IMG/VR virus record: IMGVR_UViG_3300042945_002143
Source of the DNA: an uncultured virus (IMG/VR IMGVR_UViG_3300042945_002143)
Taxonomy: Duplodnaviria; Heunggongvirae; Uroviricota; Caudoviricetes
Length of the DNA stretch: 64,000 nt
Strand: one strand, 5' to 3'
Made by a program: the position numbers and the translations under genes. Shown here piece by piece: positions 1 through 64,000 of this stretch; position 1 is the first letter of the stretch, and each line of letters opens with the position of its first letter. The notes under the pieces are model-generated. The model saw only the letters and a program-made list of their open reading frames with translations. It did no database searches and was not told where the DNA came from.

Positions 1-3000
1 GTTCAACAGGTTCGTCAGGTAGTAGTGGTATAACTGGGTCTTCAGGTACGAGTGGTAGTTCTGGCACATCAGGTTCATCTGGTAGTTCAGGTTCTTCAGG
101 TTCATCTGGTAGTTCAGGTTCTTCAGGTAGTACTGGTTCATCAGGAACTAGCGGAACATCAGGAACATCAGGTACAAGTGGTAGTTCAGGTTCTACAGGA
201 ACATCGGGTTCTACAGGAACATCGGGTTCATCAGGTAGTAGTGGCTCAAGTGGAAGTTCAGGATTGACAGGTTCATCAGGAACATCGGGTTCATCAGGGA
301 CATCGGGTTCATCAGGTAGTTCTGGTTCAAGTGGTAGTAGCGGAAGTACAGGGTCTTCGGGCACAAGTGGTAGTTCTGGTACATCAGGTTCATCAGGAAG
401 TTCAGGTTCATCAGGTTCTAGCGGTAGTGTTGGAACTTCGGGAACAAGTGGTTCAAGTGGAAGTTCAGGTTCTTCAGGAAGTGTAGGAACATCAGGTACA
501 AGTGGAAGTTCAGGTTCGTCTGGCTCAAGTGGAAATACAGGTTCAAGTGGAACGAGTGGTTCATCAGGTACATCTGGCTCAAGTGGTAGTTCAGGTTCGT
601 CTGGCTCAAGTGGTTCAAGTGGAAGTTCAGGTTCATCTGGAAGTGTAGGAACATCAGGTACAAGTGGTAGTTCAGGTTCTTCAGGTAGTTCAGGTGTTAA
701 TGGTTCTTCAGGGACTAGTGGTAGTTCGGGAACATCTGGTTCTTCAGGAAGTTCGGGTTCATCAGGTTCTAGTGGTAGTTCAGGAACATCTGGCTCAAGC
801 GGGTCTTCTGGTTCAAGTGGAAGTACTGGTTCTTCAGGAAGTGCAGGTACATCGGGTAGTGTAGGAACTAGCGGTAGTTCTGGTTCATCTGGTTCTTCAG
901 GTAGTACTGGCTCAAGTGGTACTTCAGGTTCTTCGGGAAGTTCTGGTACTAGTGGTTCATCAGGTAGTGTAGGTACTAGTGGTTCATCAGGTAGTTCTGG
1001 TTCAAGTGGTAGTAGCGGAAGTACAGGGTCTTCTGGTACAAGTGGGAGCTCAGGAACATCTGGTACAAGCGGTAGTTCTGGGTCATCTGGTTCAGTTGGT
1101 ACAAGCGGTTCATCAGGTAGTGTTGGAACATCTGGTTCATCAGGTTCTGTTGGTACTTCAGGAACATCGGGTTCATCAGGTAGTACTGGTTCAAGTGGAA
1201 GTTCAGGAAGTAGTGGTAGTGTAGGAACAAGTGGTTCTTCAGGGACATCTGGCTCAACAGGTACTTCAGGAACATCAGGTTCAAGTGGGTCTTCAGGTAG
1301 TTCGGGTTCATCAGGAAGTTCAGGTACAAGCGGAACATCAGGTTCAGTAGGAACAAGTGGTTCATCGGGAAGTTCAGGGTCAACAGGAACTTCAGGTTCA
1401 AGTGGGTCTTCAGGTAGTTCAGGAAGTAGCGGAACATCTGGTTCTAGTGGAAGTGTTGGAACTTCTGGTACATCAGGAACAAGTGGTTCATCGGGAAGTT
1501 CTGGTTCTGCCGGTACAAGTGGAAGTGTAGGAACAAGTGGTACTTCAGGTTCATCTGGCTCAAGTGGAAGTTCAGGTTCAACAGGTAGTTCAGGTACTAG
1601 CGGTTCATCTGGAAGTTCTGGTTCTGCAGGTACAAGTGGAAGTTCTGGTTCTTCAGGTAGTACGGGTTCAAGAGGAACTAGCGGAACATCAGGAAGTTCT
1701 GGTTCTGTTGGAACTAGTGGAACGTCTGGTTCAGTAGGAACTAGCGGAACATCTGGAACAAGTGGTTCATCAGGTTCTAGCGGTAGCGCTGGAAGCTCAG
1801 GAACGTCAGGTTCTAGCGGTAGCACAGGTTCAAGTGGTTCTACTGGCACGTCAGGTTCTTCAGGAACAAGTGGTTCTGTAGGTACAAGCGGAACATCTGG
1901 TTCCTCAGGAAGTGTAGGTACTTCAGGTACTAGTGGAAGCTCAGGAAGTGTAGGAACATCTGGTTCAAGTGGTACTACTGGTACCTCAGGAACATCAGGT
2001 AGTTCAGGTTCTAGCGGAAGTTCAGGTTCAAGTGGAACTAGTGGTAGTTCAGGAAGTTCTGGTTCATCGGGTAGTAGCGGTAGTTCTGGTAGTGTAGGAA
2101 CATCTGGTTCTTCAGGAAGTTCTGGTTCAAGTGGTTCATCCGGAAGTTCAGGTTCTACAGGTTCAAGAGGAACATCGGGTACTTCAGGAACTAGCGGTTC
2201 AAGTGGAAGTACAGGAACTAGTGGTACATCAGGTTCAACGGGGACTTCAGGAACAAGTGGTTCAACTGGAACATCAGGTACAAGTGGAAGTACAGGGTCT
2301 TCAGGAAGCTCTGGTACGTCGGGTAGTGTAGGTACTAGCGGTAGTTCAGGCTCTAGCGGAAGTACAGGAACTAGTGGAACCTCTGGTTCAACAGGGACTA
2401 GCGGTTCATCAGGTAGTTCAGGTTCAAGTGGAAGTTCAGGTAGTAGTGGTAGCGTTGGAACTTCTGGTACATCAGGTTCAAGTGGTTCTTCAGGAAGTGC
2501 AGGTTCTAGTGGAAGTACTGGAACCTCAGGAACATCAGGTAGTTCTGGTTCTTCAGGTAGTTCAGGTTCAAGTGGTAGTGTTGGAACATCAGGTTCATCG
2601 GGTAGTGTAGGTACTAGCGGTTCTTCTGGTTCAAGTGGAAGTTCAGGTTCTAGCGGAAGTACAGGGTCAAGCGGAACTAGTGGTAATTCAGGTTCGTCTG
2701 GTTCAAGTGGAAGTTCAGGTTCATCTGGAAGTGTAGGAACAAGTGGAACCTCAGGTTCAGTAGGTACAAGTGGTACATCAGGAAGTTCAGGCTCAAGTGG
2801 TAGTACGGGTTCATCTGGTACTAGCGGCTCTTCGGGAAGTACTGGGTCATCTGGAAGTTCAGGTTCAACAGGAACTAGCGGTTCTTCAGGAACATCAGGT
2901 AGTAGCGGTTCTAGTGGTAGTGCTGGAACAAGTGGTAGTTCTGGTTCTGTTGGTACATCTGGGTCAAGCGGAAGTAGTGGTTCATCGGGAAGTGTAGGCA

Positions 3001-5520
3001 CATCCGGTTCTTCAGGCTCTAGCGGTAGTGCTGGAAGTTCAGGAAGTGTTGGTACATCAGGGACTAGTGGTAGTTCAGGTTCTTCTGGTTCAAGTGGTAG
3101 TGTTGGTACATCAGGTACTAGCGGTTCATCAGGTACTAGCGGTTCATCAGGGTCAAGCGGAACTAGCGGTAGTTCAGGTTCTAGCGGTTCTTCAGGAAGT
3201 TCTGGGTCATCTGGCTCTTCAGGTAGTACAGGTTCAAGAGGAACTAGCGGTACTTCAGGAACTAGTGGTAGTGTAGGTACATCCGGTTCTTCAGGTAGTT
3301 CGGGAACATCAGGAAGTAGTGGAAGTTCAGGTTCTGCAGGTACAAGTGGAAGTGTAGGAACATCTGGAACTTCTGGTTCAAGTGGGTCATCAGGTTCAAG
3401 TGGTAGTGTTGGAACTAGCGGTTCATCAGGAACAAGTGGTTCGTCAGGTTCTAGCGGTAGTGCTGGAAGCTCAGGAAGTACTGGTTCATCAGGTTCTGCG
3501 GGAAGTGCTGGTACATCAGGGGTTAATGGTTCTTCAGGAACATCAGGTTCTGCTGGCTCAAGTGGAAGTTCAGGTTCTTCAGGTAGTTCGGGTTCAGTAG
3601 GTACAAGCGGAACTTCAGGTTCATCAGGTAGTGCTGGCTCGTCAGGGTCTAGCGGTTCTGTTGGTACTTCAGGTAGTAGTGGAACATCTGGAAGCTCTGG
3701 CTCAAGTGGTAGTGCGGGTTCATCAGGGAGTAGTGGAACTTCAGGTTCATCAGGAAGTTCAGGTTCAAGTGGTAGTACGGGGTCTTCAGGAAGTTCTGGT
3801 TCAACAGGTTCTAGAGGAACTAGCGGAACATCAGGTTCATCTGGAAGTGTTGGTACTTCAGGAACGTCAGGTTCAGTAGGTTCGTCTGGTTCTTCAGGAA
3901 CTTCAGGTTCAGTAGGTACTAGTGGAACATCTGGAAGCTCTGGCTCAAGTGGTAGTGCGGGGTCATCAGGGAGTACTGGTACAAGTGGAAGTTCGGGTTC
4001 AACTGGTACTTCAGGTTCAAGTGGAAGTAGTGGCTCATCAGGTTCTTCAGGGAGTACTGGTACAAGTGGAACATCAGGTTCTAGTGGAAGTAGTGGTAGT
4101 TCAGGGTCATCTGGTTCTGCAGGTACATCAGGAAGTAGTGGAAGTTCAGGGTCTAGCGGTAGTTCTGGTTCATCAGGTACATCGGGAACTAGCGGAAGTT
4201 CAGGAACTTCAGGTAGTAGTGGGTCATCAGGTTCAACGGGTAGTTCAGGAAGTAGTGGAACAAGTGGTTCATCTGGTACTTCAGGTTCATCTGGCTCAAG
4301 TGGTAGTACGGGTTCTTCAGGAAGCTCAGGCTCAAGCGGAAGTTCTGGTTCAACAGGTTCTAGAGGAACAAGTGGAACTTCTGGTTCGTCAGGAACTAGC
4401 GGAACGTCAGGAACATCAGGCTCAAGCGGAAGTGTTGGAACATCTGGTTCGTCAGGAAGTACAGGAACATCAGGTAGTGCTGGTTCTTCTGGCTCAAGTG
4501 GTAGTTCAGGTTCAAGTGGAAGTACTGGAACATCAGGTTCATCAGGTTCTAGCGGTAGTACTGGAAGCTCAGGAACGTCAGGTTCTGTAGGTACAAGCGG
4601 GACATCAGGAACTTCGGGAAGTACTGGTTCTAGTGGTAGTTCAGGAAGTTCTGGTTCATCGGGTAGTACAGGTACTTCAGGAAGCTCAGGTTCAAGTGGA
4701 ACTAGTGGTTCTTCAGGGTCTAGCGGTTCATCGGGTTCTAGTGGAAGTTCAGGGTCATCTGGTAGTACAGGTTCAAGAGGAACTAGCGGTACTTCAGGAA
4801 CTAGTGGTAGCTCAGGAACATCTGGTTCTTCGGGTACATCAGGGTCAGGTGGTTCTTCAGGAAGTAGTGGTAGTTCTGGAACTTCAGGTTCTTCAGGAAC
4901 AAGCGGAAGCTCAGGAACATCAGGTTCAAGTGGAAGCACGGGTAGTTCAGGCTCGTCAGGTAATACTGGAAGTTCTGGTACATCGGGTTCTTCGGGTACA
5001 AGTGGTTCTTCTGGGTCATCAGGCTCAAGTGGGAATACTGGTTCTTCGGGAACTTCTGGTTCATCAGGAACTAGCGGTTCTTCAGGAAGTTCAGGTTCAA
5101 GTGGTAATACAGGTTCTTCGGGTACTAGCGGTTCATCAGGTTCTTCTGGCTCATCAGGTTCAAGTGGAAGCTCAGGTTCTTCAGGTATTACAGGAAGTAG
5201 TGGAACTAGCGGTTCTTCAGGAAGTGCTGGTTCATCAGGTAGCTCAGGTTCAGGTTCATCAGGAACAAGCGGATTAGATGGTATTAGTGGAACATCTGGT
5301 TCATCAGGTACATCTGGCTCAAGTGGTAGCTCTGGTTCAACAGGTTCGTCAGGTAGTAGTGGTATAACTGGGTCTTCAGGTACGAGTGGTAGTTCGGGAA
5401 CATCAGGTTCATCGGGAACAAGTGGTTCTAGTGGAAGTTCGGGTTCTTCAGGTAGTTCGGGGTCTAGCGGAAGTACGGGTTCAAGAGGAACAAGTGGTTC
5501 ATCAGGCACATCAGGTAGTC
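1..5520 (+). repeat. 9-nt periodic coding repeat (GGN-TCN/AGY/ACN) encoding (Gly-X-Ser/Thr)n
   Basis: Gly at nearly every third codon, with synonymous codons shuffled. Contains longer exact duplications, e.g. 1-61 = 5335-5395. Confidence 0.95.
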
Positions 5521-6020
5521 AAGGTAATAAAGGTGGTCTTCAATACCAATACGGTGGTGGGACAGGAGGTGCACCTGCTTCAGGTCAATTTACTTATCAA
5601 GGAGCGGGTGTAGCGGTGTATGATTTGAAATTTGACGTAGTAACTGCTGACTCAGCAGATTTAAGTGATTATTTTTTAAACTTAGTTGGAACACAAGGGA
5701 TTGTATATTTAATTTTTAATTTAAATGGTTCAAATAAAATTGATATTTACTACTTCAACAATGTAAGTGTAAGTGGTAGTGATTATTTGTTTACAGGTGC
5801 ATTATATACAAATGGTGGTGATACAACACTTACAGTAAATGACGTATGTGCAGTTACTATTATTGTTAACGGTACATCTGGAACATCAGGTTCATCAGGT
5901 ACTTCAGGTTCATCGGGTATTACTGGTTCATCAGGTACCTCAGGAGCTGCAGGAGCTGCGGGTGGAACATTCACATTAGGACTTGTTTATACAACAGCAA
6001 ACAATTTTAACTTTATATAA
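3..6020 (+). CDS. Giant Gly-Ser/Thr triplet-repeat virion fibre-like protein (5'-truncated; frame open from window start)
   Basis: Frame 3 has no stop from nt 3 to TAA at 6018-6020, so the ORF-track start at 264 is internal. About 1800 residues of G-S-S/G-T-S/G-S-T/G-S-V triplets, then a ~120-aa globular domain (QGNKGGLQYQY...CAVTIIVNG) and a C-terminal FTLGLVYTTANNFNFI. Confidence 0.85.
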   Translation, partial: STGSSGSSGITGSSGTSGSSGTSGSSGSSGSSGSSGSSGSSGSTGSSGTSGTSGTSGTSGSSGSTGTSGSTGTSGSSGSSGSSGSSGLTGSSGTSGSSGTSGSSGSSGSSGSSGSTGSSGTSGSSGTSGSSGSSGSSGSSGSVGTSGTSGSSGSSGSSGSVGTSGTSGSSGSSGSSGNTGSSGTSGSSGTSGSSGSSGSSGSSGSSGSSGSSGSVGTSGTSGSSGSSGSSGVNGSSGTSGSSGTSGSSGSSGSSGSSGSSGTSGSSGSSGSSGSTGSSGSAGTSGSVGTSGSSGSSGSSGSTGSSGTSGSSGSSGTSGSSGSVGTSGSSGSSGSSGSSGSTGSSGTSGSSGTSGTSGSSGSSGSVGTSGSSGSVGTSGSSGSVGTSGTSGSSGSTGSSGSSGSSGSVGTSGSSGTSGSTGTSGTSGSSGSSGSSGSSGSSGTSGTSGSVGTSGSSGSSGSTGTSGSSGSSGSSGSSGTSGSSGSVGTSGTSGTSGSSGSSGSAGTSGSVGTSGTSGSSGSSGSSGSTGSSGTSGSSGSSGSAGTSGSSGSSGSTGSRGTSGTSGSSGSVGTSGTSGSVGTSGTSGTSGSSGSSGSAGSSGTSGSSGSTGSSGSTGTSGSSGTSGSVGTSGTSGSSGSVGTSGTSGSSGSVGTSGSSGTTGTSGTSGSSGSSGSSGSSGTSGSSGSSGSSGSSGSSGSVGTSGSSGSSGSSGSSGSSGSTGSRGTSGTSGTSGSSGSTGTSGTSGSTGTSGTSGSTGTSGTSGSTGSSGSSGTSGSVGTSGSSGSSGSTGTSGTSGSTGTSGSSGSSGSSGSSGSSGSVGTSGTSGSSGSSGSAGSSGSTGTSGTSGSSGSSGSSGSSGSVGTSGSSGSVGTSGSSGSSGSSGSSGSTGSSGTSGNSGSSGSSGSSGSSGSVGTSGTSGSVGTSGTSGSSGSSGSTGSSGTSGSSGSTGSSGSSGSTGTSGSSGTSGSSGSSGSAGTSGSSGSVGTSGSSGSSGSSGSVGTSGSSGSSGSAGSSGSVGTSGTSGSSGSSGSSGSVGTSGTSGSSGTSGSSGSSGTSGSSGSSGSSGSSGSSGSSGSTGSRGTSGTSGTSGSVGTSGSSGSSGTSGSSGSSGSAGTSGSVGTSGTSGSSGSSGSSGSVGTSGSSGTSGSSGSSGSAGSSGSTGSSGSAGSAGTSGVNGSSGTSGSAGSSGSSGSSGSSGSVGTSGTSGSSGSAGSSGSSGSVGTSGSSGTSGSSGSSGSAGSSGSSGTSGSSGSSGSSGSTGSSGSSGSTGSRGTSGTSGSSGSVGTSGTSGSVGSSGSSGTSGSVGTSGTSGSSGSSGSAGSSGSTGTSGSSGSTGTSGSSGSSGSSGSSGSTGTSGTSGSSGSSGSSGSSGSAGTSGSSGSSGSSGSSGSSGTSGTSGSSGTSGSSGSSGSTGSSGSSGTSGSSGTSGSSGSSGSTGSSGSSGSSGSSGSTGSRGTSGTSGSSGTSGTSGTSGSSGSVGTSGSSGSTGTSGSAGSSGSSGSSGSSGSTGTSGSSGSSGSTGSSGTSGSVGTSGTSGTSGSTGSSGSSGSSGSSGSTGTSGSSGSSGTSGSSGSSGSSGSSGSSGSSGSTGSRGTSGTSGTSGSSGTSGSSGTSGSGGSSGSSGSSGTSGSSGTSGSSGTSGSSGSTGSSGSSGNTGSSGTSGSSGTSGSSGSSGSSGNTGSSGTSGSSGTSGSSGSSGSSGNTGSSGTSGSSGSSGSSGSSGSSGSSGITGSSGTSGSSGSAGSSGSSGSGSSGTSGLDGISGTSGSSGTSGSSGSSGSTGSSGSSGITGSSGTSGSSGTSGSSGTSGSSGSSGSSGSSGSSGSTGSRGTSGSSGTSGSQGNKGGLQYQYGGGTGGAPASGQFTYQGAGVAVYDLKFDVVTADSADLSDYFLNLVGTQGIVYLIFNLNGSNKIDIYYFNNVSVSGSDYLFTGALYTNGGDTTLTVNDVCAVTIIVNGTSGTSGSSGTSGSSGITGSSGTSGAAGAAGGTFTLGLVYTTANNFNFI

Positions 6021-6056
6021 TATTTATAATAAACTAAATTAAATTATTATAATACT

Positions 6057-6476
6057 ATGCCAGCAAATACAGCACCAATTTTTACACTAAGACCTGAGAT
6101 TATGTGGAATGTTAGCATTACGGCTGCGAATAATACGGGAGATTTAACCTCAGGTACAGTTTATCCTGTTTTTACCGCAGGTACCGAAGGGAGTTATGTA
6201 CAAAAAATAAGATTTAGACATACAGGTGCAAATTCGGCGGCAACTGTTGGTCGTGTTTGGATTAATAATGGTTCAACAACTACTACCGCAGCTAATAACA
6301 CTTTATTTGATGAAATAACAATTGCGGCAAATGCAACATTTGTTACCAACGCAGCGTCAACCAACTATGAATTACCACTTATGTTTGCTTTACCTCCTAA
6401 TTATATAATTTATGTAACAATCGGTGCCGCAGCCGCTGGTGGTATTGACGCAACGGTTATAGGAGGGGACTACTAA
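6057..6476 (+). CDS. Small beta-rich virion (tail/fibre-associated) protein
   Basis: 139-aa Thr/Ala/Asn-rich ORF beginning MPANTAPIF and ending IGGDY. Preceded by TATTTATA (6021-6028) and lies within the structural cluster. Confidence 0.6.
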   Translation: MPANTAPIFTLRPEIMWNVSITAANNTGDLTSGTVYPVFTAGTEGSYVQKIRFRHTGANSAATVGRVWINNGSTTTTAANNTLFDEITIAANATFVTNAASTNYELPLMFALPPNYIIYVTIGAAAAGGIDATVIGGDY

Positions 6477-6661
6477 TGTTAATATATCAATTAATACAAT
6501 TTGACTATGGTTCGCCAGTATCTATGGGATATATGGAAATAGATTGGATGGCAGGACAATGTTTAAGATTAACCGATTTAGACGGTAATACTTTAGATTT
6601 GACAATAAATTTCGGATACCGAGTTGTTGATTCAAACCCTCCAAGACCATCATGGGCTTAA
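6476..6661 (+). CDS. Hypothetical protein (61 aa)
   Basis: Translationally coupled (TAATG) between structural genes. Confidence 0.6.
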   Translation: MLIYQLIQFDYGSPVSMGYMEIDWMAGQCLRLTDLDGNTLDLTINFGYRVVDSNPPRPSWA

Positions 6662-6667
6662 AAAAAT

Positions 6668-7570
6668 ATGATTGACTATTACAATTTAGCTGACAATCAA
6701 TATCACAATCAAGTCTATACTGGACCAATAGGTACCAGTGCCTCTTTAAGTACTTTTTATTGGGTTAAACCAAGAGGTATTACTATGGTACATATTACCG
6801 CTATTGGTGCCGGAGGTGGAGGAGCTTCGGGTAACCAATCTACGGGTACTGCGGCTTCAGGCGGTAGTGGTGGTGGTTCGGGGGCAATAACTCGATTAAC
6901 AATACCTGCTATTTTATTATCTGAAAGTTTAAAAGTAACTGTTGGTGCTGGAGGTACGGGTGGTACAGGAGGTTCAGGAGGCACGAATGGTGCGTCGACA
7001 TATGTTGATATCGCAAGAGGGGATACGACTGCTATCCAAACTCGTGTAGTATTCGCGGCCGCGGGTTCCGGTGGAAACGTAGGTTTGGCTGGTGGAGCCT
7101 CTGCCGGTGGAGGTGCAGGAGCAATTGCAACTCAAGGAAACGCAATTTATCTAACAATGGGTACTTTTGTGTCTATCGCTGGACAAGCAGGTGCGGGAGG
7201 TGTCAATGCTGCCGCTGGAGGTTCAATAACTGTTACGTCGTCAGGATTACCAATAACAGGTGGGGCTGCCGGTGGTGGAAAAAGTGCCGCTGACGGGAAT
7301 TTTGCTGGTGGTAGTATAACTGGAAGTGGAACAATACCTACAATCTCAGGAGGTGCTGGTGGTGCGACAAATAATGGGGCAAGTGGTATTTTTATAAACT
7401 TACCTTTTTTCTCATTAGGAGGAGCTGGTGGTGGTTCTTTTGCTCTTGGAACTGCTGGTAATGGTGGAAAAGGTGGAATTGGTTGTGGAGGAGGAGGTGG
7501 GGGTTCAGGAACCACACGTGGTAGTGGTGGAGATGGAGGACCTGGGATGGTAATAATAACTTGTTGGTAA
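6668..7570 (+). CDS. Glycine-rich domain virion protein, paralog 1
   Basis: WVKPRGITMVHITAIGAGGGG ... GGDGGPGMVIITCW. Confidence 0.75.
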   Translation: MIDYYNLADNQYHNQVYTGPIGTSASLSTFYWVKPRGITMVHITAIGAGGGGASGNQSTGTAASGGSGGGSGAITRLTIPAILLSESLKVTVGAGGTGGTGGSGGTNGASTYVDIARGDTTAIQTRVVFAAAGSGGNVGLAGGASAGGGAGAIATQGNAIYLTMGTFVSIAGQAGAGGVNAAAGGSITVTSSGLPITGGAAGGGKSAADGNFAGGSITGSGTIPTISGGAGGATNNGASGIFINLPFFSLGGAGGGSFALGTAGNGGKGGIGCGGGGGGSGTTRGSGGDGGPGMVIITCW

Positions 7571-7582
7571 TTTGTATGTAAT

Positions 7583-8455
7583 ATGAGTTTTGTATATGAT
7601 TTAGCGGATACTAGTTATAAGACACAAGTGTTCTATCAGTCGGGAAGTTGGATAAAACCTCAAGGTATAACTATGATATCCATTACTGCTATTAGTGCTG
7701 GTGGTGGGGGAGCTGGTGGTGCTACTAACTCATCTGCAAATAATAGGTCAGGAGGTGGAGGTGGTGGAGGTGGATGTTTAACTAGATTAATTATTCCTGA
7801 AATTTTTATAACAGATTCTTTGATAATAAATGTAGGTACTGGAGGTGCTGGGGGAGTATCGAGTGGAGGAGCTGGAAGTAATGGAGGTCCTACATTTGTT
7901 GATATGCCTGTTCCTGGTAATACTGATATATATACACGTATTATAACCACTTCAGGTGGTACTGGAGGTAATGGAGCAACTGCTGGTAATGGAGGCTCCA
8001 CCGCTAACGTTGCAGACGCATTATACTCAACGATTGGAGTTTGGACAACAATTGCAGGCCTTGGTGGAGGTGCAGGGACAACAACTAATGGAACTTCACT
8101 TACATGGGGTTCTCTTGGTATGTTATATGGGGGTGCTGGTGGAGGGGGTATGGCGGCAGGAGCTACCACACCAACAAATGGAGGAAATTTAACAGGTGCA
8201 GGTATAGTCCCTACAAATACTGGAGGACAGTCAGGTGGTGCAGGTAGTGTAGGGGTATTTTCATTAACCCCATTCTATTCTATTGCAGGAAGTGGTGGTG
8301 GAGGAGGTGGTACTACACCTGCTTCAGGTGGAGCAGGTGGTGATGGAAACATTGGTACTGGTGGTGGAGGTGGTGGTGCTGGTACCACACCTACAGGTGT
8401 TGGAGGGACAGGAGGACGTGGAGGTGATGGTTTAGTAATAATACAGTGTTGGTAA
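7583..8455 (+). CDS. Glycine-rich domain virion protein, paralog 2
   Basis: WIKPQGITMISITAISAGGGG ... GGRGGDGLVIIQCW. Confidence 0.75.
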   Translation: MSFVYDLADTSYKTQVFYQSGSWIKPQGITMISITAISAGGGGAGGATNSSANNRSGGGGGGGGCLTRLIIPEIFITDSLIINVGTGGAGGVSSGGAGSNGGPTFVDMPVPGNTDIYTRIITTSGGTGGNGATAGNGGSTANVADALYSTIGVWTTIAGLGGGAGTTTNGTSLTWGSLGMLYGGAGGGGMAAGATTPTNGGNLTGAGIVPTNTGGQSGGAGSVGVFSLTPFYSIAGSGGGGGGTTPASGGAGGDGNIGTGGGGGGAGTTPTGVGGTGGRGGDGLVIIQCW

Positions 8456-8465
8456 AAATTTAATT

Positions 8466-9374
8466 ATGGATTTTGCATATAATTTAACAAATAACGCTCA
8501 CAAAACGCAAATATATTATACTGCGGGTCAATATGCTTACACTTTACCTAAAGGTATAACTATGGTCTATATCTTATGTATGGGTGCAGGAGGTGGAGGA
8601 GGAGGTGGATTTACTCGAGCCGCTGGTTCAGCTGGTGGTGGAGGTGGAGGTGGAGGAACAGGTGCTCTTACTCGTGTAGTTATACCTAAAATTTTTCTAT
8701 CAGATAGTTTACTCATATTGGTTGGTACGGGAGGACCAGGTGGTGCTGGTGGTAATCCTGCAACTGCGGGTACTGCTGGTGGTCAATCAATTGTTAGTAC
8801 TAACTTAGGTGGTACGGTGGCATTAAACAATTTATATATTGCTCAGGCTAATGGTGGTAGTGCCGGAAATCCTGGAACAGGTGCTGCGGGTGGTACAGGA
8901 GGTGCGGGAGGTACCGCGACAACTAATACAGGTATGGGTATGGTGTCATTAGGAACATTTACAAATAGAATTGGTATAACAGGTGGAGATGGTAACGCAA
9001 CTGCTTCACCACTTGCTGGTGTATATGGAACAGGTTCTATACCATTTTCTGCTGGACGAGGTGGAGGTGGTATAAATGCGGCAAACCCTGGTACAAGTGC
9101 AAATGGTGGGTCAATATCGGGTAGAGGTTTTGTTGTTGATGTTGTTGGAGGAGCCGCGGCTGGTGGGGCAGGTGTTAATGGAATGTTTATGATGAAACCA
9201 TTTGTTAGTCTTGGAGGTACAGGTGGTGCTAGTAACAATGCTGGTGTGGGAGGTGTTGGTGGTAAAGGGGGTCCTGGGTGCGGAGGTGGGGGAGGAGGTG
9301 CTGGAACATCTCTATCTGCTGGTGGTGCTGGAGGTCCTGGTGGTGATGGTTTAGTAATTGTAACTTGTTGGTAA
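8466..9374 (+). CDS. Glycine-rich domain virion protein, paralog 3
   Basis: YTLPKGITMVYILCMGAGGGG ... GGPGGDGLVIVTCW. Confidence 0.75.
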   Translation: MDFAYNLTNNAHKTQIYYTAGQYAYTLPKGITMVYILCMGAGGGGGGGFTRAAGSAGGGGGGGGTGALTRVVIPKIFLSDSLLILVGTGGPGGAGGNPATAGTAGGQSIVSTNLGGTVALNNLYIAQANGGSAGNPGTGAAGGTGGAGGTATTNTGMGMVSLGTFTNRIGITGGDGNATASPLAGVYGTGSIPFSAGRGGGGINAANPGTSANGGSISGRGFVVDVVGGAAAGGAGVNGMFMMKPFVSLGGTGGASNNAGVGGVGGKGGPGCGGGGGGAGTSLSAGGAGGPGGDGLVIVTCW

Positions 9375-9383
9375 TTATATAAT

Positions 9384-9605
9384 ATGACATACGTTGAAAT
9401 TTCAAATATTAATGGTGTACCACCCTTTCAAATTTACTTATGTGATTTTGCGGAAAACAATTGTTCTTTAGTTCAGACAGAGTATGACCCTGTTTATTGG
9501 CCCGTTATTGTTAATTTACCTGTATCCCTTACAGGTTCAACTACAGTGTTTTGTAAAGTAGTTGATGGTAATTCTTGTGAGACAACTCAAATACTTTCAT
9601 GTTAA
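9384..9605 (+). CDS. Small Cys-containing structural protein (paralog of 17057-17278)
   Basis: 73 aa; G-x-x-PF-x-x-Y-x-C and KVVDxNxC motifs shared with the minus-strand 73-aa ORF. Confidence 0.7.
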   Translation: MTYVEISNINGVPPFQIYLCDFAENNCSLVQTEYDPVYWPVIVNLPVSLTGSTTVFCKVVDGNSCETTQILSC

Positions 9606-9651
9606 ATGAATTAACTGTGTATAAAAACAGATTTTTTGTTATTTATAAGTA

Positions 9652-11682
9652 ATGGCTTTAGGATTTCAAAATTGTTGTGACATTGAGGACTATTTTTATG
9701 TAAATGGTATTCCTGGTTCTGTTTCAGAATATGAGATATATTATATTGAAACAACACAAGGTGATACGTTATGTGGAACATATGTTGAATTACCTGAATT
9801 ATTTTATGAACCTTTGGTTTATGATTTAGTTGGAATGACTGGACAAACAAGTTGTACTACTTGTAAATTATTAAATCCTTGTCCTACAGGTATTACTATT
9901 GATTTTAGTAGTCAGAGTACAGGTATTTTTACAACAGTAAATGAATGTACTATTAAAACAATTTTTCCATTCTATGTTGAATGTGATAGTGTGTTCCCAA
10001 CATTAGATGAGTCAACAACTGGTTCAGTTAGTTTATTTGTCACGGGTGGTACACCACCATATAGTTTTTACAGTGCGGGAACTGAAACTCAAATTGGTCA
10101 AGCTATAGAACCAACAAATAATACTTATTTGTTGTATACTGACGTTATACCTGGTACATATTCAACAACTGTTGTTGACTATTATGGTGATAATGTACAA
10201 GATATTGACTGTGTTATTCCTGAACTACCTGATTATATTTATGCTGAGTGTCAGGTTACAAATCCAACTATTAATGGATTTAATGATGGTAGTTTAACAT
10301 TGTATGTAACAGGTGGAACACCACCATATAATTACTATTATTCAGGTTCTTCAATAACATTACCACTTACTAATTTAAGTGCTGGGACGTACAACATTAC
10401 AGTTGTTGATAGTGGAGTTGGAATTTATTCACAAACTGCAACAACATCTTGTTTAGTTGAAAATCCTGCTGAAATAATTTATCCTAATAAATTATGTATG
10501 AATTTTGATTATTGTGGTGTTGAATTTTATTTAAATTTTACAAGTGCGTCAACCTACAATTTAAGACCGTTATATACTCTTGATAATCCTTCTGAGATTT
10601 CTGTCACAGGAATGAGTTTATTTTGGAATACAAGTTGGGTAAGTTCAGTTGAAAATCACAATTCACCATTACCAATACCAACACAATGTCAACAAGAACA
10701 AACTTGTTCATTTACTATTCAAAATCCTTTTGCAATTAAACCACAAGACAGTGGTTGGTACGGTTCAGGTACATTTACACCTGGACCAAGTATATCATCA
10801 ATTATTGTAACTTCAGGTGTTTGTTCGGCGATAACACCAACATTAACAGTACAAGTTGAAAATTATTGTGATAATTCAACACAGTGTCAAGGAGGTGTAA
10901 CTTTAATACCTAGCTCATCATTTGGTGGGCCATACACGTATTTTGTTGATGATGTTGAACAAAACTCACCTGTATTTTTTGGATTATGTAGTGGAGGTCA
11001 CACGGCACAAGTAATAGATGGCGATGGTAATTTAAGTGATATTGTTTCATTTAATATTACATCAACAACACCCTCAACTATTGGTTATTCAAATTGTGTA
11101 TTTTCTGCTGGAGATATTGTTAATTTAAATTCAGGTGGTAATAAAAAATGGAATTTTAAAACTGTAATATCTAATATACCGTCATCATGTCAACTAATTG
11201 GTAAAGTTAGAATAACTTATCAATATCTTTTCTCAGGTGTGACGGCAAATATTGGAATATCTCCAATATTACCATCGGGTACTTGGAATTTAATTATTAA
11301 CCAATTAACAACACAACCTGCGGTTGGTAATTGTCCGGCATATGTTATTTATACTCAAGTTTACGAGTCAACAAATTATACTATAAATGTGTTTTCATCT
11401 ACAATACAAATAAATAATTGTGGGTTCAGTTGGTTTTTTAATAATCCAGTAGGATTATGTACTAATAAAGATGTACGAGGTATTGTGACAGTTCAAATGT
11501 ATTCAATCACTCCTAGTGGAGCTCAGTGTTGTATAACTATACCTCCGACTTATACTATTGGAACGTCTACTGTCCATATTAGATATAATAAAACAACACC
11601 GCCATCTGAAATTACATTAACTAATACAAGTCTTCTATGTAATCCAAGTACACCTTCACCACCGGCAGAAAACATACAATAA
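9652..11682 (+). CDS. Cys-rich virion protein with SprB-like repeats
   Basis: Two clear GS(V/L)xL(F/Y)VTGGTPPY...G(T)Y..TVVD units and a third degenerate one (GGPYTY...GGHTAQVID). The N-terminal Cys-rich domain is shared with 14578-17052. Confidence 0.7.
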   Translation: MALGFQNCCDIEDYFYVNGIPGSVSEYEIYYIETTQGDTLCGTYVELPELFYEPLVYDLVGMTGQTSCTTCKLLNPCPTGITIDFSSQSTGIFTTVNECTIKTIFPFYVECDSVFPTLDESTTGSVSLFVTGGTPPYSFYSAGTETQIGQAIEPTNNTYLLYTDVIPGTYSTTVVDYYGDNVQDIDCVIPELPDYIYAECQVTNPTINGFNDGSLTLYVTGGTPPYNYYYSGSSITLPLTNLSAGTYNITVVDSGVGIYSQTATTSCLVENPAEIIYPNKLCMNFDYCGVEFYLNFTSASTYNLRPLYTLDNPSEISVTGMSLFWNTSWVSSVENHNSPLPIPTQCQQEQTCSFTIQNPFAIKPQDSGWYGSGTFTPGPSISSIIVTSGVCSAITPTLTVQVENYCDNSTQCQGGVTLIPSSSFGGPYTYFVDDVEQNSPVFFGLCSGGHTAQVIDGDGNLSDIVSFNITSTTPSTIGYSNCVFSAGDIVNLNSGGNKKWNFKTVISNIPSSCQLIGKVRITYQYLFSGVTANIGISPILPSGTWNLIINQLTTQPAVGNCPAYVIYTQVYESTNYTINVFSSTIQINNCGFSWFFNNPVGLCTNKDVRGIVTVQMYSITPSGAQCCITIPPTYTIGTSTVHIRYNKTTPPSEITLTNTSLLCNPSTPSPPAENIQ

Positions 11683-11708
11683 AAATGAAACGAAGATAAT
11701 TATAAACA

Positions 11709-13880
11709 ATGGGATATATTATAAAAGAAAATCAAGGATTATTAATTACAAGATTAACGGACACTGGACGTAAAAAAATATCTGAAGGTAATTTTAATGT
11801 TTCTTATTTTCAAATTGGAGACAGTGAGGTTAATTATACCTCAATTGCAAATTACGATATATCTAGTTTTCAAATACTTGAACCATCATATAACGCTCAA
11901 AATTCAACAGGAGTTCCTAACTCAACTAAAAATAATGTTAAATATCCTTTTTATTTACAAGGCTCTTCAGGGTTAACTTATGGTATTCCATTTATGGCAT
12001 CTTCGGATGAGTCAGTATTTAATACTGCGTCACCTAACGGTTTCTTTGTAACCGCGAGTACTGCATCTACTTGTTTTAGTCCTTATCATACAAGTGCATA
12101 CACTTACAACTCACAATATGTTGTTAATTTATCAGGATTAACTGGTAACACTTCAGTTTTAACACTTATTTCCAATCCTTGTCCTGATTCTGTATCAGCG
12201 ACAACTATTTCTGCGGGAACTCTTGTAACTATTTTTATGAGTGGTGGAAGTTCATGTGGATGTATCGATTCTTGTTATCCTGTATTAACTTACCAAGTTC
12301 AGAGTTGGAATTCAGGAACAACACAACTTGTTGTTGATAGACTATTACCTAATTTATCAGGTAATACTGGTCAAGCTAGATTATTTTTCTACCCATCAGG
12401 TATGACAGGTTATGATTTACCGACACCTATGAACTATTGGAGTGATAGTGTTATTAATTATGAATCAGTTTGTACACCTGAAGATGGGTTAGTTAAAATT
12501 TGGAATATGAATATTCCGTGGTCTGAAAGTCCTGCGGGATTAATTTCGACATTATATAGTCAATATGGTGAATTTGGTTCCAAAGATTATATCAGTACAA
12601 AAGAATACTACGGATATATGTCGTCAAGTGGACAAACAGATACATCAGGTGTTACATATTATAATTCATACGGTGAACAAATATTAGTGACCCCTGAAGA
12701 ACAAAAAGCAATTTCAATTGTTCACTACACAAACAATACAATAATTAATTTTTATGGTGAAAAATTTGCTTGTGAAGCATATGACACAACAAATCCTGGT
12801 GATACAGGACAAGCAAGAAATTTTACAATTAACCTGCCTTGGTTAATGTGGCATAAAAATCCAATTAGTTGTTGTAGTGGTGAAACATTTTGGATTGACC
12901 CACCTGGATTTAATGGGTACGATTTATTAACACCATACTATATTCAATCAAATGAAAATCTTGATATGAATAATCCGGGTATTAGATATTTTCATTTATA
13001 TGATACTCACCCAAATCCTGATGGACGACCAAGTAGGGTTGGTAAAGTATTTCCTGATGATAAGGTAATTGTTTTTGATGATGAGGAAATTATTGCCGCA
13101 ATGACTTATGTTGCTAATAGAAACTATACACTACCTGCCCCAAAACTTGGATATAGTGCACCTGGACTTTGTAACGATACATCAACTGATGGATTACTTG
13201 ATAATGATAACCAATGTGTGTGGGTAACTTATGGTTTTGATGGGCCTTGGACTGGAATGCATTGTAATTATTATCAGAAAATAATTGGCCCTGTAACAGG
13301 TTGTAGTTTAACTGAACAAAACGTAACAGTTAAATTCGGAAATGAATTTAAATGTATGAAAACAGGTACTACACAAGGATTTTCAGCGACTGACTTTTAC
13401 ATTTTAGCACAAACAGGAACAACATCACAGAATAGACCTAATCCAAATAATTGGGTTAGAATGAATTATTCTACCGCATTATCAGGTGGTTATATTAATC
13501 CATCAGGTCTTACGGCAACAACATTTACAATTACACCTACAACTTATGCTAATGGAACAACATATAATTTAGGTAATCAATTAGAGTTACCAACTATTAG
13601 TAGTAGTTCATCAACATTATATTTTGGTGATGAATATTTCTTCTACGGGAATGTTAATACTGATATTCAGGCAACAATTTACGAAATGAGATATCTTATA
13701 AATTTACCTAACGCACAATTTGTAAATTCATCAAATCCTACTTGGACACAAGGTATAACTCCTTATATGTCTGAAATAGGATTATATGACGCTAATAAAA
13801 ACTTACTTGTATTATCTAAATTCCAATCACCTCAAGTTAGACAAGGTATACAACAAGCGGTTGTTAAGTTAGATTTCTAA
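11709..13880 (+). CDS. Virion structural protein (baseplate/tail-fibre attachment-like)
   Basis: N-terminal LTDTGRKKI...YFQIGDSE and C-terminal SEIGLYDANKNLLVLSK resemble tail-collar/baseplate-type domains of large phages. Confidence 0.55.
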   Translation: MGYIIKENQGLLITRLTDTGRKKISEGNFNVSYFQIGDSEVNYTSIANYDISSFQILEPSYNAQNSTGVPNSTKNNVKYPFYLQGSSGLTYGIPFMASSDESVFNTASPNGFFVTASTASTCFSPYHTSAYTYNSQYVVNLSGLTGNTSVLTLISNPCPDSVSATTISAGTLVTIFMSGGSSCGCIDSCYPVLTYQVQSWNSGTTQLVVDRLLPNLSGNTGQARLFFYPSGMTGYDLPTPMNYWSDSVINYESVCTPEDGLVKIWNMNIPWSESPAGLISTLYSQYGEFGSKDYISTKEYYGYMSSSGQTDTSGVTYYNSYGEQILVTPEEQKAISIVHYTNNTIINFYGEKFACEAYDTTNPGDTGQARNFTINLPWLMWHKNPISCCSGETFWIDPPGFNGYDLLTPYYIQSNENLDMNNPGIRYFHLYDTHPNPDGRPSRVGKVFPDDKVIVFDDEEIIAAMTYVANRNYTLPAPKLGYSAPGLCNDTSTDGLLDNDNQCVWVTYGFDGPWTGMHCNYYQKIIGPVTGCSLTEQNVTVKFGNEFKCMKTGTTQGFSATDFYILAQTGTTSQNRPNPNNWVRMNYSTALSGGYINPSGLTATTFTITPTTYANGTTYNLGNQLELPTISSSSSTLYFGDEYFFYGNVNTDIQATIYEMRYLINLPNAQFVNSSNPTWTQGITPYMSEIGLYDANKNLLVLSKFQSPQVRQGIQQAVVKLDF

Positions 13881-13936
13881 ATTATTTACAATTAAGTTAA
13901 TTAATTTAATATTATGACTAATAACTAATATTAGAT

Positions 13937-14530
13937 ATGGCAAAAAGTATTAAAAATTCACCTAAAATTTTGGGTTTAGACGTTTCAACCAAAACAATTG
14001 GTGTAGCATTGTTTGATTTATCTTCAAGGGATTTATTGGAATTAACTCATGTTTCACCACAACCAAAACCAACACCTGAAACCAAGATTGAGGAAATGTT
14101 ATTAAAATCTGCAACATTCAGAAAGAAATTGGAGGAATACAAAGGAGTTGGTGTCGTTAGATGTGTAATTGAAGAACCTTTGTTGAATAGTAATAATGCT
14201 TATACTATCGGAACACTATTGAGATATAATACATTGATTACTAAAGAAGTTTATGATGTGTTGGGTATTGTTCCTGAATATGTTTCAACATATAACTCAA
14301 GAAAAGAAGCGTGGCCTGAATTGGTAAAGAAAAACGAGAAAGGTAAATATGTTTTGTTTGGAGGTTATCCTAAAGATTGTGATAAAAAGATGATTATATG
14401 GGAACTTGTTGCTAAAAGAGAACCTCAAATTAATTGGTTGTATACAAGAAACAATACATTAAAGAAAGAAAACTTTGATATGACAGATGCTTATACTGTT
14501 GTATTAAGTTATCTAAATGCTAAAAAATAA
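13937..14530 (+). CDS. RuvC-like Holliday junction resolvase
   Basis: RNase H-fold motifs ILGLDVSTKTIG, VIEEP and C-terminal DMTDA. Confidence 0.75.
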   Translation: MAKSIKNSPKILGLDVSTKTIGVALFDLSSRDLLELTHVSPQPKPTPETKIEEMLLKSATFRKKLEEYKGVGVVRCVIEEPLLNSNNAYTIGTLLRYNTLITKEVYDVLGIVPEYVSTYNSRKEAWPELVKKNEKGKYVLFGGYPKDCDKKMIIWELVAKREPQINWLYTRNNTLKKENFDMTDAYTVVLSYLNAKK

Positions 14531-14552
14531 TAAGATTTTTATTTTAAAATTT

Positions 14553-14576
14553 AAGGTGTCGTTTGACACCTTTTTT
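14553..14576. terminator. Intrinsic terminator between convergent genes
   Basis: AAGGTGTC-GTTT-GACACCTT followed by a T run. Confidence 0.75.
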
Positions 14577-14577
14577 G

Positions 14578-17052
14578 TTATGTACATAATACCACTACAC
14601 TACCTGATATACCATTACTTGCATAAACTTTAGTAGTTGTGGTATCATAATCAATACCTGATGCTCCACCACCAATACTACTTATTGTTTTAACAACTGT
14701 ATTAGTTGTTGTGTTAATTACACTTATAGTAGAATCAAATGAATTTGTAACATATAATCTATTAGACGAATCTATTGTCATATCATATGGAGCACTACCC
14801 ACTGAAATTGTTGAACCTGTTGATAATGTTATTGTGTTAACAGGGACAATTAAATCACTATTTTGAAGTGCTACGTACACTGTATTATTTGATATATTGA
14901 CTTTACATGTTCTTGGATATAACGAACCTGGTAAACCAACAAACGAAACTGTTGAAATTACAGTATTTGTGAATACATCAATAACTGACATAGTGTTGTC
15001 GTTAGCATTTGGTACAAATACTCGACCTAATGTTGGGTCAAATGATGGGTTAATTGGAGCATTACCAACAGATATTGTTGATGTTATTGTGTTAGTTAAA
15101 GTGTTAATTACGCTAACATTTGCAGTATTAAAGTTTGTCACATACATTTGATTATTAATAGAATCAAAACATATTCCTACTGGACCACCCGCACCAATAA
15201 TTGTTGTTATTGGTGAATTTGTGTCACCATCTAATACGACAATAGTTGATGAATTATAATATGTGATATAAATATTGTTATTCAAAGTATCTAGAGCCAT
15301 TCCTTGAGGACCAATTTGTCCTGTTGAAATACTCAAATATGATGTATTATTTGTTTTGTCAATAACTTCAATATTGTTGAAAGGTGTGCTTGAAACATAT
15401 GCGTAATCTGTTGATGGGTTTGATAACATATTATATAATGTGAAACCAGGTGTTATTGAAATTGTTGTTGTAACAAATGGACAATAAGGTGTTGTTGTTG
15501 GTGTCGGAGTAGGTGTTGGAGTAGGCGTTGCAGTTGTAACTGGGATACAAAATTCACAATCAAATAAATTACCACTCTCAATAGATTGGAGTGTGTTAGT
15601 AGGTGAACCTAAAATATCTGAATTGTAAGTTACACAAACAGATTTAAAGTCAATCACAGCACTAAATGTTGAACCTGTGTTAAACGGTATTATTTCACCA
15701 ACAATATATTTTTCGGGTGAGTTACAATCCAAAAGTAATTTTGAATATAAACTTGTAAATTTAGATGAGAATGTATCATAAGATACTGAACCACTTACAA
15801 CAACACTTTTAACAGCATTTGTTGGAGTAACACTTGGTGTTGGTGAAGGACCTGGATAACTGTAATTAACACCACTAAACGATAATGATTTACCGTTACA
15901 CAATGGTGTAGGTGTTGGGGTAGTTGTTGGTGTTAATGTCGGTGTTATACTAGGTGTTGGTGTTGGAGTTGCTCCTGAAGTAATATTACAATCAAATACT
16001 GCTGTAAAATCAAAAGTATTACATGCGTCAGTGTTTGATGGTGTTGGTGTAGGACATGAAGACCCAAAATATGTTACGTCTAAATCAGGACAAACAGTAT
16101 TACTTCCTGTTGGACCAAATAATTTACACTCACCATTTACACAAGTTGATAAACACCACTTTGTTTCACCAGTGTTGTAATATATGTAATAAGGATTAGT
16201 TACGTCTGGCTTATAAAAAACATTTCTTCCTCCAAATACTCCATAGTTGTAATAAGTTCCATCATAATTTGTATAACCGTCTAAATTTGTGAATACACAA
16301 TAACTTGATTGAGGACATGCGGTATAAGTTGGCGTTGCCGTTGGTGTTGTTGAAGGTGTTTGTGAAATACTTGGTGTTGGCGTATTACAAAATGTTGGTA
16401 GTGGGGTCTTTGTAATTGTTGGAGTTGGAGTTGTGGTTGGTGTTATTGATAATGTAGGGGTTGGAGTTGATGTTGTTGTCGGTGATGGTGTAATAGTTGG
16501 TGTAATACTTGGAGTAGGTGTAACCGTTCTTGTTGGAGTATGTGTTGGAGTAATACTTGGAGTTGGAGTATTTGTTGAGGTAACGGTAACTGTTGGTGTT
16601 ATGGTTGGAGTAATACTTGGTGTTGGTGTTATGGTTGGTGTAACACTTGATGTTGGTGTTTGAGTTTGTGTTTTTGTTGGAGTATTTGTTGGTGTTTTTG
16701 TTGGAGTGGTACTTGGTGTAACAGTTTTTGTTGGAGTGTTTGTTGGTGTTTTTGTTGGAGTAGCACTTGGTGCAGGTGTTGAAGTAGGTGTTGGTGTTGG
16801 GCCAGGAACACAAGGGTTCACGGTTGTACATGCGGTACAAGATGAATATGATGTTAAATTTATTGTTAATATGTTATAGATTGGAGTACCTGTAACAAAT
16901 CCTGTTGTTAAATGTTGAGAACAACCTGAATAAAAATCAGTCTCCAAATAATAAGAGTTTCCGACAGTAAATGTTCCTGCAGAGTAAGTTGATTGAATTT
17001 GAAACGTAGTTCCACTACAACAACCTGAAAATGAATACCAACTTAAAGCCAA
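14578..17052 (-). CDS. Pro/Thr-repeat (mucin-like) stalk protein with C-terminal YVTN-type beta-propeller
   Basis: TTG start; long (TP)n tracts separated by Cys-rich domains. C-terminal repeats MYVTNF...VSVIN, LYVTNS...[19 protein letters not shown]. Confidence 0.8.
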
Positions 17053-17056
17053 TTTT

Positions 17057-17278
17057 TTATATACTTGTGCAACCTGTTATTATGCAACCATTTGCATCTA
17101 CAACCTTCATACAATAGTGTGAAAACATTTCTATTGGAGAAGGTACTGTAAAATTATATGGTAAACTACCACTTCCAATACTTGTAATATAATAACATGG
17201 ACTACCACCTGAAAGACATATATAAACGTCAAACGGAGTGGAACCTGTAATATTATTAACCGTAATTGTTGTTGGCAT
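17057..17278 (-). CDS. Small Cys-containing structural protein (paralog of 9384-9605)
   Basis: [10 protein letters not shown]...[16 protein letters not shown] motif 4 nt upstream on the minus strand. Confidence 0.7.
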
Positions 17279-17352
17279 ATGATATAAATATAAAAGGGAT
17301 TAAAACTTTGTGAAGTTTGACAACAATAAGTTTTTATCTTATTATTAAGGTA

Positions 17353-18249
17353 ATGGACGAAGACGAAATTTTACTTGAAATTATTAGGGACTTATTTGGT
17401 AAAGAGAAACATTATTATGCTTCCAAAGGTCAGATTTCAATAAATTGTCCGTATTGTGATGAGGGTAGAAACAAAGGTAACCTTGAAATTAATATCAACG
17501 AACACGTATATAAATGCTGGTCGTGTTCAGACTCAAATGGAACACACGGAGTTTTAGGTAAGTTAATTGATATTTTTGGAACCAAAAACCAAAAGAAAAC
17601 TTACGATATATTTAAACCCGAAGAACATAAGTCAAAACATGTTGAACTAAAAAAGTTAAAACTTCCCAAAGAATTTATTTCAATTAAAGATGCTAATCCC
17701 CTTCATATACCACACAGAGAAGTTTTAAAATATATTAAAACACGTGGTATTACTGATGAGATGATTGATAAGTTTAATATTGGATTTGCAACCGATGGTG
17801 ACTACGGAGGTAGGATTATTATACCTTCATATGGTATGGACGATGAGATTAACTACTTCATATCAAGGGCGTGGTTTAAAACGAAGAACAAGTATAAAAA
17901 TCCTGAATACCCAAAGGAAACAATTATATTCAACGAGAAGTTGATTGATTGGGAAAAACCAATTTACCTATGTGAGGGTGCTATTGACGGGTTCTTTACA
18001 CCCAATCCAGTTGTTCTACTTGGGAAGGTATTACATGAATTATTGTTTGAAACGATATATACCAAGGCTAAGTCAGATGTTATTATATGTTTGGATGCTG
18101 ATGCTTGGAAAGATGCTCAAAAACTTTACAACCAACTAAATGGTGGGAAGTTAAGGGGACGAGTGAAGATTCTAAAATTACCAAAAGACTCTGATATTGC
18201 AGATTTGAAAGGTAAGATAGATGATTATTTTTATGAAATGAGTTATTAA
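17353..18249 (+). CDS. DNA primase (Zn-binding + Toprim)
   Basis: CPYC...CWSC zinc ribbon, GRIIIP, KYKNP, Toprim CEGAID and CLDAD. The ATG at 17353 is preferred over the TTG at 17317. Confidence 0.85.
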   Translation: MDEDEILLEIIRDLFGKEKHYYASKGQISINCPYCDEGRNKGNLEININEHVYKCWSCSDSNGTHGVLGKLIDIFGTKNQKKTYDIFKPEEHKSKHVELKKLKLPKEFISIKDANPLHIPHREVLKYIKTRGITDEMIDKFNIGFATDGDYGGRIIIPSYGMDDEINYFISRAWFKTKNKYKNPEYPKETIIFNEKLIDWEKPIYLCEGAIDGFFTPNPVVLLGKVLHELLFETIYTKAKSDVIICLDADAWKDAQKLYNQLNGGKLRGRVKILKLPKDSDIADLKGKIDDYFYEMSY

Positions 18250-18250
18250 A

Positions 18251-19105
18251 ATGGAATTAAAAGAAATTGCTTTAGAATTACGAGAAATTTTAGAGAACAA
18301 AAGACAAGAGTTGGAGTTAACCTTTATTGAGGATACCCACACGTATTTTATGAAAGATGTGGATGGTGTTGTTAAAAACAATTTCCCATCAGTATCAAAG
18401 GTGTTGAAGAAGTTTTACCCTGAGTTTCCAACTGACGAAGCTGCTGAAAGGAAATCAAAAGGAAACCCTGTAATTAAACAATCACTGATTGAAGAATGGG
18501 CAGCCGCTGGTGATTATTCTACCAATATGGGTAGTAGGGTTCACTTCTTTTTGGAGAAGAAGTTGATTGAAAGTAGTGGAAGTTATAAAGAAGTCCGTCA
18601 ACCAATTTTTGATTGTGATGTTACACAGATTCTAAAGGGTGATAGTATGATTACCGCTGGTTCCAAATTTCTAAAACTAATGAAGGAACGTGAAGTTGTT
18701 TTGTTGGATACAGAGATTGTTTTGGGTCATCCTGAATTAGGATATACGGGACAACCCGATAAGGTGTGGTTGGTGATAAACAAGAAGAAAGATGGGTTTG
18801 GGTTATTAATAACTGACTGGAAGACAAACAAACCTAAAAACTTTGAAAGTAATAGTTTTACAAAACCTATGTATAAACCATTCCAAAACCTACCAAATAC
18901 CGCTCTTGGACACTACTATGTTCAACTACCTTTATACGGTAAGTTAATCTTAAAAATGTTGGAAGGAACAAAATACGAAAACATGAAATTATATGGATGT
19001 ATTGTCGTATTATTGCAAGAGGATTCAGAGTTCAAAGAGTTCAGAGTACCACAAGATGTGATAGATACTGTGATGACTATGAATGTAAAAGACTATCTGA
19101 ATTGA
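18251..19105 (+). CDS. PD-(D/E)XK family exonuclease
   Basis: PSVSKVL, GSRVH, GQPDKV...ITDWKT, HYYVQL motifs. Confidence 0.8.
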   Translation: MELKEIALELREILENKRQELELTFIEDTHTYFMKDVDGVVKNNFPSVSKVLKKFYPEFPTDEAAERKSKGNPVIKQSLIEEWAAAGDYSTNMGSRVHFFLEKKLIESSGSYKEVRQPIFDCDVTQILKGDSMITAGSKFLKLMKEREVVLLDTEIVLGHPELGYTGQPDKVWLVINKKKDGFGLLITDWKTNKPKNFESNSFTKPMYKPFQNLPNTALGHYYVQLPLYGKLILKMLEGTKYENMKLYGCIVVLLQEDSEFKEFRVPQDVIDTVMTMNVKDYLN

Positions 19106-19132
19106 CAACAAACAAAAAAAATACTATATTTG
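19101..19132 (+). promoter_or_regulatory. Bacteroidota-type housekeeping promoter (-33/-7)
   Basis: ATTG-N20-TATATTTG, with ATG 4 nt downstream. Confidence 0.6.
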
Positions 19133-19136
19133 AACT

Positions 19137-19334
19137 ATGATAAAACTAACATTTAACACAACAGACAAAACAGTAAGCGTTGATTTAGGTCAACTTCATT
19201 TTGAGGATTACTTAAACGTATCAACAGTACAGGTGAGAGAAGGTTACTACGAAGTAATGACTAAAACTGATGAGAAATCTAAACCAGTACTTAGAGTACC
19301 GATTAGTAATACAATAATGTTTATACAAGAATAA
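19137..19334 (+). CDS. Hypothetical protein (65 aa)
   Basis: ORF directly after the promoter, in operon. Confidence 0.7.
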   Translation: MIKLTFNTTDKTVSVDLGQLHFEDYLNVSTVQVREGYYEVMTKTDEKSKPVLRVPISNTIMFIQE

Positions 19335-19335
19335 T

Positions 19336-19569
19336 ATGCAATTAGAAAAACCAAAAATTAATTTAAGAGACATGGACTTCATTGTCTGTGACAAATGTGA
19401 ACATAACGAGTTCAAAGAAATTACGTATCTAAAACGAGTACCAAAGTTATTAACTGGTTCACCTGACGATACCGTTGTTCCATTCCCAACATACGCTTGT
19501 TTGGCTTGTGGACATGTGAATGAAGAGTTAAACCCATTTCATACTGAATCTCCGAAATTAGAACTATGA
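19336..19569 (+). CDS. Zn-ribbon protein
   Basis: CDKC...CLACGH. Confidence 0.7.
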   Translation: MQLEKPKINLRDMDFIVCDKCEHNEFKEITYLKRVPKLLTGSPDDTVVPFPTYACLACGHVNEELNPFHTESPKLEL

Positions 19570-20345
19570 TAAAAAAGTTAGTTCATTTTTCTGATTTACA
19601 CATTAGGTTGTTTAAAGACCACCAGTTATATAAAACAATATTGGAGGATGCATTTAAACAATGGAAAGATATTGCACCTGATAGAATTGTATTTACGGGG
19701 GATTTGGTTCACTCAAAGAATCAGATGACACCTGAACTTGTTGAGTTTATCGCTTGGGTATTGACAGAGTGTTCAAAGATTGCTAAGACGGTATTAATAC
19801 CTGGTAATCACGACTTCCTTGAAAATAACATGGAACGATTGGATGCTCTAACACCTGTGGTTGATTCACTTAAAAATGACATGGTAGTTTACTACAAGAA
19901 CAGGGGTGTGTATCAGGATGAAAATATTGATTGGTGTGTGTATTCACTTATGGACCATAACATCCCACCTACGATTGAAAAATCTGATAGAGTTAAAATT
20001 GGATTATTTCACGGACCAGTTCAGGGACTTACAACCAACTTAGGATTTAAGTTTGAAGATGGGTTTGAAACATCAAAGTTTGATGGATGTGATTTGGTAC
20101 TATGTGGTGATATTCATAAGAGACAAATCTTTGATATACCGGGTGGTAAGAAGGCTTACATGATTGGTTCAACCGTTGGACAGAACTATGGTGAAACGGT
20201 AACCAAACACGGATATGGAATTTATGATGTGGAAAAGGATGAGTATACGACAGTGGATTTATTCAACCCAAAACCTTTCATATCATTTAGAATAAACTCA
20301 TACGAAGATATTGAAAATGGAACAGAAAAATTCGTTAACTATTGA
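19566..20345 (+). CDS. Mre11/SbcD-like metallophosphoesterase nuclease (T4 gp47-like)
   Basis: SDLH, TGD, PGNHD, FHG, GDIH motifs; lies near a Rad50-like ATPase. Confidence 0.85.
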   Translation: MIKKLVHFSDLHIRLFKDHQLYKTILEDAFKQWKDIAPDRIVFTGDLVHSKNQMTPELVEFIAWVLTECSKIAKTVLIPGNHDFLENNMERLDALTPVVDSLKNDMVVYYKNRGVYQDENIDWCVYSLMDHNIPPTIEKSDRVKIGLFHGPVQGLTTNLGFKFEDGFETSKFDGCDLVLCGDIHKRQIFDIPGGKKAYMIGSTVGQNYGETVTKHGYGIYDVEKDEYTTVDLFNPKPFISFRINSYEDIENGTEKFVNY

Positions 20346-20769
20346 GTTAACCAAACAAGACGTTGAAGACTTCAATTCATTCTGTAAGATTAATGAAATA
20401 ACCGACCCTAATGGTTTTGTTAAACTATGTTTCCGTAAAGGATACTATATTGAAAAATATGGTTTATTGAATCAGGGTAATCTTCCTGAGGTTATTGACA
20501 GAGAATTTGAAAAGGAAGTTATTGTTGAAGATAACTCAAAGATTGAAGAACTACAAAATGAAATTTACATTCTTAAAGGTAAATTGGAAGATAAAAAGGA
20601 AGTGGAATGTGGTAAACTACAAGAAACCCTTTTTGAACTAAACAGACAATTAAGTGATAAAAATAACACAATAAAAGAATTAACAAGAAAGGTGAATGAG
20701 CTTGAAGATATGACAAAAACTTCTTATGCTTTCTACCTACAGAATTCAAACTTAAAAAACAGAATATGA
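20317..20769 (+). CDS. Hypothetical coiled-coil protein
   Basis: Overlaps neighbours; C-terminal heptad pattern. Confidence 0.65.
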   Translation: MEQKNSLTIELTKQDVEDFNSFCKINEITDPNGFVKLCFRKGYYIEKYGLLNQGNLPEVIDREFEKEVIVEDNSKIEELQNEIYILKGKLEDKKEVECGKLQETLFELNRQLSDKNNTIKELTRKVNELEDMTKTSYAFYLQNSNLKNRI

Positions 20770-21116
20770 CACAGTTAGTATTATTTATGATTTTAGCCTA
20801 CGGGTTTTCAACAATTATGGTTTATGGAACCATCTTCAAAGGAATGAGAGATTTCATCAAAGCTTATGGAAACTCCGATTTAATTTTTTCAAACACATTC
20901 AATTTCATTTCAGGTATTTTATCCTGTATGATGTGTTGTTCCACTTGGATAGGGTTCTTCTTAGGAACAGTTTTATTCTCACCGACTTATCAGTTTTTCG
21001 GAACAAGTCCATACATTTCATGGTTCTTTGATGGGTTATTCGCGTCAGGAGCGGTATGGGCAATCAACGCTTTCATTGAATGGTTTGAAGTAAACCGACC
21101 AGCTAAAATAGATTAA
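20766..21116 (+). CDS. Membrane protein with CxxC (DUF1360-like)
   Basis: Three hydrophobic segments and LSCMMCCSTWIG. Confidence 0.55.
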   Translation: MTQLVLFMILAYGFSTIMVYGTIFKGMRDFIKAYGNSDLIFSNTFNFISGILSCMMCCSTWIGFFLGTVLFSPTYQFFGTSPYISWFFDGLFASGAVWAINAFIEWFEVNRPAKID

Positions 21117-21136
21117 TTTAAAAACCAAATAAATAT

Positions 21137-21319
21137 ATGCCAAAGTCAAGATTAAGACCAAACCACAAGCAGAAGGTTGCTGCGTGGAAATTAAAAAACG
21201 CTCATGCTGAAAGACGCTACCAAAGAACAATGTCAGATTTGTTTGAAAAGATGAGACAAACAGCTTCTGAAAAGACAGAAGAAGTAGAAACAAATGAACC
21301 TGTTCAGCCCGCAAATTAA
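21137..21319 (+). CDS. Small basic hypothetical protein
   Basis: MPKSRLRPNHKQK..., 60 aa. Confidence 0.6.
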   Translation: MPKSRLRPNHKQKVAAWKLKNAHAERRYQRTMSDLFEKMRQTASEKTEEVETNEPVQPAN

Positions 21320-23663
21320 TTTCACAAAAGTTAGAATGATAAAAGATTTAGATTTTTCAAAACTTGAAAATCCTTACGTACAAGTAGTATGGGAAGATAC
21401 CCCAGAGAATTTTACACAAGAAAAGTTAAAAAGTGTGAAAGCGTACTTTCAAAAAAAGTATTCAACTACAAGCGTAAATGTTATTACCAAGTTAAAGAAA
21501 ACAGAAGAGGTACAAGACAATGTTGATGTTACTATCAACATTATGGACGAGAACTATCAACACGATTTGATTAAGTCCATCCTTCAATCTAAATCCCAAG
21601 AAAACCTTTACGAAGATATACTGAAGATTGACTCAGCGGTAAATAATAAGATGATTGCCGAACAAGATGAGATTGCTTCATTTAAGAAGTGGTATATTAA
21701 GAAGATTGAGTTTTCTAACTTTCTATCTTATGGTGAAAACCAACATATAAACTTTGAAAAGTTGGGTGGGATTACTGTAATTGAATCAGACCCACCTAAC
21801 TTTGGAGGTAAAACTGTGTTGTCTGTGGATTTGTTGATGTTCTTGTTTTTTAATACAACAACAAAGACAAACAAAGCTGAAGAAATATTTAACAGATATT
21901 CTGACAAAGATAAAGTATCTGTTAGAGGGGAAATTGTTATTGATGGTGAAGATTACATTATTGTTCGTGAACTTGAACGTAAGAAATCTAAGTCAGGTGA
22001 TTGGAATGTTAAAACAGAATTAGACTTCTTTAAGAAGTTTCCTGATGGTTCATTGGTTAAATTTACAGGTGAACAACGACGTGAAACTGAAAAGTTTATT
22101 AAGACATCAATTGGAAGTTATGAAGACTTCTTGATGACGATATTAACCACTGGTACTAACCTTGAGGACTTGTTGGAAGCAAAACCAACAGCTCGTGGAC
22201 AAGTCTTATCAAGATTTTTAGGTTTAGATTTTCTTAAAAGAAAAGAAGAGACTGGTAAAGAAATCTATTCAGAGTTCTCCAAGTCAATGATTTCAAACAT
22301 TTACAATACTGAAACATTGAAGAATGAGAACGAAGAACTATTGGTTAAAAACCAAGAGTTTGATAAGAATATTGTAGAAAGTGAAGTTAAAATTGAAGAT
22401 GTTAAGGGTAGGATTGTTAAAGGACAAGAATATCGTGATAACCTTTTAAAATCAAAGGTTGTTGTTGATAGAGAAATTTCATTACTTAATCCTGACAATA
22501 CAAAGAAAGAAGTGGGAAACTTTGAACACCAAATCAAACAGAATGTTCAGTTAAGAGATGGTGTTAAGATTGTTGAACCTTCAGAGTTTTATTATGAAAA
22601 TGAACATGATAAGGTTAAGGAAGAGTACCAAAAGACTTACAAACAAAAGGTTGAGTTAGATACTAACATATCATCCATCCAAAAATTAAAGAGTTCAGTA
22701 AGTGGTGGAATTAAGTGTGAACATTGTGGCATTGAACTTATGAACGCAACAATTACACAATCAAGAATTGCGGAACTTGACGGACTTATCGGGCAAAAAA
22801 CCAAGATTGAGGGGTTAATACAAGAATTATCGGACAAAGAACAAGGTTTTGTTAAACTTAAAAAAGACTTTGACGAGTACGAAAGAAACAAACTTGTCTA
22901 TGAAAAATACCAAGCAACAATTGAAAACTTTGAATTGAAGAAAGAAAGTTTGTTAGATAAGTTAAAAAGATATGATGATGTACAAGATGTAATCAAATCT
23001 AACGAACAAATTGAAAGTCAAATCATTAAGGCTAACTTACGATTGGAAGATTTAAAACGAGAGGAACAACTTGTCCAACAGGAAGTGACCAATTCAAGAT
23101 TTAAGATAACTAATAATCTTGAAAAGATTAATTCTAATAACAACTTAATTATTAAAATTTCTGAGGAACAACAAAAGGAAGTTAAGTATAAAGTTTATTT
23201 AGAGTTGTTTGGCAAGAACGGTATCTCAAAAAGAATTATGAAGAGTATGATGCCTTTGATTAACTCCGAACTTCAACGACTATTACAGGATTCTTGTTAC
23301 TTCAGATTGGAAATTCGTATTAGTGAAAAGAATGAGGTAGAATTTTGGATGATAGACAATAATACTCAAATTGAAAAGTTAATGACTTCAGGTTCGGGAT
23401 ATGAGAAGACAATTGCTTCACTGGCACTAAGAGCGGTGATGGCTAAAGTGTGTTCATTACCTAAACCAAATATTACAGTATTTGATGAGGTGTTCGGTAA
23501 GATTTCTAATGATAACTTGGAAATGGTTTATGAGTTCTTTATTAAGATTAAAGAATACTTTGAAAACATACTTGTTATTACTCACAACCCTATGATTTCA
23601 AACTGGTCTGATAACATTATCAAGATTACGAAAACTGACAACATTTCTAAAGTTTCACATTAA
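21294..23663 (+). CDS. Rad50/SbcC-like ABC ATPase (T4 gp46-like) with N-terminal extension
   Basis: IEFSNFLSYG, Walker A NFGGKT, Zn-hook CEHCG, signature SGSGYE, Walker B VFDEVF, VITH. Confidence 0.9.
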   Translation: MNLFSPQINFTKVRMIKDLDFSKLENPYVQVVWEDTPENFTQEKLKSVKAYFQKKYSTTSVNVITKLKKTEEVQDNVDVTINIMDENYQHDLIKSILQSKSQENLYEDILKIDSAVNNKMIAEQDEIASFKKWYIKKIEFSNFLSYGENQHINFEKLGGITVIESDPPNFGGKTVLSVDLLMFLFFNTTTKTNKAEEIFNRYSDKDKVSVRGEIVIDGEDYIIVRELERKKSKSGDWNVKTELDFFKKFPDGSLVKFTGEQRRETEKFIKTSIGSYEDFLMTILTTGTNLEDLLEAKPTARGQVLSRFLGLDFLKRKEETGKEIYSEFSKSMISNIYNTETLKNENEELLVKNQEFDKNIVESEVKIEDVKGRIVKGQEYRDNLLKSKVVVDREISLLNPDNTKKEVGNFEHQIKQNVQLRDGVKIVEPSEFYYENEHDKVKEEYQKTYKQKVELDTNISSIQKLKSSVSGGIKCEHCGIELMNATITQSRIAELDGLIGQKTKIEGLIQELSDKEQGFVKLKKDFDEYERNKLVYEKYQATIENFELKKESLLDKLKRYDDVQDVIKSNEQIESQIIKANLRLEDLKREEQLVQQEVTNSRFKITNNLEKINSNNNLIIKISEEQQKEVKYKVYLELFGKNGISKRIMKSMMPLINSELQRLLQDSCYFRLEIRISEKNEVEFWMIDNNTQIEKLMTSGSGYEKTIASLALRAVMAKVCSLPKPNITVFDEVFGKISNDNLEMVYEFFIKIKEYFENILVITHNPMISNWSDNIIKITKTDNISKVSH

Positions 23664-23664
23664 G

Positions 23665-23695
23665 TTTGGTAAATTAAAAAATTGTATTATCTTTG
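23665..23695 (+). promoter_or_regulatory. Bacteroidota-type housekeeping promoter
   Basis: TTTG-N19-TATCTTTG, an exact match to the consensus. Confidence 0.7.
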
Positions 23696-23702
23696 TAAGA
23701 CT

Positions 23703-24257
23703 ATGATTATGAATTATATATTATTTGCATTCGGGGAATATAAAGAAAACCCACAGGCTTTAAACCTTTTAACTGAAACGGTATCACAAATATCAAAAGG
23801 TGATATAAAATTCCAACATGGAGACAGTGGTGTCATAATAACATTTGGCACGAAGTTGGATTGGGAAGATATAGACGACTATATGAAAAAAAATATTGTT
23901 AAATTAACGGCAATGTATTTTGTTTTCCCTATTGAATCTGACATGATATATTCTATGGACGAAGATATTAAAAAACATTTGTTTGAAAACACTGACATTT
24001 TGACAGAAAATGAAGAATTAAATCAGACTAGATACGTAAGTGATAATACAGGAGTTCCTGAATTTTTAAAGGGTATACATATTCACAGGGGTAGTCCTTT
24101 TGATGATATTCTTAAAATTCTTAATGAAGAAGTTATTCAAGATGTACCAGTTATGACACTTAATGATTTATTGGATAAGATAAAAGAAAAAGGTATAGAT
24201 AGTTTGTCAGAAATTCAGTTAAAACAATTAGAAATTTACTCAAAACAAATAATATGA
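23703..24257 (+). CDS. Hypothetical protein
   Basis: ATG after the promoter; C-terminal LNDLLDKIKEKGIDSLS motif. Confidence 0.7.
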   Translation: MIMNYILFAFGEYKENPQALNLLTETVSQISKGDIKFQHGDSGVIITFGTKLDWEDIDDYMKKNIVKLTAMYFVFPIESDMIYSMDEDIKKHLFENTDILTENEELNQTRYVSDNTGVPEFLKGIHIHRGSPFDDILKILNEEVIQDVPVMTLNDLLDKIKEKGIDSLSEIQLKQLEIYSKQII

Positions 24258-25054
24258 TGGAAAAAAACCAAGTTATCCCGATTAATCAAGACGAAGTACA
24301 AATCTACCTTAAAGAACTTAGACGTATTAAGGTAATGACTCCTGAAAGAGAAAGGGAACTGTCGGCTAAGATGCAAACCCCCGAAACATCTGATAGTGAA
24401 AAGGCACGTATTTGTAAAGAATTGTTAGAGGGTAACCTACGATTTGTCATCACTGTTGCTAAACAGTATCAGGGACAAGGTGTTGATTTCAGTGATTTAG
24501 TTGCGGAAGGGAATATCGGACTTATGAAAGCTATTCAAAGTTTTGATTGGACAAAGAACCTTCGTTTTATATCATACGCAGTGTGGTGGATTAGACAATC
24601 TATTCTACAGTCTTTGAACGAACACTCAAGAACAATCCGTATCCCTGTGAATGTTATTCAAGACCTATATAAAGAGAAGAAACGAACAGACAAGACAGGT
24701 GAGAGAATTGATGACCGATTTGCTAATCTACCATCAACAATTAACCTACAAACTCAGATTAATGAAGATGGTGATACACTGATTGATTTGATTGTAAACA
24801 AAGACAGTGATATGCCTGATGAGGTATTCAATAATGGAGAACAACTTAAAGACGGATTATTCAACATCATGAATATTTTGGATGAACGTGAAAGACAGAT
24901 TATTGAAGACTACTATGGTATCTCAGGTACCCCAAGAACACTTGAAGATATAGGTTCAGATTTCAGTTTAACTAAAGAAAGAGTTAGACAAATCAAAGAA
25001 AAAGCTCTTCGTAAGTTACGTAATGAGAGTGTTACCTTGTTCGATTATATGTAA
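24254..25054 (+). CDS. RNA polymerase sigma-70 family factor (RpoD-like regions 1.2, 2, 4)
   Basis: YLKEL, NLRFVITVAKQY, DLVAEGNIGLMKA, FISYAVWWIRQSI, TLEDIG...LTKERVRQIKEKALRKLR. Confidence 0.92.
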   Translation: MMEKNQVIPINQDEVQIYLKELRRIKVMTPERERELSAKMQTPETSDSEKARICKELLEGNLRFVITVAKQYQGQGVDFSDLVAEGNIGLMKAIQSFDWTKNLRFISYAVWWIRQSILQSLNEHSRTIRIPVNVIQDLYKEKKRTDKTGERIDDRFANLPSTINLQTQINEDGDTLIDLIVNKDSDMPDEVFNNGEQLKDGLFNIMNILDERERQIIEDYYGISGTPRTLEDIGSDFSLTKERVRQIKEKALRKLRNESVTLFDYM

Positions 25055-25104
25055 TCAACTATTTATTGTTATAAATTTAATTTTAAATTAGATAAAAAAA
25101 CATT

Positions 25105-25383
25105 ATGGAAAAATTACAGAAATACTTTATTCCCGCGATTTTGGTAATCGTATTATTATCCTTCTTTAAAGGATGTGGAACCTCAACCCAAGTTAAAACG
25201 ACTGAAAAACAGGTTGAGTTATTAACAAAGAAAGTTGACTCTTTAAGTACTATCGTAGTATCTCAAGATAAACTAATTACTATCATTAAAGAAACTCCAA
25301 GTTGGAAGACTTTAGAAATTGAAGAATTGTCGGATAAGAACCATATGCCCATAAACCATTACAAGAATGAGTTGGGACAATGA
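25105..25383 (+). CDS. Small membrane-anchored/secreted protein
   Basis: Hydrophobic N-terminus followed by KGCG (possible lipobox). Confidence 0.6.
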   Translation: MEKLQKYFIPAILVIVLLSFFKGCGTSTQVKTTEKQVELLTKKVDSLSTIVVSQDKLITIIKETPSWKTLEIEELSDKNHMPINHYKNELGQ

Positions 25384-26321
25384 AAAATTGGTTTAGTAGA
25401 AATTTAACAAACATAATTTCTTTAGCCTTTGTTATTCCAATACTACTCGTAGCGTTTGTGTCAATATCACACGTTACGAGTTTTTATGGTTTATCTAATC
25501 CTTTTACTTGGGCTATATATCTTTCAGTAGGTATTGAAATTGCAGCATTATCAGCCTTGGCAGCTGTGTCAGTTAACATGGGTAGATTTGTTTATTTCCC
25601 ATTTATTATCGTAACATTTATTCAAATGTTGGGAAACATATTCTTCTCATTTACATACATTGATGAAACATCACAGACATTCCAAGATTGGATTTCAATG
25701 GTTGGTGGATTACTTGAGAATATGGGTATTGAGAAGACTGATTTAAATACTCACAAGACGGTACTTGCGTTTTTAACTGGCGGATTACTACCAATCATCT
25801 CTCTTACATTTGCCCACATGTTGGTTAAGTTTACTGAAAAGAATAAAGAAGTAGTTGAAGATGATAAAACAGATTTAACTGAGGAGGACATTCAAAAAAT
25901 TATTGAATTACAGGTTGAAGAAAAAGAAAAAGAAAAGTGGACACCTTCTAATGAAGATTTGGAAAAGTTAGAAAAAATATTACAAAATAATCATCCTGTT
26001 AAATTAGATGTTGAACATAAACCTTACACTCCGTCAGAAGAAGATTTACGTAAAATTGAAGAAGTTTTAAATGGGTATACTGAAATTGTTGAAGAAAATA
26101 TTAATGATAACAATGAGGTAATAACTGAAGACATTGTTGAGGAATCTGTGGAAGAAGTTAAACCGATTACTGAAGAAAGTCAGTATGACAATACTGTTTA
26201 CATGGGATTACTTAAAAAAGAGGAAGATATACAACCTGAGGAGGTTGAAAAAAAAAATGATATACTCACCGAAACAGGTGAAGATTACAAGGTTTTAAAC
26301 TACAGAAAAAGGGATGCTTAA
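25380..26321 (+). CDS. Multi-pass membrane protein with acidic C-terminal tail
   Basis: About 4 hydrophobic helices in the first 150 aa; Glu-rich tail with a duplicated TPSxEDLxKxExxL unit. Confidence 0.7.
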   Translation: MKNWFSRNLTNIISLAFVIPILLVAFVSISHVTSFYGLSNPFTWAIYLSVGIEIAALSALAAVSVNMGRFVYFPFIIVTFIQMLGNIFFSFTYIDETSQTFQDWISMVGGLLENMGIEKTDLNTHKTVLAFLTGGLLPIISLTFAHMLVKFTEKNKEVVEDDKTDLTEEDIQKIIELQVEEKEKEKWTPSNEDLEKLEKILQNNHPVKLDVEHKPYTPSEEDLRKIEEVLNGYTEIVEENINDNNEVITEDIVEESVEEVKPITEESQYDNTVYMGLLKKEEDIQPEEVEKKNDILTETGEDYKVLNYRKRDA

Positions 26322-26916
26322 TATTAAAAAATATGGAAAGTTTCCTAAATTTGAAAAAAATAAGAAAAAAAAACAAATAATCCTTTGTCATAGTTTTCGT
26401 CCTGCTGAAAATTTTCTTAATTCATTAAAATATCGTAAAAATGGTTCTTACGATAAAATACCAAACTATTTTATAACAAAAGAAGGGAATATTTTAAATC
26501 TAATTTCAGATGATAGTTATACTAACTATTTTGACGACCAAGAGGTAAATCGAAATTCTATAATAATTTGTTTAGAAAATCTTGGATGGTTACAAAAAAC
26601 ACCATTAGGTTTATCGTATTCTAATTGGATTGGAGATATTTATAGTAAATCTATTTTTCAAAAAAAATGGAAGGATAAAATATATTGGGAACCATATAGT
26701 GAAGAACAATTAAATTCACTAATTGAACTCTCAAAAAAATTACTTGTAAAGTTTTCAATAGATAACAAGTTTATTGGACATAATACAAAAGTTGATGGTG
26801 TTAAATTATTCAACGGTATTGTATGTAGAAGTAATTATAATAGTAGATATACTGATATAAGTCCGGCATTTGATTATGAAAAATTTAAAAATTTAATAGA
26901 AAATGATGAGAGATAA
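26314..26916 (+). CDS. N-acetylmuramoyl-L-alanine amidase-like (Amidase_2), possibly degenerate
   Basis: IILCHS, PNYFITKEG, NRNSIIICLEN, YSEEQLNSL, FIGH, DISPAFD pattern. Confidence 0.6.
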   Translation: MLNIKKYGKFPKFEKNKKKKQIILCHSFRPAENFLNSLKYRKNGSYDKIPNYFITKEGNILNLISDDSYTNYFDDQEVNRNSIIICLENLGWLQKTPLGLSYSNWIGDIYSKSIFQKKWKDKIYWEPYSEEQLNSLIELSKKLLVKFSIDNKFIGHNTKVDGVKLFNGIVCRSNYNSRYTDISPAFDYEKFKNLIENDER

Positions 26917-27514
26917 CCAAGACATTAAAGACCAAATCAAAAAAATGAGAGATTTGGTGAATAGCAATAATTCTATTGTTAAAGAACATATCCAAGAGAT
27001 AAAAAAAACTTACTTGTTTGAACAATCTGAACGACCTGAAGTTGATACAATTGCTACGAAGTATAATGTACCAACCGCAGTTGAAGATGATATACAAGAT
27101 GATGAAGAGAAAAAAAATGAAATTGAACAAGGTTATAGAATTTCAGGTGGTATTTTAACTATACATGGAAAAGATAGAAAAGATGTTGAATTAACAACTG
27201 ATGATAAGAAAGCTTTCCAAGAAACTATGGATGAATTTGTTTCGGAAGTGTCAGATTTAGTTAACTTTAATCAATTAAATGTTTACCAAAACAACGTTGA
27301 TTGGAGTGGTAAAATTGTTGATTTTGACATTGAATTCTATTTCACTATTGGTGAAAATAACGGATTATATATTAGTGGTGATATGGTAAAGGTTGATGAG
27401 AACTTTACTGAGGCTATCAGTAAACTAAAAACCTATTATGAGAAGTTCAAATCTAAATGGGCTAAAATAATTGCTAGTAGAAAGAAAACAAAACCTGATA
27501 CAAATGAACAATAA
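26903..27514 (+). CDS. Hypothetical protein
   Basis: 203-aa ORF overlapping its neighbours. Confidence 0.7.
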   Translation: MMRDNQDIKDQIKKMRDLVNSNNSIVKEHIQEIKKTYLFEQSERPEVDTIATKYNVPTAVEDDIQDDEEKKNEIEQGYRISGGILTIHGKDRKDVELTTDDKKAFQETMDEFVSEVSDLVNFNQLNVYQNNVDWSGKIVDFDIEFYFTIGENNGLYISGDMVKVDENFTEAISKLKTYYEKFKSKWAKIIASRKKTKPDTNEQ

Positions 27515-27848
27515 GAATAATATAATTGGAATTTTATTTTTAATTATTATTGGTTTGTTTGTGTGCAATATTATTACAACAAACCAAATTAAAACTGATG
27601 TTGAAAAATATCAAACGTCAATTGATAGTATCCAAACAAAGATTGACTCGGTATCAATTTTAAATAAAGAATTGGATAATAAATTAGCGGAACTTGATAC
27701 AAATATATTAGAAATAACTCAAGAAATACAATTGGTTGATAACAACATAAACGTAATTAAAAAGAAAACAAATGAAAAAGTTGCTTCTGTTGATAATCTC
27801 GGTAATGATGACCTTCAACATTTTTTCACAGACAAATACGGTAAGTAA
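27504..27848 (+). CDS. N-terminal TM + coiled-coil protein (spanin-like architecture)
   Basis: IIGILFLIIIGLFVC followed by a heptad repeat. Confidence 0.55.
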   Translation: MNNKNNIIGILFLIIIGLFVCNIITTNQIKTDVEKYQTSIDSIQTKIDSVSILNKELDNKLAELDTNILEITQEIQLVDNNINVIKKKTNEKVASVDNLGNDDLQHFFTDKYGK

Positions 27849-28194
27849 AGATACTACTAAGGTTGTTATCAGTTCTGAAGTAGCTAGAAAGATTGCTAAA
27901 GATTTGATTAGGTTGGATGGTTGTATTGAAGAAAACCAGCAATTATATTCTAAAATCTCTTTATTGGAAAAGAGGGAAGGTGATAAAGATAAGAAAATTG
28001 AAATTTTAGAAGAAAAAGATAAAAACAATCAAATTATTATTGGTGAGAAAGACAAACAAATTGGTTTATATGTTAATATGACTGATGACTTAAAAGATGA
28101 GATTAAAACCAATAACGATAAAACTAAATGGTGGAAAGTCGGAACCTATGCGGGTGGAGGATTAACACTTTTATTATTAATACTTGCTTTTTAA
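27772..28194 (+). CDS. Signal peptide + coiled coil + C-terminal TM protein
   Basis: MKKLLLLIISVMMTFNIFSQ; C-terminal GGGLTLLLLILAF; overlaps the previous gene by 77 nt. Confidence 0.6.
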   Translation: MKKLLLLIISVMMTFNIFSQTNTVSKDTTKVVISSEVARKIAKDLIRLDGCIEENQQLYSKISLLEKREGDKDKKIEILEEKDKNNQIIIGEKDKQIGLYVNMTDDLKDEIKTNNDKTKWWKVGTYAGGGLTLLLLILAF

Positions 28195-28195
28195 A

Positions 28196-28438
28196 ATGGC
28201 ATTTAACCAAACTGAAAAAAACGAAATTGAAAAAATTGTTAAATCTGAAATTAAAAGTTTTTTAGATTCACAAACTGTTAAGCAATTTGAAAATAAAATG
28301 TTAGATTTAATTGCTAAAGAAATTGAAAGAGGTAAATTAGAAAAAAACATAAGAGAATTGGTTGTTAAATCATTCAGAGATTTCTATGAATATATGTGGA
28401 TGAATAGAAGTACTTGGGAAACAAAATTAAAAAGATAA
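28196..28438 (+). CDS. Hypothetical protein
   Basis: ORF in operon. Confidence 0.65.
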   Translation: MAFNQTEKNEIEKIVKSEIKSFLDSQTVKQFENKMLDLIAKEIERGKLEKNIRELVVKSFRDFYEYMWMNRSTWETKLKR

Positions 28439-28443
28439 TAGAA

Positions 28444-28965
28444 ATGGAAAACTTGAAACAAAATTTAATGAAGGCGATTAAGTCAAATTATACGACAAAA
28501 GATTCGGATTCAGTTCGAGATTTCAATAAATTCTCAGAAGAACTGAGTGAAAAAAAAGAAGAAAATACTGAAGCAACTGGTGCCGGAAGTGCTGGTGGTT
28601 TTGAAAGTCCTTTATTTGGGGGTAAAATGGAAGAAGAAAATTCTGATGACATTAAAAAAGTTGAGGCAACTGAAGCAACAGGGGCGTCTTCTGCTGGACA
28701 ATATTCAGGCCCATCATTCTTAGCAAAATCCCAAAGTAAAAAAGATTGGAGAGGTGCCGCAAAACCTTTGTATAAGGGTGGTAAGTTTGTTAAAATTAAA
28801 AAGAAATGTTTAAAATACCCATACTGTAATCAAGGGGATATTAACGCTTTAAAATTAACTGAATTAGATATTTTTGAAAGTTTACTTGAAAAATTATCAA
28901 AGGAATATCAGATTGATAAAAATATTTTAAGTAAAATAATTAAAGAAGATATTTTAAAAAACTAA
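28444..28965 (+). CDS. Hypothetical protein with duplicated TEATGAxSAG motif
   Basis: NTEATGAGSAGGF and ATEATGASSAGQY; KKKCLKYPYCNQG. Confidence 0.7.
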   Translation: MENLKQNLMKAIKSNYTTKDSDSVRDFNKFSEELSEKKEENTEATGAGSAGGFESPLFGGKMEEENSDDIKKVEATEATGASSAGQYSGPSFLAKSQSKKDWRGAAKPLYKGGKFVKIKKKCLKYPYCNQGDINALKLTELDIFESLLEKLSKEYQIDKNILSKIIKEDILKN

Positions 28966-28996
28966 ATTAATTAAGTATTTATATATAAAAACATAA

Positions 28997-30490
28997 ATGT
29001 CAAAATTTGATGAAATAATAAAAAGTTTAGTTAATGAAAGTTTAACTGAAAGGGCTAACGAAATTACTAGTACTATTAACAAAAAAATTGAATCAAATGA
29101 AGATGTTGATAAGTATGATTTAGAGGTTGGTATTGATTATGGTTTTGACGACGATGACGAGGATTATACGTTTATGAGAAGGGGTAAAAATTCGTCACAC
29201 GGACCATTTCATTTTAAAAGAAATAAAAGAGGTAGTGAAACTGCCTTTGGAGAAAAACAAATAGCAAACATGAAAAAAAGAATTAAAGAAGACCAAGACA
29301 CTGATTTAGCATTAGCGTTAGATTCTAAAGATGTAAGAAGTGAAACAACTGAAAGACTGCATGGTGGTCAAAAAAAATTAGATGTTGCAGAACCTAAAGG
29401 TAAACTGACTAAAGCGGATTTTTTAAAATTACAAAAAATGGAAGAAGAAGTAGAAGAAGGAAACGCTTTTACTGGAGCTTTATCGAAGGCTAAAAAAGAA
29501 GGTAAAAAATCTTTTAAAGTTGATGGTAAAGAATTTGAAGTGACTGAAGATTTAGGTGGTATGGGATTAGGTATGGGACATGATGATTTTGAAGATATAA
29601 ATCTATCTGATGATGAAAATCCAAGAGTTCAATCTTTAAAGAAAAAGTATATGAGAAATTACCCTGAAGAAATTGACCAAGAAGTTGATTTTGTTTCAGG
29701 TAATGAAGAACCGATTAATTATAGAATTAAGATGGGTGATGGTGATTTCCTTGACTTAGCAGAATCTGAATTAATTGACATGATTGAAGAATTAGTTCTT
29801 GAAGAAAAAACCAAAGACAACCTTAAGAAGACAGGTAAATCTGCAGGAATGGTTCAATATGATAGAGTTTCTAAAAGAGAAAAAAATGAAAACTTAAGGG
29901 CTAATAAAGAGTCGTTCAAAAAAATGGCGGATTATGTTAAGGATGGTTCTAAAGGTAAGTTTGAATCTAATCCTGTAATGTTCCCAAAGGGTAACGGTGA
30001 GATTAAGAAAATGGACAAGAAAGCATATGTTCCATCAGAATATGTTGATGAATATGTTGACGCATTTGCTTACCCTGGTCAAACAAACCTTAGATATGAT
30101 GAAGTAAAACCAAATGATGAGTGGATTGAAATGAATCTTAAAGGTCATTCTAAGACTGGAAACGCTCAAGTTGATAAAGATGGTAATCCATTAGGTAATG
30201 TTGTACCGACAAAGACAGGTGAAAGAATGTACAAAAATTTTGAAGAAAATTTATATGGGGCAGAACAAGCTGAAGCGTCATATAAAAGACAATCACAACC
30301 TGTTGATATTGCTGGTGAAACAACTCAAAAAGGTGGTTTAAAGAGAAAAGGTTCAAAAACCTCGTCAATCCAAAAGGCTGATAAAATTTTAAATAACCTT
30401 GGTGAGTCAACTGAAAATGAATCAAGTAAGTTGTTAAACGAAGAAATGGAAAGTATGAAAAAGTTAATTGGTTATCAGTATAAAAAATAA
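28997..30490 (+). CDS. Large acidic/charged protein, probable head-associated or internal protein
   Basis: 497 aa, Glu/Lys/Asp-rich; TATTTATA upstream (28976-28983); IIKSLVNE N-terminus. Confidence 0.65.
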   Translation: MSKFDEIIKSLVNESLTERANEITSTINKKIESNEDVDKYDLEVGIDYGFDDDDEDYTFMRRGKNSSHGPFHFKRNKRGSETAFGEKQIANMKKRIKEDQDTDLALALDSKDVRSETTERLHGGQKKLDVAEPKGKLTKADFLKLQKMEEEVEEGNAFTGALSKAKKEGKKSFKVDGKEFEVTEDLGGMGLGMGHDDFEDINLSDDENPRVQSLKKKYMRNYPEEIDQEVDFVSGNEEPINYRIKMGDGDFLDLAESELIDMIEELVLEEKTKDNLKKTGKSAGMVQYDRVSKREKNENLRANKESFKKMADYVKDGSKGKFESNPVMFPKGNGEIKKMDKKAYVPSEYVDEYVDAFAYPGQTNLRYDEVKPNDEWIEMNLKGHSKTGNAQVDKDGNPLGNVVPTKTGERMYKNFEENLYGAEQAEASYKRQSQPVDIAGETTQKGGLKRKGSKTSSIQKADKILNNLGESTENESSKLLNEEMESMKKLIGYQYKK

Positions 30491-30534
30491 TTAGTTACTT
30501 TAAAATATTTTAATTTATAATTCTCCATATAACT

Positions 30535-31008
30535 ATGGAGAATTTTTTTTCTTATATATCTAAGCCAGTAACTGATGAAGAACTACAATTTTGGATTGAT
30601 AGTAATGACATTTGTTATCAAAAATTAGAGTTGTTTGAAGACTTTGTTAAATCTTTAGTTTCCTTAGTATATAAAACTTATTTAGGTGACCCAGAAGGTC
30701 AAGAAACTAATATAAACATAACATACGATGATAATATTAAACACTTTGAATGGTGTTGGGATAAAACAATTGAAAATTTTAACAAAGAGGGTATCTTTTT
30801 TGGTGAAAAGGGAGACCATAAAGATTTTATAAAAAGTTTTTTAGAGGAGACTTTTTATAGACAAAAGATTAAAGAAGTTAAAATGTCTTTGAATAAGTTT
30901 TTTGATGAAGTTTTTAATCTTGATAAATTACCAACAAAATCCGATTTAGATTTATTAACATCAATTTATAAATCATTAGATAAATCTTTGAAATTAAGTT
31001 TACAATAG
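30535..31008 (+). CDS. Hypothetical protein
   Basis: 157-aa ORF. Confidence 0.7.
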   Translation: MENFFSYISKPVTDEELQFWIDSNDICYQKLELFEDFVKSLVSLVYKTYLGDPEGQETNINITYDDNIKHFEWCWDKTIENFNKEGIFFGEKGDHKDFIKSFLEETFYRQKIKEVKMSLNKFFDEVFNLDKLPTKSDLDLLTSIYKSLDKSLKLSLQ

Positions 31009-31061
31009 ATAAATAATCCTTACTCTTGATAGTGTAATAAACAAATTTTATATTTAAGAAA

Positions 31062-31238
31062 ATGGAAACAGTAGACAAAATCAAAGAATTGACTGAATCT
31101 CTTTCTGTTGATGCTGGTAAATTTTATAGCGGTAACAAGAGTGCCGGTACTAGAGCAAGAAAAACTGCTCAAGAATTGAAAGCGATACTTCAACAGTTTA
31201 GAGGTGAAATTTTACAAGGAAGAAAACAAAATGATTAA
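31062..31238 (+). CDS. Histone H1-like (Hc1-type) small nucleoid protein; absent from the ORF track
   Basis: Hand translation METVDKIKELTESLSVDAGKFYSGNKSAGTRARKTAQELKAILQQFRGEILQGRKQND*. GNKxAGTRARK is the hallmark of the Bacteroidota H1-like family. Confidence 0.8.
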   Translation: METVDKIKELTESLSVDAGKFYSGNKSAGTRARKTAQELKAILQQFRGEILQGRKQND

Positions 31239-31422
31239 TTTAGAAAATTTATTTTTATTTATTTTTGTATTCAGCATTTTAAATGTTTTGAAAATTTCAA
31301 CAGTATTTATAACTTCCCTATTACAAACACCACCTAAAAAGATGGTGTTAGGTAATGGGGAAGCTTTTTTACTACATTTTACATTAACTTATTTTATTAC
31401 ATATATAATACTTTTAGTATGA
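31231..31422 (+). CDS. Small two-TM membrane protein
   Basis: Two hydrophobic helices; ATG at 31231. Confidence 0.6.
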   Translation: MINLENLFLFIFVFSILNVLKISTVFITSLLQTPPKKMVLGNGEAFLLHFTLTYFITYIILLV

Positions 31423-31856
31423 GTTTTTACAAAGAAATTAGCCCAATATTTGAGTACTTACATCAAGTAAGGAAACTTGAAAACTATATTGTTTTTGATG
31501 TTTTATTTTCTAAAACATGGAAAATACCAAAAAAATATATAGTTGAAGATAAATTTTTAAACAATGGAACATTAGAGGATAAATTATATTTATCATTTGT
31601 TTCTGATTTTGATGAAAATAATCTTAACTTGATTCAAAATAATATATTAGGTATTGTTAGATACAATTTAGAAAGAGAGGCTAAAGAAAAATTATTTGAA
31701 GATAGAGTTTCTGAACTTAAAAATATCTTTGATAAAGAAAATTTAGAAAATCTTAAAAAATTAAAATTTGAATTAACACAAAATGTTTTAGTTGACAATG
31801 GACAAAGGCAAGGAAATACAGAAACAACTGGAATCTCTCAACTCATTGAGGAATAA
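31419..31856 (+). CDS. Hypothetical protein
   Basis: 145-aa ORF in operon. Confidence 0.7.
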   Translation: MSFYKEISPIFEYLHQVRKLENYIVFDVLFSKTWKIPKKYIVEDKFLNNGTLEDKLYLSFVSDFDENNLNLIQNNILGIVRYNLEREAKEKLFEDRVSELKNIFDKENLENLKKLKFELTQNVLVDNGQRQGNTETTGISQLIEE

Positions 31857-31989
31857 ACTCAATAAGGATTTAACGATAGAAAAAGAAAAAACTGCAGATT
31901 TTTTTAGAAATTTAAAAAAAGATGATTTGTTTAAACAACCAAAAAAAATAACATTATGGCAGAGGATAAAGAAGGTACTGAACTTTTAG
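31798..31989 (+). CDS. Hypothetical protein
   Basis: C-terminal amphipathic LWQRIKKVL. Confidence 0.55.
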   Translation: MDKGKEIQKQLESLNSLRNKLNKDLTIEKEKTADFFRNLKKDDLFKQPKKITLWQRIKKVLNF

Positions 31990-32171
31990 GTAAATTAGCG
32001 ATAATTGCTGACTCTTCACAAAAAATATTCACTGGTAAGGCTAGTGTTATATTTGAATTAAAAGAACAAGAATATTATCATGTTGTTGCCAATGTTGAAG
32101 GTGATTATGATAAAGAAACATTCAAAATTGACATTTCAGGAACTGATTTCATTTTTATCTTGGATAAGTAG
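31956..32171 (+). CDS. Hypothetical protein
   Basis: 71-aa ORF. Confidence 0.55.
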   Translation: MAEDKEGTELLGKLAIIADSSQKIFTGKASVIFELKEQEYYHVVANVEGDYDKETFKIDISGTDFIFILDK

Positions 32172-32787
32172 TATAACTTGTATACAAAAATTTCTTATTA
32201 AATCCCCGTTCAATCAGTAAGTTATACAGATATTTTCTTTGAATAGTTGAAATGTCTTTAACTATTATCATATTACCTTTATCTCGTAATGTTGTAAATA
32301 CTTCTAATAACCTATCACAATCTTCAGAATTTTTTAAAGAAAATAATTTGTAATCATCGTCATTTTGAAGTATAAATTTATTTTTAAGTTGTGACACCAT
32401 ATATATTTTATCTTTTTTTACATATTGTTTAAAAAAGTCATCAATTGAAATACGGGTATCATTTTTAACGTCATATATTGATTCCTCAACTCTATACGTT
32501 TTAATAGTTTGAATATAATTTGTGTCATCAATTTTAGGGGATATTGTAATATTCCTACCAAATTCATCTAAATAATGGATGTTACCATTAACAAACTTAT
32601 TAGTTATAATTGCAATATGAAAACGACACTCTTTACCCGATTCAAATTTCTTTTCAAAAATTATTTCATTTGATTTTTTAATTAAATTTTCGTAATAATC
32701 TTTTGTTAGTTTTTCTCTCACAAAGGATTTGAGTTTTTTCTTTTTTTTATTATTCTTAAAGATGTATATATGAAATTTATCGTTCAT
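32155..32787 (-). CDS. Hypothetical basic protein
   Basis: 210-aa ORF, divergent from dnaJ. Confidence 0.7.
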   Translation of the reverse strand: MNDKFHIYIFKNNKKKKKLKSFVREKLTKDYYENLIKKSNEIIFEKKFESGKECRFHIAIITNKFVNGNIHYLDEFGRNITISPKIDDTNYIQTIKTYRVEESIYDVKNDTRISIDDFFKQYVKKDKIYMVSQLKNKFILQNDDDYKLFSLKNSEDCDRLLEVFTTLRDKGNMIIVKDISTIQRKYLYNLLIERGFNKKFLYTSYTTYPR

Positions 32788-32825
32788 AGAATATAAATTA
32801 ATAAACTTTTCAAAAATAAAAACAG

Positions 32826-33746
32826 TTGGAAAATTTTTACGATATTTTAGGTGTTACAGAAACGGCATCACAGGATGAAATTAAAAAGGCTTATAGAAAA
32901 AAAGCCGTTGAATCACACCCCGATAAAGGTGGGGATGAAGAAATATTTAAAAAAATATCTGAAGCCTATGATACATTAGGTGATGAACAAAAAAGAAAAG
33001 ATTATGATATAACAAGAAATAATCCTTTTGGTGATATGGGTGGTGACCCGTTCAGTTCATTTGGTGATTTTTTTTCAAATATGAGTGGACAAAAAGTTAG
33101 GAGAGCTCCCGATAAGATTATTGATATACAAATAGGGACTCTTGACTCATTCTTGGGGAAGAATATTGACATAAGATTTCAACGTAAAAATATGTGTAAT
33201 AGTTGTAGCGGACAAGGAGGTGAAAGAAATAGTTGTAATACTTGTAATGGTTCAGGTAGAATAACTCAAAGACTTGGTAATTCATTCTTCTCAAACATTT
33301 TCCAAGTTACTTGTAATAGTTGTAATGGTAAGGGTTATAGTCTTAAAAATGTTTGTTATTCATGTGCTGGCGAAGGTAAAAATAGTGAAATGCAAACCAT
33401 TAATTTAAATATTCCCCATGGTATAAGTGATGGCCAAATGATTAAGGCTTCAGGTTATGGTGATTGGCATGACAGTATGTTTGGAGATGCTATTCTAAAG
33501 GTTCAAGTAGTTGAACAAAATGGTTTTGAAAAACTTAACAATGATTTAGTATATAACTATCAGATGTCTTTGGATGACTTTAATAAAAATAATTTAGATA
33601 TACCACATCCATCAGGAAATTTGAATATTAAATTACCTGAGACTATAGATACACAAAAACCCTTACGTATCAAAGGTAAGGGTTTCAGAAATGAAGGTCT
33701 TGGTGACTTTTATGTTAAGATGTTTGTTAAACACAAGAGAGGATAA
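32826..33746 (+). CDS. dnaJ: DnaJ co-chaperone (type I)
   Basis: J domain with HPD, G/F linker, four CxxCxGxG repeats, C-terminal LRIKGKG; TTG start. Confidence 0.92.
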   Translation: MENFYDILGVTETASQDEIKKAYRKKAVESHPDKGGDEEIFKKISEAYDTLGDEQKRKDYDITRNNPFGDMGGDPFSSFGDFFSNMSGQKVRRAPDKIIDIQIGTLDSFLGKNIDIRFQRKNMCNSCSGQGGERNSCNTCNGSGRITQRLGNSFFSNIFQVTCNSCNGKGYSLKNVCYSCAGEGKNSEMQTINLNIPHGISDGQMIKASGYGDWHDSMFGDAILKVQVVEQNGFEKLNNDLVYNYQMSLDDFNKNNLDIPHPSGNLNIKLPETIDTQKPLRIKGKGFRNEGLGDFYVKMFVKHKRG

Positions 33747-33748
33747 AC

Positions 33749-34135
33749 TTATTCGTCTATCTCTGTTAGATACATCCAAGCGTAATCGTTGTATTCAATT
33801 GCGATGAATATATATCCTTGAGTTTCTGACGGCCCCATATGGAAGTTACAGTTACCACCTTGTGAATCTAACATTCTGTAAGTGATATATGAATCTTCGT
33901 CACTTAGTTTGGTTACTACACGATATACTTGGATTTGTTGACTAAAAATGGTTACTTTGTCGTCCTCAAGTTTAATCAGGATGTCTACGGATGTTGGTGA
34001 ACCGTTCCATACGATTTCGTTATTTGTGTCTCTATAACCTGTATAGAGTTCTACGGCTTTAGCAAAACCTACTTCTTGAGAGAATGATAATAGTGTTGAA
34101 AGAACTAAAAAGACTGATAAGATAAATTTTTTCAT
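33749..34135 (-). CDS. Secreted hypothetical protein
   Basis: Signal peptide MKKFILSVFLVLSTLLSFS|Q. Confidence 0.7.
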   Translation of the reverse strand: MKKFILSVFLVLSTLLSFSQEVGFAKAVELYTGYRDTNNEIVWNGSPTSVDILIKLEDDKVTIFSQQIQVYRVVTKLSDEDSYITYRMLDSQGGNCNFHMGPSETQGYIFIAIEYNDYAWMYLTEIDE

Positions 34136-34206
34136 TGTGTATATTTTTTTGTAAAGATACTATATTCTATGGATTTATGAAATAAATATTGTTATTTTTT
34201 TTAGGT

Positions 34207-36813
34207 ATGAAGAAAATATTATTTATAGTCCCACACCTATCTACTGGGGGACTACCACAGGTTACTACGAATAAGATTCAACTTCTTAAAGACGATTATA
34301 TTATAAAGTGTGTTGAATACGGGTGTTATTCTTGGGATTTTGTTGTTCAGAAGAACAGAATTAAAAATATGATTGGTGAGGACAATCTTATTACTCTATG
34401 GGATGATAAGAATGTTTTAATTGATGTTATTAACGATTTCCAACCTGACATTATATCAATGGAGGAGTTCCCTGAATTTTTCATGGACAATAACATTACA
34501 AGACAAATTTATAGACAAAATCGTCCATATAAAATATTTGAAACCACACACGATTCAAGTTTTAAACCAACATCTAAGGTTTGGTTTCCTGACAAGTTTA
34601 TCTTTGTTAGTGTGTTTAATGCTATTCAGTATTCAATGTTTGACATACCTTATGAGGTAATTGAGTATCCTATTGAAAACAGAGAAAAAAGAAAGAACAT
34701 GCTCCAAGAAAAACTTGGGTTCGATAAAGGGTGGAAACATGTTGTTAATGTTGGGTTATTCACTGAAAGAAAAAATCAAAAATACATTTTTGAAATTGCT
34801 CGTAAGTTAGAAAATAGTAAAATTAAATTTCATTTCATTGGAAATCAGGCAGATAACTTTAGAAGTTATTGGGAACCACTGATGAATAACAAACCTGAAA
34901 ACTGTATTATTTGGGGTGAAAAGGATAATGTAAATGAATTTTTGGAAGCGTCCGATTTGTTTATGTTCCCATCAAAAGGGGATAGAAATAATAAAGAATT
35001 AAATCCAATTGCCATTAAGGAGGCTATTGAATATGGTATTCCTATGATGATGTATAATTTGGATGTGTATTGTGGAAAATATGATAAACTACCTCAAGTT
35101 ACATTTTTAACTGGAGATATAGATAAAGATGTAAATAATATGATGGATGTATTAAATGTTGGGGGTATTGACTCTCTTTTCAGTTTTGATTTTAATGGTG
35201 ATAATAATCAGATTACCATTAACTATACCGGCAATAAAAAGTTTGATTTTAATGTTAGTATTAGAGACATAACTTCAAAGGCTCCGATGTATTGGTTTAA
35301 TTTACCTTTGGAATACCCAATATTTTATTGGACAATGCCTATCCCAATTCATATTAAAAAATTCAAAGACAATCCTAACTTTAGAGGATTTTTAGTTGAG
35401 TTCTATGATGTGGAAACAAACGAATTAGTTTTTGGTCAAGAGTTAATTGTTAATCCTAATTTCTACCCAAGAATACCTGAATTTAAATTTAAACCTTTGG
35501 ATTGTAATTACATTAACTATTATGAGTTTTTTGTTGATAGATGTTTTGATGATTTAAAGTTAGAAAATCTTGATACTGTAATTGATATTGGTGCTAATGT
35601 TGGGTTATTCGCTAAGTACATGTATACCATAAATGCTAAAAAAGTTATTTTAGTTGAGGCAAATCCATACCTAAGGGAAAGTATTGAATATCATTTAGAT
35701 GGTGATTTATCTAAATCAACCATTTATATGAACCCTGTTTACAAGGAACATACCAAGATTGATTTCAGATTTTCAAAAGAAAATTCAACTATTGGGTCAA
35801 ATGTTTTTGACGGTAATGTGGGAGAATATGGTCAACTTAACAATTTAATTAGTTGTGACACTATTACTATTGATGATATCTACAAAGATAATGACTATGG
35901 TAGAATATCATTATTTAAATGTGATATTGAGGGTGGTGAATACCCAATTTTTGAATCAATTACTGATGAACAGATTGGATTGGTGGATAGATTTATGATT
36001 GAGTTTCATGAAAATACCAATGGACAAATTAATATCATACTTGAAAAACTTGAAAAAAATGATTTTGAATATGATATTATCATTTATGAAATGGGACGTA
36101 AAACTAAAGCGGATAAAAACGCTAAACATGGAGTAATCTTTGCTAAACCTAAAAATAAAGTTAACAATGACATTTTAGATTTTTCACAAAACAATGAACA
36201 GGAAATAATTCTATCATTTTTTGATGGGGAAGACCCAAAAACAAATAAATTTTTAGATATTGGTGCGAATGACGGTAAAACATTTTCAAATACACACGCG
36301 CTTGCATTATTAGGATGGGATGGAGTTTGTGTTGAACCTACCCAAACTGCTTTTTTAAAATTACAGAATTTATATAAAAAAAATAAAAATATTAAATGTA
36401 TTAATGCGGGTGTTTCAAATAAAACAGATGTGATAAATATACATGAAAGTTTGAACTGGGATGTGAGCGATGCTCCGCAGGGAATATTATCTACTATACA
36501 TCCTGAAAATAAAGAAAGATTTATTGGAATGAGTTGGAAAGAAAATCAAATAATAGTATACAATTTTAATGATATTGTTGAATATTATGATTTAGAAAAA
36601 GATACCTATGATTTCATTAATATTGACGTTGAAGGGCATGAATTAATTGTAATAGATGAAATACAAAATAAATTAAAAAAATGTAGATTATTGTGTGTTG
36701 AAAAAACTAATGATGAAAATAGTAATCAAAAAATAATACAAAAACTACATGAATTTGGATTTACAATTACGCATACAACAACTGATAATTATATTGCTAA
36801 AAAAATAAAATAA
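34207..36813 (+). CDS. GT4-type glycosyltransferase fused to two FkbM-family methyltransferase domains
   Basis: PHLSTGG, NVGLFTERKNQ, ASDLFMFPS...ELNPIAIKEA; then IDIGANVG...KCDIEGGE and LDIGANDG...IDVEGHE. Confidence 0.85.
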   Translation: MKKILFIVPHLSTGGLPQVTTNKIQLLKDDYIIKCVEYGCYSWDFVVQKNRIKNMIGEDNLITLWDDKNVLIDVINDFQPDIISMEEFPEFFMDNNITRQIYRQNRPYKIFETTHDSSFKPTSKVWFPDKFIFVSVFNAIQYSMFDIPYEVIEYPIENREKRKNMLQEKLGFDKGWKHVVNVGLFTERKNQKYIFEIARKLENSKIKFHFIGNQADNFRSYWEPLMNNKPENCIIWGEKDNVNEFLEASDLFMFPSKGDRNNKELNPIAIKEAIEYGIPMMMYNLDVYCGKYDKLPQVTFLTGDIDKDVNNMMDVLNVGGIDSLFSFDFNGDNNQITINYTGNKKFDFNVSIRDITSKAPMYWFNLPLEYPIFYWTMPIPIHIKKFKDNPNFRGFLVEFYDVETNELVFGQELIVNPNFYPRIPEFKFKPLDCNYINYYEFFVDRCFDDLKLENLDTVIDIGANVGLFAKYMYTINAKKVILVEANPYLRESIEYHLDGDLSKSTIYMNPVYKEHTKIDFRFSKENSTIGSNVFDGNVGEYGQLNNLISCDTITIDDIYKDNDYGRISLFKCDIEGGEYPIFESITDEQIGLVDRFMIEFHENTNGQINIILEKLEKNDFEYDIIIYEMGRKTKADKNAKHGVIFAKPKNKVNNDILDFSQNNEQEIILSFFDGEDPKTNKFLDIGANDGKTFSNTHALALLGWDGVCVEPTQTAFLKLQNLYKKNKNIKCINAGVSNKTDVINIHESLNWDVSDAPQGILSTIHPENKERFIGMSWKENQIIVYNFNDIVEYYDLEKDTYDFINIDVEGHELIVIDEIQNKLKKCRLLCVEKTNDENSNQKIIQKLHEFGFTITHTTTDNYIAKKIK

Positions 36814-36814
36814 T

Positions 36815-37468
36815 ATGAAATTAAGAACACCTGGTACATTGTCATCATCGGTTTACGATGTCACAAAAAAATTTGAAGAACAATTAGCTGAATATGCTGG
36901 TGCACCATATGCTGTTACAGTTGATAATCAAAGTAACGCTTTATTTTTAGCGTTGTATTATGAGAAAATTAATGGTAAAACAATTAAAATACCAAGTAGA
37001 ACATACCCGTCAGTACCTTGCGAGATTATCCACGCTGGAGGTAAAGTCGAGTTTGAACCTGTTTATGGGTCAACATTAAAAGGAGCGTATCAACTATCAC
37101 CAACAAATGTTTGGGATTCGGCATTAAGATTTACAAGTGATATGTATATACCAGGAACACATATGTGTTTATCATTTACAGGCCCATATAAACACTTAAA
37201 ACTTGGTAAAGGTGGTGCAATCTTAACTGACGATTTTGAGGCTTACAAGTGGTTTAAACGAGCGAGATATTCAGGTAGGAATGAAGTATCGTATCATGAT
37301 GATAATTTTGATATGTTAGGATGGAATTTTTACATGATGCCTGAAATTGCTTCAAGAGGTTTATTACTTATGAATCAATTTTATAACATGGATGGTACAC
37401 CTAAACATAATGAAGATTTGGAACTACCATATCCTGACTTATCAAAATTTGAAATATATAAAAAATAA
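36815..37468 (+). CDS. DegT/DnrJ/EryC1/StrS PLP-dependent sugar aminotransferase (short form)
   Basis: FEEQLAEY, DSA, SFTGPYKHLKLGKGGAILTDD, GWNFYM. Confidence 0.85.
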   Translation: MKLRTPGTLSSSVYDVTKKFEEQLAEYAGAPYAVTVDNQSNALFLALYYEKINGKTIKIPSRTYPSVPCEIIHAGGKVEFEPVYGSTLKGAYQLSPTNVWDSALRFTSDMYIPGTHMCLSFTGPYKHLKLGKGGAILTDDFEAYKWFKRARYSGRNEVSYHDDNFDMLGWNFYMMPEIASRGLLLMNQFYNMDGTPKHNEDLELPYPDLSKFEIYKK

Positions 37469-38031
37469 TGGGATTTTATAGTAAAAATGAGTTGGTCGAA
37501 ATAGGTTTCAAATCTATTGGGGATAATGTTTTAATTTCTAATAGATGTTCAATTTATAATCCTAAAAATATTGAATTGGGTAATAATGTTAGAATTGATG
37601 ATTTTTGTGTGATAAGTGCTGGTAATGGAGGAATTAAGTTAGGTAATAATGTCCATATTGCAATTTTCTGTAGTTTAATGGGTAATGAAGAAATTGTAAT
37701 GAAAGATTTTTCAGGACTATCTTCTAGAGTATCCATATATACATCAACAGATGATTATAGTGGGGAATTCATGACAAATCCCACAGTTAATAAAGAATTT
37801 ACAAATGTGATTTCAGGTAAAGTCATATTAGGTAAACATGTTATTATTGGTGCGGGTACTATAATATTACCAAATGTTGAGATTGAAGATTATAGTGCTA
37901 TAGGTAGTTTATCATTAGTAAATAAAAACATATCTGAGTCTAAAATTGCGGTTGGAATACCGGCTAAAGAAATAAAGGATAGAAAAAAAAATATAATAAA
38001 TTTAGAATGCGAGTATCTGAAAAAATTTTAA
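37468..38031 (+). CDS. Hexapeptide-repeat sugar N-acyltransferase (VioB-like)
   Basis: MGFYSKNEL..IGFKSIGDNVLIS, IDDFCVIS, STDDYSG, VGIPAK. Confidence 0.85.
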   Translation: MGFYSKNELVEIGFKSIGDNVLISNRCSIYNPKNIELGNNVRIDDFCVISAGNGGIKLGNNVHIAIFCSLMGNEEIVMKDFSGLSSRVSIYTSTDDYSGEFMTNPTVNKEFTNVISGKVILGKHVIIGAGTIILPNVEIEDYSAIGSLSLVNKNISESKIAVGIPAKEIKDRKKNIINLECEYLKKF

Positions 38032-38375
38032 TTTCTGAAGATATGGTTAAAGATTTCTCTGAGTTATCAGGAGATAAAAACCCAATACACTTAGATGAGG
38101 AATACGCTAAATCAACTATTTTTGGTAAAAGAGTTGCTCACGGGATGTTATTAAGTTCCTTTTTTTCAAGATTGATATCTGAAGTATATCCTGGTAAGGG
38201 TTCAATATATCTACAACAAAATTTGATTTTTAAAAACCCTTGTTTTATTAATGATGAAATTGAGGTGATTGTAGAACTTGATAAAAAAGACGGAAATAAG
38301 TTTTTTTTAAAAACAATAATTTTTAAAGATGATGAAATTTTAATTGAGGGGAATGCAATAATTCTAAAAAAATAA
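38007..38375 (+). CDS. MaoC-family (R)-specific enoyl-CoA hydratase
   Basis: FSELSGDKNPIHLDEEYA...FGKRVAHGML...PGKGSIYLQQNL.F..P. Confidence 0.88.
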   Translation: MRVSEKILISEDMVKDFSELSGDKNPIHLDEEYAKSTIFGKRVAHGMLLSSFFSRLISEVYPGKGSIYLQQNLIFKNPCFINDEIEVIVELDKKDGNKFFLKTIIFKDDEILIEGNAIILKK

Positions 38376-38387
38376 TAGGGATAAATA

Positions 38388-40124
38388 ATGAAAAAAATAC
38401 TTACGGTAGTAGTACCATCTTATAATTTTGAAAAATATATTGAAGAGTGTATTGATTCAATATACTCTCAAAAAATTAATTATGGGTTTGATGTGATAGT
38501 AAGGGATGATGGGTCGACAGATAATACTAAAGATGTTTTAATTAAATTAAAAGAAAAATACCCTAATTTAATAATTTTAAATGGTGATACTAATTTAGGA
38601 GGTTTTGAAAATATTAGAACTTTATTAAATTACTGTAAAACAAAATACATTGCTTATATTGACGGAGATGATTATTTTGATAATTATACAATCTTAAATG
38701 AAGAAGTTGAATTTTTAGAGAACAGTCCAAATTATAGTATGGTTTGTACAGGAACAAGATATTTGCATCCCGATGGTACCAAGATACCTACAGTTCCTGA
38801 ATTGTTTATTAGTTCATTTCTTGACGATATAACTACAGATGATTTATTAACTATTAATCATGCATCTTTTGCGAGGGTATTTAGAAACATACCAAATTTA
38901 ATTAAAGATTATTTTACAAATTTACCTTATGTTGATTGGCCGCTTAATTATGAAATTAGTAAACACGGTTTAATTAAGTGTATTCATAAATGTGGGGGAA
39001 TTTATCGAATATCAAATGATGGTATGTTTTCAAATATTTCGGAAGAAGAAAAAAACAAAAAAAACATAATAGTTTCTAATGAACTCAAAAGACAAAATAT
39101 TAAAGATGAATTTAAAACAATAACAATAGTCGATTGTTTTATCCATAATGAAAATGTTTTAAATAAGTTGGAGTTATGTATTAATAACTTAAAAAAGTAT
39201 AACCATACAATACTTCTTGTGTCTAATACTATTGTTCCTGAACATATATTAAAAATTGTTGATTATCATTTATATAACTCAAATAACATTCTTTTTGAAG
39301 GTGAATACACTAATTCCGAACCAGTTATTTTTTGGAAAAACCTTGGTTCATTAACAACTCATGAAGTTACAAATACAATACAAAAACATGGATTACCTGT
39401 TATGGTTAATTTGTTTAACTCATTAGATTTGTGTAAGTCATTTGGGTTTACACATTTCCAAAGAATTGAAGTTGATGATTTATATAGTGAAGAAGGTTAT
39501 GAATATATGACAACTGTACCAGTGATTTGTTCTACTCAAAACAAAAAGGGAATGTTTTATTTTAATGAAGGTAGAGATGTTTCGTTCCATTATTTTTATT
39601 GTGAAATAGAATACTTCCAACAGATAATTAATAGGATTAATTGTGAGGAAGATTATAAAAATTATTTACAAAATAATGGGTATGGTACTGACTTTATAAA
39701 TGTTGAAAAATATCTTTATGATAACATAAATAGAAAAGATTATGGGTTAATAATTCGAAAAGACGGAGAAGTTGATATGAACACTGATTTCCAAAATACC
39801 TTATGGAATACGGAAACAACTGTTAGTAATGTATCTTCAAAATTCAAAGGATGTTCTACAAAACTTTATAATATGTCAGGACAAAATTCTATAATGTTAT
39901 TATCCTACAATTACAATCATTTTAGGTCGGAAAGAAAAATAGTTGTTAACTATATTGATGGTAGTTTAGAAACTGTGTATCATGGGTTAGAAAATTATGG
40001 ACATTGGTCATTTAATATTTTTGAAAATAAAGTTGAAAAAATATCAGTGTACGATACTCAAGATGATGAATTTTTATATGATTTTATAAATAAAAATATT
40101 CTTGATTATATTGTTTTTATATGA
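38388..40124 (+). CDS. GT2 glycosyltransferase fused to an uncharacterised C-terminal domain
   Basis: VVVPSYN, RDDGSTD, IAYIDGDD. Confidence 0.85.
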   Translation: MKKILTVVVPSYNFEKYIEECIDSIYSQKINYGFDVIVRDDGSTDNTKDVLIKLKEKYPNLIILNGDTNLGGFENIRTLLNYCKTKYIAYIDGDDYFDNYTILNEEVEFLENSPNYSMVCTGTRYLHPDGTKIPTVPELFISSFLDDITTDDLLTINHASFARVFRNIPNLIKDYFTNLPYVDWPLNYEISKHGLIKCIHKCGGIYRISNDGMFSNISEEEKNKKNIIVSNELKRQNIKDEFKTITIVDCFIHNENVLNKLELCINNLKKYNHTILLVSNTIVPEHILKIVDYHLYNSNNILFEGEYTNSEPVIFWKNLGSLTTHEVTNTIQKHGLPVMVNLFNSLDLCKSFGFTHFQRIEVDDLYSEEGYEYMTTVPVICSTQNKKGMFYFNEGRDVSFHYFYCEIEYFQQIINRINCEEDYKNYLQNNGYGTDFINVEKYLYDNINRKDYGLIIRKDGEVDMNTDFQNTLWNTETTVSNVSSKFKGCSTKLYNMSGQNSIMLLSYNYNHFRSERKIVVNYIDGSLETVYHGLENYGHWSFNIFENKVEKISVYDTQDDEFLYDFINKNILDYIVFI

Positions 40125-40840
40125 AATATAAAATTAAATTAGTTCATTTACAGACAACACAAAATGAACACAGAGAAAAACTATCACGAAAATCTGTACA
40201 GCAAGTAATACCTTATGGTATTGAATATGTTTTACATCAAAATGAATTATATACTTCATTACCTCCAGTTCATACCAGTGTTAGACCACATAATGTTAGA
40301 ATGGGTAAATATGAAGATGTTAATGACCCTGAATACGGTAATGCGTTAACACCTGCTCACTACGGATGTTTTGAGGCATTTAAAATTGGAATCTTATCAG
40401 AATTTGATAACGATTTAGACTTCTTAATTGTATGTGAAGGTGATTGTATTATAGAAGTTCCGATTGAGGAGTTTATAGATAAAGTTAATCAAGTATGTAG
40501 TATTGTTAATCAGGAAGATATTTCTTATTTTTCATTTGGTGACACTAAAACTTTGGATTATGGATGGCATCAGTCTGACGTAGCTAGAGAAATACCAAAT
40601 CAAGATTTATTGTTTATTACAAATAAAATAATTGGTTTACAATGTATTATGTTTTCAAAAAAATCACGTAAAACAATTATGAACCAGTTAAGAACACATA
40701 GATGGGACTGTGCTGACACATTTTTTAATATTATATGTGCGGAACAGAGATTAAATATGGGTGTTCTAAAGAAGAGAATAACGACTCAAGCGGATGGTGA
40801 GTCGTTTATTGATAAAGAAAATAAAATATTTTTAAAATAA
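40121..40840 (+). CDS. GT-A fold glycosyltransferase (GT25-like)
   Basis: LTPAHYGCFEAF, LIVCEGDC. Confidence 0.55.
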   Translation: MKYKIKLVHLQTTQNEHREKLSRKSVQQVIPYGIEYVLHQNELYTSLPPVHTSVRPHNVRMGKYEDVNDPEYGNALTPAHYGCFEAFKIGILSEFDNDLDFLIVCEGDCIIEVPIEEFIDKVNQVCSIVNQEDISYFSFGDTKTLDYGWHQSDVAREIPNQDLLFITNKIIGLQCIMFSKKSRKTIMNQLRTHRWDCADTFFNIICAEQRLNMGVLKKRITTQADGESFIDKENKIFLK

Positions 40841-40852
40841 ATTAAAAATATT

Positions 40853-41878
40853 ATGATAGTAATTAATGATTTTGCTTTTTGTTTTTTGTCACAATACGAT
40901 GTTGATATTGAAAGACAAGAATGTGAATTAACAAAACTTTCAGATAAATTTCAGATTGAAAGATGGTATAGAAAAGATAGGAATTTATCTAAGTATATTT
41001 CATTTTCCCAAATGATTAATGACGCTATAGATGATACCGACAGTGAATTTATGATTTTTTGTAATCCTAAAACAAATTTTACATCTAAAGATGTTGAATT
41101 TATGATAGATAAACTTTCAAATGGATATTGTTTTGTGTCAGTTGTTAGTTTTGGATTTTTTGGATTTTCAAAAGAGTTAATTAGAAGGGTTGGAATGTTA
41201 GATGAGAAATTTATTGGTGCAGAATTTGAAGATGATGATTTTGCAATAAGGTTATCTCATTTTAAAAAGGCTGTTTGGTGGGGTTATAACTATGACAAAT
41301 ATATTTATTATTTGTCAAAATCTGAAAATTTAAAACATATATCATATTCTATTTTTAATAGAAAATATAAAATAGTTGATAAAAAAATTTATATAAATAA
41401 AGATTTATTTACACATAAGAAAATTAGTAAACGGCATACTAATCATTCTGATGAAATTTTTAATTCATGGAAAGACTCAAGTCAATCATTTGGTGATATA
41501 CATTATGGTGAATACTTAAAAAATTTTGAAACTGAAATAGTTGATTTTAATTTAACTGAAAAATTAACAAATTTTGAAATAAAAATTAAAAAAAATATAT
41601 CTGATTTTTTTGTTGAATTATTGTCTGAAAATAAATTTGTAATTAAAATTGCAATTTTACAAAATTTTAATAAAGGTAGGACTATTCTTAAATATTTTGA
41701 AACTTTTAGTAATGGTTGGTATAAATTTAATATAATTGACCCGTATGATAATCAATTATATACTGACGACGTTGAAATTAGAATTTTTATAGATGATAAT
41801 CAAATATATAACAATACATTAAAAGAATACGAAGATTTATCTTTAAATTTTAACATACCTGTTTATGTTAATAATTAA
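40853..41878 (+). CDS. GT-A fold glycosyltransferase-like protein (GT2/GT7C-like)
   Basis: RVGMLDEKFIGAEFEDDDFAIRL. Confidence 0.55.
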   Translation: MIVINDFAFCFLSQYDVDIERQECELTKLSDKFQIERWYRKDRNLSKYISFSQMINDAIDDTDSEFMIFCNPKTNFTSKDVEFMIDKLSNGYCFVSVVSFGFFGFSKELIRRVGMLDEKFIGAEFEDDDFAIRLSHFKKAVWWGYNYDKYIYYLSKSENLKHISYSIFNRKYKIVDKKIYINKDLFTHKKISKRHTNHSDEIFNSWKDSSQSFGDIHYGEYLKNFETEIVDFNLTEKLTNFEIKIKKNISDFFVELLSENKFVIKIAILQNFNKGRTILKYFETFSNGWYKFNIIDPYDNQLYTDDVEIRIFIDDNQIYNNTLKEYEDLSLNFNIPVYVNN

Positions 41879-41896
41879 AAACATTATTATAGTAAT

Positions 41897-44029
41897 ATGA
41901 GAGTAACACAAGTAACACCAGGAATTATTACAATACCACCAAATGGATGGGGGGCTGTTGAAAAGGTAATATGGGAATATTACAACAAAATTAAAGAATT
42001 AGGGCATGAATGTGATATAAAATATCTTAATGAAGTGGATACTAATAGTAGTGATATTATTCATATTCACATGGCTAATTTAGCAATTGACGCTGCTAAC
42101 AAAGGAATACCTTACATTTTTTCATTACATGACCACCACGTTGTTTATTATGGTAAGGACTCATCTAACTACCAACAAAATTTAGAGGCGATTAAAAGGT
42201 CTGTGATATCTTTTACACATGCTGAGTTTTTAGTTGATTACTTTGATGAAACTGATAAGTTGTTCTACCTATCACACGGTGTTAATACTGAGTTTTTTAA
42301 AAATGATAATCCGAAAAGAACTGAACACAAATTATTGTGTTTGGCAAACAATGGTATTGGAGGAGATTCAACGTATGACAGAAAAGGATTTAGATACGCT
42401 ATTGAGGCAGCAATCAAATTAGATTTACCTATTACTGTTGCTGGTCCTGAAAACAATAGAATATTCTTTGAACATCATAATTACTTATTAAATTATGATA
42501 AGTTAACTTTAATGTTTTCAAATCCAAATGAAGAACAAATATTAGAATTATATAAAAGTCATTCTATATTCTTACATCCTTCTATGTTGGAAGCTGGTCA
42601 CCCAAACCTAACATTATTAGAAGCTGTCTCTTGTAATATGCCAGTTGTTGGAACTTATTTAGGTTCGCAAACAATAGAAGGAATGGTAGTGGTTGAAAGA
42701 GATGTAAATCAAATAGTTAGTGGTGTTAAACAAATCATTGATAACTACGATTTATATTTAAGTAACACTGAATTAGATAGACAAAATTATGATTGGAGTA
42801 TTATTACCAAGAGAATGGTTAGAATTTATGAAGACCTGATTAACAGTAGAAAGAATTTAAATAGTATTGAGACTAAACAAAGATTTGATAAAGTATTTGA
42901 GAATACTGAAATAAAACCAAAAGAAATGGTTGAAAAAATTGAAGTGATTAATCACTACATCAACGGAGCATTAGTAGAAATTAAAGGTAATACTGATAAG
43001 AAATATTTGGTTGAGTTTTGGAACCAAAATGGTGATTGTGAATATCGTGAGGAGATTGGGTGTAATATGTGGGTTAGATTAAGTAAGAAGTATTTTGATG
43101 AATACACATTGAAAATTTACTCTGAAGGTAATTTAATCAGTGAAAAGAAATACAACGCTGAAAACAAACGAGTTTATATTGCATTAGATTCAAAATCTTT
43201 GGGTGATACATTTGCTTGGGTACCTTACGCTGAGGAATTCAGAAAGAAACATAACTGTAAGGTTATTTGTTCAACATTCTTTAATGATTTATTTGTTAAA
43301 CAATATCCTGAGATACAATTTGTTTCACCTGGTAGTACGGTTCATAATCTATATGCAATGTATGAAATAGGTTGGTTCTATGATGGTGATAATGTTAAAA
43401 CGGATAGACACCCAAGTGATTTTAAATTAGGCCCATTACAAAAAACCGCAACAGACATTTTAGGTTTAGAATATAAGGAGGTAAAACCTTTAATTAAAAA
43501 CCCCAACAAGTTAAAGAAAAAACGAGTTGGACTTGGTATTCACTCAACTGCTCAATCAAAATACTGGAACAACCCAAATGGGTGGCAAGAGATTACTGAT
43601 TATCTAATATCTCTTGGTTATGAGGTTATTATCTATTCAAAAGAGGAAGATGGGTATATGGGTAATTACTATCCTAAAGGTGCTAAACAAAACCCACCAG
43701 GTTCCATCTATAAATTGATTGAAGAATTATCTACCTGTGAATTCTTCATAGGGATATCAAGTGGTATATCATGGGTTACTTGGGCTTTAGACATCCCAAC
43801 GGTATTAATATCAGGATTTACTGAAGAATTTAATGAACCTTATGAAAATGTTTATAAGGTAAGTGCCCCTGAGAACACTTGTAGAGGATGTGCCAATAAG
43901 TTTAGATTAGACCCGGGTGATTGGAATTGGTGTCCGATAAATAAGGGGAATGAAAAGATGTTTGAATGTTCTAAAAAGATTACATCCGGGATGGTAAAAG
44001 ATAAAATTATTGAATTACTTAGTAAGTAA
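41897..44029 (+). CDS. GT4 glycosyltransferase fused to an Aah/TibC-type (autotransporter O-heptosyltransferase-like) domain
   Basis: N-terminal IPPNGWGAVE...EAGHPNLTLLEA; C-terminal SKSLGDTFAWVPYAEEFRKKH, FFIGISSGISW, VLISGFT and Cys cluster CRGC...WCP...FECSKKIT. Confidence 0.8.
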   Translation: MRVTQVTPGIITIPPNGWGAVEKVIWEYYNKIKELGHECDIKYLNEVDTNSSDIIHIHMANLAIDAANKGIPYIFSLHDHHVVYYGKDSSNYQQNLEAIKRSVISFTHAEFLVDYFDETDKLFYLSHGVNTEFFKNDNPKRTEHKLLCLANNGIGGDSTYDRKGFRYAIEAAIKLDLPITVAGPENNRIFFEHHNYLLNYDKLTLMFSNPNEEQILELYKSHSIFLHPSMLEAGHPNLTLLEAVSCNMPVVGTYLGSQTIEGMVVVERDVNQIVSGVKQIIDNYDLYLSNTELDRQNYDWSIITKRMVRIYEDLINSRKNLNSIETKQRFDKVFENTEIKPKEMVEKIEVINHYINGALVEIKGNTDKKYLVEFWNQNGDCEYREEIGCNMWVRLSKKYFDEYTLKIYSEGNLISEKKYNAENKRVYIALDSKSLGDTFAWVPYAEEFRKKHNCKVICSTFFNDLFVKQYPEIQFVSPGSTVHNLYAMYEIGWFYDGDNVKTDRHPSDFKLGPLQKTATDILGLEYKEVKPLIKNPNKLKKKRVGLGIHSTAQSKYWNNPNGWQEITDYLISLGYEVIIYSKEEDGYMGNYYPKGAKQNPPGSIYKLIEELSTCEFFIGISSGISWVTWALDIPTVLISGFTEEFNEPYENVYKVSAPENTCRGCANKFRLDPGDWNWCPINKGNEKMFECSKKITSGMVKDKIIELLSK

Positions 44030-44038
44030 TTCAATAAT
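44006..44038. repeat. Perfect 16-bp inverted repeat at the overlap of convergent genes
   Basis: ATTATTGAATTACTTA-G-TAAGTAATTCAATAAT. Confidence 0.9.
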
Positions 44039-44185
44039 GTTTTTTGTAATGTCAACTACTGCATAAATTACTAAACCAAAAACAACTACAGACATAATAA
44101 TGTATGGTGTCATTTTTTGTCTTGTTTTTTTACATTTAGTACAAGTTTTTTCTTCTGAATTTTTTAAATTTTCCATGTTTTCCAT
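44015..44185 (-). CDS. Small CxxC + TM protein (56 aa); absent from the ORF track
   Basis: MENMENLKNSEEKTCTKCKKTRQKMTPYIIMSVVVFGLVIYAVVDITKNIIELLTK*. Confidence 0.55.
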   Translation of the reverse strand: MENMENLKNSEEKTCTKCKKTRQKMTPYIIMSVVVFGLVIYAVVDITKNIIELLTK

Positions 44186-44196
44186 TATTTATAATT

Positions 44197-44583
44197 ATGA
44201 GACTTTTAAATTGTATTAAAAACATAATAAAGGAAGAAAGGATTGGAAAGCTTTTTGGTGACATTAAAGTTAAAGTATCTATTGAAACTTCATCACATGG
44301 TAATACCCAAAGGTTTAGACATGGTAAAGATGAAGTGATTACTAATGATGAAATATTAAATGTATTAAACTTAGGTCTACCTGAAATATTAGATGGTATT
44401 AAAGAAGGTGAGTTGGGACAAGATTCATCAATAGTCGTTTCACAAAAAGATTATCCATTCTTGAATGTTGTTACCAATTTAGAAGAACAAGATTGTTATA
44501 ATTTCCAAATTAATATTGTTACGACAATTCGTAAGAAAAGATTTTACACAACAGGTAAAAACGATTTCCAAATTTACGTATAA
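44197..44583 (+). CDS. Hypothetical protein
   Basis: TATTTATA upstream; N-terminus IKNIIKEE. Confidence 0.65.
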   Translation: MRLLNCIKNIIKEERIGKLFGDIKVKVSIETSSHGNTQRFRHGKDEVITNDEILNVLNLGLPEILDGIKEGELGQDSSIVVSQKDYPFLNVVTNLEEQDCYNFQINIVTTIRKKRFYTTGKNDFQIYV

Positions 44584-44729
44584 ATAAAAACCCCCAAAAC
44601 ATCCGATGTAATGAGGGTTTTTATCTTTTTCACCTAACGGTTGAGGCTTTTGCCTTTGAACACACCGGGGTTCAATTCCGACTTAATGATTTGGTTGGGT
44701 TATTAAGTTGACCCCATTCGTTTAACTTG
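44584..44729 (-). ncRNA. Candidate small structured RNA (strand not certain)
   Basis: ORF-free, locally GC-richer, several hairpins. Minus-strand TATATTTG at 44734-44741 upstream and a terminator-like stem at 44584-44624. Confidence 0.4.
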
Positions 44730-44800
44730 AATACAAATATAAATAGAATATCCTGAATAAAAAAATATATTTTAAACTTTTTTTGTTATATCTTTGTCGT

Positions 44801-44938
44801 ATGAAACAGGAAATACTACCACTAAATCTTCGTCATGTTGCTCAAATTGTGAGACGGAATATGATTACAAAAGTTGTACCATGCGGTAAGGAGTATTCGC
44901 GTAAAAGATTTAAAAAGGTTGATATCTACCAAGATTAG
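44801..44938 (+). CDS. Small basic protein (45 aa); absent from the ORF track
   Basis: MKQEILPLNLRHVAQIVRRNMITKVVPCGKEYSRKRFKKVDIYQD*; TATCTTTG lies 4 nt upstream. Confidence 0.6.
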   Translation: MKQEILPLNLRHVAQIVRRNMITKVVPCGKEYSRKRFKKVDIYQD

Positions 44939-44960
44939 AATTATATTTACGAAAAAAGTT

Positions 44961-45800
44961 ATGCTGTCATATATTGGAGGTAAGAGTAAGATAGGTAAGT
45001 GGATTGTCCCATTCTACCCAACAGATATGGAAACGTATGTTGAAACATTTGGTGGTATGTTTTGGTGTTTTTTTAACATGGATTTGAAACAATACCCAAA
45101 TCTTAAAAGAGTTGTTTATAACGACTTCAATCCTTTGAACTATAATTTGTTTATGTGTCTTCAGGACCCTCAGTCTCTTTTGTCTGTAATTAATAACATT
45201 CCGTGTCAACAACAAGGTGTGGAAGTAACGCCACCAATTTATAAAGAACAATTTAATGAGTTTCAAAAGGAAATTTTCTCTCATGGTTTAACAATTAACT
45301 ATCCTGATTATAATGTTGCAGCGAAGTATGCTTATGTTCTAACACAGGTTTTCAGTGGTTCAAAACCTGAGACATCAAGTTTTATTGATTTGAAAGGTAA
45401 GTATAAGTCAAAATATCTTACCTTTAGAGATAAATTATCTAAACCTGATTGGGTGGAACATTTCAATAGAATATCGGAGTTTAGATTAGGTGATTTTGAA
45501 GATGTTATTAAAGAGTTTGATAGCCCGACAACATACTTTTATGTTGACCCGCCGTATTATAGGACTGAAAACTATTACTCAAACCACGATTTTGATAGTA
45601 CTGACCATGAAAGATTAGCAGATTGTTTAAAAGGAATTCAGGGTAAGTTTAGTTTATCTTACTACGATTTTCAGTTGTTGAATGAGTGGTTCCCAAAGGA
45701 GGGATACAAATGGGAGAAGAAAGAATTTGCTAAAGCTGCTGCGGCGAAGAAAGGAAAGGCACAAAATATGGGGGAAGAACTATTAATTATGAATTATTGA
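44961..45800 (+). CDS. DNA N6-adenine methyltransferase, Dam/D12 class
   Basis: YIGGKSK, YVETFGG, VYNDFN, YVDPPY, ELLIMNY; start at MLSYIGG. Confidence 0.88.
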   Translation: MLSYIGGKSKIGKWIVPFYPTDMETYVETFGGMFWCFFNMDLKQYPNLKRVVYNDFNPLNYNLFMCLQDPQSLLSVINNIPCQQQGVEVTPPIYKEQFNEFQKEIFSHGLTINYPDYNVAAKYAYVLTQVFSGSKPETSSFIDLKGKYKSKYLTFRDKLSKPDWVEHFNRISEFRLGDFEDVIKEFDSPTTYFYVDPPYYRTENYYSNHDFDSTDHERLADCLKGIQGKFSLSYYDFQLLNEWFPKEGYKWEKKEFAKAAAAKKGKAQNMGEELLIMNY

Positions 45801-45824
45801 TATATTTATATAAAAACTTTAGAA

Positions 45825-47177
45825 ATGAAATTTACTAATATTTTAAAAAACATTATCTTAGAAGATTCAAGATTTAACCTTCTATATGATAAATTAGTTG
45901 ACAAAGGTGGTAGAAAACCTGAACCTGGTAAAATCCCTTTTGAAACATTGAGAACTATTATCTTTGCTGACCCTACAACAAGAGCTCCGCAAAGTTTACT
46001 TCAAAATATTGATAGTCTAACGCCTGAACAAATGGAAATTGTTAAGGTTGGTAAGTATACTAACTGGATATTAAAGAATTTCTTAAAACCATCATTTAGT
46101 GATGAAAGAGCGGATGTTGAAGTTGGTTCACCTGAATATAAACAATTAGTTAAAAGATATCGTGACTTATACCTTGAGGATTTATACAAGGTTACTGACG
46201 ACTTAAAGAAGTTTGAGAGATTCAAAGGTCAATTAGAAGCTGACAAAAGAGATATTAATAAATTGACTGTTGATACATTATTTGATGCGGTTAAGGACTT
46301 TAAGTTAGAAAAAACAAAAGGAACAAAACAAGAAAAAGAAGAAGCTAAATCAACTTACCAATACCCTGGTTCAACGATTGCATTTAAAGGGCCAAACTGG
46401 ACTGTAGTTAAGATTGAAGACCAAAGTGAACTTGGTAAGAACGCGGCTTGTTTCTTTGGTGGTTATCACGAACCTGATATGGGTGAAACAAGATGGTGTA
46501 CATCATCACCTGGTTTAAGTTACTTTAACACTTATATCAAACAAGGACCATTATATGTAATTCTACCTAATAACAGTTCTGACTTGGGTAAGAAATCAGG
46601 TCTTCCTGTTGAAAGATACCAATGGCACTTCCAATCTAATCAGTTTATGGATAGAAACGATAGAAATGTGAATATCGTTGAAATGCTACAAGGTAAGTTG
46701 GCTGAACTTAAAGAGTTCTTCAAACCTGAATTTGCTAAAGGATTAGCGAAAGAAAATGGTAAGAGAGTTGATATTGTTTATCCTGAATCTTCGGCTGGTA
46801 AGTTTGTTGGATTATATGGATTTAAAGAATTATTTGACAACCTACCAGATGACTTGGAACAATTAATCATCCAAACTTCAAAGAACATTAAAGAAACAAT
46901 TGCTCTTGAAGTTCCTGAAAGTATTGGAAGATTTGATAAGTTACAAACACTTTTATTAGGTGGTATGGTTAAATCTGTTCCTAATAGTATCTGTAATTTG
47001 ACTAGTTTACTATTACTTGCTTTACCAAACAACCCTCAGTTAACGACTATCCCAACTTGTGTTAAAGATTTACCTATGTTAGGTTTCTTGAATGTAAGTG
47101 GAAGTAATGTTAAACTTCCTGAAGAACTTAAAGATGTTTTACATGAGGAAGGTGATGGTTATTATTATGTAGTTTAA
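45825..47177 (+). CDS. Hypothetical protein with C-terminal leucine-rich repeats
   Basis: ETRWCTS motif; LRRs VPESIGRFDKLQTLLL, VPNSICNLTSLLLLAL, IPTCVKDLPMLGFLNV. Confidence 0.75.
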   Translation: MKFTNILKNIILEDSRFNLLYDKLVDKGGRKPEPGKIPFETLRTIIFADPTTRAPQSLLQNIDSLTPEQMEIVKVGKYTNWILKNFLKPSFSDERADVEVGSPEYKQLVKRYRDLYLEDLYKVTDDLKKFERFKGQLEADKRDINKLTVDTLFDAVKDFKLEKTKGTKQEKEEAKSTYQYPGSTIAFKGPNWTVVKIEDQSELGKNAACFFGGYHEPDMGETRWCTSSPGLSYFNTYIKQGPLYVILPNNSSDLGKKSGLPVERYQWHFQSNQFMDRNDRNVNIVEMLQGKLAELKEFFKPEFAKGLAKENGKRVDIVYPESSAGKFVGLYGFKELFDNLPDDLEQLIIQTSKNIKETIALEVPESIGRFDKLQTLLLGGMVKSVPNSICNLTSLLLLALPNNPQLTTIPTCVKDLPMLGFLNVSGSNVKLPEELKDVLHEEGDGYYYVV

Positions 47178-47215
47178 TAAATAAGTTATATCTTTGTTTC
47201 CTAATCTTAGAGCCT

Positions 47216-47506
47216 ATGAAAAATGTGGATGCGGAAATTTACTTAAATCAATTGATTACGTTCTTTGAAAAGAACCCCAACGATTTGATTGACTTAATTG
47301 GGGAACTTAAGAAAACCAAATTCTATAAAAGAATTAAAGAAAAAGTTTACGAGAATGTTGAAAATGGTTTGGAACTCATCCTTACCCAGCAACAACTTAT
47401 TGATATTGTTGTGGGTATGTACGATGAGACAAACAAAACTATTAAGCCAATGGAGATTAAGACTCCTGTTATCAAAACAAATTATGGAATTATTTTTCTA
47501 AATTGA
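47216..47506 (+). CDS. Hypothetical protein
   Basis: TATCTTTG upstream (47189-47196). Confidence 0.7.
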   Translation: MKNVDAEIYLNQLITFFEKNPNDLIDLIGELKKTKFYKRIKEKVYENVENGLELILTQQQLIDIVVGMYDETNKTIKPMEIKTPVIKTNYGIIFLN

Positions 47507-47516
47507 TGAAAAAAAA

Positions 47517-47547
47517 TTTGGTAGATGAAAAAAAACATCTATATTTG
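47517..47547 (+). promoter_or_regulatory. Bacteroidota-type housekeeping promoter
   Basis: TTTG-N19-TATATTTG. Confidence 0.7.
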
Positions 47548-47586
47548 TAAAAGAATTAGTCACAAACCCTTTAATACTTAAACACA

Positions 47587-48033
47587 ATGAAAAAGTTAAT
47601 TTTGAGTTTTTTGTTTTCAGTCTCAAGTCTTCTTGTATTTTCTCAAACTATTTTGATTAATGTTTCTGAGATGAAATATTTTAGAAGCCCGGGTAAAGTT
47701 GAATATGCTGAAGTTTTAAAAGATAAAGAGTTAGAATTTGATATATTCGAGGTTAATGGTTCGTATTCAATTAATGTGGATGATAATATTATTAATTTTG
47801 TAAATGGTGATACTAACGGTGTTAGAGTTTTAAAATCTTTTACTGAAGAAAATGGTGTTACTGAAATTGTATTCATTGATGATTATAATTCAAATCAATC
47901 TAATAATGAAATACTTGTTAAAATAGTTATTGATAATATTAATAATACTGTATTTTACACTTACTTTCATGACATTAAAGAAAGTACTATTGTGTATCAG
48001 TTTACAGATTTTAATGTATGTGTAGTAAATTAA
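47587..48033 (+). CDS. Secreted hypothetical protein
   Basis: Signal peptide MKKLILSFLFSVSSLLVFS|Q. Confidence 0.7.
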   Translation: MKKLILSFLFSVSSLLVFSQTILINVSEMKYFRSPGKVEYAEVLKDKELEFDIFEVNGSYSINVDDNIINFVNGDTNGVRVLKSFTEENGVTEIVFIDDYNSNQSNNEILVKIVIDNINNTVFYTYFHDIKESTIVYQFTDFNVCVVN

Positions 48034-48041
48034 TTAAATAA

Positions 48042-48073
48042 AAAAAAATCTTTGGTCACCCAAAGATTTTTTT
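48042..48073. terminator. Bidirectional intrinsic terminator
   Basis: AAAAAAATCTTTGG-TCAC-CCAAAGATTTTTTT between convergent genes. Confidence 0.8.
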
Positions 48074-48092
48074 ATTATTTTTTGTTAATTAA

Positions 48093-48857
48093 TTATGTTC
48101 TTGAAGTTACTTGAGTTGGTTCAGATGTTGGTGCTGTTTTTGGAACACCGAATTGAGTACCAACTTTAGCCTTTAAATAGATTTTCTTTTCGGGATTATC
48201 AGTATCGTTAGTTTTGATTACTGCAGTTCCAATTAACACTGCTTTTTCTCCTGAATCCGAAGAAACATCAATTTTTTTCGTTGGGGTGGTATAATGTAAG
48301 ACAAATTGTGTTGGTCCAGGTGTTCTGCTTACAGGCATTCCACCAATGTATCCTTTTGTTTCGTCTGAATTTTTGTACCCAAGGATTGGTTTAGAATAAT
48401 CTAAAGTTACTACAGGTTGACCGTATTTTTTAACCCAATTAGGGTCTGGAGTAAATGCAAATGATGATATCATACCTGGCTTACCCCCCATTGCGTATTG
48501 ACCTATTTCGTAACTTAATAAATAAAAACTACCAAAAGCTTTATCACCTGAGTTATAAGTTCCATCTGGTATTTCCACGTTAACATATTTACTCATTTCA
48601 TCACCTTTAATCATTTCACTATACTGTCTCATTTTAGCCTGGTCATCAGTCCATGCTACGTTAATACCATATACGCGACCATCTTTACCAGTAAAAATCA
48701 AACGTGTTGATGGATTAAACGTTGCCTTTCCAGCAGCTTGTTGAGGAGACGCTGTTTGTTGAGGTGCCTCAGTTAAATAATTTTTTCTTGTTGCAGTTTG
48801 ATGCATTTCAAGGATTCTGTTTCTTTCTTCAGAAGAAATATCTAATAGTTTTTTCAT
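48093..48857 (-). CDS. Hypothetical protein, possible head-packaged protein
   Basis: N-terminal ISSEERNRILEMH...YLTE leader; TATTTATT upstream on the minus strand. Confidence 0.7.
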   Translation of the reverse strand: MKKLLDISSEERNRILEMHQTATRKNYLTEAPQQTASPQQAAGKATFNPSTRLIFTGKDGRVYGINVAWTDDQAKMRQYSEMIKGDEMSKYVNVEIPDGTYNSGDKAFGSFYLLSYEIGQYAMGGKPGMISSFAFTPDPNWVKKYGQPVVTLDYSKPILGYKNSDETKGYIGGMPVSRTPGPTQFVLHYTTPTKKIDVSSDSGEKAVLIGTAVIKTNDTDNPEKKIYLKAKVGTQFGVPKTAPTSEPTQVTSRT

Positions 48858-48935
48858 AGTTTGTTATTTTCTAAATAAATATGCTGCACATCTAAAAAAG
48901 TTTACTATATTTGTAGAAATAAAACAATAAACACT

Positions 48936-49682
48936 ATGAACCTACAAGATTTAAGAACAACAGTACCAGCATTATTCCAAACTGAAAAACTTTCAAAATT
49001 GTCTGACCGTTACACCATGGTTCCTACCATTGATGTAGTAGACAAGTTCATCCAAAACGGATGGCAAGTAAGTGGAGCAAAACAAGTGGGTAAGAGCTCA
49101 TTTGGTAAACACCAAGTTCGTCTTCGTAATGCAGAACTTCCACAAGTAGGTGACTCGTTATTAGAGGCGGTAATCACCAACTCACACAACGGAACTTCAA
49201 CTCTCCAAGTAGGTGCTGGTTTATTCCGACTTGTATGTAGCAATGGTTTAACTGTTCCTGTATCAACCTTCGGGGACATGAAACAAACTCACTTGAACTT
49301 GAGTATGAGTGATGTTGAATTAATTACTGAGCAGTTCGTATTGAACACTCCAAAGATTCAAAAGTCAGTAACCCGTATGATGGAAGTGACTATGGATACT
49401 GAAAGAAAGATTGACTTTGTATCTAAGGCGGTTGGTATCCGTTGGAAGAACACCGAGGATATCTCAACTCTAACTTTGGAGACAATCATTGACCCACTTC
49501 GTGATGGTGATAGTGATGATAACCTTTGGACCACCTTTAACGTAGTACAAGAGAAGTTAATCCGTGGAGGGTTCATCAAACAACAAGGACGTAACACTCG
49601 TTCAGTAAAGGGTATCCAATCCTTGAATATGGATAACATGATTAACACAAAACTTTGGGAGCTAGCTGAAACATTTTGCTAA
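48936..49682 (+). CDS. DUF932/DUF945 family protein
   Basis: SDRYTMVPT, NSHNGTS...AGLFRLVCSNG, LWTTFNVVQEKLIRGG. Confidence 0.8.
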   Translation: MNLQDLRTTVPALFQTEKLSKLSDRYTMVPTIDVVDKFIQNGWQVSGAKQVGKSSFGKHQVRLRNAELPQVGDSLLEAVITNSHNGTSTLQVGAGLFRLVCSNGLTVPVSTFGDMKQTHLNLSMSDVELITEQFVLNTPKIQKSVTRMMEVTMDTERKIDFVSKAVGIRWKNTEDISTLTLETIIDPLRDGDSDDNLWTTFNVVQEKLIRGGFIKQQGRNTRSVKGIQSLNMDNMINTKLWELAETFC

Positions 49683-51361
49683 TGGACAACCTATTCACAC
49701 TCATCAACGAAAAATATTATGTCGGTCACTATCTCCCCTACAATTCGGTGGGGGAGATTACTGATAGTATTCTTGTAGAACCATTTGGTTTGAAAAATAA
49801 ATATCATGCGAGAGAGTCTTTTGACGGTAAGCATTATGTTTATACATTTGATAAATCAGTTAATAACGATAAAGAGGAGTTTGAAAAAAATTATGGTAAT
49901 CCTCTTTGTGATGTAACTGTTTTTAGAAGTACTTTTGTTGTTGAGGAGAATGAAGATAAGGTTTGTTTAAAAGTATTCTATTGTGGAAAACACAGAAAGG
50001 CTGGAGAAGTATTTTTTCGTAAAAGTACCAAACTAAACTACATTACATTTAATAAGAAAACCAATATTTTTACGGTTGGTAAAAACACTGAATACCATAA
50101 GAAAAGAGGTAAGGGTAAAGGTAGTGTTGTTAGACGAAACTCATTCCCGATATCGTTAACTACAGATGGTTATCATTCATTTATGAATGGGTTAGATGAT
50201 ACCAAAACATATAATTTGGAAATTACCGAAGGTATTAATGTGTTTTTATCTAAAATTGGAGCAGAAAAAGTTTTAAACTACATTGAGTTACCGATGTCTT
50301 TATTTGGATGTTTGTTGGATAAACAAGGTGTTAAGAAACCTGACAATTGGAGAGGGTATTACAATGTATATCCAAAACCAATTAAAAAAGACTATAAGAA
50401 ATACGGATTTAAGATGGTTGATGCTTATATGAAATTAAACGATGTAAGTTCAGAGAAAATTAAAAAAGTATTACATAAAGTTCAAAATCCTTGTTTCAAA
50501 AGTATTAAAATGTTGATGGATGTCTTTGGTAGAGATTTTATTTTACAAAGACCTGAAGAAGAATTGTGTATTATTTTTAGTACTAAAACTGACGAATCAC
50601 CATTTCAACCTGTAAGACATTATTTTGAAAATTTCGGTAAAAGGGATATGAGTAATTCTTATCAGATTTACTTATTATCTAAAACCGACCATAATTTATC
50701 TACTCATACTTTTTATGACCACGTAAGATTTTTTGATATCATCTCAAGAAATGAGCCGGTTAAATGGATGTCTAAAACTTTAAAAGAATTTAATGCTGAA
50801 CATACTATTTGGTCGGACAAAGTTGACTTTTATATCACAGGAAGATACTCAAGACAATACTCTAATGAATTTGTTGAACGAGTATCAAAACCAATCATAA
50901 CAAGTGATAAAATTACATTTAACCCTATTGTATTACAAAGTAGTGAAGAATATGTTGATGAGTCAGTACACCAATCTAATTGTGTAAGAACTTATCAAGA
51001 TAGACCTTCATCATTAATTATATCACTTCGTAAAGAGAATGGTGATAGAGCGTCAATTGAATATAGACCTTCAATTGGTACGAATAATAAACAACCAGTT
51101 ATATTCAAACGAGTTCAGACACTTGGAAGATTTAATGGTTTATTGGATGATAGTTGGAATGATGCAATTTCTATATTGGATAATAGATTAAAAAGTATCT
51201 CTAATGAAGTGTGGGGTAATCCTGTTGCTGAGTTTGTTACTGGTGGTGGAAGAAAAGAGTATAACTTCATTTTTGATAAAAATGGACAACTTAACTGGGA
51301 ACATTTAACAAATTCAATTGACATCGGAGACGACTTACCTTACATTGACTTTGAATGGTAA
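49682..51361 (+). CDS. PcfJ-like domain protein
   Basis: C-terminal EEYVDESVHQSNCVRTY...IISLR...SIEY...VQTLGRFN. Confidence 0.7.
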   Translation: MDNLFTLINEKYYVGHYLPYNSVGEITDSILVEPFGLKNKYHARESFDGKHYVYTFDKSVNNDKEEFEKNYGNPLCDVTVFRSTFVVEENEDKVCLKVFYCGKHRKAGEVFFRKSTKLNYITFNKKTNIFTVGKNTEYHKKRGKGKGSVVRRNSFPISLTTDGYHSFMNGLDDTKTYNLEITEGINVFLSKIGAEKVLNYIELPMSLFGCLLDKQGVKKPDNWRGYYNVYPKPIKKDYKKYGFKMVDAYMKLNDVSSEKIKKVLHKVQNPCFKSIKMLMDVFGRDFILQRPEEELCIIFSTKTDESPFQPVRHYFENFGKRDMSNSYQIYLLSKTDHNLSTHTFYDHVRFFDIISRNEPVKWMSKTLKEFNAEHTIWSDKVDFYITGRYSRQYSNEFVERVSKPIITSDKITFNPIVLQSSEEYVDESVHQSNCVRTYQDRPSSLIISLRKENGDRASIEYRPSIGTNNKQPVIFKRVQTLGRFNGLLDDSWNDAISILDNRLKSISNEVWGNPVAEFVTGGGRKEYNFIFDKNGQLNWEHLTNSIDIGDDLPYIDFEW

Positions 51362-51696
51362 ACGAAAAAAAGATATTTCTATTTGAGGATAGATTGTTGG
51401 ATAAAGAAGGACTTTTATCAATTCTTCAGTTATCTGATGGGCACAATCTTTTACCTAATGATTTTTTAAAAAGAGATAACATAGAAAAAGTTTTTATCAA
51501 CTCAATCATGTATAGTGATGGTGAGGTTTATTCCGACTTAATATGTAAACTACCTAATGGTAGTTTTATTTATTTATCTAAAGCAGATGGGGTTGAGTAT
51601 AAAGTAAAATTATATTATAACGCTGACAAGTTGAGTGAGGTTAAGTTCTTCTTAACTCAACTTTTGAAACAAAAAAAGGAAAGTAAAAGTTTGTAA
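51355..51696 (+). CDS. Hypothetical protein
   Basis: 113-aa ORF. Confidence 0.65.
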   Translation: MVNEKKIFLFEDRLLDKEGLLSILQLSDGHNLLPNDFLKRDNIEKVFINSIMYSDGEVYSDLICKLPNGSFIYLSKADGVEYKVKLYYNADKLSEVKFFLTQLLKQKKESKSL

Positions 51697-51736
51697 TTTA
51701 CGCTCTTTGGTGATATTTATAGATATAGTATTTAAA

Positions 51737-52399
51737 ATGTCTGATAATTGTAAAATATATAAAATTACTAATATGTCCAATGGACTAAATTATGTTGGGT
51801 GTACTATTGGTAAAATGGAAGAAAGGTTCAAAGAACATGTTTATCGTTGTTTTAGTAGTAACAATAATTCAAAATTATATAATTCAATGAGAAAATATGG
51901 TAAAGAAAATTTTATCATAACTTTGATTGAAGAATGTGAAATGGAAACTATGTATGATAGAGAAAAATATTACATAAAAGAATATGATACATTTAAAAAT
52001 GGACTTAATTCTACTATAGGTGGTGATGGTTGTTTAGGGTATACTCATTCTGAAGAAATTAGAAAAAAAATATCAGAAAATACTAAAAATGGAAATTCAC
52101 ATAAAGGTAAAACATATGATGTGTTATATGGTGAAAATGCTGAATTTGAAAAACTGAAAAGAAAAACATCGGTAAAAAAAAGTTGGGATAAATTAACTGA
52201 ACAGGATAAACATAAAAGAATGAAAAATATGTTAGAAAAAGTTAGAAATAATTCCAAAGTGGGTATTGAAACCATAAAACAAATTAAAGAAGAAATAAAC
52301 AAAGGTTTGACAAATAAAGAACTAAAAGAAAAATATCCTGAAATAAGATATAATTTATTTAGTGAATTACGAAATAATCGTAGGTGGAAAAATATTTAA
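51737..52399 (+). CDS. Free-standing GIY-YIG homing endonuclease
   Basis: KIYKITN...NYVG, RFKEH, REKYYI, GLNSTIGGDG, NUMOD3-like HSEEIRKKIS. Confidence 0.85.
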   Translation: MSDNCKIYKITNMSNGLNYVGCTIGKMEERFKEHVYRCFSSNNNSKLYNSMRKYGKENFIITLIEECEMETMYDREKYYIKEYDTFKNGLNSTIGGDGCLGYTHSEEIRKKISENTKNGNSHKGKTYDVLYGENAEFEKLKRKTSVKKSWDKLTEQDKHKRMKNMLEKVRNNSKVGIETIKQIKEEINKGLTNKELKEKYPEIRYNLFSELRNNRRWKNI

Positions 52400-52403
52400 T
52401 AAT

Positions 52404-52709
52404 ATGGAAAAAATAAATTCAATACAAATTAAAGAAAAATTAGATAAAAATGAAACGTTTTTATTAAAAATGTTTGCGGTCTGGTGTTTACCGTGCCGTC
52501 AACTAACAGAAGAATTAAATAAAATCAGAACTGATATACCAATCTATGAGTTTGATGTTGAAAGTGATATTGATTTCTCAAAGAAATTAGGTGTTAGAAA
52601 TGTTCCAGTTTTAAAGTTTTATAAAGAAGGTGTTGATACTCATACTATGGTCGGATTAAAACCAGCTCAGACCGTATCTTCATTAATCCTTGAATATATT
52701 GAAAACTAA
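52404..52709 (+). CDS. Thioredoxin
   Basis: WCLPC active site; GVRNVP. Confidence 0.85.
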   Translation: MEKINSIQIKEKLDKNETFLLKMFAVWCLPCRQLTEELNKIRTDIPIYEFDVESDIDFSKKLGVRNVPVLKFYKEGVDTHTMVGLKPAQTVSSLILEYIEN

Positions 52710-52981
52710 TGGCTAATTTATTGGTTGCGTATACAATGAAAGGATGTCATTGGTGTGTGGAGTTCAAAAAACAACTTAAAGAAAATAAGATTAAGTTTAA
52801 GGAGCGAGACATTGAAAAATACGAAGAGGAGTATAACCTTTTTGTTGAAGTTACTGGTAACGATTTTGTTCCGGCATTTATGATTGTGGATACTGTGACA
52901 GAAGATGCTAAGTTATTTGCTCCCGACAGAGATTTCCAAGATATAAACGAAGCTGTTGGAATTATCAAAAATATTTTGTAG
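52709..52981 (+). CDS. Glutaredoxin-like protein
   Basis: YTMKGCHWC, FVPAF. Confidence 0.75.
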   Translation: MANLLVAYTMKGCHWCVEFKKQLKENKIKFKERDIEKYEEEYNLFVEVTGNDFVPAFMIVDTVTEDAKLFAPDRDFQDINEAVGIIKNIL

Positions 52982-52990
52982 TTTTGTTCC

Positions 52991-53518
52991 ATGAAGGAAC
53001 TAACATTTAAAAAGAAAGGGGTAGTTCATACCCCTTTGACATTTTGGCAAGTTGACCCAACATCGAAGATTGCTATCTACCAAGGTGGAAGAGGGGCTCG
53101 TCCTGATTTGGATTTTATTGTAAAACATAAGGAAGAAGGTAAGAGATTACGGACACCATCACATACACATTGGATTGTTGATTTGATTGCTAAGAAACAA
53201 TGTGCTCCGAATGTTATTAAAGGGTTTATTGATGACCTGATAAAAATATATGATGAAACCGAACCATTTAATTGTGTAACATCAAGAGATACCTACAAGT
53301 TACAGTATGTTAATAAACTTACACCAAAGTATCTTGAGTTACAAGGATGTGGTTATTATTCTATTGAAGTTTTAATTTCGTTTATTGAGTTGTTTTCCAA
53401 GTGTGAAAAACAAACACCAGGGGCGTTCATGTTTAGAAACCTATTGGTGATGGTTAAGCAATATATTGATGGTGAGAGGGACTTCTACCAAATCGTTGGT
53501 TATTCTAAACGTGTTTAA
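52991..53518 (+). CDS. Hypothetical protein
   Basis: TAGTTTTG 4 nt upstream; 175 aa. Confidence 0.7.
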   Translation: MKELTFKKKGVVHTPLTFWQVDPTSKIAIYQGGRGARPDLDFIVKHKEEGKRLRTPSHTHWIVDLIAKKQCAPNVIKGFIDDLIKIYDETEPFNCVTSRDTYKLQYVNKLTPKYLELQGCGYYSIEVLISFIELFSKCEKQTPGAFMFRNLLVMVKQYIDGERDFYQIVGYSKRV

Positions 53519-54141
53519 ATAACGTTCAGGAACAATTTAGAAGGTAGTTGGTAGTCATCTGATACCTTACCTTCAAAGTTGTCGTTTAATATCGATAGGA
53601 TAAGTTCTGAACTATAGTAACTATCTGATTTTACCTTTGTGAATTTCAGGTTACCTTCATTACTTTCAAATTCCAATTTAATGTTTCTGAACTTAAAGTA
53701 CGGTTGTGATTTCTCCGAGATTTTATAAAGGTAAGAATAAAGATTACCTAAATAGTTTTTAGAATAACCGTGAGGGAATGTTGATTGTATGGTTATTGAT
53801 GATAGATTGTTTGTTGTGAAAGTTTCAGGATATTCAAATACGAATTTTGTATCCTCAAAGTTTGTGTCTTTGGTATCATAATCTATGATGTCCAATGTTT
53901 TAAGATTAAGAGCTGTTAAATCAGAATAGTTATTTTGTTCTTGTTCTATGAACTTATCTGTCAGATTGTAACATCCATATATTTTTGGATTCTTTGTATA
54001 ACCTTTGATAATAAATAAACTATTACAATCAACAACTGATAGTTTTGTTTTATAAGTGTTATTATCACTTATTTCTTGACATAAGAAATCTGCGAACTTA
54101 TTAACAAATTCCTGATTTAAAATACAACTCTCTTTTTCCAT
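53515..54141 (-). CDS. Hypothetical protein (weak resemblance to the SAM synthetase N-terminal domain)
   Basis: NKFADFLCQEI...VVDCNSLFIIKGYT. Confidence 0.6.
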   Translation of the reverse strand: MEKESCILNQEFVNKFADFLCQEISDNNTYKTKLSVVDCNSLFIIKGYTKNPKIYGCYNLTDKFIEQEQNNYSDLTALNLKTLDIIDYDTKDTNFEDTKFVFEYPETFTTNNLSSITIQSTFPHGYSKNYLGNLYSYLYKISEKSQPYFKFRNIKLEFESNEGNLKFTKVKSDSYYSSELILSILNDNFEGKVSDDYQLPSKLFLNVI

Positions 54142-54182
54142 ATCCAATTTTAAAACTAAAATTTTAAAGGTTAAAGTCTAAA

Positions 54183-54278
54183 TTATTTTCTATTGTATTT
54201 AAAATATTCTTTTCTGTCTCGGATGACTAAAGAAACGTTAAAAAATAAAAATATTGGAATAAAAATTAAACTAATCAT
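54183..54278 (-). CDS. Putative 31-aa membrane micropeptide
   Basis: MISLIFIPIFLFFNVSLVIRDRKEYFKYNRK* fills an otherwise empty gap. Confidence 0.4.
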   Translation of the reverse strand: MISLIFIPIFLFFNVSLVIRDRKEYFKYNRK

Positions 54279-54348
54279 ACCAATATATAGGTATGAAATG
54301 TTGAAAGTGTGTTAAGGAATTATTAACAAATCTTGAATAAATTTGTTA

Positions 54349-55461
54349 TTAGAAATAACTATTAAACTCAATATTAAGACATTTTTTAACGTCACCTAAA
54401 TCGGGGTAGTCAGGAACTCTTCCAGAACTCAACCAATTTAAATCACCACTTTCAAATAAACTTTTAAGTAGGTTGATATAACCTCCGTAATAATTTAAAT
54501 TTTCATATGGGTTATTTACGTTACTTTCAAACCAAAGTTTAATATTATAATGAGCAGTTTTTGTGACTTCATATCTTACACCCCATCTTTCTGTTGATGT
54601 ACTTTTATTGTAGTCGTGTTTTTTGTATTTATACTCTTCTGATTTTTTACTATCAATAACCTCACCGACTAATTGTCCTATAAGTGAGTCATACAATTCG
54701 TTAGCGTAAACCGACCCATAACAATTTGAGTATAATGAATATAATTCACTTCTTATATCTAATCCTAAGTTCATTATAAAGTATTCAACGCAATCATTAT
54801 CTTGTAAAAGTTTAGTGATTATCTCTTCATTTAATTTTAAATTTGATTCATCACCTTGTTTTTTTGCTAAATCTTCTATTAATTCAGGAGTTATATAATC
54901 AATTGATAAATTACCAATTTTAAGTAAATCTTCTTTGATGTATCCTCTAATTTCTTCTTGATATTTTGGTTCTAGTTCTTCATAAACATCTTTGAATTCA
55001 TCACCTGTTACGTCATCATAAAAATAACCATCATAATCCCCATTTAATATTTCGGCAATTCTATCTTCACTAATATCGTTTCTACCACTACTAAAGAATT
55101 GTGCCAGTTCACCAGAATCTTCTAAATCAACATAATATTTCCCATCAATTTCAGTTATATCTGAAAATTCCATTTCCATCATCTTATAGATGTAATTTGG
55201 GTCTTTTTGTATTAATTGATAAATTATTTTATTTTGATAATCCGACCAGTCATCATTAAAAGGGTCAATGTAATGTGTTAAATTATATTTAATTATTAAC
55301 TCAAAAAATTTATCAAAACTACCCATAGCGTTTTCAATATCCTCTTCAGTAACATCTCCGTTTTGGAATAAAGTAATAAGTTTTATTAACTTATTTTGGA
55401 AACCTGTTAGTACGGGTTTTTCCTCTTCTTCGTTTAATTTTTTGAAAATTTTAAATTCCAT
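54349..55461 (-). CDS. Acidic hypothetical protein
   Basis: 370 aa; TATTTATA 3 nt upstream on the minus strand. Confidence 0.75.
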   Translation of the reverse strand: MEFKIFKKLNEEEEKPVLTGFQNKLIKLITLFQNGDVTEEDIENAMGSFDKFFELIIKYNLTHYIDPFNDDWSDYQNKIIYQLIQKDPNYIYKMMEMEFSDITEIDGKYYVDLEDSGELAQFFSSGRNDISEDRIAEILNGDYDGYFYDDVTGDEFKDVYEELEPKYQEEIRGYIKEDLLKIGNLSIDYITPELIEDLAKKQGDESNLKLNEEIITKLLQDNDCVEYFIMNLGLDIRSELYSLYSNCYGSVYANELYDSLIGQLVGEVIDSKKSEEYKYKKHDYNKSTSTERWGVRYEVTKTAHYNIKLWFESNVNNPYENLNYYGGYINLLKSLFESGDLNWLSSGRVPDYPDLGDVKKCLNIEFNSYF

Positions 55462-55473
55462 AATTATAAATAT

Positions 55474-55499
55474 AAAAAAAGGGGAAAAATTCCCCTTTT
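55474..55499. terminator. Intrinsic terminator
   Basis: AAAAGGGGAA-AAA-TTCCCCTTTT; the A run on + gives a U tail on the minus strand. Confidence 0.65.
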
Positions 55500-55523
55500 A
55501 GTTTTCTTATGTTGCGGGAAAAA

Positions 55524-55565
55524 TTATTTTCCACATCCGCAACCACCACCGTTGTTGTTTTTCAT
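55524..55565 (-). CDS. Putative 13-aa GCGC micropeptide
   Basis: MKNNNGGGCGCGK*; A-rich upstream context. Confidence 0.4.
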   Translation of the reverse strand: MKNNNGGGCGCGK

Positions 55566-55589
55566 TGTTTTTAATTTATTAGAGGTTTA

Positions 55590-55715
55590 TTACTTTTTCT
55601 TGTTTTTATTGTAGTACTTATCAATAGTACTTTGAACTGCGTTTTTAATACTCTCAGTTCTTAACTTTTTCACCTGTTCAGGTGAAGCGTTTTGTTTTTT
55701 ACATCCACATCCCAT
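55590..55715 (-). CDS. 41-aa basic protein with N-terminal MGCGC
   Basis: MGCGCKKQNASPEQVKKLRTESIKNAVQSTIDKYYNKNKKK*; TATTTATA upstream (55732-55739, minus). Confidence 0.6.
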   Translation of the reverse strand: MGCGCKKQNASPEQVKKLRTESIKNAVQSTIDKYYNKNKKK

Positions 55716-55805
55716 ATTGTTGGTATTTTATTATAAATATTTACCACATGTGATTTAATAGTAAATAATATAGTTATTTTAATATTTATTAATATAATTT
55801 TTATC

Positions 55806-57107
55806 ATGAGAGTTAATATAGATATATCACAAATACAAAGGGTTGTTCAGATGTTGGTTGAGGAAGAAGGACAAGAGAGTGTTGTTATAACACCTGAGCA
55901 ATATATTAATTTTTTAAAGTTTACTAATTATAACGGTAAATTGGTTCAAAATATGAAACAATTCAGAGGTAAACGAATTGTTATTGATGGTGATTTAAGT
56001 CTGAGAAATACGGATGCTAATAACATTACAAATATCACAGTTAATGGTGGTTTAGATTTATCATATACACTAGTTAATTCTATTGAGGGTCTTATATACA
56101 ATAATATTTCAACATATGGGACACCGTATCAAAAAATTCAAATCAAAAAACAAAGACAGATTGAATTAGCCAAACAAAACGATTTACGACAAGAGGACGA
56201 ATGGAATTTAGAAACTGCAACAAGTGATATTGCGATTACCGCAAATGTTTTATTTGAGTTTCTGACTTCATCTTCTGGTCTTTATGAAGCTAAAGAACCT
56301 AATCATGATGCTAGGTTACAACAACTTTACGCTGAAAAAGAAAGAATGGAAGAAATTGAAAGAAAAACGGAAGATAATGAAAATCTGATGGATTTAGAGG
56401 CGGTTGAAGAAGAAATTGAATACCTTGAACTAAGAATTGACGTATATAACTTGGTTTACGCCTACAAATATTATAATATGAGAGTTTTCTATGTGTTAAC
56501 TGGCGACTTAGAAGAATCAAAAGAAAGATGGGCGGTTGGTGATAATTACGACACCCACATGTCAGCGTATGAAAAAATTGATGAATTAATCGATGATATT
56601 GGAATAAAAGGTTTTAATCAAAGTTTTGTTGAAGATTATATTGATGTTGAAGAACTTAAGGAAACTTTCAGAGAAGATGAAGAAAGTAATGTTAGAGAAA
56701 ACCTTGAAGATTTTTTTAATGAGGAAGATTTTGAATATTCAGACCCAGCAGTTCAAGAAAGAATTGATGAGATTAATAAAATGTTGGAAGATTCTGAGAA
56801 CTTATCACAAGAACAATATGACGAATTAAATGAAGAGTTGGATGAATTAAAAGATAGTGATAAAACTATTCCTGAAGATTTAATTGAGGATAAGGTTGAA
56901 GATTTAGTTAATGATTTGGTTGATGACCCTATGACCACAATTCAAAATTATGGTTTGGAAATTGAGAATTATATAGACACACAAGGATTCAAAGAAGGAT
57001 TACTTCGTTCTGATGGTATCGGTCACACATTGAACACTTACGATGGTGAATACGATACTATTGAATTTAATGATGAAACATATTACATTTTACAAATAGA
57101 AGGGTAA
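55806..57107 (+). CDS. Highly acidic hypothetical protein
   Basis: 433 aa, Asp/Glu-rich; short VxGxLxL solenoid-like repeats near the N-terminus. Confidence 0.75.
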   Translation: MRVNIDISQIQRVVQMLVEEEGQESVVITPEQYINFLKFTNYNGKLVQNMKQFRGKRIVIDGDLSLRNTDANNITNITVNGGLDLSYTLVNSIEGLIYNNISTYGTPYQKIQIKKQRQIELAKQNDLRQEDEWNLETATSDIAITANVLFEFLTSSSGLYEAKEPNHDARLQQLYAEKERMEEIERKTEDNENLMDLEAVEEEIEYLELRIDVYNLVYAYKYYNMRVFYVLTGDLEESKERWAVGDNYDTHMSAYEKIDELIDDIGIKGFNQSFVEDYIDVEELKETFREDEESNVRENLEDFFNEEDFEYSDPAVQERIDEINKMLEDSENLSQEQYDELNEELDELKDSDKTIPEDLIEDKVEDLVNDLVDDPMTTIQNYGLEIENYIDTQGFKEGLLRSDGIGHTLNTYDGEYDTIEFNDETYYILQIEG

Positions 57108-57108
57108 A

Positions 57109-57870
57109 ATGGAAACCAAACCAAGAAAAAGAAGAACAAAAAAAAATAATCATTTCAGATTAACGACAGACTGGTTATTAACAGAACCAATTGACTACGA
57201 ACACAAATATTATATGTTGATGGACTTTTTAAAGTTCTGTGACGATAAGATTGAGAAGTTTGAGTTATACCCCTTATTTAGTGAAATGTCATTACACTTG
57301 GCTAATCTACAAGTGATGTCTTCGGAATTCAAATACATCATAGTTAACAAAAAATTTGAAGTCATTGATGATGAAATACTAATCAATGAACTTAAATTTA
57401 CACCAATCCCAAAGTTAGGTGATGATGAGTTGGAGGAACTAAATAAGGTTCTAAAATATGCCGGACCAAAGTTTTTTGAATACTTTAATGTCATCAAAGC
57501 TCTTTGGACATTAACATACGATTCAGTTTCAATCAAACATACCAACGAAAACAAGAAACAGGATTTAGAAAGAGGTTACTTTTTTACACTTAATGGGAAC
57601 AACAAAAGGATTTGGAAGTATACAACTGGTGGTATTGATACGGTTAAACACGACAGTAAATTTGCGGTTCAGTTAATATTTGATGGGGAAAGTAAAAAGG
57701 TAATCAGAACAATATTAAATGAATTAACTCAAGATATAAGTTTACCTATTTTTGAATTAATGTCTTCCAACGACCTACCATTTGAAAATACACTCCTACC
57801 AATCTTTAAAAGAAAGGTATTAAGTTACATAGTTCAGAAAAAAACAATTGTAAATCTAAAGAAAAATTAA
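57109..57870 (+). CDS. Hypothetical protein
   Basis: PIDYEHKYY motif; 253 aa. Confidence 0.75.
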   Translation: METKPRKRRTKKNNHFRLTTDWLLTEPIDYEHKYYMLMDFLKFCDDKIEKFELYPLFSEMSLHLANLQVMSSEFKYIIVNKKFEVIDDEILINELKFTPIPKLGDDELEELNKVLKYAGPKFFEYFNVIKALWTLTYDSVSIKHTNENKKQDLERGYFFTLNGNNKRIWKYTTGGIDTVKHDSKFAVQLIFDGESKKVIRTILNELTQDISLPIFELMSSNDLPFENTLLPIFKRKVLSYIVQKKTIVNLKKN

Positions 57871-57882
57871 TACTTTTGTAAT

Positions 57883-58044
57883 ATGGGATTCAACAAAAAA
57901 ATAATAGGGGAAGAACAAATTAAAAATTTAGAAAAAGATTTAACTATTATTAATCACTATCTCAAAGCTGATTCCATCATTTTCACAAATAACGACGTTG
58001 CTAAAAAATTTAAAGAGTATGAGAAACAATATAGACCTGAATGA
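57883..58044 (+). CDS. Small hypothetical protein (53 aa); absent from the ORF track
   Basis: MGFNKKIIGEEQIK...; TACTTTTG lies 4 nt upstream. Confidence 0.6.
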   Translation: MGFNKKIIGEEQIKNLEKDLTIINHYLKADSIIFTNNDVAKKFKEYEKQYRPE

Positions 58045-58219
58045 AGTTCTGTTAAGAAAACTTGAAAAACCAGTTCATATCAATTACATTTGTGATTATA
58101 TCCTACGAGTTGGAATCGATGAAACAAGAAAACGAATTGAAAAACTTGTAAGTGAGGGTATACTTGAAGAAAGTAAATATGGAAAAGAATATTATGTCAG
58201 AACAAAAAGAAATGGTTAA
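58019..58219 (+). CDS. Small winged-helix-like hypothetical protein
   Basis: PVHINYI...ETRKRIEKLVSEGILEES pattern. Confidence 0.5.
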   Translation: MRNNIDLNEVLLRKLEKPVHINYICDYILRVGIDETRKRIEKLVSEGILEESKYGKEYYVRTKRNG

Positions 58220-58421
58220 TCATCCATCACACTATGGTGGTGAGGATAATCCATATGAAGCAATCAAGGTCATTGATGCTTGGGGTTTAGATAAAGATTT
58301 TTATTTGGGTAATGCGGTCAAATACCTATCACGAGCTGGTAAGAAAGACAACGTAGTTCAGGACTTGAAGAAAGCGATATGGTATATTGAAAAAAAGATA
58401 GAAAAATTACAGAATGATTGA
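58194..58421 (+). CDS. DUF3310 family protein
   Basis: VNHPSHY...EAIKVI...FYLGNAVKYLSRAGKK...DLKKAIWYI. Confidence 0.85.
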   Translation: MSEQKEMVNHPSHYGGEDNPYEAIKVIDAWGLDKDFYLGNAVKYLSRAGKKDNVVQDLKKAIWYIEKKIEKLQND

Positions 58422-59271
58422 GAATTATATTAACAGAGTCCTGAATGGTGATACCATTGAGGTGATGAGTGAGATGCCTGAAGGTTGGGTTGACTTGATT
58501 GTAACATCACCACCTTATAATGTAGGTATCCAATACGACACACATAACGATGAGATTGTTATGGATGAATATTGGGTGTGGTCTGAAAAATGGTTAACGG
58601 AAGCGTATCGTTTACTTAAAGACGATGGAAGAATGGCTATTAACATACCATATGAAGTTAATGTACAAGCTCGTGGTGGTAGAGTATTCTTCGCTTCAGA
58701 ATTATATCAGGTAATGAAGAAAGTTGGGTTTAAGTTCTACGGTATTGTGGACCTTGAAGAAGACTCACCACATAGAAGTAAAACAACTGCTTGGGGTTCT
58801 TGGATGAGTCCATCCGCACCTTATATCTACAACCCAAAAGAATGTGTCATCTTGGCTTATAAAAAAGTTCATATCAAGAAGGTTAAAGGTGAACCACAAT
58901 GGAAGGGTGAACCTTATCTAACTGAAGAAGGAAAGAACAAAGTTGCTTATTCCGAACAAGATAAAAAAGAGTTTATGGAATTGGTATTTGGACAATGGAA
59001 ATACTTTGCCGATACTCGTTCATTAACAAAGGCAACGTTCTCTATGGATATTCCTGAAAAGGCAATTAAGATATTATCATATAGAAACGATGTAGTGTTA
59101 GACCCGTTCAATGGTTCAGGAACCAGTTGTGTAGCCGCAGTTGTTCATGATAGACGATGGGTTGGTATTGAATTGAGTGAAAAATATTGTGAAATTGCAA
59201 AACAACGAATACAAAGTTTTGTAGACCAAAAGAGTCAACAAAAATTAGAATTTGAAAATGGGGGTCAATGA
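58414..59271 (+). CDS. DNA methyltransferase, N4-C/N6-A beta class
   Basis: Catalytic VTSPPYN precedes SAM-binding VLDPFNGSGT. Confidence 0.88.
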   Translation: MIENYINRVLNGDTIEVMSEMPEGWVDLIVTSPPYNVGIQYDTHNDEIVMDEYWVWSEKWLTEAYRLLKDDGRMAINIPYEVNVQARGGRVFFASELYQVMKKVGFKFYGIVDLEEDSPHRSKTTAWGSWMSPSAPYIYNPKECVILAYKKVHIKKVKGEPQWKGEPYLTEEGKNKVAYSEQDKKEFMELVFGQWKYFADTRSLTKATFSMDIPEKAIKILSYRNDVVLDPFNGSGTSCVAAVVHDRRWVGIELSEKYCEIAKQRIQSFVDQKSQQKLEFENGGQ

Positions 59272-59282
59272 CCTCCATTTTT
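59255..59282 (+). terminator. Intrinsic terminator
   Basis: AAAATGGGGGTC-AAT-GACCTCCATTTTT. Confidence 0.7.
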
Positions 59283-59315
59283 CATTTATTGATATATTTA
59301 TTATAAAATATTGTT

Positions 59316-59687
59316 ATGAAAAATTCGGAAGTTGTTAAATTTTTATTAGAAACCCAAACTCAGTTCAGAGTGTTACACTGGCAAACAAAATCACTATCAA
59401 GACATAAGGCGTATGGTAAAACATATAGTTCACTTGATGATTTAATTGATAAGTTTGTTGAAGTTTGTATGGGTAAACACGGAAGACCTAGTTTTACAGG
59501 TGGTTATAGTTTAGGTGGTAGTGATATTGAAGAACTTGATTTAACTGGTTTTATTAATTCAGTATGTGAATATCTTATTGGACTTTCAGAAGTTTATGAC
59601 CCAAAGATGGACTCAGATTTATTAAACATTAGAGACGAAATGTTAGCGGAAATTAACAAGTTGAAATACTTGTTAACTTTAAAATAA
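59316..59687 (+). CDS. Ferritin/Dps-like four-helix protein (DUF5856-like)
   Basis: LHWQT...HKAYG..Y..LDDLIDKFVE, LLNIRDEML...KYLLTL. Confidence 0.7.
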   Translation: MKNSEVVKFLLETQTQFRVLHWQTKSLSRHKAYGKTYSSLDDLIDKFVEVCMGKHGRPSFTGGYSLGGSDIEELDLTGFINSVCEYLIGLSEVYDPKMDSDLLNIRDEMLAEINKLKYLLTLK

Positions 59688-59710
59688 GAGGTATATTACT
59701 TTTTTACTTT

Positions 59711-59743
59711 AAAAGGTTCATCGTAATGATGAACTTTTTTTTT
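59711..59743 (+). terminator. Intrinsic terminator
   Basis: AAAAGGTTCATC-GTAAT-GATGAACTTTTT plus T run. Confidence 0.75.
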
Positions 59744-59762
59744 GTTACAATATTTATTATTA

Positions 59763-61166
59763 ATGAAAAAGATAATTTCCGAAGGTGGTATCAGAAACAT
59801 AAGAGAACTTTCTGATAGATACAAAAAAGCAAAGATATACTTCCACCAAGATTTAGATGGTGTTGCAACTGCATTAGCGATGAAAAAGTATTTGGAAGAC
59901 AACGGAATCAAAGTTGTTGATGTTGAAGTAATCCAATACGGAGATAAGGAATTCGCGGTTAAGAAAGCAGATGCTGAAGGTGAAATCATGCCAGTTCTTG
60001 TTGACTTTGCTCACGGAAAACCAATGTTCGTGGTTCATACTGACCACCACGATAGACAAGCCGGAGCTGACGAAACTAAGTCAACTCAGTTCAGAGGGGC
60101 TCGTTCAAATGTTGAAACTCTTTCACAGATTGTCCCGGCTTCTGAAATTTTCACACCAGAAGATGTTGCGACAATATCTATGGTTGATAGTGCTGATTAT
60201 GCTTCAAAAAACATTACACCTGAAATGGTGATGAATTATGTGTATGGGACATCAAAAGAAAAGAGTGCTAAAGAAAATAGAATGTTATTAGGTTTGGTTA
60301 CCAACAAATTATTGTTGGCTTTCAAAAGTAAACCAGGATTTTTAGAGACATTAGTATTAGATTGTAAACCTTCACTTCTTTCAATCTTCAATAAGATTAA
60401 GGAATTAATGAAGACAAACAGATATGCTGATATATCTTCATTAGAGAAAAACAAAGAAGATTACGTTCAGACAATGAAAGGACATAAGAATGTTCAGGTT
60501 AAAGATAATATCATCGTTCAGTATGGTGGTGGTAGTATGATGAGACCTGGTTCGTATGACAGATACACCCCATTTAGAAACAACCCTGAAGCTGACTTTT
60601 TAGTTATTGCTTGGCCACTTGGTTTATTACAGGCATCATGTAACCCTTTTAAAAAAGAAAGAGAACTTAAAGGTGTTAACTTGGGAGAAATTGCTCAAGA
60701 AGTATTGGGACATTGGGAATCACAATTAAAAGAAAAACAAGTCCCATTATCAACAATCAAGTGGGTTTCTGAAACTGCTGCGAAAGAAGAATCAGTTGGA
60801 TTTACCTTTAAGGATTTTGCTGCAATATACGGAGACAAATACTTGGATGAGAAAGATGGTGTTAAAACACTTATGGATATTAAATCTTTGATGGAAAAAA
60901 AATCATCTGAATTGACCGAAGAAGAATGGAGTGTGTTAGATGGTGTTACTGTTCCAGTATGGGAAGTTATCCAAGCTAATTCAGGTGGACACAAGTGTAT
61001 TACAAATGTATCTGGTTTAAATTATATTGGAAGAAGTAAGAGACCACCACAAGGTAAGTACAAGTACGATTCTGAAAAAGAAGATTCACCTTATATTAAG
61101 TTCTTAAAGATGTTACAGAATAGATTTGTGAATGTTTTACAACAGAAGATTGAGGAAAGTAAGTAA
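59763..61166 (+). CDS. DHH-family phosphoesterase
   Basis: FHQDLDG, VDFAH, TDHH, C-terminal SGGHK (DHHA1-like). Confidence 0.75.
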   Translation: MKKIISEGGIRNIRELSDRYKKAKIYFHQDLDGVATALAMKKYLEDNGIKVVDVEVIQYGDKEFAVKKADAEGEIMPVLVDFAHGKPMFVVHTDHHDRQAGADETKSTQFRGARSNVETLSQIVPASEIFTPEDVATISMVDSADYASKNITPEMVMNYVYGTSKEKSAKENRMLLGLVTNKLLLAFKSKPGFLETLVLDCKPSLLSIFNKIKELMKTNRYADISSLEKNKEDYVQTMKGHKNVQVKDNIIVQYGGGSMMRPGSYDRYTPFRNNPEADFLVIAWPLGLLQASCNPFKKERELKGVNLGEIAQEVLGHWESQLKEKQVPLSTIKWVSETAAKEESVGFTFKDFAAIYGDKYLDEKDGVKTLMDIKSLMEKKSSELTEEEWSVLDGVTVPVWEVIQANSGGHKCITNVSGLNYIGRSKRPPQGKYKYDSEKEDSPYIKFLKMLQNRFVNVLQQKIEESK

Positions 61167-61167
61167 T

Positions 61168-61515
61168 TTATTTAAAGAACTCACAAACTTGTCCTTCTCT
61201 GATACCTAAATCTTCACAGGTACCACCTTCAAGTTCTAATACATACATTCCTTTACCTACAAACCTTTCACAAGGTTGAACCTTACATGGTTCACAGTAG
61301 TGATGTATTTTATTGATTTTAAAGTTCTTATCAATAAAGATAATGTCTAAAGGGATGATACAATTCATCATCCAAAAACTATGTGAACCATCACCCATGA
61401 TGAACAACATACCGTCAAAATCGTCAAAAGTCTTGTTCATCATACCTTGACTGGTCTCAGAACTTTCAATTAACACTTTGACATTGAAACTATTTTTATT
61501 TATTTTTAACAACAT
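61168..61515 (-). CDS. DUF192 family protein
   Basis: GMM...GMLF...FWMMNCIIPLDIIFID...YVLELEGG. Confidence 0.85.
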   Translation of the reverse strand: MLLKINKNSFNVKVLIESSETSQGMMNKTFDDFDGMLFIMGDGSHSFWMMNCIIPLDIIFIDKNFKINKIHHYCEPCKVQPCERFVGKGMYVLELEGGTCEDLGIREGQVCEFFK

Positions 61516-61535
61516 ACTTATTAATAAATATTTCT

Positions 61536-61946
61536 ATGAAACAAAGTGCAGGAATTATTGTGAAAGTAAATGATAAATGTTTGGTTTGTAAGAGAACTGC
61601 TGAGATTAATGAACCATCAAAGTGGGCAATACCTATGGGTGGAATAGAAGAAGGTGAAGACCCAAAGGATGCTGCGTATAGAGAGTTCTATGAGGAGATG
61701 GGTGTTCCAGTTGAAGAAGATATTAAACCTTTGGGTAAAATTAATCGTTATAACAAATTAGGTGGAATAAAAACTATTCTACATGTGTTCCTTTTAAAGA
61801 CTGATACCAAAATCATTCCTGATTTAGAGAATGCTATGGACGGTTTTGAACACACAGAATGTGCGTACATGACTTTAGAAGAAATTAAAAAACTTAATAT
61901 GTCATCAGGTATTAAGGAAGTTTTAACTGATGTGTTAAATTTTTGA
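61536..61946 (+). CDS. NUDIX hydrolase
   Basis: Nudix box GGIEEGEDPKDAAYREFYEEMG. Confidence 0.9.
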   Translation: MKQSAGIIVKVNDKCLVCKRTAEINEPSKWAIPMGGIEEGEDPKDAAYREFYEEMGVPVEEDIKPLGKINRYNKLGGIKTILHVFLLKTDTKIIPDLENAMDGFEHTECAYMTLEEIKKLNMSSGIKEVLTDVLNF

Positions 61947-61963
61947 TTTTTTTGATATATTTA

Positions 61964-61995
61964 TTTGACACTACGGAATATTCGCTGTAAGTTTG
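61964..61995 (+). promoter_or_regulatory. Promoter P1 upstream of the large ncRNA
   Basis: TTTG-N20-TAAGTTTG. Confidence 0.7.
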
Positions 61996-62065
61996 TAAAA
62001 GATTTAACACTTATAGGAAATGAAAGATACTCGGTAGTTAAATCAAAAAAAAAGTTCACAAACTA

Positions 62066-62097
62066 CTTGACAGAAAGAAAAAAAAGTCGTAAGTTTG
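62066..62097 (+). promoter_or_regulatory. Promoter P2 upstream of the large ncRNA
   Basis: CTTG-N20-TAAGTTTG; shares GTAAGTTTGTAAAA with P1, 102 nt apart. Confidence 0.7.
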
Positions 62098-62106
62098 TAA
62101 AACAAA

Positions 62107-62134
62107 TCGGAAATGTCCGAGACGTTCTTTGAAA
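62107..62134 (+). promoter_or_regulatory. boxB-like hairpin plus boxA-like antitermination motif
   Basis: TCGGA-AATG-TCCGA followed by GTTCTTTGAAA. Confidence 0.5.
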
Positions 62135-62140
62135 CAAAAA

Positions 62141-63014
62141 GATTATCCATTCTCTGAGTAAGTCGTATTCCCGCCTTCGTGTGACGAATATGAGCACTGA
62201 AAAGAGATAAACGATAATGGGCCGTGTATGGTCCTTAAATAAACTACGAAAGTAGGATAAAGTGGTCTCCCCCGTGTTGAGGAGACTGCGGTTTGAAACC
62301 CCGTAAGGGGAATTGAACTCAAGTACACAAGTGGGGTATCACCAAACCTTTAGTACCGAGGATAACTTCGTAGGGAGAATGGTAGGGTGACCTGGCAAAG
62401 TAGATTGTCAGGTTGAGTTCGGAAGAACGATAAGAATAACCCATAGGAACTCTGTAAGAAATGTGACCATCCAGTTACACAATTGCGGGTCCCAATATGA
62501 TAGAGGACTTAAAACCGAAAGGTAAGATGGAGAACGAGTGGTGTCGCTACTATCCTTAGAGATAACCTGCCAAGGGTCTTTATGAAGTAATCTTGAAATA
62601 TGGAGGTGGGGACACTTCACGGAGTAGTTTAGTATTCTGTCGCTCAAAAGGAGACAGAGCTTATGTTGGACCACTACTCTGACACATCTACTACACAAAC
62701 CTAACATTATTACAAAATAACAAAGGAAAAGTGTCCATCAGGTTTGAGTGAAAGGTGACTACATAGTAATGAGCCGTTCATTGCATACAGAGACCCCAAG
62801 TCAATGTGTATTGTTAAGAAAAACCTTTAGTCCCGCAAGGACGAACTGGGGTGGCAACCTCGGAAAGAGTTAAGTATTGATAGAGTAATTCAAACCTCAA
62901 GGAGTGGTACACCTAAAATACCGTCACTAAGAAATACTACCCAAAAGGTGGTGGATACGAAGGGAAACAATAATCCTTCAAAAGTTTCTTAACATAAGCT
63001 GTAATCTCAGGCTT
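62141..63014 (+). ncRNA. Large ornate structured non-coding RNA (GOLLD-like candidate)
   Basis: About 870 nt without a credible ORF, GC-richer than the flanks. Many GNRA-capped hairpins and long-range helices with G-U pairs on the + strand; own promoters and terminator. Confidence 0.75.
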
Positions 63015-63024
63015 TTCTAATTTG

Positions 63025-63048
63025 ACCTGTCAATTGACTGGTTTTTTT
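63025..63048 (+). terminator. Probable intrinsic terminator of the ncRNA
   Basis: ACCTGTC-AATT-GACTGGT (one mismatch) followed by a T run. Confidence 0.55.
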
Positions 63049-63069
63049 ATTTATAGACAATTATAAACT

Positions 63070-63294
63070 ATGACAATATTAGAAAATCTTAAAGAGGTAT
63101 TACCATCATGGGCGGTGGTAAAACAAAAGGAACTACCATATAAGATGGAGTATGAGATTAGACTTCAACCTACTTTGGATGAGGATGAACATTTTGCTTT
63201 AACACCAAAACTTAAGGAAGCTTGTCAGGGTAAGTTTATGGAAAGATACACTGTAGATATTGGTGAACACTTTTATATTTATACAAAAAAGTAA
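63070..63294 (+). CDS. Hypothetical protein
   Basis: TATTTATA upstream (63048-63055). Confidence 0.65.
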   Translation: MTILENLKEVLPSWAVVKQKELPYKMEYEIRLQPTLDEDEHFALTPKLKEACQGKFMERYTVDIGEHFYIYTKK

Positions 63295-63296
63295 TC

Positions 63297-63482
63297 ATGA
63301 TACCTAAAGAGATTAAAGAATTAGTTAACAAATACCCAAACAATTATGAATTGGGTGAGGAAGTTAGAAAATATTATCACAAAAATAAACAGAAAGAAAA
63401 TTTTAATTCTGGTGTTCTGTGGATAGGAATTTTATTCTTTTTTATATTTGCTTCACTCTTGACTTGGATTATAACCGTTTAA
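63297..63482 (+). CDS. Small protein with C-terminal TM helix
   Basis: YPNNYELGEEVR then a hydrophobic helix; adjacent to the endolysin. Confidence 0.6.
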   Translation: MIPKEIKELVNKYPNNYELGEEVRKYYHKNKQKENFNSGVLWIGILFFFIFASLLTWIITV

Positions 63483-63522
63483 TTTCCTGACTTTAAACAT
63501 ATTTATAATAAAATTATAAATT

Positions 63523-64000
63523 ATGTTACTAAAAGTTGGGTCTAAAGGAGAAGACGTTAAAAAACTCCAAGCAAAATTAGGTACCACCGCTGATGGAAGT
63601 TTCGGTCCTGGTACAGAAAAACTGGTTAAAGAATGGCAATCGGATAACGGACTAACAGCTGACGGTATCGTTGGTGATGGTACTTGGTCTAAGATGTTCC
63701 CAACAACTCAACCAGTTCAAGTGGTTAAAGAAGATGTTGTTATCCCGACAAGTTCTGAGTTTAAATTACAAAATCTAAAAGGACATGTTCCTGACGCAGT
63801 AATTGCTCAAATCCCTGAAACTGCTAAAAAATTCAATATTACTAACCCATTAAGATTAGCTCATTTCTTGGCTCAGTGTGGACACGAGTCAGGTGGGTTT
63901 AAAGCTGTTTCTGAGAACCTTAACTATTCTGCTGACGGACTTAAGAAAATCTTTGGTAAGTATTTCCCTGGTAACTTAAATGAGTCATACGCTCGTCAAC
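63523..64000 (+). CDS. Endolysin: PG-binding domain + GH19 (chitinase/lysozyme-like) domain, 3'-truncated by the window
   Basis: Hand translation MLLKVGSKGEDVKKLQAKLG..ADGSFGPGTE...WQ..NGLTADGIVG...RLAHFLAQCGHESGGF..VSENLNYSADGL; no stop before the window end. Confidence 0.88.
   Translation, partial: MLLKVGSKGEDVKKLQAKLGTTADGSFGPGTEKLVKEWQSDNGLTADGIVGDGTWSKMFPTTQPVQVVKEDVVIPTSSEFKLQNLKGHVPDAVIAQIPETAKKFNITNPLRLAHFLAQCGHESGGFKAVSENLNYSADGLKKIFGKYFPGNLNESYARQ

What the first reader, a model, noticed from the sequence alone, without database searches (positions are those of the whole stretch)
62141..63014. ~0.9-kb ornate non-coding RNA gene in a Bacteroidota-type jumbo phage (GOLLD-like or a new class)
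Seen: this is the only large ORF-free stretch in an otherwise wall-to-wall coding window, and it is GC-richer than its flanks. GNRA hairpins: CUAC-GAAA-GUAG (62244-55), CCCC-GUAA-GGGG (62299-310), GUUC-GGAA-GAAC (62417-28), ACC-GAAA-GGU (62514-23), GAGGUG-GGGA-CACUUC (62603-18). Other stems: GUGGUCUCC/GGAGACUGC (62262-70/62281-89) and CUGGGGU/ACCUCGG (62846-63). Long-range helices: GUGUC/GACAC (62541-45/62681-85), GGAGUAGU/ACUACUCU (62621-28/62673-80), GUGUCCAUC/GGUGGAUAC (62731-39/62950-58), AGGUUUGAGU/AUUCAAACCU (62740-49/62888-97), and a crossing, pseudoknot-like UGUUAAGAAA/UUUCUUAACA (62812-21/62985-94). An A-rich linker at ~62690-62730 splits it into two domains. G-U pairs favour the + strand. 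Known: GOLLD and ROOL are large phage-associated ncRNAs of unknown function, and GOLLD (~800 nt) is common in freshwater metagenomes. Inference: this is a GOLLD-type RNA or an undescribed relative. No tRNA is visible next to it.
Basis: partly seen in the sequence, partly recalled or inferred. Interest (0 to 1): 0.85.

Follow-up and report, generated by a model that had tools for sequence, protein, structure and literature searches.

The report
Known GOLLD RNA with rRNA-like leader
The gene-free stretch encodes a clear member of GOLLD, a known giant phage RNA that builds RNA-only cages, so it is not a new class; its gene is preceded by start signals like those of ribosomal RNA operons.

Summary
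Rfam's GOLLD model (RF02032) matches window 62620-63013 (+) end to end at 322.6 bits (cut-off 150). The 5' half (62216-62619) reads co-linear, by eye, with the env-38 GOLLD solved by cryo-EM. It also aligns with 36 distinct homologs from viral contigs and two 634/642-kb phages. On that alignment 225 pairs are 95.0% paired and 143 show double changes.

One crossing 'pseudoknot' is rejected. Two long-range helices lack support.

The + strand folds better than shuffles (z -3.20; the - strand +0.48). No reading frame is conserved. Contigs from 4 of 4 metatranscriptome runs lie on the RNA.

One addition goes beyond the finding. The gene has a Bacteroidota-type -33/-7 promoter, a 5' hairpin and a boxA-like GTTCTTTGAAA. 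That motif is kept in 45 of 48 homologous loci and occurs in 13 of 18 Bacteroidota rRNA leaders.

This scan has recorded GOLLD on other DNA many times.

The parts
61962..62000 (+). First copy of a promoter-like repeat (TTGACA, 17 nt, TAAGTTTG)
   Evidence: Direct repeat D1: two copies 102 nt apart, 72% alike. TAAGTTTG lies at 61988-61995. Its function is inferred.
62064..62102 (+). Second promoter-like copy, read as a Bacteroidota -33/-7 promoter (TTG at about 62067, TAAGTTTG at 62090-62097); start of transcription inferred near 62101-62106
   Evidence: TAnnTTTG lies 23-41 nt before the boxA-like motif in 31 of 45 distinct homolog leaders, in 8 variants of 'nn'; the control gives 1 of 45. The -7 consensus TANNTTTGY is taken from passages of PMC12632263.
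62107..62120 (+). 5' leader hairpin (UCGG-AAAUGU-CCGA)
   Evidence: In 36 of 45 homolog leaders the 35 nt just before the boxA-like motif fold at -5 kcal/mol or better. The mean is -5.4 against -2.1 for shuffles.
62124..62134 (+). boxA-like motif GTTCTTTGAAA
   Evidence: One search gives its place. It occurs with at most 1 mismatch within 250 nt upstream of the GOLLD core in 45 of 48 distinct homologous loci; the control is 0 of 48. The same motif with at most 1 mismatch lies before the 16S gene in 13 of 18 genomes of the phylum of G001 (Bacteroidota), control 0 of 18. The B. subtilis rrn boxA consensus is AUGAUCUUUGAAA and follows a 5' hairpin (PMC13753749).
62135..62215 (+). Variable leader with a hairpin closed by UCUC/GAGA
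   Evidence: The closing stem shows double changes in homologs (A2 columns 156-159 with 238-241). This part is not in the env-38 construct.
62216..62619 (+). GOLLD 5' domain (the cap of the cage in env-38)
   Evidence: It aligns with 36 homologs, and its helices covary. By eye it is co-linear with residues 3-420 of env-38.
62620..63013 (+). GOLLD 3' domain, including the A-rich linker at about 62683-62730
   Evidence: Rfam RF02032: 322.6 bits, E 1.3e-91, model positions 1-416 of 416.
63024..63050 (+). Intrinsic-terminator-like hairpin followed by a U run
   Evidence: MFE -6.9 kcal/mol, z -3.23, 0 of 200 shuffles as good. The hairpin and T run are kept in close relatives, with changes in the stem (alignment). 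The consensus scan did not call it.

Best explanation
Window 62216-63013 (+) is a full-length GOLLD RNA gene of a lake phage. It is a close relative of the env-38 GOLLD, whose cryo-EM structure is a 14-chain RNA-only cage.

Shown here: family membership; a conserved, covarying fold over both domains; the coding strand; the lack of a conserved reading frame; and the presence of the sequence in RNA libraries.

Inferred: host RNA polymerase starts at a Bacteroidota-type -33/-7 promoter near 62100. The nascent leader forms a small hairpin and exposes a boxA-like site (62124-62134). As in rRNA operons, that site would load NusB/S10 and make the polymerase resistant to Rho while it copies about 0.9 kb of untranslated, highly folded RNA. 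Transcription stops at the hairpin plus U run at 63024-63050. The leader may then be trimmed.

Also inferred: the copies assemble through the loop contacts seen in env-38 into a hollow cage. What the cage does in infection is unknown. My guess is that it holds or sequesters a host or phage macromolecule late in infection.
For: Family membership: Rfam GOLLD scores 322.6 bits against a cut-off of 150, over the full model, and is the only family over threshold in the 64 kb. The two nearest phage records also carry GOLLD, at 287.3 and 275.3 bits.

Fold: on 37 sequences, 225 pairs are 95.0% paired. 143 pairs show double changes. 0 of 500 shuffles reach any of the measures. Slid controls give 39-43% paired.

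Cage contact: the pairs 62725-62797 and 62726-62796, which map by eye to the B7 contact of env-38, covary (GC 31 / UA 6 and GC 19 / CG 18) and are 100% paired.

Cage loops, read by eye against env-38: GAAA 62248-51, GGAA 62421-24, UCAAAAG 62644-50, CGCAA 62834-38, GGCA 62853-56 and CAAAA 62942-46 are all present.

Strand and coding: z -3.20 for + against +0.48 for -. No homolog keeps the antisense ORF open (0 of 36), and only 55 of 313 indel runs are multiples of three.

RNA: contigs of 4 of 4 RNA runs, from 4 studies, lie on 62242-63012. Several pieces are identical to the window.

Leader: as listed under parts.
Against: No tRNA lies nearby, although GOLLD is said to be often near tRNAs. But only 13 of 42 homolog loci had a tRNA in the fetched flanks.

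The comparison with env-38 was made by eye only.

The ends of the RNA are not measured, because contigs cannot show them.

The boxA-like 11-mer is not enriched in the window (4 matches against 5.0 expected). One exact copy, at 47260, lies in a small ORF. The case therefore rests on conservation in homologs. Three of the 48 homologous loci lack the motif (L002, L161, L201).

No binding or antitermination was tested. The sigma-70 scan called no promoter at the leader.
Confidence: 0.9

Rival explanations
1. It is a new class of large ornate RNA that only resembles GOLLD.
For: Rfam's model covers only the 3' half, and the 5' half of GOLLD is described as variable.
Against: The full 416-position model matches at 322.6 bits. 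By eye the 5' half is co-linear with env-38 from its first hairpin to the domain border. It is shared with 36 homologs whose 3' halves match the same profile; L001 and L002 also pass Rfam's GOLLD cut-off.
Confidence: 0.01
2. The stretch is a decayed or small protein-coding region, such as the 99-aa minus-strand ORF at 62408-62707.
For: A 99-aa mechanical ORF exists.
Against: The equivalent stretch is stop-free in 0 of 36 homologs. Only 55 of 313 indel runs are multiples of 3. Changes are compensatory in helices.
Confidence: 0.01
3. The hairpin plus GTTCTTTGAAA is not a Nus site. It could be a leaky terminator or insulator, or a processing or regulator site that ends upstream transcription (tRNA genes in some relatives) or marks where the leader is cut off.
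For: The scan called the hairpin 62107-62120 plus GACGTTCTTT terminator-like. In L001, L065 and L128 the element lies between a tRNA gene or tRNA-like 3' end and GOLLD.
Against: The conserved part runs beyond the T run (GAAA). It equals the motif found 84-217 nt before 16S genes in Bacteroidota. It matches 11 of 13 positions of the B. subtilis boxA consensus, a boxA-like RNA shown to bind NusB. The hairpin's place at the very start of the predicted transcript is as described for B. subtilis rrn operons.
Confidence: 0.3

Closest known systems
GOLLD RNA env-38 (833 nt; 14-chain cage, PDB 9MEE; Kretsch et al. 2025, PMC12286853)
   Same: The order of helices is the same from the first hairpin to the last. 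The loops that bridge chains are the same, and the 3' end is closely alike (UCUCAGGCU here, UCUCAGCCU in env-38). This is by eye from Supplementary Table 4. Rfam match.
   Different: The core is 798 nt here against 831 nt of native sequence in the 833-nt construct. The region around the GAAA loop at 62517 is shorter. The kissing loops that correspond to B4 could form about 3 pairs instead of 5, by eye. env-38 was found downstream of a Met-tRNA in a marine sample. This copy has its own promoter-like leader, has no tRNA nearby and comes from lake water.
Streptococcus agalactiae GOLLD (700 nt; 12-chain cage, PDB 9L0R; reviewed in PMC12990946)
   Same: Same family and the same 3' domain P14-P27.
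   Different: The Sag RNA lacks P9, P11a-c and P21b. The window keeps the GGCA hairpin at 62846-62863, which I map by eye to P21b, so it is nearer to env-38.
ROOL RNA
   Same: A large phage-associated RNA that also forms a cage.
   Different: Its sequence and fold are unrelated. No ROOL match reached threshold in the window.
rRNA operon leaders (5' hairpin plus boxA, which loads NusB:S10)
   Same: A hairpin at the 5' end is followed directly by a boxA-like site. The 11-mer occurs in 13 of 18 Bacteroidota 16S leaders, 5 of them exact. The tandem promoter copies recall rRNA operons.
   Different: What follows here is a phage cage RNA, not rRNA. No boxC or processing stem was identified. Function was not tested.

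Membership tests
GOLLD RNA (Rfam RF02032) | Covariance-model score at or above the curated gathering score | tested here: met
   322.6 bits against 150; E 1.3e-91; model positions 1-416 of 416; not truncated.
GOLLD RNA (Rfam RF02032) | Conserved 3' domain helices kept by covariation | tested here: met
   In A3 columns 612-1053 nearly all helices are 88-100% paired and have double changes. Examples: helix 24 has 10 of 12 pairs with double changes, helix 30 has 5 of 7, and helix 44 has 5 of 6. Exceptions: the GGCA hairpin (helix 39) is 81.8% paired, and a few short predicted stems (helices 25-27, 32) show no double change.
GOLLD RNA (Rfam RF02032) | A 5' domain (P1-P13) upstream of the 3' domain, less conserved | tested here: met
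   62216-62619 aligns with 36 homologs and covaries. By eye it is co-linear with env-38 residues 3-420. The env-38 letters were not put into any tool.
GOLLD RNA (Rfam RF02032) | Kissing contact between loop L20 and linker J13/15 (bridge B7) | tested here: met
   Pairs 62725-62797 and 62726-62796 are 100% paired in 37 sequences, and both covary (helix 28). Mapping them to B7 is by eye.
GOLLD RNA (Rfam RF02032) | Assembly into a homo-oligomeric cage | not testable with these tools
   This needs mass photometry or cryo-EM of the transcript.
GOLLD RNA (Rfam RF02032) | Phage or prophage setting, often near tRNA genes (a typical feature, not a defining one) | tested here: inconclusive
   The phage setting is met: tail fibre, primase, SbcCD and endolysin families are present. 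tRNA proximity is not met. It was seen in only 13 of 42 homolog loci within the fetched flanks.
rrn-type boxA antitermination leader | boxA sequence like that of the host's rRNA leaders | tested here: met
   GTTCTTTGAAA occurs with at most 1 mismatch in 13 of 18 Bacteroidota 16S leaders, control 0 of 18. It matches 11 of 13 positions of the B. subtilis consensus.
rrn-type boxA antitermination leader | Binding of NusB:S10 and Rho-resistant elongation | not testable with these tools

The most novel reading that the evidence does not exclude
GOLLD genes of this lake-phage clade are built like miniature rRNA operons: tandem Bacteroidota promoters, a 5' hairpin and the host's own boxA. On this reading the phage borrows the host rRNA antitermination complex (NusB, S10 and partners) to transcribe, and perhaps help fold, its giant cage RNA. 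I found no paper linking GOLLD to boxA or antitermination in the searched library. No paper holds both 'GOLLD RNA' and 'boxA'. Four papers hold 'GOLLD' and 'antitermination'. In the two I checked, antitermination appears only in the reference list. The other two, a paper and its preprint, were not read.
Probability: 0.5. Interest if true: 0.45.

Novelty: already known. Interest (0 to 1): 0.25.

Why it matters
As an RNA it adds nothing new. GOLLD was named for lake metagenomes, its structure is solved, and this scan has met it on many other genomes.

It has two modest uses. First, it gives a clean, self-contained GOLLD transcription unit with promoter, leader and terminator and no tRNA neighbours. 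It belongs to a family of at least 37 distinct full-length sequences. That could serve work on how the cage RNA is made in Bacteroidota hosts.

Second, the conserved boxA-like leader gives a testable handle on GOLLD expression through Nus factors and Rho. The function of the RNA itself remains open.

Tried and rejected
A 3'-domain pattern of 21 specified bases found nothing in viral contigs.

The Rfam search of the window's own record found nothing, because that record ends at window 62831, inside the gene.

The bare TAnnTTTG motif is not enriched in the window: 110 matches against 100.4 +/- 8.1 expected.

The sigma-70 scan gave no promoter at the leader and no more sites than shuffles.

The exact 14-mer GTTCTTTGAAACAA in genome contigs lay upstream of a 16S gene in only 1 of 120 loci (L314). 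That is too diluted by chance matches to count.

Host by protein likeness failed. A 497-aa protein had no match in 'phages'. The sigma factor matched phages of many hosts.

- GUGUC/GACAC (62541-45/62681-85): no double change; three of its five pairs, counted on 37 sequences, are 72.3% paired.
- GUGUCCAUC/GGUGGAUAC (62731-39/62950-58): its inner pairs clash with the covarying Rfam hairpin, and it has one double change only.
- UGUUAAGAAA/UUUCUUAACA (62812-21/62985-94): 64.1% paired, and it competes with the covarying helix 62928-33/62985-90.

RNA-library contigs did not cover 61000-62009 or 63020-64000. Depth was 2 or less over 62010-62211, in one run only.

Paper search was badly aimed and gave nothing on GOLLD.

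I did not align env-38 by machine, because its letters come from a paper and not from the window or a locus.

Full report
OBSERVATION.
The stretch is richer in G+C than its flanks. GC is 0.40-0.44 in windows between 62050 and 62949, against 0.28-0.35 in the windows just before (61300-62199) and just after (62800-63399). With 61947-63069 free of ORFs of 100 aa or more, it is the longest such gap in the window. ARAGORN finds no tRNA or tmRNA in the 64 kb.

IDENTITY.
A scan of the whole window against Rfam 15 at gathering thresholds gives exactly one match. It is GOLLD (RF02032) at 62620-63013 on the + strand: 322.6 bits against a cut-off of 150, E 1.3e-91, model positions 1-416 of 416, not truncated. 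Rfam's model covers only the conserved 3' region.

For the 5' half I used homologs. blastn against 50,697 phage records found two, LR745206.1 (634,780 bp) and LR756502.1 (642,428 bp). Both carry GOLLD above threshold, at 287.3 and 275.3 bits, with tRNA genes beside it. Their 5' halves align with window 62215-62619.

Of these, 33 matched a profile of the whole RNA. A 3'-end pattern pulled 119 more. 42 of them matched the 3' profile and 25 also matched the 5' profile. After dropping repeats of the same contig and identical sequences, 36 full-length homologs remained.

FOLD.
The window and the 36 homologs make alignment A3. I computed an RNAalifold consensus on it. Its 225 pairs are 95.0% paired, and 143 pairs show changes on both sides. 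None of 500 shuffles reaches any measure. Sliding the partners by 1-3 columns drops pairing to 39-43%. The structure was derived from this same alignment, which favours it. The size of the gap and the number of double changes are nevertheless far beyond the controls. Both domains are covered.

Supported, with double changes and 100% pairing:
- CUAC-GAAA-GUAG
- GUGGUCUCC/GGAGACUGC (6 of 9 pairs with double changes)
- GUUC-GGAA-GAAC
- ACC-GAAA-GGU
- GAGGUG-GGGA-CACUUC
- AGGUUUGAGU/AUUCAAACCU (also in the Rfam structure)

Consistent:
- GGAGUAGU/ACUACUCU, which is the first Rfam helix and shows one-sided changes only
- CUGGGGU/ACCUCGG, an Rfam hairpin, 84.7% paired
- CCCC-GUAA-GGGG, a variable hairpin present in 10 of 17 sequences

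Not supported:
- GUGUC/GACAC has no double change, and the three of its five pairs counted on A3 are 72.3% paired.
- GUGUCCAUC/GGUGGAUAC has inner pairs that clash with a covarying hairpin.

Rejected:
- The crossing UGUUAAGAAA/UUUCUUAACA is 64.1% paired, and its 3' arm belongs to the covarying helix with 62928-33.

COMPARISON WITH THE SOLVED STRUCTURE.
I read passages of Kretsch et al. 2025 (PMC12286853) and its Supplementary Tables 1, 2 and 4. They describe env-38 GOLLD as 833 nt, with a 5' region of residues 1-420, a 3' region of 421-833 and a disordered linker at 497-538. It forms a 14-chain cage.

Reading the printed env-38 sequence by eye against the window, the two are co-linear from the first hairpin (window 62216) to the last bases (63013). 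The window's core is 798 nt.

By eye, the loops that bridge chains in env-38 are present here:
- GAAA at 62248-51 (B1)
- GAGG..AAC at about 62358-66 (B2)
- GGAA at 62421-24 (B3)
- loops 62470-75 and 62609-12, which could still kiss through GGA/UCC (B4; fewer pairs than in env-38)
- UCAAAAG at 62644-50 (B6)
- CGCAA at 62834-38 (B8)
- GGCA at 62853-56 (B9)
- CAAAA at 62942-46 (B10)

For B7 I could run a test. The two pairs 62725-62797 and 62726-62796 are paired in all 37 sequences, and both covary (GC 31 / UA 6; GC 19 / CG 18).

A review read in passages (PMC12990946) says the S. agalactiae GOLLD lacks P9, P11a-c and P21b and forms 12-mers. The window keeps the hairpin I map to P21b, so it is nearer to env-38. 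The number of chains cannot be told from sequence.

STRAND, CODING, RNA.
The + strand folds at -227.1 kcal/mol (z -3.20; 0 of 20 shuffles as good). The - strand folds at -191.7 kcal/mol (z +0.48; 12 of 20 shuffles as good).

The window's 99-aa antisense ORF is open in 0 of 36 homologs. Only 55 of 313 indel runs are multiples of three.

An index of public runs lists 20 holders, 6 of them RNA libraries. The 14 that hold half or more of the sampled words are DNA runs, 13 labelled lake water metagenome and one simply metagenome. In 4 of 4 RNA runs laid, from 4 studies, contigs lie on 62242-63012. Several pieces have no difference from the window, for example 62706-63000 and 62757-62860. Contigs cannot give ends or levels, and RNA libraries can hold DNA.

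GENE SIGNALS.
Upstream lie two copies of a 39-nt repeat, 102 nt apart. Each holds TTGACA, 17 nt, then TAAGTTTG. After the second copy come a hairpin (62107-62120), GTTCTTTGAAA (62124-62134), a variable hairpin, and then the GOLLD core.

I tested that here in four ways.

- Conservation of the motif. Among homologous loci with at least 120 nt upstream and non-identical upstream DNA, 45 of 48 carry the 11-mer with at most one mismatch, 15-114 nt before the core. On the reverse complement of the same stretches the count is 0 of 48. L002, L161 and L201 lack it.
- Hairpin. In 36 of 45 distinct leaders the 35 nt before the motif fold at -5 kcal/mol or better, with different stem sequences.
- Promoter motif. 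In 31 of 45, TAnnTTTG lies 23-41 nt upstream, mostly 26-27 nt, in 8 variants of 'nn'. 30 of these also have TTG 17-23 nt further upstream. The control gives 1 of 45. The Bacteroides -7 consensus is TANNTTTGY and is said to be relatively conserved in Bacteroidota (PMC12632263, passage).
- Host rRNA leaders. I took 40 further genomes drawn from the phylum of G001. G001 is the genome behind locus L279, whose record is titled Mucilaginibacter, a genus of Bacteroidota. 18 genomes had a 16S gene with at least 300 nt upstream. 13 of these 18 carry the 11-mer with at most one mismatch in the 350 nt before the 16S start, and 5 are exact matches. Most lie 84-217 nt before the gene; in G007 and G012 the near match lies at 311-312 nt. 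The reverse-complement control gives 0 of 18.

A 2026 paper (PMC13753749, passages) reports that B. subtilis rrn operons begin with a small hairpin, followed at once by a boxA-like consensus AUGAUCUUUGAAA, and that a boxA-like RNA of one such operon binds NusB. The window's ACGUUCUUUGAAA matches 11 of its 13 positions.

Within the window the 11-mer is not enriched (4 matches against 5.0 expected). The exact copy at 47260 lies in a small ORF. The argument therefore rests on conservation.

Downstream, a hairpin plus U run at 63024-63050 (z -3.23) is kept in close relatives. In the 634/642-kb phages a tRNA gene or tRNA-like sequence sits there instead.

CONTEXT.
The window is phage DNA. It carries a collagen-like tail fibre, primase, exonuclease, SbcCD, a sigma factor, methyltransferases and a GIY-YIG endonuclease. 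A NUDIX hydrolase gene lies just upstream of the RNA. Two small ORFs and an endolysin gene lie just downstream.

The held virus record is 101,628 bp, estimated 34% complete, and ends at window 62831, inside the GOLLD gene. 'Jumbo' is therefore plausible but not shown.

Al-Shayeb et al. 2020 (PMC7162821, passages) report complete genomes of 634 and 642 kb and predict Bacteroidetes hosts for their largest genomes (given there as those of more than 634 kb). The two records match those lengths, but their accession numbers are not in the main text. The link is an inference.

tRNA genes lay within the fetched flanks in 13 of 42 homolog loci. A GOLLD without tRNA neighbours is therefore common in this set.

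MECHANISM AND RIVALS.
Shown: a transcribed-strand, non-coding, covarying RNA of the GOLLD family.

Inferred by homology: assembly into a cage like that of env-38.

Inferred from conserved signals: transcription from a Bacteroidota promoter, with an rRNA-like hairpin and boxA leader that would recruit Nus factors and protect a long untranslated transcript from Rho. The rival reading treats the element as a leaky terminator, insulator or processing site. It keeps some weight, about 0.3, because the hairpin plus T-rich tail looks terminator-like. It also sits after a tRNA gene or tRNA-like end in L001, L065 and L128.

The biological role of the cage remains unknown. The papers read offer encapsulation of tRNAs, ribosomes or other molecules as hypotheses.

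NOVELTY.
The RNA is already known. This scan's notes hold 1,422 findings with the word GOLLD, in at least 1,169 genomes.

For the leader, no paper in the searched library holds both 'GOLLD RNA' and 'boxA'. Four papers hold 'GOLLD' and 'antitermination'. In two of them, PMC5737381 and PMC12990946, antitermination appears only in the reference list. The other two, PMC7567579 and its preprint, I did not read. Weinberg et al. 2009, the founding paper, is not in the searched library. I know it only from citations and recall.

LIMITS.
The env-38 comparison is by eye. RNA ends are unmeasured. Supplementary alignments of PMC12286853 (the zip file) were searched for two motifs only.

Noticed in passing
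window 62831: The held IMG/VR record ends here, inside the GOLLD gene (within the CGCAA hairpin). The window runs on for 1,169 bases that are not in that record. Window and record also differ at 3 bases (31565, 53110, 53119).
   Followed up: partly
window 63070-64000: Directly after the RNA's terminator lie two small ORFs (74 aa; and 61 aa with a hydrophobic tail, by eye) and an endolysin gene (phrog_181, E 2.8e-24). This looks like a lysis cassette. The 74-aa ORF start is kept downstream of GOLLD in at least 8 relatives (alignment).
   Followed up: partly
window 61962-62060: The DNA after the first promoter copy holds GAAAGATACTCGGTA, which also forms the leader hairpin of relative L202 (by eye). 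The window may carry the remnant of a second, different GOLLD leader ahead of the working one.
   Followed up: no
window 2-6020: A tail-fibre ORF of about 1,918-2,005 aa with collagen-like repeats (phrog_5073, phrog_1806) has a 1,836-aa open frame on the opposite strand. This is probably a by-product of the repeats.
   Followed up: no
window 47260-47270: A second exact GTTCTTTGAAA lies inside a small unlisted ORF that starts at ATG 47217. I read it as chance.
   Followed up: partly
L365, L369, L372 (G005): The record behind G005 is titled Glaciecola amylolytica, a gammaproteobacterium by NCBI taxonomy. Yet its three rRNA leaders carry tandem TTG...TACCTTTGCA motifs of the Bacteroidota kind, plus GTTCTTTGACA. 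The record's name and its DNA seem at odds.
   Followed up: no
L002, L161, L201: Three GOLLD loci of the huge-phage clade lack the boxA-like motif within 250 nt upstream, although their relatives L001, L065 and L146 keep it.
   Followed up: no
window 51707-52399: A GIY-YIG homing endonuclease gene (phrog_7168, phrog_314) lies among unknown genes.
   Followed up: no
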